The notes under the pieces: generated by a model
Seen by the model: the letters and a program-made list of their open reading frames with translations, nothing else
Told to the model about the DNA's origin: nothing
Databases searched by the model: none
Part shown: piece after piece, positions 1 to 64,000 of the stretch
Position numbering within the stretch: the first letter of the stretch is position 1
Layout: every line of letters begins with the position of its first letter
NCBI GenBank assembly: GCA_977018835.1
Contig: OZ361259.1
Location: 3,038,001-3,102,000 of the forward strand
DNA length: 64,000 nt
From: Minutocellus sp. GHC0000111
Lineage: Eukaryota
Reading direction: 5' to 3'
Position numbers and translations under genes: made by a program

Positions 1-857
1 GGCTTTGGACTGCTGCTGTAATGCACAATGTGAAGACCATCACTGCCAACGTCACCAGATCCAACGACACCCTCGTCCCAATATTGAGGTCTCTTGTCAT
101 GAGTGCAGTTGTACAGAAAGCGCTGGGCATTGCATCCAAAGGGCAGGCGGGCACTCGAGGGCATGCTGGCGAACCAATCGGGATAGTAGGCATTGAACAA
201 ACCTGTATCGCCTCCATCGTAGGATGAAATGGCTCCTTCATCGGCCTTCGCGAGGATATCCAACAACACATGTGCGCAGGGACGGAGGACCATAACGCCT
301 GCATTGAACTTGTCGGGTGGGAAAATGTCCGGTGCCGCCGCAATCAGTCCCTTACGATCGTCGGCATCCTCTTCCCCAATATCCAACAGATGAAAGACGT
401 CCTTGACTACCAGACAATCGGCGTCGATATAAAGGATGGTCGAGTACTGCTCGAACGTGAGGATGTTCAGCTTGGACAGACCACAATTCTTGTCCCACGC
501 TGAGACGTGGCTTGCAGTATTCCCTTCCTCATTCTTGTCCTCATTTTCATTCTTGTCCTCATCTTCAACAGGCTTCTTCGTGGGCATGGGAATGAAGTCG
601 ACCTCGATTACGCGGGTGCAAAAGATGGGACAGAGCGCATCTCTCACCTCCTGACTGACGGTGGGCGTGACCACCACCACGATTTCGGGTGGATAGCCGC
701 CCGATGCCGACGAAAGATTTTGCTTGAGGGAGTACAGGAGCGTTTGGGCTCCGGGGGCGTGATCGTCCGAGGCAAGGAACGTAACGATTGCCCTGGGCCG
801 AGGTGGACCCAGGGGTGGAGAGCAGTCAGAATTGGGATGAGCCTTCATATCGTCCAT
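1..857 (-). CDS. GT8 glycosyltransferase (glycogenin-like), 3' end runs off the window; missing from the ORF track
   Basis: Manual translation from ATG 857 gives IVTFLASDDHAPGAQTLLYSL, LSKLNIL, ILYIDADCLV (DxD), AAPDIFPPDKFNAGVMVLRP, SYDGGDTGLFNAYY and IVHYSSSPKP, all GT8/glycogenin motifs. Confidence 0.9.
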   Translation of the reverse strand, partial: MDDMKAHPNSDCSPPLGPPRPRAIVTFLASDDHAPGAQTLLYSLKQNLSSASGGYPPEIVVVVTPTVSQEVRDALCPIFCTRVIEVDFIPMPTKKPVEDEDKNENEDKNEEGNTASHVSAWDKNCGLSKLNILTFEQYSTILYIDADCLVVKDVFHLLDIGEEDADDRKGLIAAAPDIFPPDKFNAGVMVLRPCAHVLLDILAKADEGAISSYDGGDTGLFNAYYPDWFASMPSSARLPFGCNAQRFLYNCTHDKRPQYWDEGVVGSGDVGSDGLHIVHYSSSPK

Positions 858-1127
858 GCAATGCTTCTATGCGATGGTTCGATGCTTCGATGCTTCGCCC
901 TGGATGTGCATTTTCCAGCATTTTGATTTCGCTCGTGAACCACCGCACCTGGTGAACTGGTAAGCACGTTTGTATGCAACAAACACATCATGTGTTGATG
1001 ATGAAACGGCCGTGCGTATCTGAGACAACTGCGCATTGGGAAACGTACTACCGCAGTAGATGCAAACTGATTTTTATGCAGAGGGGTGGTTCTTTAGGTA
1101 GGCGTGCGTTTCGGCGACGATCGTAAC

Positions 1128-2324
1128 ATGGAGCAAGAAGATACCACCACCTCCGAGTCTGCTGTTGCTGCCGGTGACGAGCCAAGGACCAAGAAGGTTC
1201 GAATCGACCCAGAAGCTACCAAGGACCAGCCGGCTGTTTCGTCGAACAGTAGTGACAGCAAAAACGCACGTCGAACACGTCCACCGCCGCCACCGGCCTC
1301 GTTTACGGCCACTCTCCCCTCCACCGGCCTGGATGTGCTGCTCATCGGCCGGACCGGTCTGTGCCGACCGCTGGCCGAGTCCATGCTCAGCGTTACCTTT
1401 GATAGGCAGACTGTTTCCAACAATACAGCACCAAGTGGAAATCATGGAAAGAAGAACAAACGATCACGAAGGGAAATGACATCCTCGGTCAGTAGTAGAG
1501 GTGACCCGGCCATTGAGGCGCTTCGACGGCATCTGAGTCGGAGCAGTGCGGCCAATGCCACCACAGGGGGAAGCCGTGGCGGTGGGGTTGGATCGTTTGG
1601 TCTGGCCGATGCGGTTCGAGCCCGACATGTTCGGCTGGTGGAGTCTTTGTCGGACCTTGTCGATGGTCATAAAATGGGAAAGGGAGACAAACAAGAAGAA
1701 CAGGCAAATGACAACTCTGATACAGCCACCAAGGAGCCGAATGATCCCAGAGTTGATCATGCGGTAATTGTTTTGGCACCGACTGATCCGTTTTCGTCGA
1801 CGAGGTTGCGTCAGGCAGCCGCATCTCTCCATCCCGATTATGCCATACAATGCAGGGTGACCATTGTTTATGCCGTAGGTGGCAGTGGTGACAATGGGAA
1901 CGATGGACCAACAAAAACCGCGTGTCCTGATTTGGATCGTCTATTGGAGGATGTTGAGAGAGGTGTCGCCTGCAAGTTGTCGAGTTATAGTATGTACAGA
2001 GGGGGCAGCACCGGCAGCAACGCAAGCAAAATGCCTCTATTTGCATCCTCGGTTCCAGTCCTTCGTTGCAATTTAAAGGAAAGCCACAGTCGACTGGCTG
2101 TGGCGAGGATGATATTACAACGAACAAAGATGGGAAGTAGAGGGTGCATGGGGGCAGACGATGGTTTGGATGTGGTTGTATCCAAGGCTGGAGATGCGCG
2201 CGGTGAAAGTAATGCCGTCGATGGTGGTGAAGAAGAAGGAAATATTTCAGCTGGCGTCTTGAAATCTGAAATTGGTGGGACGAAGGGAGGTATCAGCCCC
2301 CTCTTCTTCTCCTCCATATTATGA
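1128..2324 (+). CDS. Putative CENP-M-like kinetochore pseudo-GTPase with low-complexity insertions
   Basis: Colinear blocks VLLIGRTGLCRPLAESML, RHVRLVESL, PRVDHAVIVL, RVTIVYAVG, PVLRCNLKESHSRLAVARMI and GISPLFFSSIL match the block order of human CENP-M as recalled from memory. Confidence 0.6.
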   Translation: MEQEDTTTSESAVAAGDEPRTKKVRIDPEATKDQPAVSSNSSDSKNARRTRPPPPPASFTATLPSTGLDVLLIGRTGLCRPLAESMLSVTFDRQTVSNNTAPSGNHGKKNKRSRREMTSSVSSRGDPAIEALRRHLSRSSAANATTGGSRGGGVGSFGLADAVRARHVRLVESLSDLVDGHKMGKGDKQEEQANDNSDTATKEPNDPRVDHAVIVLAPTDPFSSTRLRQAAASLHPDYAIQCRVTIVYAVGGSGDNGNDGPTKTACPDLDRLLEDVERGVACKLSSYSMYRGGSTGSNASKMPLFASSVPVLRCNLKESHSRLAVARMILQRTKMGSRGCMGADDGLDVVVSKAGDARGESNAVDGGEEEGNISAGVLKSEIGGTKGGISPLFFSSIL

Positions 2325-2454
2325 ATTTTAGTTTAGGTTTTGTCAAGCCAAAACATGATATGAACAGCCAATGCATTCAGAACTACTAGATCTATTACAT
2401 TACTGGTACCAGTGCCGGTATGTAAAATTGAAGTCTAGCTAGAAAGGAGCAAAC

Positions 2455-2474
2455 GGTGGTGGTGGTGGTGGTGG
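2455..2474. repeat. (GGT)6 microsatellite
   Basis: Directly visible in intergenic DNA. Confidence 0.85.
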
Positions 2475-4749
2475 CACCTTTTTTTTAGAGAGTGATTTCA
2501 CGAGAGAGCAGACACCCCTCCGCGATGTTTCGTAAACATTGTACCAACTTCCTTTTATTGATGATCCTTACTCAGAAGGGTATTGTAGACCAATTACTTT
2601 TTTGAGCCTTGAAAAATTCGTTCGCGTTAGACCCGATTTTTTCGACAGTTTCCGACGTTCCATCACGACCATGTTCGCCCGATGTACAGCACCACCCCGG
2701 CCATCGCATACACTCTGACCACCTAGATGCCTTCCTGAATATTACTGGAAGGGATTTTTGGGCGATAGCGGTGCGTCGGTGCGTGCCTGTACCGCGAAAT
2801 GTGGCCCAGCGCCATTACCACCCCCCCATTACACCACCCATCCGAAAGTTGGTCCGGATGCTTTTATGCGGTCCATGCACCACTTCCGTTGCACTGAGCC
2901 GTCGACGCTTCACCCATATATATACCAAGCGCATTTGAGTGGGGGGTGGTGGCATTTCTTGACAATTCATAGAGAAAACTATTCCCAAAGTCCCGTGTCT
3001 GATGTCGGCACCAGATTTCACCTTCATTGCTTCTGCCGCCCGAGAGGAACGAAACCGGAGAAAGCGGCCAAACCAACACGTGAGATCGATGGATGTAATA
3101 TAGAACGAGCATCGTGCGTGCTGATATTGCGTGAAGGAACAGTGGTTGAGGCTTGAAGGGGGTTGTAGTTGGGGATTTGCTACTTTCAGATGTTTTTGCT
3201 TTCCATGGTGACGGCCACAATGATACAAAGATGGGGCCCAATATCGACCCTCTGGCGCAAACTTGCTCCCAATATTACTCAAGTGAAAGTAATGCCGGTC
3301 AGGGAGGATTGAAATGGATGTAGACAAGCATCAGCCATCATTCTTTGCCATTTTGAGGGTAAAAAAATATTGAAAATTTCTGGGCATGAGGAGATGTTGC
3401 TAAAATAGCACATGATGTACGAATGAGTTTGCTTTCAAGTATGCAATACTCACCTAACGCATGTAGTTGGCGTATACATCGGTTGGCTTGGAGTTATTTA
3501 TCGTTATACCATCATTTGGTGGCCTTCTTGTGGAGATGAATTCTCCTTGCTTTCGCCGTGTTGAGAGAGGCCATTTAGTGGGTTCATTTTTGCGCTGCAT
3601 AAAGTATCGCACAAAAAAATTTCCTAGTGCCTTACTATTTACGGCGATTTTGTCGGCGGTCTCGTGGAATCACTCTAGAGTCTACCATGAAAAATTGAAG
3701 GGTTGCATGAGAGGGCACGCACTGAATGATGCAAAGGAAGAACCTTCCTTCTCTTCTCGAAATCAACGATGTCACAACGACTGGGCTACTCACTCGTTTG
3801 CGGTGATATGTTCGTATTTGGGTCTCCAAAATCGAATGAATTGCTTCGATTGACGCATCCAGTGTGAGGAGGCGGGAATCAACAGATCGGGTCCCGTCCG
3901 CCCAACTGTTTTTTTAACGTGAGCTGCAAAGCGTTCGAAAAATTGTCATTGTTATGCCCCTAATCTCATATTATCGATTGCTAACGAGCATAAAATTTTG
4001 GAAATTTTGCTTCTTGTGCTGCTTCCATCCAAGAGCGAAGAGATGAACGTTGCGCTGGCCGGCCAAGCAAGAAGAGGTGCTGCCGCTGCCGCCTGACCAG
4101 AGATACGTTACAGCCGGAGTTGAGAAGGGATTGAATTATTGCCCAATCCAACTGCCGGGAAAGGGAGAGGGAGAAAGAGTGGTGGCCTCATACCATCTGT
4201 ATTTACGAAAAAACGAGCACATCTCGTGTTGCATTTTTTGGTGGCCAGTCTACTCCCAATTTTGTCGGTTGCATCGGACCCCCTCGGCCTCCTCACACAC
4301 GGGCACCAACGCGCACCCCCGGAGATACCCGCAATAAGCGCACACGGACCGCCTTCCAAGGGTGCGCCTTGGACTTGTTCCTCCTTGCTTTGGGGCCCGC
4401 GGTACGCTGTAAATTCCTTTCGTCACCGGGTGCACCTTGCTTGCGCTACAGCGGTATCTCGGCCGGCCTCTCTGCACCAAAACCTCCCATCGACGAGACG
4501 AAGTTGCGGAGCATTGCGTGCATATTGACCCGGAAGGGAGAGAGCAATAGCGGATAGCATACCAAGATACAAGGCATACATTGCAATCAAAGGACGGTTG
4601 GTTGGTGCTTTCAGGATTGGAGGTCTCCGGCAGATTGTTGTTGGGTCGATCGAGGGTTTGCGCACTCTTTCCTGACCAGCCCGGAGCTCGGAGAATTTAT
4701 TTCTCAAATCACCTCTAAATCAAAGACAAAACAGCAAAGGCACAGTTGA

Positions 4750-7700
4750 ATGGTGGCACCGACCAGTCCCCTGTCAACGTCCGGTGGCTTCTTCGGGGAC
4801 GACAGCGACGAGGGAATGACGATGCAGGGAGGGCCGACCGCTACGGCCGTTGCCAAGGAGGTCGCTTCGGCTACTGCAGCTTCTGGAAATGGGAGCTACC
4901 TGAGACGGAAGCGGAGCAATGCATCGTCGTCATCTCGAACAGGGAGCGGCGGCGGCAGTCTCGACAAGTCGGCACCTGCGGCGTCTTCCGGAACTTCCGG
5001 AGAGAAGCAGCAGCAGCGGAAGCAGCATACATCAGCATCCGAGACGGTAACGGCGCCTTTCTTCACCCCCGACGCAGCTCGCATCGGTAGGAAGAATGCA
5101 GCAGCCGACCATGGCAGCGATGGGCAGATGTCGACGGGAGTGCGGACGGCCAGGACCGTCACAGACATGACGCCAAGTCCGCTGCCGTCGATGGCGGCGC
5201 ATGAGCCCAACGTGAGTCCTGTCCCCCGCGGCAGTCCTACCGACGTGAGCAGCGGCAGCACCGGCAGGTCGAGGGCACGAAGTCATCGGCCACCGTCGGA
5301 CGACTTTGACGACGACGATGACCTGGACGGCGTTACAGCCCACCAGCGCAGCCGCGTCCTGTTCCAGGAGACCGAGGGTGACGACACCACCCTCGACACG
5401 TCCGATGAGAACTTTACCTACCAGCACCATCATCATCAACAACACCAACACCAACAGCAGAGGAGGAAGCATCATCATCAGTACCAGAACGACTACCGGG
5501 ACCCCTCCCCCCGTGGCCGCCGAACGAGATCCCTGCCCACCATCGACGGCGGCAGCATGGGGGAGAGGACGCACCCCTCCTCCATGGAATCCATTGGGAG
5601 TACGAACAACAACGAAGGTCTGCCTTCCCATCATCCTCAACAGTCATACCACTCCTCCTCAGACCTGCCCCAAGATAGCAGCTACGGACACCACTTTGCC
5701 AACGGAGGAGGACGATCGTCTCCCACGAGTCGTCGGCGCAGCAGCTCCCGGAACAACAATCGATCCCTGCAGCACCAGCAGCACTTTGTGTCGCCCAATG
5801 CCGTCCACTCCAACGGTGGGGCTCGGCAGCGAGGGTCGTCCTCGTCTAGACATCATGTCGATCGTACCCGCCGGGCGCAGAGTCATGGCTACCTTCATCA
5901 GCAGCAGGCTCAGTTTGGCAATGCCAGCGTTGACTTCCACCAGCAGCAGCATCTGCACTACAGCAATCAGACCAACAACTCCTCCCTCTTGTCGATGGAG
6001 GAGGTCGGCAGCTCCATTGAGCGGTACTCGAGCAGTTCCAATGAGTCCAGTCCAGAGCGAGGATATCGTGGCGGCCACGTCCGGGCCCTGTCGGCGGCAC
6101 CTGCTGCGGCTCCATCTGCCCCGACGCTGCCGGGCTACACTGCCGCAGATGCCCTGAACAATTCGTATCCACCACAGCACTATCCGCCTCACCCTCATCA
6201 GCAGCATATTCTCAGCCATCTCCCGCCTTCCGGCGGCGATTCGGACGGTATTTCCTCCCCCAGCAAGGATAAGGAGACTAAGCAGTATCAGCAGGCTCTT
6301 CCCTTCAGCTTTGGCGGAGCGGCAAATGCTCCGGCGACACTTGTCCAGCCGGGATTGGGCGTATCATCTTCGTATGATGGAAGAGGAGGTCAGATGACAC
6401 ATCTTGGTCCAATGACACCGTCGATCATGTCGTCTCGGCCCATGTCGCCGGTATCGGGAGGAGTGGGTGTCGGCTCTGCCTCGCCAAGGTATGGAACGTC
6501 GTCATTCGGTGGCTCGGCCTATCCCAATCTACACAGGATTCGGATCCGGTTCCGTTCTCTGGTTTCGTCGACCCTGCTCCTTGCTTCAGTAATGTTCATG
6601 CTGATCCTTGCCGCCAACTATGGCAGCATATCCTCATTGGACTTTGGCTACTACTCCAGTACTAACCGCGATGCGGCAGCAACCTCCCAGTTAGAAAAGC
6701 AACAGCAGTACGATGAATACAAACCTGTGCCTGTGGCATCAGTTGGCGGCGGTGTTAGTACCGCGGGCCTCAGCATCCACGAGAATGGCGGCGAAACTCT
6801 GTACGGAGAGGTCGGAGAGGAAGGTAGCACCAGTTCCAACTTTGTAATTCGCCGTGGCGCGGGGGGACTTCGAGTAGCGAGTAACATTGCTCCTGCCACC
6901 ACCCCTCCCGACCATTCCGATGATAGAGTTGAGGGCAGCGGTGGCGATGATAGTGAGCAGAATGTGGAACAAACCAAGGATGAAAGCAACGTAGCTTCGA
7001 CTGCTGCCGGTGCGGCGGTGGTGGCTGCTGCAGCTGACCAAAGCGCCAAGGAGAAGAAACGCAAGAAGCGTGGTTTTCCCAAGCTTGACTCCGAGTTTTA
7101 CGCTAGCAAGAATCGCCACCCCATCATGCATGGAGGATATCCTCGCCTGCTCAATATCAACCACAAGGTGGTGGACGAGCCCCCGCCGTCACGAGAGGTG
7201 GAGCTATACCCTGCAGAGTTTTCAGATAACACTCAGTTCTATCCTGTGGTAGATTCAACGGATGACCCTCGAGCGGAAAGAATGGAGATGAGAAAGCCAT
7301 ATGAGGATGAGGAATGTGCGCCCATGGCCGATTGGCAGACCACCTACAATCCCTCTTGTAATGGTATGCACGAACTTGATGTGGAGAACGGATACAACGA
7401 AAGAGAAGGCAAGGATCTGCTCCTCTTCGGTACCGGAGGCTTTTGGAGGAATGCCTGGAAGCTTGACTTGCCTAATCACAACGCAACAGCTGCTGCTCCT
7501 GCAGGATCGGCCCAGACATTTGTTCTCAAGACACTGAAGTAAGTTTGAGCAGGCTGGTGTTCTTTTTGTTTTATCGAAAAGTGTGTCTTTTTTCATTTGA
7601 GTTCTAATCTCGCATTTCCATGCCTCGTTCATCTTTTCATCTATCTCAGATACGAACACAACTTTGAAGACAACTTCGGGGAACACGATCGTATTGATGC

Positions 7701-8634
7701 TGTTGCGTTGGAGCGGCTCACGTCCTCTCGTCACGTCATCAATATTTACGGCTTCTGTGGCCACTCGGTTATTTCAGAGTATGCCGATGGTCCCCGACTT
7801 GGAACTCTTGCCGATAAGTCCAAGAAGATCCCACTCAAGCGTCTTGAAATTGCTCGAGATATCGCGACCGGCTTGGCCGATGTGCATGGCATCGATGGCG
7901 ACGACCAACCAAGCTTCGTCCATCTCGACATTAACCCCGCCAACGTAGTCGTTGTCGGCAAAACGCTCAAGCTCAACGATTTCAACATTGGTATTCCTCT
8001 GAAGAAGAACAAGAAGACGGGCAAAACGTGTGGCTTTCCCGCTCAATATCCCAACCCACAATGGAGATCGCCGGAAGAATCCAGAGAGCAGGACGATCTC
8101 ACCGAGAAGGTAGACGTCTTTTCTCTGGGTCACATCTTCTTCCGTTTGATCTGTGGCCATGAACCATGGAATAAGCTTGAGCCTGGTGGTCGCCCGGAGA
8201 AGGAGGAAGTGCTCGAGAAGGTGAAGAAGGGAACTCTTCCCTTCATCCCCGAGGAAATAATGAAATCTGAGGACCAAGAGATCCAGATTATTCGTGACGC
8301 TATGCTCAAGTGCTACACTGCCGACCCCGACGAACGCCCAAGCGCCCGAGCCATCGCAAGTGAACTCCAGAGTGAGTACAAGAAGCTTTCTGACGAAAAG
8401 AGTCATAGTCCTAAAACCACCAGTGACAAGACCACTAAGGCGAAGCCAACTACGACTTCCGTTGCCAAGGAGACCACTTCCACCAAGGCCAAAACAAGCA
8501 CCGCCGACAAGAAGGAGACTTCTTCGGCGGAGAAAGCGATTGCGACGGAGCGCAAGTTGAAGGAGGTTGCCGCCACGACGAAGAAAACTTCCACAAAAAA
8601 GGATGCAAAGGCAAAAAAGAAGGAGAAGAAGTGA
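4750..8634 (+). CDS. Single-pass membrane protein kinase; exons 4750-7538 and 7650-8634
   Basis: Intron GTAAGT(7539)..TCAG(7649) joins VLKTLK|YEH in frame. Motifs: GTGGFW, VLK, HLDINPANV, LKLNDFN, WRSPEE, DVFSLG, RPSA. TM segment LVSSTLLLASVMFMLILAA precedes the kinase domain. Confidence 0.9.
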
Positions 8635-8705
8635 TCAAGGGACTCCCATCCAGTAGCAGTGGCTCGTATAGCCATGTGATATTGACCTAAAATTAGAGTT
8701 GGTTC

Positions 8706-10193
8706 TCAAACCAACATTTTTTGTTGCATTTCTACTACATAGTATTCATTCATCGGGTCTTCGCCGTACTTTGTCTTTTCCGTCTTATTCTGTCCTCTTT
8801 TCGCCTTTGTCTGCCTTTGTCTGCGCCTATTATTTGGCTGTCTTGGACGCCGCCCAGAGCGAGAGAAGGTCGTTTCATCGGTGGCTGATCTGCGTTCAAT
8901 AGTACTCGTTCGAGTTGCCCTCTTTCGTGCGTCGTACTTCTTGTTCTTGCTTCCACCATCGACTCGTCTGCCATGCGATCGCATGTGATATCGGGCGCCA
9001 TTCATTTCTTTGACAATCTCTTGGGATTGTGCTCTGCGTTCATGCAACGTCTTTGATTTTCTAGTTTGCCGCTGCGTAGTGTTGGGCGAATCACGGTGGT
9101 GACGATGCTTCGCATTATGATCGCCACTATTACTTGCCCTTCCCATTTGTCCTCTCCTACCCATAAAATTTTGGGCGAGGAGGCGAATCTTCTCAACAAA
9201 CCCAATACTACTCGCGGTTTCCACTTTTCTTTTCGGCAGCCTCGGTGGCTTTTCCTGTTTTGACTGAGCGTAAACCTCAAGCGACGAGAATAGGGATGAG
9301 TGTTCTCTGATGGAGGTTACAATTTCATGCGAGGGAGAACACAGTCTTTTGTTCATCATTTTATCCAAGAGAGACGGCCCGCCGTTGACCTCGAGTTCTG
9401 CAAAGTATGCATTTGCTTCTGCTAGTTCCATACCAATGGATCGAGCCCGGATATCTTCAGCAAGGGCGACTATGGCGGACTCATCTGGCTGTTCAAAGAG
9501 GGTGCAAGTCGTTCTGGCGCTGGTCATACGACGATCATCGGGTGCGCATGCAAGTCGAGCGCCGTGATGTAGAAGAGATTTCACGCAGGCTACGTTGGAT
9601 GCAGTGATGGCTTGCTCCAGAGCATTTGCTCCTCCTTTGTCCCTCAGATCCATGTTGCAATCGCGAGATATCAAGAGCTCCGCACAATCAAAGTGACGAC
9701 GAGATTCAAAAGTGCATGCGATCATCAACGGTGTTTGACCAAGGGCATTGGCTTGATCAATGTTGGCGCCTGCGTCAAGTAGGAGCGCAATAAGCTTTGC
9801 ATTGCCATATTTTGCTGCCTGATGGAGAGGTCGATTGCTACTAGAGTTGGATCGATCAGGAATGTTGGGGTCAATATTCTGCGCTAAAGACGCACTGATC
9901 GCTGTGAGAGATATGTTGGAACCGTTTTGTAGCTCCTAAATTAAGGCTTCTTCAAGAGCTTGATTGGGAATGTATTCAAATGTCTCGCTTGCAATGGGGT
10001 TTCCATCTTCACGAGGAAATTCTTCGGTACTAGCAGGGTCAAGACTACCTTTGCCATGTTTCTTCAGCTTATCGAAAAGTTTCATTGGACGTCGAAATAC
10101 TTTCATAAATATTGGCTCCACGTGCACGACGTGCATTGGAAACGAGCTCGATGTTGATGACGATACATCGTTGTTGGCATCATGAGGATTCAT
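8706..10193 (-). CDS. Ankyrin-repeat protein with an in-frame TAG at 9936-9938 (sequencing error or pseudogene)
   Basis: Reading through the TAG gives RPLHQAAKYGNAKLIALLLDAGANID, GQTPLMIAC and GANALEQAITASNVACVKSLLHHGA, all ankyrin repeats in the same frame. Confidence 0.8.
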
Positions 10194-10412
10194 CTATAGG
10201 AAGTAGCGGTACGTTGTGACAAGTGACGGCGTCAGCGCTGCATCTCGACGTATGGCATCGGTGGCATCAGTGCTATCAACCCCTTTCAAAAAAATTGAGG
10301 ATGACGAGTTACGACGATGTGATAAAAAATAATAAGTGCAGCCAAACCGAGACGAGCTTACTTTGCACGTGCGTCCTTACTTAGATCCTCAAAGCTCGCT
10401 ACTACTGTAGCC

Positions 10413-13265
10413 ATGTTCAGCTCGCCAAAACCACGACCCTCCTTGGCCGATGCTCTCAAGCGTGAAGGAGTCTTCACGGACATTGCGCTTCAGGATGATG
10501 GTTCCATTAGCAGTAGCGGCCTAGTGACTCTGTCTTCTCCCAATAAGATTGATCTTGAGACCGGAGGCGGACCAACCAAAACCAAAAAGAAGAGCCGACG
10601 CAAACCCCAAGCTCAGCTTTTAGGCACACTGTGTGGAGTATTTCTACCCTGTCTCCAAAACATCCTAGGGGTGATTCTCTTCCTGCGCCTCCCTTGGATA
10701 ACTGCGCAAGCAGGGACTATCCACACCACTGCGATCGTCCTAGTATGTGTGGGGTCGACCTTCCTAACTGCACTATCTCTCTCTGCCATCGCTACTAATG
10801 GTTGTGTCATGGCTGGAGGGCCCTACTACGTGATATCTCGCACCCTTGGCCGTGAGGTCGGAGGAGCCATTGGAATTCTTTTTTTCCTGGGCACAAGCAT
10901 CGCTTGTTCCATGTATGTGATTGGATCAATAGAAGCAATCCAATCCGGATTTCAGCTCAGCGGACTCTTCCCCTTTGATACGCAAACGCTGGCATTGATC
11001 CTCATGATGCTCATTGCCGGCACCGTCGCCGTCGGTGTCAATTACGTCAACCGTGGTGCTGTCGTTTTCCTGGGAATCGTTCTCGTCTCTGTGTTCTGCC
11101 TATCGCTTGGTTGTATTCTCTTTGCCGCGGGGGTATTTCAAGGTGAGCTGGACGCCTCGGCACGAAAATTTGGCGACAACACGACACCGTTTTACGGCCT
11201 CGACACCGATACTGGTAAAGCCCCATCCTTCTTGAGCCTCTTGGCACTCTTTTATCCATCGGTGACGGGCATCATGGCGGGCAGCAACCGCTCGGCTGTC
11301 CTTGCCGATCCCTCACGATCGATTCCAACGGGTACCCTCTCTACAATCGGTGTGACGACGTTTCTCTATCTTGCAGTGGTCTGGTTATTTGGTTCGACAA
11401 TCTCTCGTGAAGCTCTCCTCGATGATAAACTCATTGTAACCAGTGTGGCATGGCCCGCGGGGATAGTTGTTCGTGTGGGGATAGTAATGAGTAGCGTTGG
11501 CGCTGCCCTCCAGTGTATGGCCGGTGCCCCAAGACTTCTGAGCGCAATTGCTGCTGATGATTGCATCGGATTTCTCAAATGCCTCAAGCCAGCAACAGTT
11601 TCGGCCAATCCGGTACGTGCCATTGTGGTCACGTGGATCATAGCTTCGATCCCTTGTCTCGCGGGGAGTTTGGATGCAATTACACCCCTCATCACATTAT
11701 TCTTCTTGGCCATGTACGCCGGAATCAATCTCAGCTGCTTCCTTCTCAGTGTTCTCAAGGCCCCGAGCTTTCGTCCAACCTTTCGTTGTTTTCATTGGTC
11801 GACGAGCCTCCTTGGTTGCTTGTGGTGCCTGGGGCTGGCTTTTACAATTGACTACGGCGTTGCTCTTGGCACCATTGCATTGACGGCTGTCTTATTTATG
11901 TACATTTTGCGAGGAAGGTCAGGCACCACAAACGGTGACTTTGGTGATATCGTCCAAGGAATTCGCTTTGCTTGGTGTCACAGCCTCTCGGGTCGAATGG
12001 TCGAGACCGACGCAGTCCACGCCAAGAACTACCGACCATATATTCTCGCTCTCATCAGGGCAGATCGTCACGGCATCTTGACAGCATCCAGTAGCACAGG
12101 CCTAATCCGACTGTGTGCGCAGCTCAACAAGGGTCGAGGCATGACAATGCTAATGTCCATTATGAATGGCTCCATCGATGATGCCGAGAGCAACGAAGCT
12201 TCTCTCAATGCCAAGATTGAGATGCAGAAGCAAATCGCCGTAGAGAAACTCCAGGCATTTCCTCCCGATGTCGTCTTGACATCCAACACTACCGAAGCCA
12301 TAGGGATCTTGGCTTGGCACGGAGGCATCGGACCGTTGCGTCCCAATACCGTCTTGATTTCGTGGCCAGAGGATTCGGTTGGAAATCCACAGGCGTGCAC
12401 TGACCTTACCACATCGCTACGCTACCTAGTCGAGGCCCGAAAGACGATATTGATGCTTAAAAGTGGCCCATCCTTTCCTGGAGACCTCGACCGTCTTGGA
12501 AAGCACGAGCGAAACGAAACCATTGACATTTGGTGGTTGTGCCACGACGGTGGACTTTTGCTTCTGTTGCCTTTTCTTCTATCGCGCAATGCGACCTGGC
12601 GTGGCACGAAGCTTCGTTTGTTTGCCGGTATCACGTCGCCCATTGTGAGCGATTTGGACCACTTCAGGGAAGCCATCGATCAGCATCTCAAGAAGGCCAG
12701 GATCGAGGCGGAGGTTCAGGTTGTGGATCTGTCACATCTACATAACGCTACGAGCGCCATTGAAGCCCCGCCAATTCATTCCGATGCGGACAGTGATTCC
12801 GTTGAGGGTACCCTTCTCTACCAGCTCTTAAGTCCCGAAAAGACGAATCTACCGTCTGCAAGGCCCACATCGCCCAATGTTTTGGACAAGAAGATGGAAT
12901 GCAGCTTGGATCGGTCTGACGATACCCGTAGCACCGAAACAGAACAACCCGAAACTCCTCGTCAGCGACTGACATTTGTTGACGACGATCACAGCACATC
13001 TGTTGACTGCGTCGTTGGGGCGGGCACGAGTACTGCCAGCGGAGTCTTTTCCTCGTCAGACCAGACCGCCGCCGTTTTGCTCAACAAGGCCATTCGCACC
13101 CACAGCGCCGATAGGGCTCGTCTCATTGTTACCAACCTGCCCCTGCTTCGCCCAGATACCAGCCCCGTGGCCTTTGTCAATTTCGTGGACACCATGACTA
13201 GGGATATTGACAATGTTTCGCTCGTCCGAGGATCTGGCAGTGAGGTCATCACCCAGTATGCTTGA
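10413..13265 (+). CDS. Cation-chloride cotransporter (SLC12/CCC family, KCC-like)
   Basis: GVFLPCLQNILGVILFLRLPW, GGPYYVISRTLG, FYPSVTGIMAGSNRS, GAPRLL, KNYRP, RPNTV, IDIWWLCHDGGLLLLLPFLL and a C-terminal LVRGSGSEVIT. Confidence 0.95.
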   Translation: MFSSPKPRPSLADALKREGVFTDIALQDDGSISSSGLVTLSSPNKIDLETGGGPTKTKKKSRRKPQAQLLGTLCGVFLPCLQNILGVILFLRLPWITAQAGTIHTTAIVLVCVGSTFLTALSLSAIATNGCVMAGGPYYVISRTLGREVGGAIGILFFLGTSIACSMYVIGSIEAIQSGFQLSGLFPFDTQTLALILMMLIAGTVAVGVNYVNRGAVVFLGIVLVSVFCLSLGCILFAAGVFQGELDASARKFGDNTTPFYGLDTDTGKAPSFLSLLALFYPSVTGIMAGSNRSAVLADPSRSIPTGTLSTIGVTTFLYLAVVWLFGSTISREALLDDKLIVTSVAWPAGIVVRVGIVMSSVGAALQCMAGAPRLLSAIAADDCIGFLKCLKPATVSANPVRAIVVTWIIASIPCLAGSLDAITPLITLFFLAMYAGINLSCFLLSVLKAPSFRPTFRCFHWSTSLLGCLWCLGLAFTIDYGVALGTIALTAVLFMYILRGRSGTTNGDFGDIVQGIRFAWCHSLSGRMVETDAVHAKNYRPYILALIRADRHGILTASSSTGLIRLCAQLNKGRGMTMLMSIMNGSIDDAESNEASLNAKIEMQKQIAVEKLQAFPPDVVLTSNTTEAIGILAWHGGIGPLRPNTVLISWPEDSVGNPQACTDLTTSLRYLVEARKTILMLKSGPSFPGDLDRLGKHERNETIDIWWLCHDGGLLLLLPFLLSRNATWRGTKLRLFAGITSPIVSDLDHFREAIDQHLKKARIEAEVQVVDLSHLHNATSAIEAPPIHSDADSDSVEGTLLYQLLSPEKTNLPSARPTSPNVLDKKMECSLDRSDDTRSTETEQPETPRQRLTFVDDDHSTSVDCVVGAGTSTASGVFSSSDQTAAVLLNKAIRTHSADRARLIVTNLPLLRPDTSPVAFVNFVDTMTRDIDNVSLVRGSGSEVITQYA

Positions 13266-13371
13266 AGATATATACAGTATCTCTGTACGTGTAGCCACAA
13301 TAACACAAGTAGCCGTACACGCAGCCGCAATCCTCATCTTCATGTCACTCTCCTGTTATTTAGTATTTTGC

Positions 13372-13806
13372 TTACTTTCCATTCTTTGCATCAGCGGTCT
13401 CCAACTCATAACCGGCAATGGCATCCCTTAGCCTTTTCTCCTCAGCCTCCAGATCATTGCCTTCGCCGTATCGGCGTCGCATGGCCCTGTATTTCTTAAG
13501 CTGGATGACGCCCACCATCTCATTGATCATCTTCCGACCACGACCGGCAGCCAGCCGAATCTCTTTTTCGCATTTGGGATCGGCGTGGCAGTTGGGCTTG
13601 GGTGCAGCAGCAGCAGCAGCAGCAGCAGCGCTGCCATCGCCACGATCACCTGTGCCTCGTCCTTGTGTGTAACATGACGGACAATTCTTGCTGTCGCGAA
13701 GGGCCGCCTTCCACGTCCTTCGGACGTATTCCATGCCATCGGGATGTGGATAGTCCCTACCGACGATGATGGCACGCTTGTACAGGTCTCGAACGAGGGG
13801 GTGCAT
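13372..13806 (-). CDS. LYR-motif protein, LYRM5/ETFRF1-like
   Basis: VRDLYKRAIIVGRDYP ... QLKKYRAMRRRY matches the LYRM5 pattern; contains a poly-Ala (GCT)n insertion. Confidence 0.8.
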   Translation of the reverse strand: MHPLVRDLYKRAIIVGRDYPHPDGMEYVRRTWKAALRDSKNCPSCYTQGRGTGDRGDGSAAAAAAAAAPKPNCHADPKCEKEIRLAAGRGRKMINEMVGVIQLKKYRAMRRRYGEGNDLEAEEKRLRDAIAGYELETADAKNGK

Positions 13807-13940
13807 GGTGGCGGGTGGTCCAAAAATAATTAATGAGGCATGTTGCAATGGTCCCTCCTTTCCGGGTTATCAAATATGTTCATCAGTTCATCATCATCAT
13901 CATCACTCAAAGATACGGCGGCGCTTGACTTTAGACGAAG

Positions 13941-14669
13941 ATGGCGAAGTGCCCAGGCTATCCAATGTCCACCTCCTTTGTGACATGCAACAGAGGCCGA
14001 CCATTGCCATCGCTTCCATCGTTGGTCCAACCCCCGCATTTCAGCACATCATGTGATGCTCGTTACCACTCCACGCCTTTGAGTGGATCTTTACTTGCCG
14101 AGCGCAAACGACGCGATCCCTACCTGCCGCCAGACCCTACCGATCCTCCCGACAATCCACTGTTTGAGGTTGTTGCGTCGGTATCTTCTCTCGCATCAAC
14201 ACAAATCGGCGGCATCGGCGGCATTTCCCTGGGATATCCACTGTTTCTCGCCTCTACAATCCTCATTCTGCCCATCACGACGTCCACCCTGCTCTGTGTG
14301 TTCTTCGTTGCTTATTGGAATCTCGGTCGATCGGTTGGCGGCTTTGGCGGTGATGCCTATGATGATGACGGCGGTGAATTAGAAGAAGATGAAGATGGCA
14401 CATCCGATCTGCTAGCTCTGGTTGGTGCCATTGCCTCGGCCGGTTTGTTGTCTCCAGACGGTTTCACAATATCTGCTACTGATTCTGATGGCGGCATGCC
14501 AGCAATGGGTATTGGTCTCCTGGCGTTGGGAAGTATTGCAATTATTGCCTCGGTATTTGGCCAATCCGAAACTCAAAAGTTAGCAGCAGCAAAACACGAT
14601 GATGAACTTGAGGAAGCCAACCGAAGATTAATGGATGAGTTCGATAAGAAGTTGAAAGGTCCAAGGTAG
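13941..14669 (+). CDS. Hypothetical multi-pass membrane protein; start uncertain
   Basis: 242-aa ORF with 3-4 hydrophobic segments and a charged C-terminal helix. Confidence 0.6.
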   Translation: MAKCPGYPMSTSFVTCNRGRPLPSLPSLVQPPHFSTSCDARYHSTPLSGSLLAERKRRDPYLPPDPTDPPDNPLFEVVASVSSLASTQIGGIGGISLGYPLFLASTILILPITTSTLLCVFFVAYWNLGRSVGGFGGDAYDDDGGELEEDEDGTSDLLALVGAIASAGLLSPDGFTISATDSDGGMPAMGIGLLALGSIAIIASVFGQSETQKLAAAKHDDELEEANRRLMDEFDKKLKGPR

Positions 14670-14714
14670 TGAAATGGTTTGTTCCAACATAGCCTTTTCT
14701 AAATACTAGTATTA

Positions 14715-16295
14715 TTATTGCTTGTCGCTACCATCATCGCCCTCCACGGCCTCGGCATCTTTTTCGGTGACATCGTATGCCTCCAAAATCTCGCTTCGCA
14801 GAACATTGGCGCCATCCTCATCTCCAGTCACCGCCAACAATTCTGCGAGACTGAACTTGGTCGCCACCACCTCGGGATGGTGCTTATCTCGCAATTCCGA
14901 TCGTACCTTCAATGCCGACTCGTATAATCGACGAGATTCGGCATACATGTCGTTCCGATCCAAATGAGCGGGGATGGAGACACAGGCCTCGGCGGCGGTA
15001 CCGATGACGTCGGCACGGCTCTTGAGAAATACAGCCAGATTCTGCGCAGCCGACGCCGCCGAGAGAGTTTGAATGTCCGATCCTGATCCTCCCCCCGTCG
15101 CGGCAGCCTTTTGCTGCTCAATGTGCTTGGAAAGCATCTTCTTCTCCCAGTTGCGCTTTCGCTTGGACACTGGTTTGTTCTTTTGTCTCTCGGCCTTTTG
15201 AGCATCAATTTTCTGATTGTGCGCCGATACGTTTGCCCTGCGACCACGAGGATTGGCCGTTGCCGTGTTGAGGGCCTATCGTAAATGATCCTCGGCAGCC
15301 TCCCACCCCCGACCGTCAACCTTGCCACCGCCGCTGCCTGTATCAGTGGCATCATCTGCCGATGATGAAGACTTTTCTTCCTCGCCGTTGGACTCTGTCC
15401 TGGCTTTCGCCTTCTCAGCCGCGGCAGCATGCCTCAGCAAAACCAGCGCCGCCAGCGCGCCGCCCAGATTGCTCCGGCTGGTCACCGTGTTGGGGTGGTC
15501 GTCTCCGAGCTCCACCACGCGTATGGCCAGAGCATCGTCAAAGTACCTGACGGCCGATTCGTTCAGCTCCAGCCGTTGCGCCACGTCCAAATCTTCGTCG
15601 ACGTGCGCCTGGGCCCGATCGAGGTTGCCCAGATTGTTCAGCGCGGCGGCGTAGCTGGCATGATCGGCGCCGACAATGTCCCCATACAGCTCCAGGGCCT
15701 TGGTGTAGTTGGTATGGGAATCGTCAAACTGACCCAAGGCCTTGTGCATCAGACCGATGTTGTTGTAGGCACTGGCCGTGGCGGGGTGGTTGTCCCCGAA
15801 CAGCTTCTGGCAGGCGTCGAGGAGCTGATGGGAGGTTTCCAGTGCCTCACTGTAAGCCGCGTGGCGATAATGCGTCCGAATGTGCGACTGCATTTCCAGG
15901 ATGCGCTCTTCGGCCTTTTGGGCAAAGGGGTTGTCGTCGTCTGCTTTTTTGTTGTTGTCGTTGGTTGTGTCGTTGGAGGAAGACGTCGGAGAAGAAGGAG
16001 ACGATGCTGACGTTTGGGTAATCTTGATCTCCTGGGAGAGTATCGACGTGCCTGAAGAATATACACGGATACTGACATGCTGATGACGATGACGACAACG
16101 ACGGTCATCTTTGGACTCAGAACCAGCAGCATGCGGTGATGAGGAGGAAGGGTACGAGTAGCAGTAATGACGAAGCTGAGGGGGGACATGGAGTGATAGT
16201 AATGATGACGGTGATTGCACATCGCCCGCATGTAAAAGTGCAGAGGATATAGAAGATTTACGTGCCGCCGCCGAGGCGGTGGCTGGTCTCCTCAT
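14715..16295 (-). CDS. TPR-repeat protein (kinesin-light-chain-type TPR) with an in-frame TAG at 15276-15278
   Basis: HPATASAYNNIGLMHKALGQF, HASYAAALNNLGNL, HPNTVTSRSNLG and HPEVVATKFSLAELL. The two track ORFs are in the same frame across the TAG (EDHLR*ALNTA). Confidence 0.85.
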
Positions 16296-16688
16296 GGTTG
16301 CTGCGGCTGGTAGATTGGGCGGGTTTGCAGTTTGTCGTTTGCAGCTCGAAATACGGATGGTAGAAGGACAGACGATCGTCTGGCTGTCAACCGTGACCGA
16401 AACCGAGAGTTGCAGAGTGTTCCCGGCGAAAGTCCCTGCGGCCTGATTCATTCAACTTGAAGCAACTGAGCGCCACGTCAAAGCCTCCGGTTTCTTTTCC
16501 TTGCTTGGTTTTGACTTTCTGCCGTCTGCTCAAAGACATTGGCTGAATATCAGTTGTAGATGTACTACGTACGTAGCTAGTATGATTTGGCGGCAGCAAC
16601 CTACACGTATTTTTTCACCCGGGCACCGATCAACCTGCCTCCTCTTTCCTCTCCGCTTCTCTGACCATCCCCTTGAAGCCCTCGAACG

Positions 16689-19600
16689 ATGGTCCCTCCT
16701 GCCGCTGATGCCGCTGAGCACGGCGGCGCCGCTACTTCGTCCCCTTCTTCTGCCCAGCCGCAGGAGCCTCCCAACAGCAACAACAATGGCACAACCAGCA
16801 GTGGGGGTGCTTCAGCATCATCAGCTTCAACCTCCAAGAGCAATCCAACTGAAACTACTGAAACTTCTACCGGAGAATCATCATCATCGTCGTCATCGTC
16901 GGACCCCTCCCCCTTCTCTTCCTACACCGCCAGCGCCGGATACAAGGGGGATTACGTGTCGGATTACGAGCTGCTGCTGACCGGGGAGAAGCCCAAGGCT
17001 AAGGCGGCCTCCACTTCCGATGCTACTTCTTCTTCCACGCCCTCGGTCTCGCAGGTCGTCGAAGGGATGCGCAAGACGGGAGGGCGGCCGGCCGATACCA
17101 AGCTGGTGCCCAACCTTGGCGGCAAGATGAAGGGCAAGGACAGCAATCAGAGGCACACATCGTCCAAGAAGGAACAGAAGGCGGCGGCCAAAAAGGTTGC
17201 ATTCCAGCAGCAACCATCGCCTTCACCAGCAGGAGCAGGAGCGGCCAAAGTCCAGGCGCGAGTGTCCTCGTCCGCCGAGGCCGGGAGGATCTTTTCCAAC
17301 GCCTCGGCGGCGGCCTCGGCCACCTCTGCCGCCGTCGATCCCACCGGCGCGGCGGCGGGAGCATCCTCGGCCGGCGCGTCGCCGAACACGCTGTTGGACC
17401 ATCACGCCGAATCCATCCTGCAGGTCGACGCGCACTTCCGCCGGGCGGCGGCGGCCGTTTGGATCGTCTACCCCACCTTCATCGCCATCTCGTATCGATT
17501 CTGCCCGCCCGACCTCGTCCAACCCCTGGTGGGCATCGAGATGAATGCCGCCGCCCTCGCCGCCATCCTACTCTTTGTCAGTGTCGTATCCATCATCCTC
17601 CCCCTGCTGTATCGAGGACGGCAGCGAGCTTTAAGTGGCGTCGTCATCGGTGCCCTCACGGTCCAGAGCGTGGCGTTCATTACCGACCTCCTCATGGCCA
17701 GCATTGCCGTGCCGGTGATGATCGATCCGGTCTTTGGCACGCGCGTCCATCTTCTGAGGTGGTGCGAGTGGACCCCGTTGGCGTTCCTCATGACCTTCCT
17801 CACCGAGGGAGTGGGTGTGCCCGACGTCCTGTCCAAACGGATGAAGGGCGGGTGGAAGGAAAGTCTCGGCAGGAAGAAGAAGGACGATGACTACAGGGAC
17901 GACAAAGACGACGACGACAAGGAGGAAGACGATGGCAAGTACGAGCCCGACATGTCCAAGTCCACCCACATCGTCGCCGCCTACACCAATGGTCTGGCCC
18001 AGGGCTTCTCGACGCTCTGCGGTCTCATCTTCCCCTTCTGTCCCGGCCTCAAATCCTGGACGTTCTTCATGGTGGTGTCGTGCCTGCTCTTCTTCGTCAT
18101 CTTCTACCGCCTCAAGTGCAAGATCAACAGCCACCGGAAGATGGCCATGGGATCGTCCGTCGACGAGATTGAGATCTACAACCGTTCCCTCTTAAGTCTC
18201 AAGCTTTTGGGCACCTGCACCTTCCTTTGGACCGTCCTGGTCTGCACGTACTTCTTCTCCACCGTCGGGCCGACGGTGTTTCCCAGCCTCGAGGACAAGG
18301 TTGACGTCGAAGCTCTGACCATGGTCGGCGAATGCACCATGGACGTCGTGGCCAAGGTCCTGTACATGTTCATCATCGTCGACGTACACGATCAGGTCTT
18401 CGATCAGAGCGGCCGTGCCGAGCGGAGGTTGGAGGAGCTCCGCCAGATGATGGCCGTGGTTTGGGACAACTCCAGCGACGTCATTGGCATTTCCGTCCGC
18501 AGCATCAACGGCAACGTTACCACCATGTTGAGTAAGTAGATCTATGAATGATTGGATGGTGTATGGTCCTGTGTCTGATCGGAAATGCGCCATTCGGTCA
18601 TCATGGCTTGCCATTGGAATTTTATGTATAATATCTAACCCTGCGCTCTCTACTACATTTATTTTCATTCCTTTCACGCACACCGCAGGTCCGACGTACC
18701 TAAAGATCTATCAGAAGCGCAAAGAAAAACTTACTGCCCCCAGCAAAGATTCCAAGCGGTATGGAAAGGATGGGCAGGGCAACGCACTGATCTTTGAGCT
18801 CGATGCCAAAGAATTTGGCCATAGCGAGGAGGGAGAAGAAGAGGCCAAGGTCAGTACCAAGGCGTCCCGCAGAGCATCCTACAAGGATGCCCAAGAAGCC
18901 AGCCCGACAGCATTCAAGGAGGCCAGCTCTAGATTTCTATCCAAGGGTGCAACCAAGGATGGAGCGGGCCGACGCGTGGAACCAAAGATTGTGTACAACA
19001 TCGAATTTGCCGCGTCCTCCTCGAAAAAGAAACGCAGGTCTTCTGTTTCGAGTGCTCCCGCTGGTAGCGACGATGATGACGACGGACAGAGGTCGGAACG
19101 GCGTCGTGCGTACGGCAACGTTACTGGCTATGCGGCGCCGGAGACGCCCGATATTCGTCCCGAAGAATTTTCGTCTGTGGCGGAGCTTGTGGTACGGGCT
19201 TGGGATCTTGACGCCACTGAAACCCTGCTCATGCAAGATCTCGTGCTTCTTCACCAAGCCGAAGAGCATATTATTCGGTGAGAGGCCAAGGTGACGAGGC
19301 TCGAGGAGAATGCCCTGGTTATTGTTGTGCGAGACATATCGGAACGTTTCCGACGGTTTGAAGCCGAAAAGAAGGTCATTCATGAGACCACAGCAAGGGA
19401 GAAGGATGCCGAGGCTAATCGCTTCACCCGGCACGAGGTGAAGAATGGTCTTCTTGCGGCTATTGGACTCTGCGATAGTCTCAGAGATACCCTCGTCGAT
19501 AAGAACTCTCTATCGAACAATCCCATCACTGGCGGCGAAGTAGTATCTAGCAACAACATGATCGCAACGGAAAAGCTTGGACAGCTCTTGTCTCTCCGAG

Positions 19601-21234
19601 GTAGTCTAGCAACACTTCAAAAGATGCCGGTGTCGAGTGGCGGCCACAATCCTGCCGACCTTGCAACTGATCTGGGCAGATGTCTCAGCGAGCTTGATAA
19701 GACCTTGCACGAGGTCCTTGACACGATCTTGGCCGAAGCCATGGCGCGCGATGTGATCCACGAAGTGTATGAGCCCAAGCTGGAAAAGGTCGACATCAAG
19801 GGAATTCTCTGCGGAACGAATCTCAATGTTTTCAAGGAATCTCGGCTCGAGCGCTTCCCATTTCTTACACATCCAAATCCACTGCCACAATTTGCCTTCG
19901 ATCCCCAACTACTCAAATACATCCACCGAAACGCAATATCCAATGGATGCAAGTACGGCAAGAAGGGCGGTCTTGTCCTTACTGAGCTGCACTACGATGC
20001 AAAGAAGGGCATGTTCCAGATGGATGTTGTTAATTTGCCCGGCGAACATCACGACAAGCTTGTAGCGATGGGAGATGCCGCCAGTGCCGCGGTCTTCTCG
20101 CCCCGGAAGCGTTTACATTCCGGATTCAGCGAGAGCAAGAGTAGGAGTGAGTTCATTGAGTCCCATTCTTCCGGCGATGGTGCATGGATTATGACCAAGT
20201 GTGCCAAGACACTCGGAGGAGAATGTTCCATCAAGTTTGAGTCGAATCGCACAGTCTTTAGTCTGCGATGTCCTATCGTTACCTTTGAGGATTCTGTCAA
20301 CAAGAACACCTCAATCCATCCCAGCAACTTCAAACTGCCCGACAACGTTTGGGGGATTGCCATAGATGACTCCAAAATCCAACGCAAATTACTTGATCGC
20401 TTCCTCCAACTTGCTGGCGTTCGAAAGGACCGATGCATCGTCCAGGGCGAGAATATGCAAGAAATTGAAAGTTTTGACGACTTCGTGGTAGATCACATTG
20501 AACAGTATCCCGATGACTATTTCGTCCTCATTGCCGACGAGAATCTCGACGTCGCGGACGACAGCATGTCGACGCATGTAACAATCTCCGGGTCCATGTG
20601 TATTGAAAACATCCGGCATCGCCTTCTCCCTGACCAAGAACGACGAATGCTTGCTCTGGTGCGATCTGCGAACGACTCATCTCGGGATATTGCGATTTAT
20701 AACTCAAGAGCACATGGCTTTCTTCCCAAGGCTCCGATCCAAAAACAGGGAGTTTTGGAAATGCTTGCTCCTGCGTGGGAGAAACGTTTCCCGCCTGGTG
20801 GTTTGGCCGACGAGGATGCTCACGTCAGCCCAAATATTCCAACACTCGTGGAGGATACCGGTACAGATAGCGAAGACGACCTTGAATTGCAAATCGACAT
20901 GGCGGAATTGCGAGCCGAGGTGGAAGAATTACACGCCATGTGCTCGGCTGATGATGACGTGCTCGCCGAAAAGTGGCCGTTGATTTGGGAGCGATTGCAT
21001 GCTCTCAAGGGCGATCTCAAATCTTTGCCCAATAACGGCCGAGCTTCGGCTGCGGTAGAAACTATCAGCTCTCTGCGCGGCTCGACCTTGCCAAATAACT
21101 TCAGGGGCAGGTGGATCACCATCCATGCTCTTGTCAAGAGCATCTGGGCATTAGCCTTCCAATTACTCCTAGTTTTGATTAAAACATGTATAAATATATC
21201 ACCAACAAAGGGAATACAGACAATGAGTTTATGA
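16689..21234 (+). CDS. Rhodopsin-PAS-histidine kinase-receiver-Hpt hybrid protein; exons 16689-18531 and 18689-21234; in-frame TGA at 19279-19281
   Basis: Eight hydrophobic helices with LRWCEWTPL and ECTMDVVAKV. Intron GTAAGT(18532)..GCAG(18688) is in frame. PAC end IVVRDISER, H-box RFTRHEVKNGL, N-box HRNAISNGCKYG, G-box SSGDGAW, receiver IAIDDS/LIADEN/RSAN/FLPK, Hpt-like LHALKGDL. Confidence 0.88.
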
Positions 21235-21348
21235 ATTACTTTTACATTTGCAAATTAGTTATGAATATCAATGTCAATACTTTCGATGGAAAAGTGGTAC
21301 AAGTGTGACGTAGTTAGCAGCTGGCATGGATTATTCTCCAAACAACAT

Positions 21349-23268
21349 CTAAGCATCGGGCCAACAAATGGCCACAGTAGCCATGCCGACGAAGAGGAAG
21401 GTGACAATTCCAACAGCGATCCAAATGCTCGGAGCGTCACCATCTTCAAGTTGGCGTCCACAGTAAAAGAGACCGCAGGGGTACGACCTACTATCGGCAA
21501 TCTCGCTCAGCACCCTCTTATACAAGTCATCGTCAACGTTCAGCACATAGCGGACATCAGGAAGGACATCGCGTTTCGAGGAACAGTGGTTGCAGTTCTT
21601 ACACGTGCAGTTACATGCCATTTCATCACCGAGGTCAAAACCGCGAAGATCCTGTGCGGTAGGATCAGTACAAAGGAGATGGTAGTCCTCGTACTGTTCA
21701 ATTTCATCCTCATCTTTTTGCTTGTACAATATTCCAGATTCTAGATCTGGGTCCATCGTCAAGCGGACGTTATCGATTGGCAGATGAAGCTGAATATCTC
21801 CGCTCTCTGTTATGCTCTTGAACAGTTTGCTCTTGCCAATATCGGAGATGTAAGAGGTAACACTCATATCTGAAACAAAGGAGAGGGCAGAATTGAACGA
21901 AGCCGCCGAAGTTGCTGAATCGATTCGCCGATGTCCAGGCTTGGGTCTGATTGCATTGCCGCCATCCAAGGACGATGTAAAATCATTGCGAGAAAACAGG
22001 TGATCCTCGCCCGAGACGTTGTCAGTAGAGCTCGTTCGAACTCTCGGCCTCGGGGGTAGATGTGGATTAGGATGAGGACTTGCCGGGGGACTGTCGCTGT
22101 CCACAAACGTCACACCGTATCCCTCCGCCGAGGCCGTTCGTGCTCTCGGCCGAGGAGGAAGGGGACTGCCGGGGCGGCTGCTATTCATACCGCTGTCAAA
22201 ATTACTCCCGTATCCTCCCAAAGAGGGCGACGGTGGGCGTCGAGAGTCATAGCTCGACCTTCGATTACTCGGTGGTCGCTGACCAGATGTTGTTAGAGGA
22301 CTTCCGATGGCGGCATTTGCAGCCGACGTGAGATTCTGAAAGGACAGTCTTTTTCTAAGTTCTGGAAACCTACCCGATGACGCCGTACTGGTAGCGCCAT
22401 AGCCACCCGCAGCATCCTTTATCAGCAATGATGATGACGATATCTGCCCATCGGTGGCCGACTGCGATCGTCGATGGCGACTCTGTTTGTTTGTGAGACC
22501 TATTCCAGATGATCGGATTGCCCGATTCTGCAACCTCTCGTGCGCTGCCACCATCTCATCGGTGGGTGAATAGGTCGACGGTGGAGATGTCTTGGGTGTC
22601 GCCGGAGAAATGGGCGGCAGGCTCCCACCCCCTCTGGGAGAGGGCAGGAGAGGGCCGTCCGAGGAGAACCCACGGCTCCGACGAGGTTCGCGGAGGATGC
22701 TGGTCGGTTCGCCGCCGACCAAACTGCTCCTGCCACCCGAGTTCGTCCGGGTGAGTGCTATCGGAGGGGGGACTCCCACTGACGCCGCTGCAGCCGCTGC
22801 CGCGGCGGCGGCAGCAGAACCGACCAGGGGCGCCATCTCATCACCGCCCTGACTGAAACTGGACCGATTCCGACGATGCGACCTTCGACCGCTGCCGCTA
22901 CTACCACCACGTCCGGCCATGGGGACAGGCGACATCCGTCTCGACACTTGCTGCTGCTGCAGGGGCGAAGGAGGAGCATCGTACACGCCGATACTGCGCG
23001 GTGGCTTTCTTGACTGTGGAGGGCTCGGCGTCACGGGCTGCGGACGGTGGACCGCACCGCTCAGAGACTGCACCGGATACTCGTATACTTGATGCGGATG
23101 CGGTGCTTGTGGATTCTGATATGAACCACCCTGAGGCGACCAACCGGTCTGCAGTGGTTGCGACTGCTGCTGATACTGCCCATCGTCGCCATAGCTGGGC
23201 ACCCTGCGGTGCGAACGCGGCGGGGATGGTAGACCATAAGACGTTGTTCCTCGCTGACTCGCCCTCAT
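21349..23268 (-). CDS. Hypothetical tail-anchored protein: S/P/R-rich N-terminus, Cys-rich domain, C-terminal TM helix
   Basis: 639-aa ORF with CNCTCKNCNHC and PCGLFYCG, ending SIWIAVGIVTFLFVGMATVAICWPDA. Confidence 0.75.
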   Translation of the reverse strand: MRASQRGTTSYGLPSPPRSHRRVPSYGDDGQYQQQSQPLQTGWSPQGGSYQNPQAPHPHQVYEYPVQSLSGAVHRPQPVTPSPPQSRKPPRSIGVYDAPPSPLQQQQVSRRMSPVPMAGRGGSSGSGRRSHRRNRSSFSQGGDEMAPLVGSAAAAAAAAAAASVGVPPPIALTRTNSGGRSSLVGGEPTSILREPRRSRGFSSDGPLLPSPRGGGSLPPISPATPKTSPPSTYSPTDEMVAAHERLQNRAIRSSGIGLTNKQSRHRRSQSATDGQISSSSLLIKDAAGGYGATSTASSGRFPELRKRLSFQNLTSAANAAIGSPLTTSGQRPPSNRRSSYDSRRPPSPSLGGYGSNFDSGMNSSRPGSPLPPRPRARTASAEGYGVTFVDSDSPPASPHPNPHLPPRPRVRTSSTDNVSGEDHLFSRNDFTSSLDGGNAIRPKPGHRRIDSATSAASFNSALSFVSDMSVTSYISDIGKSKLFKSITESGDIQLHLPIDNVRLTMDPDLESGILYKQKDEDEIEQYEDYHLLCTDPTAQDLRGFDLGDEMACNCTCKNCNHCSSKRDVLPDVRYVLNVDDDLYKRVLSEIADSRSYPCGLFYCGRQLEDGDAPSIWIAVGIVTFLFVGMATVAICWPDA

Positions 23269-23724
23269 GTTCTATAAATCTTTCTGCTGAGTGAAACTTT
23301 CAGAAAAAATGGCGCCAACCGAACCCGCGAAAGGAAAGTGCAGGGATCTACCTTATGTATGCCTACTTTTCCGAAACAATGTTACTCAACACATCATGCA
23401 TGTACTTTCGATTCGAATATAGTGGTACTCGGTCAACAGAGGGGGTAGATCTTCCAGCAACAAACAGCGATGGAGCAGGTGTGGTTGTTGGTTGGTGGGC
23501 AGTCGAACCCCTCATCACATCGCGCGCTCTCTCGCGGCTCTCACAAACTCACAAGCGGTTCGAGATTCCGCCTTGAACGGAAATGGGAGCGCAGTCTGAA
23601 GTCGAGTGAGTCATGCCAGGGTCATCGAAAGCAGCAGCACCAAAAGACCTCTGACCTTCAGACCTCTCACCTCTCACTTTTCGGACCAGCTCATTGAGGG
23701 TAGGAATCCTACAGCCGCCTAATA

Positions 23725-24939
23725 ATGGACGCTGCGGATTCACTGGGTCTCGGCCCATCCATACAAGAAGTCGAGAAATGGTTCCTCGGTCTCGGCTATG
23801 ACCGCACCGTCGTGGGAGAGTCACTTCAGGGGCGGGAACTTGTCACATTTCGCAAACGCTTTAGTGATGCGTCCGCCAGTACCACCACCTCCGACTCTAC
23901 CAATCCGCCCTCAAATCATCGGACAGTCCTATTCCAATCGTTGGTTCATGGCAATGAACCTCTGGGTCTCCTGGCGCTCCTTCATACGGCGTCGGCCCTG
24001 TCTGCCGGCAGTTCGATGCACCGCATGAAGAGCTTGTTGCAGTCCTCCGAAGACATTCACAGTTTGGACTTGGTCTTCTTCCCCATGGTCAATGTCGATG
24101 CCTACCAGCTCAATTTGGACGCGCTGAAAAACAAGGGTGCGTTCGGATGCAGGCGGACGAATATGCGTGCCATATGTCCCACGGTAGCCGAGGATGAAGC
24201 TGGGACATGCCCGTACATACCCGATCAGGGAATCGATCTCAACCGCAACTTTCCGGCCGATTTCGAGGTGGAATGTCCCCTCCCGGCGAGGGAATGCTGC
24301 TCGGCCCATCCCGGCGATCGGCCATTCAGTGAGCCCGAATCGCGGGCCATCCGAGAGGCCGTGGACAGATTCCATCCCGACGCGGCCATTAGCTTTCACA
24401 GTCAAGACTTTGAGAAGACCAGCATTTTGCTATATCCGTTCGCGTCACCAATTGATCACACAATGAACGACGTAGACTTGAAACGGTTCCAATCCTGGGG
24501 CAGAGCGATGGAACCGAGGAAGGGGGTGTACAGCGTGGGCGATCCATTTGGCGCCCTGGGTTATCGAGCATCTGGCACATGCTTGGATTGCATGTATGCA
24601 TCGAGGAATGTAACAGTATTTGTATTGGAATCGGCATCGCCATGTGGCAATAGATGGTGCGACGAGAAGAAGTATGGACGAAGAATGAGAACGACAGCAC
24701 GCATGTATGCCTCATCGGGGGTTACCTTGGTTGAACTGGTGTTGGGCGCACCAGCGCGGACGCACTATTGGTCGGGAACGGCAGCTTTATTCATCGTCGT
24801 CGCAATACTAGGAGCTTGGCTGTCGGGTGGGAGATTTCAACTGCTTTTGCTGAGATTGATCCGCTACGTTCAGGGAAAGCAAGACGGCTCGGCTTCTTGT
24901 GGAAGAGACGTCGAAATGCAGAGATTTGTGTCGCGCTAG
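23725..24939 (+). CDS. M14 zinc carboxypeptidase with C-terminal TM helix; true start may lie upstream
   Basis: HGNE Zn motif, FPMVNVD, RRTN, GIDLNRNF, PFSEPESRAI, SFHS and catalytic LE. Confidence 0.9.
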   Translation: MDAADSLGLGPSIQEVEKWFLGLGYDRTVVGESLQGRELVTFRKRFSDASASTTTSDSTNPPSNHRTVLFQSLVHGNEPLGLLALLHTASALSAGSSMHRMKSLLQSSEDIHSLDLVFFPMVNVDAYQLNLDALKNKGAFGCRRTNMRAICPTVAEDEAGTCPYIPDQGIDLNRNFPADFEVECPLPARECCSAHPGDRPFSEPESRAIREAVDRFHPDAAISFHSQDFEKTSILLYPFASPIDHTMNDVDLKRFQSWGRAMEPRKGVYSVGDPFGALGYRASGTCLDCMYASRNVTVFVLESASPCGNRWCDEKKYGRRMRTTARMYASSGVTLVELVLGAPARTHYWSGTAALFIVVAILGAWLSGGRFQLLLLRLIRYVQGKQDGSASCGRDVEMQRFVSR

Positions 24940-25258
24940 CCAGCTAGAGCTTTATATAATTGCTTTTGTAGCGTATCTGTAATAATGTATTCTTCAAAAC
25001 ACGAAGATACACTCGTGTAGGAATTCCTAGATTGGATCGCAGATGCTGTCTTGCAATACTACTTGGTAAACAGCAAGGCCCCACAAAATACGACGAGGCT
25101 CGTACATAGTACACCTACGATTACCGGCACTACGTACGATTGTAGTAAGAAGGAAGTATCGCACATACACACAATGAGGTCGTCTAAACAAACATGAAAT
25201 CAAATATACATTATCTATGGCCCTAAACGGAGAAAGAAATTGCCTCCATTGACATCGT

Positions 25259-26038
25259 TTAGTTGATGTACCCAGAGTTGGCATACTCCTTGAGAGTCTG
25301 GAAGATGGGGAAGAAGAAGAACGGAGTCTCGTCGACGACGCCAACATTGCTGACGGCCTCCTGGATGGCGAAGGCAAAGATTGCAATCATGGCGAGACGG
25401 CCGTTCTTGATCTCGGCGGTCTCCATCCACTTCTTGCCGTCCTCGGACTTGGGATAAGCACCAAGGGGGTCGAAGCCAAGGTCGCCGGGACCGGCGTAGT
25501 CACCACCCTTGGAACGCATGATGCCAAAGGCATCGACGGCACCGGCGAGGGCGAGGCAGGCGACCCAGTAGGCGGGGTTGACCTTGCCAAGTCCACCGTT
25601 AAGGATCGAGGGGGCGCGGTCGGCGGCATCGACGACGGCGGGCATGTTGAGAGCGGCGGCAGTCTTCTTGTCGAAGACCTCGGAAAGAGGCCAGCCAGCG
25701 GCGGCGAGCATGGCGAGACGGGCATGCTTGACCTCGGCCTCACGGTAATTGAGGAGGTCCTCCTTGGTCTTGGCAAATCCAAGAGGATCGAAACCGACGT
25801 CACCGGCGAGAGTTCCATCGAGAGCAGCAGGGCGGGCCATGAAGGGCATGCTCTGGGACTTGGCAGGAAGGGAGGGAGTGGCAGGCTCCTCAATCATGAT
25901 GGGAGTCTCCTCGGCGGTGGCAGTGGGCTCCTCGGACATTCGAAGAGCGGTGACGGACGCAGCAGAGGAAGAAGCGGGGGCGAAGGCGCTGGCGGTACCG
26001 GCGAGGGCAGAGAAGGCGATGGCAAGGGAGAGCTTCAT
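25259..26038 (-). CDS. Fucoxanthin-chlorophyll a/c light-harvesting protein (Lhcr/Lhcz-like)
   Basis: Signal peptide plus ASAFAP motif, GDVGFDPLG, EAEVKHARLAMLA, GDLGFDPLG and AEIKNGRLAMIA. Confidence 0.96.
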   Translation of the reverse strand: MKLSLAIAFSALAGTASAFAPASSSAASVTALRMSEEPTATAEETPIMIEEPATPSLPAKSQSMPFMARPAALDGTLAGDVGFDPLGFAKTKEDLLNYREAEVKHARLAMLAAAGWPLSEVFDKKTAAALNMPAVVDAADRAPSILNGGLGKVNPAYWVACLALAGAVDAFGIMRSKGGDYAGPGDLGFDPLGAYPKSEDGKKWMETAEIKNGRLAMIAIFAFAIQEAVSNVGVVDETPFFFFPIFQTLKEYANSGYIN

Positions 26039-26532
26039 GGTTGCTATTGATGATGCTTCTTTCGATCGAATTGTGAGACAGTAGAGTAAGAATGCACGGC
26101 CAACTAGTGCAGTGTGATGGGTGGATGAGTCAGGAGATCCAGTCAGAGCCGAAGTTCATCGATCTTCCGGTGCGTCAGATAAGACATATTCCCATTTTCT
26201 AATTTGTTATCATTTGTATTAGGGGAGGTTTAGGCTTTTTACGTACTCTAGTACCGGTACGTACGTAGAACGCCCGCCACGCCTTTTGCGAAAGTCGGCC
26301 CTCCCTTCAGCGATCGATACTGGATCCCATTCAACTGACAGGTTTGCCTTGATCGCTGCGCCCTCAAGAACAAAGAGAAGACCAGTCCTGAAGTCGCTTC
26401 CAGGTCTGTTTGCAGCAAGCTTCGTCGTTCGTCTTTTGGCCCTGCGATATCTTGGCTGGCTCGCCAGAAAATCTATCTGGCACAATACGTGCTGCTTTTT
26501 GTTTGCAAAGTAGCCCCATCTCGATTCAATCA

Positions 26533-29500
26533 ATGATGTACCCATCGGCCACGATTACGCCGACCGTCTCCTCTGGTTATCCCTCTGCCTCGTCCATCTT
26601 GGAAAGTGTGCCCAGTGGTAGCTGCGGCAATGGTGCCGGCGTGTCCCTCATCTCGCGTCCCGTCGTCGATGAGTGCTCTCGCGACGGCGATGATGAGGGC
26701 AGCAGCAGCGCCAATCCGCTGGCGAGACGTCGAACCGAAGAAGAGACTCGGCACGATGGCGTAGATGGTGGTGACGACGACGAAGAAGGCGACAACCACA
26801 ACCATGACGAGTACGAAAATAAATACAATCTCGTCAACAACGTCGACGTGTGTGTCACGACCATATCGTCCAAGCCACCGACGCTGCCCCTGCGGGAGGA
26901 GCTGCCCAGCCTCGGAGTTGAGCTGGTCTACAACGCGAAGGGCACTGGTATGCGCGGAGTTCGGAGGACGTATCGTGATGCCAAGCGTCGTCCGCCTCCA
27001 GTCCCTCATGTATCTAGTGGCGATGGAAAGAAGAAAGCTTCCAATAGTAAAAATGCAGGAGGTGGTGGTCTGAGGAAGGTCGTGAGACAGACGAGGCTGG
27101 GTCGGCGCATCCTGCGAACCGGATCGTCAGGATCACTCCAATCCATGGTCAGTGGAGGCGCCGCCCCCTCCAGTCCCACTGGCACAGGAACATCCATTGT
27201 GAGCCCACCCCGAAAGGCTGCTATTTCGTACGAAACATACCATCGCACCACCCTTCGTTCGCCGGGAAGTAGCGTTGCATCGTCCTTCAAAGATGATCAG
27301 GAGAGCATTGCAACGCATTCCACTGGTGTTTGTTCAGAAGACGAGGATGCCGCAAGCTTGGACAAAATTGATGAGGGAACGGGTCTGGTACCAGAGCAAG
27401 ATGTCGTTTCCTACTGCCGCCAAGAGCGACGAAAGAAGTGGGAGGACACGGAAGCCAGCAATCCTGCCCTTATAGGAGATGAGGGTCCAGAAGAGGACGC
27501 TGGGCTGTCGTACAACTTCAACGAATCTAGTACCAGCAACGTGCCTGTTTCTAGCCCAACCACCACCATGGCAGCAGTCGCCGCAAGTCCTCCTCCAACA
27601 CGCACTTCGGACAATATCGCCCCACCAACCCCTCCTGCCACGCCGATGCAAAAGATAGAGGAATGGAGCGAGGCTCTTCGCAATGTTTGTTGCTTTGGAT
27701 ATGTTAACCTCAGTCACAAGGGCAAGAAGAGCGACAAGGATGAGCACACGGCGCCCCTTCTGGGCATATCACCATCGCAGGACTCCGATATGCAAGATCT
27801 GCTCGACAAGATGGAGGAAGAAAAGATACCGGCAGGTTTTTTGCAGGATGTGGGAATCGGTCATGGTCCAAATCCAGCCCACGCCGCGGACAATTTTACT
27901 GTAATCACCGAAGAAATTCAAGAAGAGGAGGAGGAAGAAGAAGGCCAGATGTATGAGAATGAATTATTCGCTCTCCTGTCGATGTATGAGAATGAATTAT
28001 TCGCTCTCCTGTCGCAGTATGATGCCCGTCCCGAGGAAGCAAAGGAATTGCTCAATGAGAATCCTGAGCTTGCAAGTGTCGTCCTTCAGGGAACTGGTCG
28101 CATGGCACTACACGAGCTTTGTGATCGGGGGCTACCTCTTGACCCGTGGATCTTCTTGCCCGATGGGGACAATGATGATGACGAGCAAGCAGGAAACGAC
28201 AATGAAGCCGGCGTCAGTGAATCGAACTATCATGACAATGAGGACAATGCTCGTCGACTGCTGGATGGTCTTCTGGGCGATGTTACTAATCTACGTATCT
28301 TGCTCAAGGTCGTTGCATGGGCCAATGTCAAGGCTTGCGGCACCAAGGACTCCAACTCGGACCTGCCCCTTCATATCCTCGCCCGCCGCCTCGTGGAGTG
28401 GGAGAAGTCCTGGAACAATGACGACGTTAGATATTTTTGCGATCCTAGCGACATTTCCAACTCGGCTCGATTCACCACCATTTATCGAACCATGGCCGAG
28501 TGCCTTGAAGTCGTCCTCCGACCTGTGGGAGAAGATCGAGAGCTGTGCCTGACCGGCGGGAGCTGCAATGTTTTGCCTCTCCATATCGGTGCCCTCTTTG
28601 GTGTCTCTTACGATGTCCTTCGTATCTTGCTTGATCAAGCTCCAATGGTGGCTCACATACCATGCACGGTTCACAATGATTTGAATTCTACTTCGAGCGA
28701 ATCTGAGATACTCCCCTTGACCTTGTTGGAGCAGCGGGAAGTCGAACAAACGTACAGTGATCCATCCACCGATGCGCCACAGTTGGCGGCAGCGGGTGCC
28801 AGTAACTCTTCCGGCAACTTTAGCGTTGGAATTCAGTGGTCTAGTTCAGCTTTGGAAAGCGGGCCTATATCCAACGATTTTGTCCGTAAGAGCGATCTCC
28901 TTTTTGCATACAATCCCAACATACTTCCTCAAAGAAAAGAGGCCGCTCGTCTCAGACGGATCGAATCGATGGTTCGGAGTGAAGTGATGCAGAAAAACGC
29001 CTCGATAGGCACATTCGGGGACAAGAAGCTCAGCTTTGCTATTGAATCAGTGTGGTTGTTCATGTGCACATTTACAAACCAAGTGGACGAGAGCGATCAT
29101 TATGCCGACACTGTCAGACGCATCGTCGATGGTCTGGACTCCGTCTCGCTTCTCAAGCTGGTAGCAATCACAGACAACGGCGGCCGCGAGCTGCTAGATG
29201 TTGCGAATCCTAAGTGTGCCGCAGTCATCAAGGACAGTCTTCAAGAGGCAGTTCAGACTGGGAGTTTGTCGCCACGTTGTGCATCTCCGTCGTCGCATGC
29301 CAGTCAATGTGCCTCCCCAACTTCATCTCAAGCAAGTCAAAAGTCGATCCTCAAGAAGAAAAAGATTGAAAGTCCTCAAGACGTCCCCAAAGAGTGCAAA
29401 GATTCTCATGCTGCTTCGACCATGGAAATATGCAATGAAATAGGCCGCCTTTGCAAGACAGTATTCCGGCTCAAGAAGGACGATGTTCCAACCAGCTTCA

Positions 29501-32338
29501 TTATTCTTCCGTATAAGATGAAGGAGGAAGTGAACGGTCAGATTGCCCTTGCCTCTTCCAAGGACGCTGGACTCGCCATGAAATTCGCCCATTCTCTCGT
29601 CAAACTTACGGCTCCTCGTGCTATCCTCTATGCTTTAGGTGAGTATCGCTCGGCAATCTTATGTAGAAAAAACATGCTTGCCATATTTCTATCCTTACCC
29701 TGCCACCTGCATGATATTTACTTATTTCTTGCTACGCTACAGAAAAGAAATTCCACGAGCGTCGGGGTTGTCCATCGGATTTGGCATCGGCCTTATCTTC
29801 GGAACAAAAAGAGGAGATTGAAAACGATCTAGTCGTTTTCCTTAGCCTTTACACATCCAATATCGGCTATCTTTACCTTCTCGATGAAAGGACCGGGGTT
29901 CCCATGATAAAAAATACGCTCAATGGACCTTCGACTTATCCCATTATCATTTCCAATGCCTACGCTACCGTCGATAAACTCCTTCCACTAATGCAAATGG
30001 GTATGACATTGATGAGAGGAGAAGTAGCGCTCAAGGTCCTTGGTCAAGTGATTTGTCTCGGGGCCAACACTATTTCCCCTCGGTCTTGGGTCGGCGTTTC
30101 ACAAGACATTGCCAAGCTCATGTACTGTGGACAGCGTGCGATGCATTTGTCTCATGAGGAAAAGGACAAACTTATGAATTTGCGAGACAAACTTGTCCAG
30201 TATGCGTCGACCATGTCGGCAAAGGTTCAAAAGGAAGGCTTGGGCTTTGAAGACGGCTCGGAGTGGGTTGTGGAAATGTCATTCCTACGGACTGTCCTCG
30301 AGAAATTTGATGGGAGAAGATCCTACGCTGGTTTGAAGCCTATCAAAGATCACGGACGAATCATATGGACGAGACAAGTAGAATCAAGCGATCAGGCGGG
30401 AGACATCAAGGTTCCCGGCGATTATGTCGAAGCTCGGTATCGTTACGATGCTTTTATTCACACATCAATCAATGTCAACCAAGAACAGGGTAGTGAGGTT
30501 AGCAGCATGACAAGTGTATCCTACGAAGAATCTTCGGAAGCAAGTCAAAGTCAATCAAACGAAGACGAAGATGAGGTACCAGCAGTCATTGTTCAGACGC
30601 TTTCAGCTGTCTGCGAAGAAGACATGGATGAGAGCTCCGGTGATGGCGAGGCAAGGGGAGATAAAGCTGCTGCTACTACCGAATCTGAAGGTGAACGAGT
30701 TTCACCCACCAATGCTTGTACTGATCCTGTGCAGCACGAAATTGCCGACCCAGACGACGACGAGTACACGGAAATTACCGCCGGCAGTAACACCGAAGAC
30801 TTCGAAGTAGGACAGACAGCCGACGTCACAAATAGCGGCAACAATGAAGCAGAGATAACTGATCCTGCTGGTCTGGACAGCGAGGGCGTTAATGAAATCA
30901 CGGAAAGTACAGCAAAATGGGGCGAGAGCTCGTCTTCCCGGGGAACCTACCCTGCAGTGCTTGAAGCACTTGGATTTGATATGTACAACAATGGTCAGAC
31001 GGAGGAAGAGAAGGTTAACGCCGATACTACAAATTTGCGTCCAGAAGAAGAAATAGCTGATGATGACCTTCCAAGTGAAGATGATGAAATACCGCAGATT
31101 TCCCACTCCAACGAAACAGACCTAACTTTATCCCTTGAGGCCCATGTAGAAGAATCTACTCCCAATGGCACGAAATCTGACTGTCCCAAATCCAAAATAC
31201 GTTCCTGTGCATCAACATCGTCTGATCAAATCATCGCGGCATTCTCATTGAAGAAGCCGTTTTGAGCCTCGATAATGGCGACGAGACATTGGTATCACCA
31301 ACCAATACAGAATTTTCTTCTTTCTGTAACGCCACAGGAGCTGACCTCGCTGACCTGGACAATTTAGCATCAGAGGTCAACGACTGCAACAACTTAAGCT
31401 TCGATTTAAGTGAAGGGGAAGAAGAAGATAGGTCCAGATCAGCTCTGTCTCTCATCCTTAACGAGGATCACTCATCTCTAAATGGCGACGACGATGATAA
31501 GGTGAATGATTCACCCACCGCCGAAGGAGACTTTAGCAATTTTTGTGCATTTCAGGTGAAGAGCCGCATTGCAGATGGTGTCGATTCCTACGAAAGACTC
31601 CACCCTGGTACCCAAACGATCAAATTTATCCTTACGGGGAGTGCAGATGCAGCGAATGACAAGAGCGTCGACTCTGGTGTCACCAGACTTTCCATCCTGG
31701 ACGAAGAAGGAAATCTGATAGAGGGTGAGGAGCTTGGCACTGCCGAAGAGCTTCTTGCTTTTGTATCGAACTCGGTCCAAAAGGTACAAGAAATAAAGGA
31801 AAAGGAAACCCAAATCAGAGACATGCAAAATGCTCTGGCAGCTTATGACAACATGAAGTCAGCTGAAATACATGAGAAGGAGATTGCAATCCGAGACCTT
31901 ACTAGGACTTTGCGACTTTATGAGGAAGAATTCCATAGCGTTGCCGATGCCACGACGAACAAATGTTACAAGGACAGTGTGGAATTATCAATGTCCATTC
32001 GTTCCGCCTATGATGGGGATAATGGTACTCTCGGCACCAACGATGATATCAAGCGAGATATTGCTACCAAGATCAGAGCCGGTATGAAGGCGTATCTCTA
32101 CGACTTGCACCATACTTATTTTTCGAAGGACTTTGAAATCGAGCAACTTAGGCTGGCCTTCCACACGAGAGAGACAGAAATCATTCGCGAGAAGAACCTG
32201 GAGATTTCATCGTTGCATAAGAAGTTGGCGGTAAAGGAAATTTCGATTGATGAGTATGAACAGAGAATCGAAAAGCTCTTGCAGTCTATTCCCGGTGAAG
32301 AAGACGAAATCACAATCAGCACAGGCTCAATTCTTTAA
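26533..32338 (+). CDS. Large hypothetical protein (about 1900 aa) with degenerate ankyrin-like repeats, acidic region and C-terminal coiled coil; intron 29639-29742; apparent frameshift near 31230-31262
   Basis: GTGAGT..ACAG intron joins the ORFs in frame (ALEKKFHE). Motifs GRMALHELC, DLPLHILA and VLPLHIGA. Heptad-rich EKETQIRDMQNAL region near the end. Confidence 0.7.
27949..28014 (+). repeat. Perfect 33-bp in-frame tandem duplication (MYENELFALLS x2)
   Basis: atgtatgagaatgaattattcgctctcctgtcg occurs twice, back to back. Confidence 0.95.
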
Positions 32339-32479
32339 GGATCTAATATTATGCATTGCAATTTTATAAAACTAATTCAATTCATATTCACATTACTAAT
32401 TCTAGCTGCTAGTAATTTCAGTTGCCGGAAAGAATTTACATGGAAAGGAAATCCCCACCGATGATCATTACTCTCTCAC

Positions 32480-34867
32480 TTACTTCTTCATCCGTCGCTC
32501 TAGCTGCTTCTTTTCGTCATCGTCAATCCAACGCTGAGATAGCGTCGAGGTGGCGGGCCAAGGTCGGCCACCGACCTCTTCGACGGGAGTATTGTTTTCC
32601 CTGGCAATAATGGCCTTCACTCGACATTCACAATTAAAATTTTCTTTATCGCCTTGACAATGTCCCATGCCCGCACGGGTGCGCTTGCGAATGGCTTGTG
32701 TGCTATCGATGGGCAGACTTCGGCGGATGGCCCGGACCACCTCAGCTTCGGTCACCTTCTCACACTTGCACACAACATTACTTTCCATCCTCTTTTCATA
32801 GTTGACATCGGACGCACCATGAGAATCATTTTTCCCCAGCGCTCCCATCTTCAAGCCGCGCATGCCATTCTTTGGTGTGATGATTGGGGCTCTGTTTGGG
32901 TTGAATGAGGGGTCCTTCATGAAGGAAAGACCGGCATTCTGGAGAAGTCGAACGACTTCCAATGCAATGGCAGGTGACCCCGCCATACCCGGCGAGTCAA
33001 TGCCAGCGGCATGGATGAAGGAAGGGTCTGCCTCAGACTGCTCTATGATCCAGTCACCGCGACTCGATTTGGCACGCGCGCCACAAAAGGCGTGGATAGT
33101 CTCCTTCGGATCGAAATAAGGAACAAGTGCCTTGCATTTGGATAGGATATACTCCTGGACACTGGCATCGTCCATGTCCCGAGCCTCTGGTTTGTAGGTG
33201 TCTCGTGCGGTAGGGCCAAGGATGAGATTTCCCCAGAGAGTTGTTTGGACTACGATGTAACGGCAAGATAATTCATAGACGAAAATAGAACAAGTTGCAC
33301 AACAAATTAGTCATCATTGGAAAATTGCGCCTGAGAATATTGAGTAGGCATACACACCCAACAGAACAAGAAGATACGTCGATAACTCACCAAGTACGCC
33401 CTTTCCTAGCACTGGATCTGGACAGGGAAACAATGTATGCGTAGTAAGATGACCCTGATTTCGATTGAGAAGTAGATAGTCTCCAAGTCGAGGCAAGATG
33501 GTGAAGCTGTTATCCCCAATCATACGGGCAATTTTAGCAGAGGCCCCGCCGGCGGCATTGACAACGTAGCGTGCCGTCACTGTCTCTTCTTCAACAGTCT
33601 CTCCATTTACTGCGTGCATCCATCCCGAGCCGCCGTAGAACATATCTTCGACTTCTACCTTGGATCCTCCACTACCGATGGGGGGAGATGCTCGCTTGGC
33701 AACCTGCTCGGCGGCTTCATTGATTGAAACCACCTTTGGTTTCGATGTTAGATATTGCAGGAATGTGATGAATGCACTGCCCATGAGCATGAGCGAGGCA
33801 ATCAATGCCTGCTTCCTGGCAGCATCGTCAAGATTATCGTCCAACGCCATGTAAACTCCCATTCCGGAAAAGACCGTCGACGATGCCAACAAGCACGCCA
33901 TGATGATGGGCTTCAGTGGACCTCCCTTGGCCTTTTGCGAATCGATGTAGGACTTGGGTTCCCAATGTCGAACTTTGATTTCGAAGGACGTTCTGCCATC
34001 TCCGTTCGGCGGAGTTTTGGTAATGTCGGTGACCTGGCGACGAGTGCGAAATTCCACGCCGTTATCCGCTGCATTTTCACATAAGGCAATCGCAAATTCA
34101 TAGGGAATGACATTTCCCGCGCTCGGAGAATGGAGCGCAGCCACCGCATTTGGGCTGACGGCTGGTTCCAGTTCCCGCAATTCCTTCTGATTGATGATGC
34201 GCAAATGCTTCACTCCGTTGGTTTCGCCTCTCTTTTTGAGATCCTCCAGAATCTTGATTTCGTCCTCATTCACCGCAAGCACCAACGATCCATTCTTTTG
34301 GTACCCAAATCGTAGCTCTTTATCAAGCTGGGAGAACATTTGATTGCCTGGCCAACAAAATTTGGCATGAAGTGAGCCCGGCTTATCATCGTAGCCACTA
34401 TGGACGATGCCCTGTATGTAAAAAATGCAATGGGTGTAATGGGTGTAAAATTGAGTAATATAACGCTAGCTGAGCACCACACAACTCTGATCAGTAGGAT
34501 CTTGACTTACCGAGTTTCCCTTCGTCGCGCCTTGACTAACGTCATCGGCGGCTTCCAACACCAGAACTGAAAGCTGGTACTTCGACACCTCTCTGGCGAT
34601 GGCGCCGCCGATACATCCGGCTCCGACAACCACGACATCGTACTCCTTGCCTTTCCCGTCCTTACTGCCATCGTGCCTCGTTTTGCTCCGAGGGCAGGGG
34701 TTCGACGGTGAGTTGTTGGGGCAGCCGGAGCACTTGCTGGGATCGGGATGGAACGTGCCATCGCAATCTTCAATGTCGACCCAGTCTCCACCGTAGTACA
34801 CACCCTTAACTCCATGCTGCCTTGGATGGCGGACGGGGGGCGCCTTCAGTTCACCGTTTGTTGCCAT
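32480..34867 (-). CDS. FAD-dependent oxidoreductase, GlpA/L-2-hydroxyglutarate oxidase-like, with BFD-like [2Fe-2S] domain; introns 34412-34510 and 33250-33390
   Basis: [70 protein letters not shown] and [11 protein letters not shown]. Both GT-AG introns restore conserved motifs. Confidence 0.9.
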
Positions 34868-36455
34868 GGTAAACAGGATAGGAAGATTCGTTTCAACAAT
34901 CGCTCTCGTATCGATTTTTGACACCATCGCCTCGCATCGCGTCATCACCAGGTTTGGCAACACCCCGAAACAGACAAGGGAGGTCGAGAACAGTCCAGAA
35001 GTCGTGTGACAGACAGACCATCGCATTCGATCCAATCATTTTTCAAGGGCAAGATGAGCACCTGAAAGATAGGTTGGCCGAGGGCATGGGCACCACGGTG
35101 GGGGCCTGACATATCAGTATCAACTCACTGGTGATGTGATCGCTTGCCCCCCCCCGATTTTGTGGCCAACGCAGCAATGGTAAGAATGCACATACATAAT
35201 AACCCATTCGAGAGATGGCCACCCAATCAATGATCAAGTTTTTGTAGGCGGTGCAGATGAAGTTCAAAACAAATTCGCCGTTTACCTGGCTGAGCGGCGA
35301 GGGTACGACATACCCTCGTCGATGTTGAGAAAATTTGATAATTATCTGATGCATTTGCCGGGACTTTTTGATTGTTAATGGTCAGGCAACCATGTCGATG
35401 AGAGGTGATGGCTTTGTTTGCTTGCTTGTTTTGCCTGGTCTTTTCGATTGATGGAACATAATCAAATGAGCTCGGCCTGCGCGCGTGTCGCCTTCACAGT
35501 TACACGCATGTCAGCAGTGTCACTTGCATCCTGCGCTGAAGGGTAGGTCGTTTTGTATAAGATGATCAAAACCCAATCTCATGAGGTATAAGCGATAGCA
35601 GAAAGCTCAATAGCAGAAGGCGGGGCGTTGAGGGCTTGATCTGGCCTTCACGGGCTGATCGCTTTCCGCCTTTTCTTTGCGCCGGATCTACATTCCCACG
35701 CTTGGGCGAGCCCCCTGGGGCCATTACGCAACGGGCGATAACCGTAGAACGTACAATCCTTTTCGTTGAAACTGAGGAATTAGGAAAGATGGAGAGAGTG
35801 GGTTGGTTTTGAGACTGATTTATCAAACAACATTCACTCATGTATATCTTCCTCCATTCCACCATCAACTTCAAATACATAGGTGACAATCCCACGAGAC
35901 CCTTCCTTTCATCTATCTTGTTATTCGGAACATTGAATATATTCGTTGAACAGTGAGTACTTCGTCGAGAATGCAAAGTGAAAATCGACCTTTCGAGAAC
36001 GTCGTCCATGCCGTACCTTGAAGGTATCGCCATCCAGCCAGCCATGAGGAAGACAAACAACGATCGAGACGCATCCCGCGATGGTCGGCAATCACAATCA
36101 GTCTTTAAAGTTCTCCGAGCTCAAGCTTTGGCGATCGTGTCTATTTGAGCATACAATGCTCTAGAGAAACCTCCCCTTGCTCACATCTTGTCCGTCACTG
36201 ATACCATTTTCTCTCAATCGATTACAGGATGATACAGGCGAGAAGTACGTGCGTTGCTTTGGCGCCAAAGATGCGTGTAAATGTTGGGAAGGACCGACAC
36301 TTTAAATTACTGCTGGGTATGGAACTTAGTAGTAACCCAATATATAAATGGGTCGGTTTTCGCAACAGCTCCTTTCCTGATACATTCATTAATTTACACC
36401 ACCATAGTAAGTATGTACCAAATAAATATAGCTTTTGATTCTTTACAAACTACAT

Positions 36456-37181
36456 TTACTCAACAACCCGCTTGGACTTGTTGTACTTCTTGGAGAACTT
36501 TTGGTTTCGCAAGAACTTGGGGTCCATTCCTCGGGTGGAAACGTACTTGGTACGCTTCTTCTTCTTGATGCCGTTGGCGTGAGCCTTGTGCGTGTTGTTG
36601 TGCGCACAGGTGTTCTTTTGCTGTTGTGTTCCAAGGAGAAAAGCAGGGGAGGAAACAAAGAGGTGAGATGATATATTCATACACGATAAGCACACTTTCG
36701 TCAAGAGGTTTTGCCGTTGGTACGAATGCTTTTGCCAAGAGACGTTCCGCCGTTGCACCCAGCCCAAAAAGACAGCATTCATCCGATCTGCCAGCAGCAG
36801 GAGTCCGCCGCACGGAGGGCCGGGTGGAATCGGCCCTCATGCCACGAAGCCACGCTCGATGGACACGGCAAGGTCACCAACGCCACAACCGCAACCACCC
36901 GAACTGCTATCAAAGTTGAATACACCACATGATGGCGGCATCGTTGGTCTCAATACACCGCACGGCCGGACAACATCGCGCTGGGCCACCTGCCGACAAC
37001 GGACTCATAACCCAATGGCCGCACGGGGCCCAGTGCGGCAGACCCGACGTTGCCCATGGAGACGGCCACCTCATTCGCAGTCGCGGCGCGACACCAGTAG
37101 TAGCGCTCTCCACTTCACTCGCCACCCGCTTAACCACCACTCTACGGCCATCGTCGCCGCTCTTGGACGCACCTTGACCAT
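36456..37181 (-). CDS. RPL29: 60S ribosomal protein L29 (eL29); 9-nt first coding exon 37173-37181, intron 36621-37172
   Basis: MVK|QKNTCAHNNTHKAHANGIKKKKRTKYVSTRGMDPKFLRNQKFSKKYN; GTGCGT donor and ACAG acceptor. Confidence 0.9.
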
Positions 37182-38391
37182 CTTGACCGGTTGCTTCCCA
37201 AAACGAAGTGAGCTTAGGAGGGTGAAAAGGCCTTATCCACTACGGCCTCTCCAATTAGTGGTCAGAATGAAGTAAGCGGTAAACGGACTCGCTCGACTGG
37301 TTGTGCGAACGGAGGAAGCCCAGACCGCATGCATGCTCAAATGGCTCAAATCTCACACTCAGCCAGCAAACCAACCATGATGGCAAGGTCAAGGACCAGC
37401 CGCTCCAGACTTGGAGCGATTAGCAGCCGTGCATCACGTTAGGGGATAGACGATGCGCACGATACCTCCATATCTGATCGTAACGCAATTATTTGCGATG
37501 GATACGATTCCATGAATGTGAATGAGCCAGCATGCAGCTGACGGGGCTGGCGGACATTTCACGGTTGGGAGGGAGGGAGAGCATGTGCTAATTCGCCTCA
37601 ACCCATGTCGCCCCTTGCGAGCAGGGTCGATTGAAGTTTGCCATGGATCCTTCCGTTCGGTAAGTAATCATTCTTTGGAGTTTGGGAACAAGCACACCCC
37701 CTTGCACACGCGTAGGCTGGCCACGCGCGCGAGAGACTACGTCAAGAATGCCACCATTGAGCACTGGGTTCGGACTATCTAAGAAATGGTCGATAAGGCG
37801 AGCCACAAGCAGCAGCCTCTAAACTCTATACCAGGAGACGTATTATTTATCCGCAAACGCGTGCGAAGGATTCTGTGTGCTTGTTGTTTTGTTTGCCTGT
37901 TGTTTTGAAGCCGGCCACAATAGCAGAGCAGCAATATCTGCCCGTCTCGTCTCGTCTCTCTCCAAAGGATAAATGATGATTTCCTCAAATTGTTAGGAAG
38001 TGCCGTCTGATTGTATTGGTTGGGATGGTCGGTGGTCGGTTGTTTGGGGCGTAGGTTTCTTTCCTTTCGTCTGGAGGATGCTGAGCAAAAATCGCCAAAA
38101 TGGTGTGAGCTCTCATCCTCTGCCGTTTGGACGGGAGCCTTCGTCCCATCGATCGATTCGCCCCATCCTTGCAATCAATGCGAATACACCCTGATCATAA
38201 GCATGGAACCCTACTGACTATCCACATCACATGAACGGAAGAGACTGAGACCGAGATTGAAATTGAGATAGTATTATCTTACTACGCTGAGTGCTGCTTG
38301 TTTGAAAAAAGTTATTGCTCGTTCTGCACGAATCCGTCGATTCATCTCACTCACAACTCAAACCTGCTTACACCAACAACACTATACAGCC

Positions 38392-39524
38392 ATGGCGTCC
38401 GCCTTTCCTTCCGCTGCTCCAACCATGTCGCTAAGGCCTTCCGCCTTTCCAAGCGCTATCATCTCGCCTGGACCTTCCGCTCTGCCCAGCCTAGCTGTCT
38501 CTTCGAGGCCCAGTCCTGGCGCTGGGCCCTCGGTCTCTCCCAGCCTCGTCCCGTCGCTGTCGCAATGGCCGACGGCATCCCCTAGCCTCGCACCGTCAAC
38601 GTCGCCAAAACCGTCGGTGTTCCCTAGCCCAGACCCGTCTACGGCACCATCGGCATCGCCCACCGCCTATAATGTGGAATTCGATGTGCTCGGTAGCTCC
38701 GGGAAATTTGCCGTGTCTACTCGCCACACGGAGACGGTCTTACAGATCGACTCCCTGCATGAGATTGATGCCAACGGCGATCCAGTGGGCACGGCCACCT
38801 CTTCCAAACACTCCATTCAAACCATTGCCAGCCAGGAGTTTGCCCTTGGAACGTCGTACGAGGCTCCGTACGACACTACTGTTGGCGGCGTCGGCATCGG
38901 CCCGTCCGCATCGATTCTGCCCTTCACGTCGACCGTTTCCGGTGACATTGGTCAGATCGACCTCACGACCTTCATCTTCAAAGAGCCGGGCACGGTGGCC
39001 ACCGATGGCTCCGAGGAAGAGACGTTAGATGTCTTTACTGGGGATTTCAAGTGGAATATTGAACTTAGCAACTGGTCCTTCTGTGGTGTGGATGTCGAGT
39101 GCAAGCAAGGCCAGACTCAGCAACTTGGAGATGGTGTAGAAGTAACAATGGAAATGAAGGGTAGCGGCAGCGCCGTTGAGAGCAGCAACGGACGCAAGGT
39201 CGAGCTAGGAGGGGCATCGAAGTCTTTGTTTCCAAGATGCTGTACTGTGACAACGAGTGGATTCCAATGGAGTCCGGCTATCCGCTCTTCACAGTTCAGG
39301 GCTCGAAGCAGCTTATGACCGTCAAGGTCCCTCGATTCAACTCCTCCTGCACTTATGATCCGCTTTTCAATACCGGCGCTGTTCTCAAAGAGGAGGCAGC
39401 GGCTGACAATGACGAGGATGATGGCGACGACGACACCTCGGGAGCCCTCGAACTTTCCGGTCGCCTTGGCCCACACCACCTCATTGTTGCTCTTTTCGCC
39501 ACCCTGCTGTACCTCACTGCTTAA
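38392..39524 (+). CDS. Surface protein with PSxxPS repeats, SAARP/CARP4-like domain and hydrophobic (GPI-like) tail; frameshift in a G-run near 39211; an upstream exon may be missing
   Basis: PS repeats, then LGSSGKF, IDSLHEIDANG, KHSIQTIASQEF, FIFKEPGTV, FKWNIELSNWSFC and TYDP, an acidic linker, and the tail HLIVALFATLLYLTA. Confidence 0.7.
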
Positions 39525-39610
39525 AGTAACAAAGATATGCAGTCCATATTCTTATTTTGCATTTCGCTAGCTTATTTTGTTGTAAGGGTAATTGGAATCT
39601 ATATCATGTC

Positions 39611-40783
39611 TCAATGACAGCACCCTCCCTCAAAAAGAATCGAGACAGGCGAGTAGGCACTGCTACCGCTTACACCGCCTGCTATCATGGAAAAATATTC
39701 CATGGAGGATCGGGGAGACTGTTGCTGTACTTGTGGTGGTGGGGGCTGCTGATCAAAGTTGGTCGGAGATGTCTCCATGGGCGCACTCGCAGAAGAAGCG
39801 CTGTTCTTGGTTGCTTGTTCGGCTTCCTCGCTATGCGAGTACAGATGCCAAAGCCTATCACGAACTACGTACGTGTTCTCGGTGGCGAAATCAGTCTCGG
39901 TGGCCTGCTCGACGGACATGATGAAGGCTGAGCAGGCATGGTAGTCGATACAGTGAGTGTCGAAACCTTCGGATGCATTCATAATGGCAGCGAAGGCAAC
40001 AGTAGCAGGATGATCGATGCTAAGAGAATAGTCCAACATTGCCAGTTCACTGAAGAAATGAGCTCTTTGACGGATGATGTGACGGCCTCTCTCAGATACC
40101 TTGTCTGGTGGCATGAGGGCCATCATATGGTCAATGTAGCACTTGATGGTCGGTGGATGCAGACGATAGTCCAGCGTCTTGAGAAGAATTTCCTCCATTT
40201 CCTTTAGATTCGCTTCGTCGAACTCTCCCTTGCTGAGCAAGGCAAGGCTCTTCATGGTGATGTACTTGGTACTGAAAAGCTTGGTATCCAGATGAAGAGA
40301 TGTGATGGCGGCTAATTTGAAGGCCGAACGATCGCAGGAACATAGATTGAGGAACCTGTCCAGGTAGTTGAGAGAAATGGCCACAATCTCTCGGTCTCCG
40401 TCAAAGTGATCGATGATGCGATACGACCACAGGGCCATCTTTTCACGACACGCAATGTCGATGGACGAGGACGAGGTCTCTTCTTGATGTCGTTCCGATC
40501 TCCTGCGTCGAAGGATGTAATCGTTACATTTGTAGGTCGTATCGGCCTGCCTTCGCATGGCACGGAAGGAATCTTGCAACGAGTCAAAGTCAGATGGTAT
40601 CAGTGAAGATGCTGACATCGACGACGATACAGTTGATGCCGACGAAAGCGAAGCCGTCGATGGCGAGGAGCAGCAGGACGACGACGAAGATGATGCCGAC
40701 TCAGCTGTGTCAGTAGAGCAGTCGGGCCCACCAGTTGGCTTGTATCTCAAGGATAACATGGTGTCTGTTTTGTCTACTTTCAT
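39611..40783 (-). CDS. Cyclin (diatom-specific cyclin type)
   Basis: CREKMALWSYRIIDHFDGDREIVAISLNYLDRFL, FKLAAITSLHL and MEEILLKTLDYRLHPPT. Confidence 0.92.
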   Translation of the reverse strand: MKVDKTDTMLSLRYKPTGGPDCSTDTAESASSSSSSCCSSPSTASLSSASTVSSSMSASSLIPSDFDSLQDSFRAMRRQADTTYKCNDYILRRRRSERHQEETSSSSIDIACREKMALWSYRIIDHFDGDREIVAISLNYLDRFLNLCSCDRSAFKLAAITSLHLDTKLFSTKYITMKSLALLSKGEFDEANLKEMEEILLKTLDYRLHPPTIKCYIDHMMALMPPDKVSERGRHIIRQRAHFFSELAMLDYSLSIDHPATVAFAAIMNASEGFDTHCIDYHACSAFIMSVEQATETDFATENTYVVRDRLWHLYSHSEEAEQATKNSASSASAPMETSPTNFDQQPPPPQVQQQSPRSSMEYFSMIAGGVSGSSAYSPVSILFEGGCCH

Positions 40784-41095
40784 TTCCTGTCCTGGAAAGA
40801 ATGAGGTGTTTTGCGCAGAAGCTTTTCACACGATATCCGGCCTGTCCACAGCACCATCTGCCAGCCGGATGACTCGCATACTTTTGGTCGCACTTTCGGT
40901 GGCCGGCCGGCGCGCGAAGCAACCGACCGGCGCGCCCAACGCGAGCCACCATGGCGGCAAAAATTCAAATTGCCGCCGCTACGTGCAGAACGAAGGCGAT
41001 ATCTCGCGCTGGTGTGGGAGAATTACGGCACGAGACCAACCAGGTACTCCCGACATCCTGGTGATATTCCCGTTGGTCTCGATCCATAATTCTCC

Positions 41096-42679
41096 ATGAC
41101 AACGGCCGCAACCCCGCGGTCAACACCGCAGACAGAACATGTGCGGTGCAGGACGCCCTGCCTGGCTGAACTACTCGTCCGTCTTCGCAGAAAGGAACTT
41201 CATTACTACAATTTCATCGGCAACAACAACGACTCCTTGATGAATGTGTTGGGATGCAGTCCCATCATGTACGGCGCCGTCATGTGCACTGCGGGCATCT
41301 TGGGTTTGAAGATGAAGAAACACGAAGACTGCGATGTGTTTTTTGTGAGGACAGACAACCAGAATGGATGGGATGAAATGGTATCAAGACACTGCCTTGC
41401 CGACGACGTTCAGCGAACCCCATACAAAAAGAGCATATTTGTTCGCCTCGGTTCTATCAATCCTCGTGCAGCCGACGCTCTCCATGATGATGGATGGATG
41501 GCTTTCGACATGGTCACGGTCGAGCAACAATTTCGCCTCGAAACACCGCCGCCGCGGCTCAACTTGACGAAGGCATGCAATGCATTCCTCAAGTCGGTCG
41601 CACCACATGTATCGGTGGGATGTGCGGCGATGGACTACGAAATCAACAGGCAGATGTTGCTCGAGGCCCAGAAGTTCCCTGGTGGGCATGTAATGGCCAG
41701 GACGATGGGTGGGACAATGACGACGATGTTGGGACGGTGGGCACCCTGACCACGACGGAGGCCGGCGAGATCAGTGAGGACGATGACGACGAAGACGAGG
41801 ACTATGTGCCCTGTTATGAGGACGAAGCTGACATTGCAAGAGAGGACGCTACACACATGAAGCATGCATGCAGCAGTGCTTTGAGAAGAATCGTCAGAAG
41901 CACGGTGATGGCGAGCCAGAGATGGGGGAGCTGTCGATGATGCCGAGGATGACGATGCCCCTCACTTCCATTTCCTGAAAAAGGCCGGCATTGAGGCGGC
42001 CGACTCAGGTAAAACAAGGGCAGTGCTGGCAGAATGCTGGAGAGCTTTTTATCTGTTAATGTTTCTGATGGCAACAACAAGAAGAAACCAAGGACAATAG
42101 AGTTCATCCACCATAACACCTCCACCAAAGGAACTCTCCTACCTAGAGCACAATCGTGAGGAAGATGGCATGACGGATGACGACATCAAAGAGCTCTGCA
42201 AAGCTTGCTCTAATTTGCTCCACACTCTTGACGCAACACATTCCAGGTTTCTGAGATGGCACATGAAATGGGATGATGAGGCAAAGAAGGCTGTGAGAGA
42301 GCTTGAAGCATTGATTGCAAGTGCCCTCAAGCAAGCACGGGCAATCGGCATTAGCATGACGCCCAAGTGGCACTTACTCGAAGATCACATCTTGGACCAA
42401 CACATTTGGCTAGTGAAGAATGGATGGGGCGGCATCCATTGGCTCGACGAATCGTTTGTAGAGCGAGCCCACCAAGAGGGCGTTAAGGAAGATCGTCGGA
42501 CTCAGGGCGTCAAGGGACATGAGGCCCAACAGACGGCGCAGTTCAAGGCTGAGGAGAGGGCATCCAATCCAAAGGTCGAGGAGAGGCGGGGGAGCGAAAC
42601 TCTCGGGTGGCAAGAACAAGGAAAAGGACAAGGACCGAAGCTGTTAAAGCAGAAACTGATGACAAGCGCCAACAAATGA
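41096..42679 (+). mobile_element. Degenerate DNA-transposon remnant with a RAG/Transib/Chapaev-like transposase C-terminal motif
   Basis: MTPKWHLLEDH...GGIHWLDESFVERAHQEG (HxxxxH Zn ligands followed by the catalytic E motif) lies among fragmented ORFs. No TIRs identified. Confidence 0.55.
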
Positions 42680-43586
42680 TCATGATGGCCACCGATGGAG
42701 ATGAGGATGTAGAGATGGGAGCAGGGCATGTATAAAATTAGAAAATGAAATTACACTGCTACTGCACAACAACAAATGAGTTGTTGCACAGTCATCCAAC
42801 TTTTACAAACAGCATCGCGATTGAGCAAAAAAGTAAATAGTGCACCCAAACAAACACATCACGTCCTTCTTAACTCACCCATTTATCTCCCAGACCAAAA
42901 AGTCCCTTTGTCGGGTTGATTGTTGCATAAACTTATCCCAATGCTATCTGTCTCTCCTCGGGCGCAAAACTGTTGTCTCGGAATTCCGGGAGGTCGAGTG
43001 GGGATGCGATCGGTCGGGATCAGCGAGAGTCGGTCACACGGGGGGTGCGGCGCAATCCCGGCAGTTTATCATCAACAACAACGTGGGAAAGTACCAGAGG
43101 GTCTGGGGCATCACAACGGGAGCACGACGAGCACAAAGACGGAGCAATGGCACCACCCCAGAGAAACGAACGGCCGACAGATGATGATGGAGGAAAAGCA
43201 GGCCGATGGTTCGTGGCGTTGATACGCAGCGGAGGCCAATCTGAGGATACAGTAAGCTTCAACTATATCCAAACATGATAATGAATGCGTATTTGGTACG
43301 AAAATATAGTTACACGCCGGCGCAACGCCGACGGACCACCATGGTGTTGGACGGTCAAAGAATGGGTGACGAACGAGATTGGGTTTTGGTGGGTTTCTTC
43401 GTGACGTGTTCGTCTTCTGCCGAAAAACGCTTCATCCGACCGGCGACGACAAACGAGGGCTGTGTGCTGTGCCGCGATCTGGCGGAAAAGAGCCGCTAAA
43501 TGTCCCACGACCGTTGCTAAGATCGGACTTCACGACCACATGCTCGGCCTCTCGAGAAAGAATTCAATTGAGCAATAAGAGGAAAC

Positions 43587-46500
43587 ATGGACGACCTCCT
43601 GGCAGAAGTCGGCGGCGGTGACTCGGGCATTGGCCTCAACATTGTTTGTGATGCCCCTGCTGCCTCCAGCACGGCCGGTCATGGTGGCGGTGGCCTCAAC
43701 AAGCGACGAAAGAAGAACAAGTACGAGAGACGCAGGGCCAAGGCTCGGCAGGCAAAGGAGGAGGAGGAACGGGAGAAGTTGATGTCCTTTGCTCCGAAAT
43801 TTGGGGGCGATGTCAAGGCAAAGGTTGCGGAGAAGGCGACCAAAGCACTGCCTTCAGCGGCAGATGAAGACAAAACAGTGCCTGTCGAAGAAGACGAAGT
43901 GTCGAGCGATGCTGACGCAAATGAGGACGAAGCACAAGACGACATTGAGGTTGGTCAATCAAAGAGCGAAACTGGAGCGAACGATAACAACGACGATGAT
44001 AGTGTTGGCGACGCCTCTTCGGAAGAAGCTAGCGAAGACAGAAGTGAGGACGAAGATGAAGGCGATGGTCCAGCGCCATCCGCCTCGTCTCCTGTCAGTG
44101 ATGCTCCTCAAAAGCTTTCCCGCCGAGTGCACGACGCTACCCTCCTAGAGGACGAGCGCAAGCGTGCCGATTACATGGCGACTTTCCACGCCCGTCCTCA
44201 CGAGATTGATCGGCGATCCAATGCCAGCGGTCGCATCAAGGAGAGCCGAGCGAGTAATCACATCTTTGAGGCCGATGACGAAGATGATGATGAAAAAGTA
44301 GGCAGCAGTTCCAGCGACTGCAACATTAGTGAGGATGGTGCCGGTGAGAATGATGAGGCCATGGACCTGGACGACAAACAAGAGGACGAAGATACAGCAC
44401 CAAAGTGCCCGTTCGAGGCCATTGGTTTGCATCCACGTCTAGCCAATGCTGTTTCGTCAGAACGAGGATTTGGCTACGACAGACCAACCATTATTCAGAC
44501 CAATGCGGCGAGGGCATTGATATCCACCAACAAGAATGGAGGGAAGAAGAAGAAATCAAAGGCCTCTTCAAGCGACAAATTGCCCAATTTATTCGTACAA
44601 AGCGAGACTGGCAGTGGAAAGACTCTTGCTTATTTGTTGCCCATCGTTCAGGTATGTATCTCTGCGTGCTCTGATTGCAAATGTCCACTTCGAATTTTGT
44701 ATGTTTGGTGTGTTTCAATCTCAATGACAGCACAATTTATGGTTAAGACCAGAAGCGATTGGTTGGTCTGGATTGGTTGAGCCTGATATATTTTGGGTTC
44801 CCAAGGCAGTGCCATCCAAGACATTATGTTGAAAATGTTTTGTTCTGGAGAGATTACTTTGTTGCATGAGGCGACAAGGATACTGTTCGACCCATCTATC
44901 TATTCTCACCCGTAGCTTGCTTATTCCACCTCTCATCAAAACACATAGTCTCTCGCTGTGGACAGCACAACAAATGATCTCAAGAAGGTAGATAGACAGA
45001 TTGGAGGTACGAGATGCATTATCCTTTGCCCTACCCGCGAGCTCGCCACACAAACAGCAACGATGGCTGAGAAGCTTTGTCTCAAATCCTTCAATTTGTT
45101 AGTTCCTGGGTGCTTATCCGGCGGCGAGAAGCGAAAGAGCGAGAAGGCTCGGCTAAGGAAAGGCATCTCTATCCTGGTTGCGACTCCGGGACGACTGTTG
45201 GATCACATCACCAAGACGGATTGTCTCCTCATGTCGCTCAAGGGCAAATTAGAGTGGTTAGTATTGGACGAGGCCGACCGCCTTTTGGATATGGGTCTAG
45301 GAGGTCAAGTCGAGACAATTGTACAGCACATCCGAGCCAATCAGCCCCGCAGCGGTGTCAGACGCGATGGAATCACTTGGCGTTCTGTGCTCGTATCTGC
45401 GACGGTTACCCCAAAAATTGAGGACCTTGCAAAAAAGAGTCTTGGTGGCGATACTTGGGTATGGGCAAGGGCGAAGAAGGGCAAGGGCAGCGGACTGGAC
45501 ACCGACGAGGGCGGCAACGAATTGGCCCACTCGGCCCCGAAACAGCTGGCACAGTTGCATTTGACTTGTAAAGCCAAGCTGCGTTTGCCAACGCTCGTCG
45601 CCTTCCTTACCGCTCGGGTGCAAAAGGGTGAACGAATTGTTGTGTTCATGTCCACCTGCGACGGTGTCGAGTTTTATCACTCGCTCTTTTCCAAGATGGG
45701 ATTTATTTTGCCCCGAGACAATGACAAAGACGATGGAAATAGCGACAGAGACGGTATCTTTGGAGATGCATGCTCCATGTTTCGGCTTCATGGCAACGTC
45801 CCACACGCCGAGCGTCAGACAATCCTCAAGAAATTCGGAACTACTTCCAAGAAGGCCTCTATTTTGTTCGCAACTGATGTTGCGGCCAGAGGCCTGAATC
45901 TTCCAGGCCTGGATTGGATTGTTCAGTACGATGCACCCTGCGAGACTGCAGACTATGTCCACCGGGCTGGCCGAGCGGCACGAGCTGGTAAGGCCGGCCA
46001 TGCGCTACTATTTTTGCTTCCATCCGAGAAGCAGTTCCTGGAGGTCCTTGAGATTCGAGGTATGAAAGAAATTTCTGCTCTATCCCTCTCGGCAACACTC
46101 AATGGAGCTGCTGACATTTGTGGCGACTTACCGCTGAGGGTGTCAAGCGATCGGGCGGCGGTTATGGATCGGGTAGTGGTAGCCGTCACGGTGAAGCATT
46201 CGCCGCCGCCATCCAAAATAAGCTCGAAGAATGCATCGTCGAGGACGAAGCAACCTACAAGGACAATCTGCGCAAGTCATTGGAACAGCGAAAGACCAAG
46301 GGAGCCAACAAGATCTTGAAGAATGCTATCGGCGAGCTGCACGAGGCGGCGATCAAGGCCTATTCGGCCCACATTAGGTCCTACCCCGCCAAGGAAAAGG
46401 CCGTTCGTCACATTTTTAGTCCCCGAGCCCTCCATCTGGGCCACGTTGCTCGCTCATTCGCCCTCAAGGAACAGCCAAAGGCCCTCAGCGGCAAACGCCG

Positions 46501-46869
46501 TGCTGCAGAAGGCTCCGATGACGAGGATGAAGAGATTCTCAAGTCGACTGGTCGGAAGCGCAATGCCCGTCTTGCATTTGGCGGCAAAGGCAAGCAGAGT
46601 GATGACGGGAATGGCAAGGAAGCTGCCGATAAGGCAGCAGGTGGCGGTAACAAAAAGGCCAAGAAAAAGAAGAGCCTCGTAGAATCATCTGATATCGCCG
46701 CTCTCGAAGACATTATGAAGGGCACAAAAAGAAGAAGGGCAAATCCAGTAACAAGGCGAACGACTTCGGTTTTAGTTATGGCGATAAACAATCGGCCAGA
46801 GCTAATCAAAAGAAGATGCTTGCCATGGCGCAAAGAATGCAGGGAAGTGGTTTGTCAGAATTCTTTTAG
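43587..46869 (+). CDS. DBP7: DEAD-box RNA helicase DBP7/DDX31-like; intron 44652-44948; apparent frameshifts near 46125 and 46730
   Basis: SETGSGKT, PTRELA, GGEKRKSEKARLRKG, TPGRLLDH, DEADRLLD, SAT, TDVAARGL, YVHRAGRAAR and LHLGHVARSFALKE. An alternative frame ends GLSEFF*. Confidence 0.92.
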
Positions 46870-46962
46870 TTTCTAAAGGTAGTGGTGGAACATTCGTTAT
46901 GTAATCTTATACTAGTACGTAAGAGAGTGATACCGATCTTCGTTCTAAGGCCTGGGAGATCT

Positions 46963-48795
46963 CTAGTTCTTCAGTGGCTTGACCGAAGCATATGTCTTGT
47001 ATGCTCCACTGAGGTTGTAAACATCGTCAAATCCATTTTGTGAAAGAATCCTACAGGCATAGTAAGCCCTCTGCCCACTTGCGCAACTGACAATGATTTT
47101 CTTGGCGTCTCTGGGGACCTCATTGATACGTCCTCGGAGATCATTGAGAGGAATATTGATCGCACATGGAACGAGTTCTCCCGAGCTCTCGATCTCACCG
47201 GGGCCGCGCACGTCAAGGACGACAATACCCTCTTCTTGGCAACAGGCGTCAAGGTCCTTCCAGTCCACGATGCTAACGAGCCCATCAATAATATTCTGGG
47301 CAGCCATGCCTGCCATGTTGACGGGATCTTTTGCAGAACCGACTGGAGGCGCGTAACACAGCTCCAATTCTGCGAGATCGTCGACCTTTAGACCTCCCTG
47401 GATGGCGGTAGAGATGACATCGATTCGCTTCTCAACTCCATCTTCACCAACTGCTTGTGCACCATAGACAGTGCCATCCTCAGGGTTGAATAATTGATGC
47501 TTCGGGCGCCAGGGAAGTAGCCGGCATGACTACCAGGATGGACGTGAATGGCCGCGTGGGGTAGGCCCTTGTTTTTCAGCATCTTTTCGTTGATACCGAC
47601 GCACGCAGCCATGAGATCAAAGACGCGCACGACAGAGGCAGCATATGTCCCCTTGTACTTGCGGTGCTTTCCACAGATGTTGTCGGCGACCATTCGGCCC
47701 TGACGATTGGCAGGACCGGCAAGTGGTACCGCCCACATCTCGTCGCCACCAAGAATAGGATTGCGAACTTCCACGGCGTCACCAACGGCCCATACGTTCT
47801 CTACTGAGGTCCTGAGCTCTTCATCGACGACGATATGACCCCGCTTGGTGACCTCGATGCCAGCATTGGCGGCAACCTTGGTATCAGGGCGGACGCCCAT
47901 ACCCAGGATTGTAATCTGAGCGGGAGGAAGGGATCTACCGGACTTGAGCTTGACGATGGTGCTATCGACATTGTCATTGGCGGGGGTGAATTCTGAAATG
48001 GCATCGCCGGTGATGACAGAGACGTCCCGCCTCTCGAGATCCTTTTGCAGGATGGCGGCCATCTCAGGGTCCAGAGGGCCCAGAATCTGTGGGAGCATCT
48101 CAACAATGGAGACCTGCATTCCACGCTTCATCAGCTGCTCGACCATTTCTAGACCAACGAAGCCTGCACCGGCGACGACGCAGTGCATATCATTGCCATC
48201 AGGCATTTCACTCTGCTTCTCGAGGATGTGCTTCACGATATTGTCCATATCGTCGAGATTTCGTAGGGCAAAGAGACCAGGGCGATTAATACCACCAATA
48301 GGCGGCTTGAATGGTTCCGCGCCAACGGCTAGGACAAGGTCGTCGTATGCGGCCGTGAGGATTTCACCAGACTTTTCATCTTCGGCAATGATGGTCTTGG
48401 CCTTGGTATCGATGTTCGTCGGTGACGCGAACATCAATGTTGAGGCGAGCCTTGAGACTGGCCGGAGTCTGGACAGACATTTTACCACGGTCAGTGATCT
48501 CGCCACCGATGAAATAGGGCATGCCGCACGAGGCGAAGGACACATCCGGTCCAGATTGAAGAAGGAGAATCTCGGCCTTTTCTACGATGTGCAATGTGGT
48601 GATCGGAGGAACAAACAGTAAGTCGATGGCATGGGCGGATGAGACGGAAGATCTTCTTATTGCTGGCATTCATCAAAAGTAGCCTACGCGAAAGCAACAC
48701 ATGTCACAGATCAAAGACGTACCATTGAGTCTTCTGAGGCGGGCTGCGGCACTGGCGCCACCAGCAACGCCACCAACAACGATGATCTTCACCAT
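46963..48795 (-). CDS. CoA-disulfide reductase/NADH oxidase-family flavoprotein with C-terminal rhodanese domain; intron 48582-48722; apparent frameshifts near 48420 and 47495
   Basis: IIVVGGVAGGASAAARLRRL, SFASCGMPY (redox Cys), GAGFVGLEM, WAVGDAVE, LAGPANRQGR, HAGYFPGA, ELCYAPP, and rhodanese LDVR..CASGQRAY. Confidence 0.92.
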
Positions 48796-49092
48796 GATTG
48801 AGTTATTGAGCTTGTTTTTGGTTTTGAGCGTTACGTATGATTGGTTTTGATTTGGGGGTTCGGTTTATGAGTTTCTCCGCGTTTGGCTCCAGGCAGGAAC
48901 GCTTTCGAGGCAGATGGAAGCGCAAAAGGCCCTCGGCGAATCTCTGACGTACGTACTGCATTCGAGTACGTAGCAAAAAGATACGCCGTGGGCAGGAAAG
49001 AGAAGCCATGATGGTTGGTGATATGATGGGCAATTACATGATAGGATCCACCTTTGTCAGTAACATATACTGCTATTGGTACTCACTATCTT

Positions 49093-50556
49093 ATGCCTCT
49101 CTGCGGTCTCCTCATAGCAGTCATAATCGTGCCTACCACCTGCTTTTCTCCCAGCAACCTTCGCACCATCACCACCGTCACCACCACTTCCAACCTCCAA
49201 ATGGTTGGCCTCAAGTCCAAGTATGACTTTGCGCGGGGCCACCCAAATCCCTCCCTCCTTCCAACTATGGAAATGAAGGAGATCATGCAATCAGTGGTCA
49301 ATGACGCAGCAGGGTCAGGTGTTGGCAGTGATGGGTGTGATGACGAGAACGACAAAAGCACGCTGTGCCTTAATTATGGTCACGAGAAGGGGAGCCCGGA
49401 ACTTCTCAGCGAGCTACGTTCTTTTCTTGATCGGCACACCGCAAATGACGACATCGGTGATGCCAAGCTCGACGACTCAAAACACAACTCACAATTCATT
49501 ACGCACGGGGTTTCCCAAGGAATTGATCTGATATGTTCGACCCAGTTAGCTCCGGGAGATGTTGTATGGGTTGAGCGCCCGACTTACTTTCTTGTTGCCG
49601 ACATATTTCGATCACATCGGCTGGTAGTTCGAGGCATGCCGATGGTTCATCCAAACAACAACGGAGGCACTGGTGGTATAGATGTGAAACGAATGGTGGA
49701 AATGGTCGAAAGTGGACAGCTATCACCGCCGAAAATGATGTATCTCGTCCCAACTCATCAAAACCCAACTGGGCACACCATGCCGGTGGAAGATCGAATA
49801 TTGCTGGCGAAATTTGCAAATAAGCACGGTGTACTCGTGGTGGCTGACGAGGTCTACCATCTTTTAGACTGGCGGGATGAAAATGTGGACGGCCAACGGC
49901 CCGCAAGAATGGCCGAGTTCAACAAGATGGATTCAAGTGACGGAGGTGATGCGACCGGTTCTACCAGTACTGGATGCTGCATTTCAGTCTCGTCTTTTAC
50001 AAAAATCTTCGCACCAGGAGTGAGATGCGGTTGGATTGAGGCTCCAGATCGCATTGTCCAATCGATTGCTCAGCTCGGATATATTCAATCGCAAGGGGGC
50101 TTGGCTCCATTTGTTGGAGATCTCATTATGTGCAGAGCACTTGTCGACCGGATTGCAGACAATTACCTGAAGAAGCTCAACAAGGAATACGCCGACCGGG
50201 CCCGTAAGATTTGCGCCATTTTACGGGAGGAAGAAAGAATTGTCCTCCCCAACGGTTGTCCTACTGGAGGTTACTTTTTATGGGTAAGGTTTCCACAAGA
50301 CGTCAACAGCGAGGAGTTCTTAGAATTTTGTGTTGACCACGGCACTGATGTTCGCTTTCGACCTGGAGCCCTATGTGACGCATTTGCCAATCATTTGGAC
50401 GGAGAGGAACAGATCTCAAACGACGAGGCAAGTGGCGTCGCATCGACCTCTTTCCAATCTTATGCCAGACTTTGTTTTGCCGATCTAGACACAAGAGATC
50501 TTGAAGACGGTAGCAGAGAACTGGTGAAAGCTTTCAAAATGTACATGGATAGATAG
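49093..50556 (+). CDS. PLP-dependent class I/II aminotransferase (2-aminoadipate/aromatic type), probable bipartite plastid presequence
   Basis: FARGHP, ERPTY, HQNPTG, ADEVY, SSFTKIFAPGVRCGW and GGYFLW. Signal peptide ends TTC-FSP and is followed by a Thr/Ser-rich transit-like stretch. Confidence 0.9.
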   Translation: MPLCGLLIAVIIVPTTCFSPSNLRTITTVTTTSNLQMVGLKSKYDFARGHPNPSLLPTMEMKEIMQSVVNDAAGSGVGSDGCDDENDKSTLCLNYGHEKGSPELLSELRSFLDRHTANDDIGDAKLDDSKHNSQFITHGVSQGIDLICSTQLAPGDVVWVERPTYFLVADIFRSHRLVVRGMPMVHPNNNGGTGGIDVKRMVEMVESGQLSPPKMMYLVPTHQNPTGHTMPVEDRILLAKFANKHGVLVVADEVYHLLDWRDENVDGQRPARMAEFNKMDSSDGGDATGSTSTGCCISVSSFTKIFAPGVRCGWIEAPDRIVQSIAQLGYIQSQGGLAPFVGDLIMCRALVDRIADNYLKKLNKEYADRARKICAILREEERIVLPNGCPTGGYFLWVRFPQDVNSEEFLEFCVDHGTDVRFRPGALCDAFANHLDGEEQISNDEASGVASTSFQSYARLCFADLDTRDLEDGSRELVKAFKMYMDR

Positions 50557-50601
50557 TTTTAAGATATTTATATCGAACGATAAATATGATCTACCCAATA
50601 C

Positions 50602-50907
50602 TCAAGATAAGTCTTGACGAACGACATCGCTCTTGCCACTTGGGGCGCCTTCTACCGCCTTGGCATCGCAGTATTCTCTGCATGTTTGCTCACAATATGG
50701 CTTGTTGACAGCACCTGGTGCAATGATGCTGCATTCTTTTACACACGGGCCAAAGCAATCATCAGCAGCGTTGGCTGCTGCAACTGGCAGACCAGCGGTG
50801 GTTGCAGCTGCTACCGCTAGTGAAAGCCAAGCCCGACGGGATACCTGATGTCCACCAAAAGAAGAAACGCAAATAATCAGCGCTGCAAAAACACACAAAG
50901 TTCTCAT
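50602..50907 (-). CDS. Small Cys-rich protein, probably thylakoid-lumenal (signal peptide + F motif + twin-Arg + AxA)
   Basis: MRTLCVFAALIICVSS-F, SRRAWL, AANA-ADD, then a Cx3Cx3C-x12-Cx3Cx3C mature domain. Confidence 0.7.
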   Translation of the reverse strand: MRTLCVFAALIICVSSFGGHQVSRRAWLSLAVAAATTAGLPVAAANAADDCFGPCVKECSIIAPGAVNKPYCEQTCREYCDAKAVEGAPSGKSDVVRQDLS

Positions 50908-51361
50908 AGCGCGGATGGAGCGAGAGGGAACCATCATCGATCGTCACAACTTCCGCACGCCACTCAACTGGCGTTTCATACCACAGGCAGCAGCGGCATG
51001 TGAGTTCTTCCGACGATGACGCTGTCAATACACTCCTCTTTTACAAACAAATTCTAATTTTAGAGCAATAACCAAAGAAAAAGAGTGCTCAGAGATCCGC
51101 GCTCAAAGATCTCCTCGCCAACATTCAAGTCATGGATCGAATCGAATCCCAGAACGATCTGTCGATGGTCAATCCCAGCAAGATGGCGCAAGTGAACGTT
51201 TTAGCCGTGCCCGGGCATGCTAGAGCCTGGCACCTGCGAGGCATTATTGCTCTCCATAAGCACGAACGGTCACATCGCTAAAGTTGCCGAAGAACGATTG
51301 ATGCATCGCTACGTGTAGCTACTTTGTAACGTCGCGGTACTGGCCTTTGTTCGAGTCTACA

Positions 51362-52426
51362 ATGATTTCATCAGAGGATTTCATCGAAACGCCTACTTGC
51401 ACTACAATCACCACAATGGAATACGCCGATGTTGTGTCTCCATCCGCTAACTTTTCGGACTCTTCGACCTCGACTTCATCGACTTCATCCAACATGATCA
51501 ACCTCACTATGCGCTGCAAAGCAAATACAGAATTCTTCGCCGAAGACACCGAAGACATTTGTGATATTTGTGATCGAGTGCAAGTAATGCTCACGCAGGA
51601 AAGCACGACCTACAAAATTGGCATAATAAATGATGACGGCTCAAACAATGAACGATCAAACCCAAGACGGTCGATAATGGTAGACTGGAGCTTCCATCTT
51701 GTCGATCATTTCAATCTCGACCGAGAAATCGTCGAGGTTGCCTTTTCATATCTCGATCGATTCGTGGACCGATGCTCTACGGATGATGCAGCGTTCAAAC
51801 TTGCTTGCATGACCTGCTTGTACATCGCCTCGAAGAATGTCGGGCCAAAGTATATTCCTCTCAAGTCTCTCTCGGAGCTATCGGAAGGAGAATTCGATGT
51901 TCAGAATTTTATTGACATGGAAATGTGCATTCTCAAGGCACTCGACTGGCGTGTTCAGCCACCCACCACACGAGCATTCATTGAGCTCTTCCTTGCATTC
52001 CTACCAAGCAACAAAGTTGCCATGAAGCAAGCTTTGAGCCGTCGAGCGACCTTCTATTCAGAGCTTTCGCTCTTTGACTACAACTTTGCCCTCGAGACGC
52101 AATCACTACTCGCACTGTCTTCGATTTTGAATGCCATTGAAGATATTTACCCCAAGATCATGTCTGAGGTCATCACCCGCAAATTCAAGGGAGAGCTCAT
52201 GTTTGCCTTGAAACTAGGCCATGCAGATTCCCAAGTCAACGCATCTATGCGCCGCCTCTCCAAGTTGTACAGGGACAGCGAACAGCATCGATTATACGAG
52301 GCAAATAAATTGCACCTACTTGGAATGGCAGCTGAAAAATTTGCCGGCTCACGTGGCCGTACCTTTTCGAAGGATTCAGTCAGTAGTGAACCAAATAGTT
52401 CCCCGGTTTCCGTATATGTGCTATGA
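51362..52426 (+). CDS. Cyclin (diatom-specific cyclin type)
   Basis: RSIMVDWSFHLVDHFNLDREIVEVAFSYLDRF, FKLACMTCLYIASK and MEMCILKALDWRVQPPT. Confidence 0.92.
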   Translation: MISSEDFIETPTCTTITTMEYADVVSPSANFSDSSTSTSSTSSNMINLTMRCKANTEFFAEDTEDICDICDRVQVMLTQESTTYKIGIINDDGSNNERSNPRRSIMVDWSFHLVDHFNLDREIVEVAFSYLDRFVDRCSTDDAAFKLACMTCLYIASKNVGPKYIPLKSLSELSEGEFDVQNFIDMEMCILKALDWRVQPPTTRAFIELFLAFLPSNKVAMKQALSRRATFYSELSLFDYNFALETQSLLALSSILNAIEDIYPKIMSEVITRKFKGELMFALKLGHADSQVNASMRRLSKLYRDSEQHRLYEANKLHLLGMAAEKFAGSRGRTFSKDSVSSEPNSSPVSVYVL

Positions 52427-52505
52427 TTGTATGTGTCATGTGAATATGTATTCCATTATGGTGTTACGGGGAAAAGACTACTGATATAAAATAAACTTAG
52501 ATGTC

Positions 52506-53411
52506 CTACTCGCCCTTTTTTGAGGTACTGTTTTGATTTTGAATCTGATCACCTGGCGCATGCAATCGAAGCACATTGTGGTACGAGAATCGGCTTAAGA
52601 GGATACTCAGTCGTCGGTACCATACAAACTGAGAATGATGGGCTGCCATGGCTCTCCAAATCAGAAGGGGTCGAAACATTCTGCAGTTCCACGTAGTAGA
52701 TCTTGCGTCAAAGCTTGGTACTTCAATGTACCGCAACCTCTTGGAATGACTGTCACAACCATCATCCTCACAAGAGCCGTCGATAACATTTAACTCTAGG
52801 AATGAGTATATCACTCCCCATATGCAGCCAACCAACATGGGAATCCACTCCACGAAGGGACAATACTTCTTCAGTGGATTTGTTATGCTGCTCAGCTCCC
52901 AAACACATACCGAAACATTCACGTTATTGTGTATTTTTCGCGATGTATCTCTGGATGCCATGTATCGCACACCTTTACAGACATCGATATGGTTCGGATG
53001 ACTCGATACTCCCCTCTCATCGAATGTAATGATTGCAACGTTGCAGCCACTGCGGTCCTTGGTTGCTGTGCCCGATGTTGCGTCCCCCGGTTGAAGAATG
53101 CGACTTATTTCACTCCACACCGCACGCGATATGTCATCTGCCTCCCAAACTTCCTTCGGCCCATCTTGAAATTGCCCAACGTCCAAGCAAGTGACATGGT
53201 TGCGGGCTGGACTGATGCCCAGTACCTCCACCGCTCTCACAAGTTCAACCTCACGTGTCTTTCCCAACCCATCGTAATTCCCATTGCTTAGACAGAGAAT
53301 GTGAACAGATTGTTGTTGACTCAGGAGCTCGCAAATGGTCGGGGAGAAGAACATAGACTCATCGTCGGGATGGGCCACCACAAGGAGGTAGAAGTCCGGT
53401 TGGCAAGGCAT
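52506..53411 (-). CDS. PIGL: GlcNAc-PI de-N-acetylase (PIG-L)
   Basis: VVAHPDDESMFFSPTI, LCLSNGNYDGLGKTR, ITFDERGVSSHPNH and AMAAHHSQFVWYRRL. Confidence 0.92.
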   Translation of the reverse strand: MPCQPDFYLLVVAHPDDESMFFSPTICELLSQQQSVHILCLSNGNYDGLGKTREVELVRAVEVLGISPARNHVTCLDVGQFQDGPKEVWEADDISRAVWSEISRILQPGDATSGTATKDRSGCNVAIITFDERGVSSHPNHIDVCKGVRYMASRDTSRKIHNNVNVSVCVWELSSITNPLKKYCPFVEWIPMLVGCIWGVIYSFLELNVIDGSCEDDGCDSHSKRLRYIEVPSFDARSTTWNCRMFRPLLIWRAMAAHHSQFVWYRRLSILLSRFSYHNVLRLHAPGDQIQNQNSTSKKGE

Positions 53412-53656
53412 CTTTCACTACTGATGAGTGATGAGTGATGAGTGGACGGACCGGCATCGCGGCTCGCTGCTACTCGCGCTCATCCACTCATCCCGACCCT
53501 TCCACACCTCGCGTTAGGGAGATTGGTCTGACCGTTAGTTGTTTTTGCGAGCAGGCCAGGTGGCCAGGTGGCCACCACCAGCCAGGTGCTCAGTCGTCGG
53601 AGCCGATTCAAAAAGGAAATCAAACACACCAGCACTTACTTTAGACCTACTGCTCT

Positions 53657-54862
53657 CTAATAGATGCGAATTCCAGGACTACTCTCCCCGAGATCCACAA
53701 AGAATTCATCAAATGAACTCCACATCTCCATTGCGTCTTCCCTGGCCTTGATTGGATCCAAATTGTTGAAGACAAAGGGTCCGATCCCCCCCAAACCTTT
53801 CTCACGTGCAAATTTATATTTGTCACGCAAAGAAATAGGGTCATCGAACCAATACTGATACACCGTATCGTCACCATCTTGATTGGGTTCAATGGAATTG
53901 AAGTATGGATCTCCTGTGTTAGGATCTCGTCGAAGACCACCGCTAATGTCTGGGTCCGTGCGTTGTAGAACCTCACGCATTCTCGCGTAACCCACCTCAA
54001 CCCCAGCAGCATCACTGCAATTTACGCCTCGAAAGGGAACCTGCTTTATCGGACAGTATACGGCATCAGTCGACGTTCCCGGAAGACATGGATAACGATA
54101 CCCATACCACGGCAAGCCAAAAACCAATTTCGACGGAGATATTCCTAGGTCAAGATATCTTTCGATTCCTCGCACCATTCCTGGAAAAGGTGCATTCGGA
54201 CCGGCGATGCACTGGCTGTCAAAGATTTGAGAACGTGTATCATAGTCCATCACATAAAGTAGGTCTGAAGCCTCAGCGAATTCAGCATATGGATATCCCC
54301 TCCCATCGATGTTATCTGGAGACCACGCGACGCATGTGGATATCTGAAGACTTGGATTGGCTGCGTGAAAGGCATCTCTCGTTTCGGAAATGAGGAAGGA
54401 ATACGTCCTGGCTTGGACAGACCCCACCTTCAACGGCGACTCGTAGTCAAATACGATTCCATCGCGATACGTGTCTTGGACGAGCGCCAGTGCATTTTCA
54501 ATCCATTCTTTACGTTGCTTCTTTAGGAAAAGAGCATCCAGATCAATTGATGGTGCGCCGATGACTGCTCTGGCTCCATGTTCATGTGCCAGACACATAA
54601 CATCATCCTGACTTGCCCACGCCACAGTTGTGACGTGCGTCCAATTCATATCCTTCCCCGGTCCAAGGACCGAGGAGTTTGTCCAGCTGCCATAGAATCC
54701 AAACAGCTCACCGCCAGGTTTCACAGGCGGCCCTGCTATCGGAAGGCACAGGCTTTCATCCGAACAAGGGCACTTGCTGGGCTCACTCGCCCAGACAGGC
54801 AGGATGGCGACACCAAGGAGTGCGATTTGATGAAGGGCGGGGGAGAGGTGGGTCATCGTCAT
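53657..54862 (-). CDS. Secreted GH18 di-N-acetylchitobiase (CTBS-like)
   Basis: Signal peptide, CPCSDESLCLPI, WTHVTTVAW, DGIVFDYE catalytic motif, LYVMDYD, LVFGLPWYGY, CSDAAG and QYWFDDPISL. Confidence 0.9.
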   Translation of the reverse strand: MTMTHLSPALHQIALLGVAILPVWASEPSKCPCSDESLCLPIAGPPVKPGGELFGFYGSWTNSSVLGPGKDMNWTHVTTVAWASQDDVMCLAHEHGARAVIGAPSIDLDALFLKKQRKEWIENALALVQDTYRDGIVFDYESPLKVGSVQARTYSFLISETRDAFHAANPSLQISTCVAWSPDNIDGRGYPYAEFAEASDLLYVMDYDTRSQIFDSQCIAGPNAPFPGMVRGIERYLDLGISPSKLVFGLPWYGYRYPCLPGTSTDAVYCPIKQVPFRGVNCSDAAGVEVGYARMREVLQRTDPDISGGLRRDPNTGDPYFNSIEPNQDGDDTVYQYWFDDPISLRDKYKFAREKGLGGIGPFVFNNLDPIKAREDAMEMWSSFDEFFVDLGESSPGIRIY

Positions 54863-54982
54863 GCTCGTATCTTGATTTATTTGTGAGTCGAGTCGGCGCC
54901 ATCGGCGAAGTTGCCTTTGTCGGCGAAGCGTTGGTTGGCCCCCGCTTGGCAGTACCGCCACACCGCCCTCCACCTGCCGTCG

Positions 54983-56588
54983 ATGGAGGGCACCGACAGC
55001 ACCGACATCCGCCGAACGCGGAAGAGGGGTAGACACGTCCTCCGCGATGTTGCCTTCCTCTGTCTTGGGGGAGTGATTGCCACTTCCTATGCTGTGCCGT
55101 CTTTCATCACCCAAGACGACACTACAGCAGCTGTTACAGCCCAACATTCCAATGGCCAACTCAACGTGCTCACGAGGAGTCACCAGCCATCTTCCCCGAC
55201 CCCTGATGGTTTTTTCAACAACGAACGTGTATATTACCGAAAATACATAGACCACTCCTCGGTGCACTGTGTTGGGGAGACTCATGCAAGGTTGCTGAAA
55301 AATGTAGACGACTCTTGGCAGTACCGCAGTTGCAAGTTCCAGAACTTATGCTTTGACGTGGTGAAGAAGGAGTATGTGTTGTTCCAGTCTCCTGCGAGCC
55401 AAACGCTATTGAACATGCTAGAGCAATCCCAACAAGGGAATGTCTCCGTGTCAACATTGATGACACAGAATGCGGAAGTTTCTCTTGGCGGGATAAATGC
55501 GAAGTGGGGATCAGGGAAAGACAGGCTGAAATGGGCTCCTCGTATCATTTCACCATCATCGGACGAGTACAGGGGTAGGGGATATTACGCTCTCTCTGAC
55601 GACATTGTCTTGATACCACATCACCAGCTAAATGGTATGAACCCTGGCCATTTGGTTTGGGACGACTTTCTTCCAATTTTCAATCTACTGCGTATGTTTT
55701 TATGATTCCGCAATGAACCAGCGTCCTCTTCTTATTCGAACCGTACTGGATCCTCCGCTTTGGGCAACATGTGACACGATGGAATGGCGAAAAGAAGTAT
55801 GCGCCAAGGTAGTTCCCAAATTTCTGCCTCTTATGGGCATTCCGGGCGAATCATACCTCACTACTGGCGAGTCTTTTTTGAATGTGACGCATGGATTGCA
55901 AAAATCTGATTTGATTTGCTCCAAGAATGGAGCAGCGGGGATGGGAGCGCTCACCGATCATGGTCCGACCAAATTGCATGGGTGGCAAAAAGACGACTAT
56001 GACGAAATATTCAACCACGGCCGAGGATCTTTCTTGTTCGAATTTAGGAATTATATGCTGCAAAACATCGGCATTCCATGGGAGACGCCTTTGGTCAACA
56101 AGGATGCAAAATTCAGGATTACCTTTGCAACTAATTCATCTCGATTCCGCGTCACTGACTTTGAAACTCATATTGACGCGCTAAATCAGAGTGTTCTTAG
56201 TGATGAGATTGAAATTCATCGGTACAAGATGAGTGACCTGTCACTGAAAGATCAGGTCAGTATTGCATCGAATTCGGCAATGTACATCACTGCGGCGGGG
56301 GGAGGGGCGGTGACAGGTATGTTTCTCCCAAAAGGCGCGTCATTGATGTTTTTTTATGCTGTAGATGGAGGCCGATTACGAAACAAGCCAACCGGCCTGC
56401 CAGCCCTCTTGGACTTTGACATTCTAAACAATCTATCATATATTCGAGTGCATTGGATACCAATGCCAACTGAATTTGACGAGAGCATCGGTGAATTTGT
56501 TTTTTGTCCACTCGAACTTGATACGTTTGTGGAACTGGTGAAGCACGAATTGCATCAGATGCGTCGATCAAGATCTAAATCTACATAG
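54983..56588 (+). CDS. GT61-like (DUF563) type II membrane glycosyltransferase; frameshift in a T-run near 55700
   Basis: N-terminal TM, YRSCKFQNLCF, NPGHLVWDDFLPIF and LKDQVSIASNSAMYITAAGGGAVTGMFLPKGA. Confidence 0.8.
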
Positions 56589-56684
56589 TCTATGGTGGTC
56601 AAAGAAGCTAACAAATGTCATCTAGATCTACTACCGGTAACTTTAGAAATCCATTCCATCACCACCACCAAAAGCCAAGCAGCA

Positions 56685-56805
56685 GATCGCGATCGCGATC
56701 GCGATCGCTCGGTGGAAACCCGGAAGCATCTTGGGTACAGCTTGGTTAGGTACTTCGTACCTACCAATTGGTAGGTACAGTAACAGTACCTAGGTACCTA
56801 GGTAC
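56685..56805. repeat. Cluster of three perfect palindromes: (GATCGC)4, 22-bp GTACCTACCAATTGGTAGGTAC and 20-bp GTACCTAGGTACCTAGGTAC
   Basis: Directly visible at 56685-56708, 56757-56778 and 56786-56805. Confidence 0.9.
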
Positions 56806-56854
56806 GCCTTCATGATTATATTTATGCCCCCCAATTGATGCCCCCACCCATGCC

Positions 56855-58321
56855 ATGCTCCAACGGCCCCCACACGCCGCCAATAAAGATTTGCCCCCGC
56901 TTAGAGAAATGAACAGTAGTAACGAAGGCCCGAGGTCCACCAGAAAGAGAGGAAGGCACTTGCTCGGCACCCTGTTTTCGTTCAGCTTTGGCGCCATCGC
57001 TGCTTCAACAGTCTCGATCTACTTTCCTTCGTTACCCAATCACAACCTTGTCGACAATGAACTCCTCGTTTCGTCTATGGACCAACATGCAAAAAATGTC
57101 CACCGAAACACGTGCATCGAAACAATGAAGCAGTGCTGGTTGATGCGAAAGCAGGAGGCCAGTGATAGGAAAATAGCAGAAGCAAAAAGAGCCGCCGAAC
57201 GAGAGAGAGCTGAGGCGGCACAGAAATCTGGGCCGAAGATTACAGCTATTGGATTGCCCCAAATGAAAAAGGGAAAAAAATCAGCGAGTGCAGTCAATGA
57301 AGATCACAACCCATACAATCCAAACTATCCGAACAGGGCCATTGCAAATGAGATGGCACGGTCAGATCACTATGTTGTCGACTCTTTGGCATACCTTGCA
57401 ACATTCGAAGACGGAAACAACAAATCATATGCAATTGCAACAAATACAGAGTCGAAGCCAATCACTCTCATTGTGTTGACGGTAAATAGAAGTGTTCCGT
57501 ATCTTGCCGTCTTGGTTGCCAGCCTACTTCGTGGCAACGAGCCGCAAACTCTTGCTCATAACGTCAATTGGCATATCATCAATGTTGAGCGCAGAGTGTG
57601 CAAATGTCACTTCCAGCTATTCGACGATTTAGAAGCTCGCTTGCCGTTCATCACCTTTCATGATTGGTCGAGAAAGTACTCATATACGGAGCTCTCTGAT
57701 TTTGGGTTTGGTCGGCATAACAACAGCAAGGCTCAATTCTTAGGAGGGCAACAAATTGATTATTACCGAGCTCTCAAGCTTTGCTTGAAAATGGGATCAG
57801 CTTGGTGCAGCATTATGGAGGATGATGTTATATTGACGCATGGCTACGTGGAAAAGTTTCTCCAATTGGTATCGAAAATCAAAGAAGATGAGAACATCTT
57901 GACAGTCTCTTCTTACAACCCTTACAATGATGGGTTTTCAAAGACCCGAAAGATATCATCCAATGCATACGTCGAAAGTCAACAATACGAAGAAGATAGA
58001 ACTGCTCGGAAATACATTGATCCCAGCACATCAAAGACTCGATATCAGCTTGATGATTTGACAAGAACTTTTGGAATATCGGCCAACAGCTACCCAAGGA
58101 AAATGATTGGCAATGTGCTGCAATATGTCATAGAGAAATGCAAAGGCTTGGAGACAGATCTTTGCATTATGCGTGAGATGAATAACGACAAGCCAGGCTA
58201 TGCTAAGAAAGCAGCGTCACCGTCGTTAGCGAATCATATTGGCCATTACTCCGAGCACAGGCTTGGATATGATCCAACGTTTGAGTGGATGTCCAGTGAT
58301 GTTAGATTTCAGGTCCAGTAA
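56855..58321 (+). CDS. GT-A fold type II membrane glycosyltransferase (PGAP4/MGAT4-like)
   Basis: N-terminal TM, ITLIVLTVNRSVPYL, IDYYRALKLC, IMEDDVIL and PSLANHIGHYS. Confidence 0.75.
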   Translation: MLQRPPHAANKDLPPLREMNSSNEGPRSTRKRGRHLLGTLFSFSFGAIAASTVSIYFPSLPNHNLVDNELLVSSMDQHAKNVHRNTCIETMKQCWLMRKQEASDRKIAEAKRAAERERAEAAQKSGPKITAIGLPQMKKGKKSASAVNEDHNPYNPNYPNRAIANEMARSDHYVVDSLAYLATFEDGNNKSYAIATNTESKPITLIVLTVNRSVPYLAVLVASLLRGNEPQTLAHNVNWHIINVERRVCKCHFQLFDDLEARLPFITFHDWSRKYSYTELSDFGFGRHNNSKAQFLGGQQIDYYRALKLCLKMGSAWCSIMEDDVILTHGYVEKFLQLVSKIKEDENILTVSSYNPYNDGFSKTRKISSNAYVESQQYEEDRTARKYIDPSTSKTRYQLDDLTRTFGISANSYPRKMIGNVLQYVIEKCKGLETDLCIMREMNNDKPGYAKKAASPSLANHIGHYSEHRLGYDPTFEWMSSDVRFQVQ

Positions 58322-58468
58322 AATGGACATGAGTAAAATGGACATGAGATCTCTTCTGCACTTCCGAGATTCATAAAATAGGTGCATTGGTATTACGTTT
58401 ACAGTTTTCCCACCAGGATATCGCAGTATACCGCGTACCGCACCAGGCCATGTCTCAACAACGCGACC

Positions 58469-59569
58469 ATGACGACCATGCTGGGCCACTACCAACGCCC
58501 CGTGCTGTCAGTTGAGAGTGCATTTGTTACACTGCATCGCTCTCCCATTTGTAGATTTCCTATGGTATCGGATACGGCAAGATATTCGACTGAACCACCA
58601 GACGGCAAAAGCCAAGAAGATACTTTGCTAGATTGGGCCACCGACACCACCTTCAGCAGCAGCGTACACATTGCACCTTCAGCTTATGGAGGCTGTGGAC
58701 TATTTGCATCAAAGCCGGCAAAAGCAGGCGATGTATTATTCGTTGTTCCTTCTTCAAAATGCATTGCCTTGTCAAGTGCCACTGGCGACCAAGACTTTGG
58801 TCAAGCGTTTGAACAGCTTGCGAATGATGGCGGGCCTGGCGGCAGAAAAGCAGCTCTAGCCGGATTGGTGGCAAAGGAGATATTATTGAACAAATATTCA
58901 GATCGCCCATCAAAGTGGAGGCCATATTTGAATCTGCCAAGCGGCTCACAGGATCATTTCCTGTGGTGGTCAGATGAAGAAATCGAAGACTATCTGTTCG
59001 ACAGCAACAGTTGTGACGAAATAATCTCATTTCGAACAGGTGTAAGTCGGTGAATATACATGTCTACGTTGCATTCAATTTTCATTGTAGAGCAGCATTT
59101 CTCACATATTTGTATGCATGTATACTTTCATCGTTCTTCACCACAGATTGAATATGCATGCGAAATTCTAATGGAAATGATACAAGTTGATGATCTGCCC
59201 TGGGTAAAGTTGACAAGTCCAATATCAGACGACGACGTAGAAGAAGCCATTATGGGCGCATTTGTTTGTATATATTCGAGGGCATTTGAAGACGAGATTG
59301 AAAGCTGTACCAAATTAATACCAGTCCTTGATATGGCACAGCACTCAAATGATCCCAATCTTGATCATGAAAGTGACAGAGATGGCAATGTCATTGTAAG
59401 CGCCGTTCGTGATTTGCACAAAAACGAAGAACTCTCGATTGCATACTTGGATGCCAACGATAAGGAGGACCTCTCAAAGTTTGCCATATTCTATGGTTTT
59501 ATACCTGGAGAGGGCCAGTCGCTCAAGGAGTTGGTTGACCAAAGAAATCCGATTCTATTCCCAAGCTAA
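58469..59569 (+). CDS. SET-domain lysine methyltransferase (Rubisco LSMT-like); intron 59042-59146; start uncertain
   Basis: GGCGLFASKPAKAGDVLFVVP, SKWRPYLNLP, IYSRAF, LIPVLDMAQHS, EELSIAY and FYGFIP. Confidence 0.85.
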
Positions 59570-59762
59570 GAGTACCGGTAGGTTTTTTGCGGCAAATCTA
59601 TTTGTAGCTATAATACAGAAGTTACAGATATCTACTAATGTGACGTTTTCCCTGGCAAAACATATGTATTTCCCATACATTGTACCAGAAGGCCGGCCAA
59701 CCAGTCTCATATGTCACCTCTCGACCACTGCTAAAGAAATAAACTTGGCCACGCCAAAAAGC

Positions 59763-60257
59763 TTACTCCTCGGGGATCTCGATCTCGCCATCGTCGATGC
59801 CGGCCTGGATGTCGCGGGGGGACTCTCCGTTGACGGTGCAGCCGATGGAGTTGCAGGTGCCGAGGATCTCCTTCACGGTGCCGGCAAGGACACGGGCCAT
59901 GGAGCGCTCGCGCATGGAGCGGGCGATCTCGATGACCTGGTCGAGGGTGAGGTTGCCGTTGTGGACGATGTTCTTCTCCTTCTTGCGGTCACGGACGGGC
60001 TCGTTGAGGGCCTTCATGACGAGGGAGGAGGAAGAGGGGATCATGGTGACGGTAGCCTGACGGTTGACGACGGTGAGCTTGACGGTGACGTTCAAGCCCT
60101 TCCAGTCCTTGGTGGCCTTCTGGATGTCCTCACCGACCTTCTTGGGGGAGAGGCCGAGAGGACCGATCTTGGGCGCAAGGGAGGAGGCCGCAGCGACCTC
60201 ACCACCCACGGTGCGCATAATCACGATCTTAACGTCATCGGAAGGAGGAGGGCCCAT
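59763..60257 (-). CDS. RPL12: 60S ribosomal protein L12 (uL11)
   Basis: [49 protein letters not shown] and [10 protein letters not shown]. Confidence 0.98.
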
Positions 60258-60787
60258 GGTGTTTACAGACGATGATAGCCAAAGCGAAGCTAACTACGAC
60301 AACCTTTTTGGTGGAAATGTGGAAGAGCTGACATCCGCTAGTGTGGAAATAGGTTCTGAGGTTAGTACAGGCGGTAACCATGTTGAATGAAAGACCTTCT
60401 TTTTTGGGAGTGGCTTGGCATGCAGTGCGCCGCACAACAAGCAAAGTGCGTGGCGTGCGATTGCAGCAACTTAACTTTCATAAATCTGATCGTGAAGATA
60501 CGCCGATATCTCAACAACAAAGAGGAAAGACGTTTCACATCGTCATGACGGAAAGCCGAGTAATGTCGCACAACGCGCTACTCGTATCGCGCACTGCTTG
60601 CTGCTTCGCTTTCGCATTGCTTTGTGCCAGCTCAAGCGGGATGAGTTCACGTTGTGCGTCTCTCGCCGAACGAAGAGAGAGGCTACTTCTGGGATGGCAT
60701 TGTAGAGCCGTGTTTGAAACTTTGTAGAGTTTATTGGCCAGCGCAAAAATCTCCCAAATCAACTCGAATTCCTCTAGATTTCCTACA

Positions 60788-61705
60788 ATGCACAAAATCA
60801 CCAAGAGCCCACTCTTCTCTCATGTCGGCGTCGCCTCCAATGACAACATCCGATCACCCGAACCACCAGGAATCGCATCGTTGAAGCCGAGCAGTGCTAT
60901 TGCATCCATCAAGAATCATGCCAGGAATCACACCCAAGAGCGACCCAACACCAACGCAAGTACTACAAAGAACTCTATTGGCATGTCTACCGATGTGGCT
61001 GGCATGAGTGATGACCCCTTCAAGAGGATGAAACAGAGCATTGCCGATTCCAAGGTAATCACGAGTGCCGGCGTCCACGAGATGGCTCGGCGATACCTCA
61101 AGGAACGGAGAGAAATACAAGCATCTCGCAAAAGTAACTCTTCCGCCAACTGCGTGGCCGAAAGTACGCGTGCCGGTAGTGATAGCGAACGACACCATGA
61201 ATCCAGCGGCAGCAGCTCCTTTGGTGCTGCTGGAATGCTCGGAGACAAATTTCTTCGAGGACTGGCTACTTTTTCCAGCGAGGAACACAGCTCGTCCATA
61301 TATTCTACTGCCACAGCAGACACAGCTAACACGAATTCAACTTCGTCATCATCAGAGACAATTCGCCAGTATTCGAGCTTCACTAACTTGCATCAATTCG
61401 ACGCGCAGAATTTGGTGGATCCATCTGGTACCAAGATAGATACAAACATGCCCAGTGCTACTTCTACGCCCTCAAAAAAAGGTCGACGTCCACTCAAGAG
61501 ACTCTCCAAGGATGCACAAGAGATGGTCGCCAGCTTCTTTGACGATCTTCAGAGAGAAAATTCGGACAGTTTCCTACCAGACAACTTACCCCCTTCCACA
61601 CATGTAGCAACCTGCAATAATAGTAGTGAACCAGACGGACGCATCTTCTCAAATACCAAAGCAGTTTTCCTCCGAGGCCTCCGGGGTGAAGAGGAATGTA
61701 CATAA
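60788..61705 (+). CDS. Hypothetical Ser-rich protein
   Basis: Long open frame with low-complexity composition and no recognisable motif. Confidence 0.5.
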   Translation: MHKITKSPLFSHVGVASNDNIRSPEPPGIASLKPSSAIASIKNHARNHTQERPNTNASTTKNSIGMSTDVAGMSDDPFKRMKQSIADSKVITSAGVHEMARRYLKERREIQASRKSNSSANCVAESTRAGSDSERHHESSGSSSFGAAGMLGDKFLRGLATFSSEEHSSSIYSTATADTANTNSTSSSSETIRQYSSFTNLHQFDAQNLVDPSGTKIDTNMPSATSTPSKKGRRPLKRLSKDAQEMVASFFDDLQRENSDSFLPDNLPPSTHVATCNNSSEPDGRIFSNTKAVFLRGLRGEEECT

Positions 61706-62132
61706 TTGCCCATCTAATGTAAATATACATTTCACATGTTACTAGTAATACGATCGTATAATATAATAAATCAGCAAAAGAGTGCTACGTACTTCTAGGA
61801 GACGCCTCAGACGGCATGATTAACTGCACAGACCAGCTATGCTCGCATCAACAAGAATGGGACTATACTATCTGCCTATGTGTAGACCAAAGGATTCTTG
61901 CCACGACGACCGCAATAGGTTTTTGTAAGCAATGCCATCCTCCAAATGCACATGCATGGTAGAAAAGTTCTAGATCTATATCCAGCCCAGTAGGAGGGTA
62001 TCGCAAAAGTGTGTCTAAAGTTAGCAGATCTTCATCAATAGGAGGGAATCGCAAAAGAGTGTCAATACATGGAAGCACAATCAACATGGAAAGCTTCCGT
62101 TTGCCATTATCGTTCCAATTTATTGTGGCTCG

Positions 62133-62869
62133 TCAGCTACTATTAGCCTCTTCTATTTGCCTCTTCCTATCAAGATCGAGCTCGAGATATCGAAGCAAGC
62201 TCAGCAGAGTGGCGAAGGGGCCTATCACTGGTCGGCACTTTTTAGCCACAGCATTTGCCTCATCAACTCCCAGGTTCGCCTTATACATCAAATAAGCGAC
62301 TCCACATGTTCCCGCCCTATGTGCACCCGCGAGGCAATGGACAAGCACGCTATGGCCGGCTGATATGTTTTCATCTATAAACTTGAAGACGGGTATGAAT
62401 CCATCAAGGGCTCCCTCACCAGTGCGATGATCGAAGGAATTGCGGGACACAGCAAGGCGGGCAACTGGAAAGCGAAAGTAGGTAATGGTTGGATCCTTTT
62501 CGAAATAGTTTTGGCTGTCTTGATCCTGACAGTTGAGCACACAGGTGATGCCCCTTTCGTCCAGTGTCTTTCTATTTGAAGCGGCGACGTAATTTCTACA
62601 TACACCGTGCCACCATTTTCAGATGGATGGCGCCAAATTGCATCTAAGTTGGACCACCGGTGCCTCGAACATGGCTGAAGATTGAGCTTGGCGAATAGCT
62701 TTCGCGCCTCCTCGTCATAATCAGTGGCGTCAAGACGGCGAGCGGCTGCAATCAGCTCGTCCTTTTCGACGTACGAAGAACAGTCGTGTCCCCGAAGGGC
62801 CAACAACTGACGCAAGTCGCGGACGGATAGCGCGTCGTAGTCTGTTGTTGTTGCAGCTGCTGCAGACAT
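62133..62869 (-). CDS. Dual-specificity phosphatase with N-terminal SAP-like helix pair; frameshift near 62596
   Basis: LSVRDLRQLLALRG..VEKDEL, TVYV(G)NYVAA once one base is restored, and catalytic VHCLAGAHRAG. Confidence 0.85.
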
Positions 62870-63219
62870 GATGTCGAATCAAGTAATGATTTCGTTCTGA
62901 GATGAATAATTGGTGGGATGAGTCGGGGTATTCTCTTTGCTGCTCCGCATGCATCAAGCAAGTTGATGTGAAAGATGCGGCGGGAGATCTTCTGCGAGCG
63001 AGCAATCAAGTAGTTTTGTTTTCATAAGCACTAAACCTTCAATTAATCACTAGATCAAGATTTTCCCTCGCATTACCAGTGGGTATTCTCTTCTTCTTGG
63101 CTGCCGAACCGGACAAGCAATCTCTGAGACGACGATGCCTAGATCCACATGATACAGGTAACACTCATCGTAGGTCCTGTGATTTGAAAGAGCTCCACTC
63201 CTTATGAATTGCAGGCCTG

Positions 63220-64000
63220 TCATCTCTCAAAGTCGTGCTCGCCCGCAATGATCAGATCATCGTTGCAAATTTCAAATGGATCTGGAGCAATGAATGTTTT
63301 CTTCTCCCCTCCTAGTAACGGTAGCGACAGCTTGTGTGCATGAAGACACATTCGATGGCACTCTGGCACATCAAGGGCGACATTTGATCTCGCCTTGCGC
63401 AAATCCTCAGTTGGTACATACGTTAAATCGCCAACAATTGGGTTGTTCAGAAGTGCGAGATGAAGCCTCAACTGGTGTCGACGGCCAGTCCTCGGTTGAA
63501 GCAAAACCTTGCTAACTTGCTTGCCTCTATACGTTCCCTTCCAAAGGACTACACATCGTGTCAAGGACGGCTTAAAGTCCAAACTATGCTTTCTTGCGTC
63601 ATTCGGCGTTGAAGTGTAGTAATCTTTGAAGGGATGCGAGGACGACATTGACGATTCATCCAAATATACGCGAAAGTGACCGGAAACCTCACAGAGCGGG
63701 GCATGAATGTAGAATGCATTGTCGTCCTCTCCTTTGATGCGAAAGAAAATTGGCAAGGTACGACTTGCGGTTGTCGCAATATCATCTGTACCATTCGACG
63801 ATCCGCCATCTTTAGAAATAACTTCAACATCCTTCCCCTTTGACACGATATGCTTTTCCTTCTCTTGTTGTTTCTTTTCAGAAAGAGCCGAATTGTAGAT
63901 TTTTGCCATATCTTGAAATATCTGCACATATTTGCCTTCTTTCTTCACTTCCTTCCACTTCATTGCCAGTAGTCTTGTTTCTTCATCTGCAGGGAGTGGA
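63220..64000 (-). CDS. RluA-family pseudouridine synthase (5' part outside the window)
   Basis: LQPRTGRRHQLRLHLALLNNPIVGDLTY and RMCLHAHKL. Confidence 0.9.
   Translation of the reverse strand, partial: PLPADEETRLLAMKWKEVKKEGKYVQIFQDMAKIYNSALSEKKQQEKEKHIVSKGKDVEVISKDGGSSNGTDDIATTASRTLPIFFRIKGEDDNAFYIHAPLCEVSGHFRVYLDESSMSSSHPFKDYYTSTPNDARKHSLDFKPSLTRCVVLWKGTYRGKQVSKVLLQPRTGRRHQLRLHLALLNNPIVGDLTYVPTEDLRKARSNVALDVPECHRMCLHAHKLSLPLLGGEKKTFIAPDPFEICNDDLIIAGEHDFER

What the first reader, a model, noticed from the sequence alone, without database searches (positions are those of the whole stretch)
16689..21234. Self-contained rhodopsin phosphorelay in a diatom: 8-TM rhodopsin + PAS + HK + receiver + Hpt in one polypeptide
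Seen in the sequence: eight TM segments; helix C RWCEW (17757-17771), with Glu at the bacteriorhodopsin D85 counterion position; a helix F Trp; and helix G DVVAK with an intact Schiff-base Lys (18354-18356). These are followed by a coiled coil, PAS/PAC, H-box His (19432-19434), HATPase N and G boxes, a receiver with DD/D/S/K residues, and a C-terminal LHALKG Hpt-like motif. Established: enzyme-rhodopsins have an extra TM0. Green-algal histidine kinase rhodopsins (HKR1, 2c-Cyclop) typically end in a nucleotidyl cyclase. The best-characterised diatom rhodopsins are proton pumps. Inference: this is a light sensor with a complete His-Asp-His relay and no cyclase output. I do not know of a characterised diatom example with this architecture.
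Basis: partly seen in the sequence, partly recalled or inferred. Interest (0 to 1): 0.92.

Follow-up and report, generated by a model that had tools for sequence, protein, structure and literature searches.

The report
Broken copy of diatom rhodopsin kinase
This transcribed gene joins a predicted retinal-type light-sensor membrane domain to a predicted two-component signalling kinase and belongs to a large, poorly annotated diatom family that likely senses light, but this copy has a stop codon ahead of the kinase and so likely makes only the sensor half.

Summary
The membrane domain folds as an 8-helix type-1 rhodopsin, best matching choanoflagellate Rh-PDE (Z 21.4). The helix-G Lys is kept in 76 of 77 relatives. 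Kinase and receiver folds are confirmed on a relative; PAS is supported; Hpt is motif-level only. 105 of 171 retrieved proteins carry the whole architecture, and all named ones are from diatoms. No member reaches Pfam's rhodopsin cut-off, and nine literature searches found no description. Earlier AI notes of this scan report the family in other genomes.

It stands in 7 of 8 runs laid, five of them spliced RNA. One run and the syntenic orthologue have a Cys codon, and 0 of 21 related loci have TGA. As written, this allele gives 811 residues with no kinase. Other damaging variants segregate at the locus (H-box His to Asp, an 83-nt frameshifting skip). Low dN/dS (0.044-0.048) dates the damage as recent.

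Verdict: a real, probably light-sensing diatom family; this copy is most likely a recent nonsense allele. Retinal binding is untested.

The parts
16689..18531 (+). Exon 1: start codon, about 240 low-complexity Ser/Ala-rich residues, the 8-TM domain, coiled coil and first PAS strands
   Evidence: ORF; RNA contigs begin at 16627-16753
17394..18401 (+). 8-helix type-1 rhodopsin-fold domain (TM0 plus helices A-G, B-C beta hairpin, acidic/basic insert in the C-D loop)
   Evidence: Model pLDDT 88.7; VIA Z 21.4 to 7d7q (268 aligned, rmsd 3.8) and Z 19.5 to 7pl9, both covering TM0; Foldseek top hit 7d7q
17757..17771 (+). Helix C RWCEW: Arg357, Glu360, Trp361 (bacteriorhodopsin R82, D85, W86 equivalents by motif count; numbering recalled)
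   Evidence: R 74 of 77, E 72 of 77, W 72 of 77 relatives; aligns with RYAEW of Rh-PDE and RYMEW of bestrhodopsin
18228..18230 (+). Helix F Trp514 (W182 equivalent, recalled)
   Evidence: 77 of 77
18342..18356 (+). Helix G DVVAK: Asp552 and predicted Schiff-base Lys556
   Evidence: D/E 75 of 77, K 76 of 77; K 159 of 163; K 102 of 120 with 18 gaps
18405..18470 (+). Signalling helix / coiled coil after helix G
   Evidence: Helix 339-360 of the model
18532..18688 (+). Intron, 157 nt, GT..AG
   Evidence: Skipped in RNA contigs of X4, X5, X6; retained in X12
18426..19350 (+). PAS-like domain with a long low-complexity insert, split by the intron and interrupted by the stop
   Evidence: Strand/helix pattern 434-593 in the model of relative P0003; Foldseek hits to LOV/PAS-kinases; VIA 4i5s range 427-873; no Pfam PAS hit
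19279..19281 (+). In-frame TGA at codon 812 (Cys codon in the other allele and in relatives)
   Evidence: Present in X1, X2, X4, X5, X6, X8, X10; TGC in X12; 20 Cys, 1 Thr, 0 TGA in 21 of 22 loci that cover it
19378..19725 (+). DHp helices with H-box RHEVKN, His863 at 19432-19434
   Evidence: H and E 77 of 77; His to Asp variant in X5 and X12
19873..20280 (+). HATPase domain: N-box Asn1033, atypical G1 (VxNLPG), G2 (GDGAW)
   Evidence: Pfam HATPase_c E 0.0027; P0003 model matches HK853 Z 16.4 and ETR1 catalytic domain Z 15.8; boxes nearly invariant
20338..20799 (+). Receiver domain: DD, Asp1231, Ser1274, Lys1295
   Evidence: P0003 model vs CheY 6tg7 Z 14.7, rmsd 2.2, 129 of 130 aligned; hhalign to four E. 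coli receivers probability 70.6, E 3.9e-5 with the Asp in register; D 73 of 77
20899..21150 (+). Four-helix Hpt-like module, His1385 at 20998-21000
   Evidence: Four helices 1073-1154 in the P0003 model; His 65 of 77; hhalign to E. coli Hpt domains only E 0.052; no Pfam or PDB sequence support
21151..21153 (+). Ancestral stop position; TTA in the window (stop lost), TGA in X4, X8, X12; TAA in L001
17402..17484 (+). 83-nt stretch missing from an alternative form in X4 and X6; the skip shifts the frame after residue 237
   Evidence: Joint table, non-GT-AG ends; 372-residue product

Best explanation
This gene belongs to a diatom family that likely works as a light-regulated phosphorelay receptor, but the allele in the window has a stop codon ahead of the kinase and is likely a recently broken copy. 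In intact members, retinal would bind the helix-G Lys of an 8-helix rhodopsin (fold predicted and residue conservation shown; binding inferred). Photoisomerisation would move helix G and the coiled coil, pass through the PAS domain and change autophosphorylation of the H-box His (inferred; direction unknown, light inhibits in green-algal HKRs). Phosphate would move to the receiver Asp, then likely to the C-terminal His, and leave to a separate receiver protein (inferred; the Hpt step is the weakest). In this allele, translation would end at codon 812, giving a membrane rhodopsin with most of a PAS domain and no kinase. The stop is shown in DNA and spliced RNA; its effect on the protein is inferred.
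For: Fold: model pLDDT 88.7. Foldseek's top hit is Rh-PDE 7d7q and every listed row is a microbial rhodopsin. VIA ranks 1-36 are rhodopsins, led by 7d7q at Z 21.4, and the first non-rhodopsin scores 13.3. A sequence profile of 70 relatives independently hits bestrhodopsin (E 3.7e-7) and Rh-PDE (E 7.8e-6). Residues among 77 TM-bearing relatives (85 hits minus 8 channel fusions): Lys 76, D/E at the helix-G counterion 75, helix-C Glu 72, helix-F Trp 77, H-box His 77, N-box Asn 77, receiver Asp 73, receiver Lys 75, terminal His 65. Full architecture in 105 of 171 proteins; 431 clusters at 50% identity match the TM profile at E<=0.001. Stop: in 7 of 8 runs from 3 of 4 studies; Cys in the syntenic orthologue L001 and TGA in 0 of 21 loci; the gene's other 19 Cys codons are TGY; no Rfam match downstream at E<=10; the next in-frame ATG (19558) lies beyond the H-box. 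Recency: dN/dS against L001 is 0.044 in the kinase and 0.048 in receiver-Hpt, with 11 window-specific against 21 L001-specific changes there. Further damaging variants: His863Asp, Leu869Phe, stop loss, 83-nt skip.
Against: No experiment shows retinal binding or kinase activity. The pocket departs from textbook rhodopsins by motif count: Leu at the T89 position (64 of 77), and no Tyr-Pro after the helix-F Trp (reference residues recalled). I could not inspect the Lys side chain in the model. No member reaches Pfam's Bac_rhodopsin cut-off (best E 0.0012 in 35 proteins; 3 of 18 weak). The G1 box has Asn where Asp is usual, and the H-box gave no significant hhalign match to E. coli DHp domains (E 0.12). 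Hpt is unsupported by four searches. The stop-bearing mRNA is assembled in all 5 RNA runs, so it is not visibly removed by decay, though contigs cannot give levels. Contig variants are unphased, so an intact allele may exist in the species. The excess of amino-acid variants after the stop (5 of 9 against 3 of 12 before it, my tally) is small. X1 and X2 may be the window's source.
Confidence: 0.63

Rival explanations
1. The family keeps a rhodopsin fold but senses something other than light (a lipid or small ligand, membrane tension, or input through the PAS domain), and the Lys and acidic residues form a buried ion pair.
For: Atypical pocket at the T89, Y185 and P186 positions; 14-16% identity to solved rhodopsins; no experimental data.
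Against: Lys, both counterions, Arg and both Trp are kept across proteins only 24-66% identical in this domain, and also in the cyclase-PDE fusions. Non-retinal rhodopsin-fold proteins usually lose the Lys (recalled).
Confidence: 0.14
2. The TGA is read through (selenocysteine or leaky Cys/Trp insertion), so the window allele still makes some full-length receptor.
For: It replaces a Cys codon; it is the common form in these runs (7 of 8) and is present in spliced RNA; the downstream frame is open and under past purifying selection.
Against: 0 of 21 related loci use TGA there; the Cys is only 52 of 77 conserved; no Rfam hit; the only SECIS-like pattern folds at -5.8 kcal/mol and lies beyond the mapped RNA end; TGA serves as the stop in the other allele at 21151; damaging variants segregate downstream.
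Confidence: 0.07
3. The 811-residue rhodopsin-PAS product is kept because it pairs with an intact paralogue and tunes or damps its signal, as catalytically silent NeoR does in fungal heterodimers.
For: The TGA form is common and transcribed; the family is multi-copy in other diatoms (tandem locus tags; tree); heterodimers of enzyme rhodopsins are known (PMC10622942, passages).
Against: The stop cuts inside the PAS fold; an 83-nt frameshifting form that removes the rhodopsin also occurs; no paralogue in the window and no genome to search.
Confidence: 0.08
4. The family binds retinal, but its kinase module is a pseudokinase or phosphatase, or the terminal His is structural, so the relay is His-Asp only or runs in reverse.
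For: Atypical G1 box and hybrid H-box; Hpt not detected by searches.
Against: His, Asn, Gly boxes, Asp and Lys are nearly invariant; the receiver-Hpt pair is duplicated as a unit with residues intact in channel proteins.
Confidence: 0.07
5. The stop is an assembly or sequencing error and the gene is intact.
For: One run (X12) has TGC.
Against: TGA in 7 of 8 runs, including five RNA runs from two studies other than the possible source.
Confidence: 0.01

Closest known systems
Histidine kinase rhodopsins of green algae (Chlamydomonas HKR1, 2c-Cyclop, Ostreococcus Ot-HKR)
   Same: 8-TM rhodopsin, histidine kinase and receiver in one chain; some lack a cyclase (PMC12558739, section 14 part 2).
   Different: Here a PAS-like domain precedes the kinase and a four-helix His module follows the receiver. 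HKRs are not reported from diatoms in the passages read. Whether the rhodopsin shares descent with HKRs could not be tested, since no HKR sequence or structure appeared in any hit list.
Rhodopsin phosphodiesterase of Salpingoeca rosetta (PDB 7cj3, 7d7q)
   Same: Best structural match including TM0 and linker (Z 21.4); sequence similarity around helix B-C (E 7.8e-6).
   Different: 14% identity; output is a kinase relay, not a PDE, in most members.
Bestrhodopsin (PDB 7pl9)
   Same: Best profile hit (E 3.7e-7); 8-TM match Z 19.5.
   Different: No bestrophin channel; the second counterion position of the far-red triad (PMC10622942, passages) is Leu here by motif count, so far-red absorption is not expected on that ground.
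Unorthodox bacterial sensor kinases (E. coli ArcB, BarA, TorS, EvgS)
   Same: Sensor, kinase, receiver, Hpt order; receiver alignable with the Asp in register.
   Different: Sensor is a rhodopsin fold; DHp and Hpt are too diverged for significant profile matches.
Diatom xanthorhodopsin pumps and heliorhodopsins
   Same: Microbial rhodopsin folds in diatoms (PMC10627834, PMC8413402, passages).
   Different: Those are 7-TM stand-alone proteins (recalled); this is an 8-TM fusion with signalling domains.

Membership tests
Type-1 microbial rhodopsin | Seven-helix rhodopsin fold | tested here: met
Type-1 microbial rhodopsin | Lys in helix G with D/E four residues before, and Arg..Glu-Trp in helix C | tested here: met
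Type-1 microbial rhodopsin | Reaches the Pfam Bac_rhodopsin cut-off | tested here: not met
   No hit for the window; best relative 18.8 bits against 24.6. The family is diverged; this lowers only the profile-based label.
Type-1 microbial rhodopsin | Binds retinal as a Schiff base and photocycles | not testable with these tools
   Needs expression and spectroscopy
Enzyme rhodopsin (8-TM) | Extra N-terminal helix TM0 and a C-terminal enzyme | tested here: met
   Alignments to 7d7q and 7pl9 cover model residues 11-350 and 13-342, while 7-TM proteins start near 40-49; kinase fold in relatives
Histidine kinase rhodopsin (HKR/2c-Cyclop) | Rhodopsin, kinase and receiver in one translated chain | tested here: not met
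   For this allele: stop at codon 812. Met in 105 of 171 relatives.
Histidine kinase rhodopsin (HKR/2c-Cyclop) | Rhodopsin domain groups with green-algal HKRs | not tested
   No HKR sequences were available from the tools; the tree holds family members only
Histidine kinase rhodopsin (HKR/2c-Cyclop) | Light-regulated autophosphorylation | not testable with these tools
   Needs a kinase assay
Hybrid histidine kinase | DHp with H-box His, HATPase with N and G boxes | tested here: met
   Sequence present in the window; fold shown on relative P0003; G1 box atypical
Hybrid histidine kinase | Receiver fold with DD, D, S/T, K | tested here: met
Unorthodox kinase (with Hpt) | Four-helix Hpt domain with HxLKG His | tested here: inconclusive
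   Motif, position and four predicted helices fit; hhalign E 0.052, no Pfam, PDB-sequence or Atlas hit; not folded alone
PAS domain | PAS fold between sensor and kinase | tested here: inconclusive
   Secondary structure and whole-chain matches to LOV/PAS kinases fit; not folded alone; no Pfam hit
Selenoprotein | In-frame TGA conserved among relatives | tested here: not met
   0 of 21 loci
Selenoprotein | SECIS element in the 3' UTR | tested here: inconclusive
   No Rfam match at E<=10; no stable SECIS-like fold; diverged forms can be missed

The most novel reading that the evidence does not exclude
Diatoms have their own large family of enzyme rhodopsins, built from Rh-PDE/bestrhodopsin-like stock, that runs a complete light-driven His-Asp-His relay and hands the phosphate to kinase-less two-pore-domain K+ channels carrying twin receiver-Hpt modules of the same family. 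That would give diatoms light control of membrane potential without a channelrhodopsin. A branch of the family has the same rhodopsin inserted inside the PDE domain of a cyclase-PDE protein. This lineage is losing one such receptor now, through several independent null variants.
Probability: 0.15. Interest if true: 0.93.

Novelty: new variant of a known kind. Interest (0 to 1): 0.72.

Why it matters
Diatom photoreceptor lists in the papers read name cryptochromes, aureochromes, phytochromes, heliorhodopsins and pump rhodopsins, and surveys find rhodopsins with profile searches that this family slips under. A multi-copy sensory rhodopsin-kinase family across centric and pennate diatoms would add a new light input to a major group of primary producers. 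It offers a testable candidate for blue-green light responses such as the partial green-light support of mating in Seminavis (PMC8413402, passages), and a new scaffold for optogenetics. This window is a poor copy to work on, but its null variants could serve as natural knock-outs.

Tried and rejected
Pfam on the three window segments found no rhodopsin, PAS, HisKA, receiver or Hpt domain. Profile searches of the receiver and Hpt alignments against PDB sequences gave nothing significant. The ESM Atlas gave Bac_rhodopsin clusters at 0.89-0.90 with recognition below its threshold for the TM domain, a lead only, and nothing for the Hpt module. No genome is held, so paralogues in this organism could not be sought; the window has none. 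A tree against HKR, RhGC and Rh-PDE could not be built; the tree of 160 TM domains is family-only, quick mode and midpoint-rooted. A reassigned genetic code was rejected: 19 Cys codons are TGY, and TGA ends the other allele. Single-base deletions in X12 at 16803, 16909 and 17600 lie in homopolymer runs and were set aside as probable errors. The 66 of 171 proteins without the full architecture are channel fusions (8), cyclase/PDE fusions (2), one with a PAS part missed, or C-terminally short forms; P0086 is shown to be cut at an intron and the rest were not checked, so they are not counted as natural short forms. Loose ends at 16898 and 17009 were not followed. Nine paper searches found no description of the family. 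The bestrhodopsin paper (10.1038/s41594-022-00783-x) is not held; its phylogeny, subscription reviews and the supplements of PMC8017926 and PMC13436692, none of which I read, may list these sequences.
Full report
Gene structure. The gene starts at 16689 and has one intron, 18532-18688, which is spliced out in RNA contigs of runs X4, X5 and X6. Joining the exons gives 1462 codons before the last stop, with a second stop at codon 812 (TGA, 19279-19281). One RNA contig runs from 17485 to 21002 across the intron, which argues against separate transcripts, although a contig is not a molecule. The organism is inferred to be a diatom: no genome is held, all named relatives are diatoms, and the window carries an LHC gene with a diatom-type targeting motif (recalled).

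Membrane domain. Pfam sees nothing in exon 1. AlphaFold with 72 sequences gives eight long helices, a B-C hairpin and a following signalling helix at pLDDT 88.7. Foldseek ranks Salpingoeca Rh-PDE first. VIA-align over 48,161 chains puts rhodopsins in ranks 1-36, led by Rh-PDE (Z 21.4, rmsd 3.8, 268 aligned); the first five rows span Z 21.4-19.5, and only Rh-PDE and bestrhodopsin cover the extra helix. A sequence profile independently hits bestrhodopsin and Rh-PDE and aligns RWCEW with RYMEW and RYAEW. Among 77 TM-bearing relatives the helix-G Lys is kept in 76, D/E four residues before it in 75, helix-C Arg in 74, Glu in 72, and the helix-F Trp in 77. Against this, by motif count with recalled bacteriorhodopsin numbering, the T89 position is Leu and the Y185-P186 pair is absent. 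Retinal binding is therefore likely but not shown, and colour cannot be predicted.

Signalling domains. A full-length model of relative P0003 (pLDDT 78.9, pTM 0.49, so domain packing is unreliable) shows TM, coiled coil, PAS-like, DHp, ATPase, receiver and four terminal helices. It matches LOV/PAS histidine kinases by Foldseek, and HK853 (Z 16.4), the ETR1 catalytic domain (Z 15.8) and CheY (Z 14.7, rmsd 2.2) by VIA. The family receiver profile aligns with four E. coli receivers at E 3.9e-5 with the Asp in register, while reversed and unrelated controls do not. The terminal module aligns its His with ArcB His717 but only at E 0.052, and three other searches gave nothing. It stays Hpt-like.

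Family. Two searches for longer relatives and one profile search returned 171 proteins; 105 have the whole architecture by family profiles. A full HMMER scan finds 431 clusters at 50% identity with E<=0.001, 192 at E<=1e-30; only the best 150 were listed, so the weak tail is unseen. Named members come from Thalassiosira, Skeletonema, Cyclotella, Cyclostephanos, Conticribra, Detonula, Seminavis, Cylindrotheca, Epithemia and Fistulifera, labelled hypothetical, unknown or histidine kinase. Several species have more than one copy.

The stop. I laid 8 of the 24 listed runs. Seven carry TGA: X1 and X2 (possibly the source), and RNA runs X4, X6, X5, X8 and X10 from two further studies. X12 carries TGC. 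In 21 of 22 related loci that cover the codon, 20 have Cys, one has Thr and none has TGA (three pairs of these loci look like duplicates). The syntenic orthologue L001 has TGC and stops where X4, X8 and X12 stop, 27 codons before the window's end. There is no SECIS evidence, and re-initiation would miss the H-box. Other variants damage the gene independently: His863Asp (X5, X12), Leu869Phe (X5), and an 83-nt non-canonical skip (X4, X6) that shifts the frame before TM0; an X12 contig also begins at that junction, which hints that it is genomic. Against L001, dN/dS is 0.044 in the kinase and 0.048 in receiver-Hpt, with no excess of window-specific changes, so the relay was functional until recently. 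The simplest reading is recent relaxation of selection. The variants are unphased, so an intact allele is not excluded. RNA holders are labelled sponge and marine metagenomes; a link between habitat and gene loss is speculation.

Mechanism. Shown: sequence motifs, conservation, splicing, the stop. Predicted: folds. Inferred: retinal binding, helix-G to coiled-coil to PAS coupling, His-Asp-His transfer and an external output. Eight diatom proteins join two K+ pore motifs to two receiver-Hpt modules (the second cut short in one) of this same family and have no kinase. They need an outside kinase and are the obvious candidate output, but nothing here shows the link.

Comparison with the literature. 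It works like a histidine kinase rhodopsin and an unorthodox sensor kinase; membership of the HKR clade is untested, and this allele fails the one-chain test. A 2025 review places enzyme rhodopsins in fungi, green algae and choanoflagellates (PMC12558739: passages and section 14 part 2). I saw passages only of PMC6324907, PMC9601134, PMC13436692, PMC8017926, PMC10622942, PMC10962995, PMC12557545, PMC10627834, PMC8413402 and 10.64898/2026.09.29.755320; none described a diatom rhodopsin-kinase. No supplements were read, and the bestrhodopsin paper is not held. Five earlier AI notes of this scan report the same family in other genomes, two of them calling their copy intact; I had reached the reading before seeing them, and they are not independent evidence.

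Verdict. The family is real, large and apparently undescribed in the searchable literature: a new variant of enzyme rhodopsin. The claim of one self-contained polypeptide does not hold for this allele. Interest 0.72.

Noticed in passing
P0068, P0070-P0073, P0076 (Thalassiosira pseudonana), P0079, P0083: Two K+ pore motifs (TVGYG, TIGYG) followed by receiver-Hpt-receiver-Hpt modules of this family (second module cut short in P0083), no kinase, phospho-residues largely intact.
   Followed up: partly
P0134 (Seminavis robusta), P0140, P0261: The same 8-TM rhodopsin follows the first half of a PDE domain; in P0134 it sits inside the PDE domain of a cyclase-PDE protein. The Lys is kept in P0134 and P0140, which nest inside the kinase family in the TM tree.
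   Followed up: partly
window 17402-17484: 83-nt non-canonical skip at higher depth than the unskipped form in X4 and X6 (one study); probably a genomic deletion allele, though a library artefact is not excluded.
   Followed up: partly
window 21151-21350: Convergent neighbour (21349-23271, minus strand, no Pfam family) has a poly-T loose end at 21217, so its 3' end abuts or overlaps this gene's; the window's extended frame to 21234 runs past the mapped RNA end at about 21218.
   Followed up: no
window 15276-16451 (-), 10326-13265 (+), 25259-26155 (-): Neighbours: a TPR protein, an SLC12 cation-chloride cotransporter and an LHC protein. The TPR gene and the downstream gene are syntenic in L001.
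   Followed up: partly
P0231, P0232, P0254, P0262: Family members with 340-650 residues before the rhodopsin and no Pfam hit; they end after the PAS part, possibly cut at introns.
   Followed up: no
window 16898 and 17009: Identical loose ends in RNA contigs of X4, X5 and X6; probably other transcripts sharing low-complexity words.
   Followed up: no
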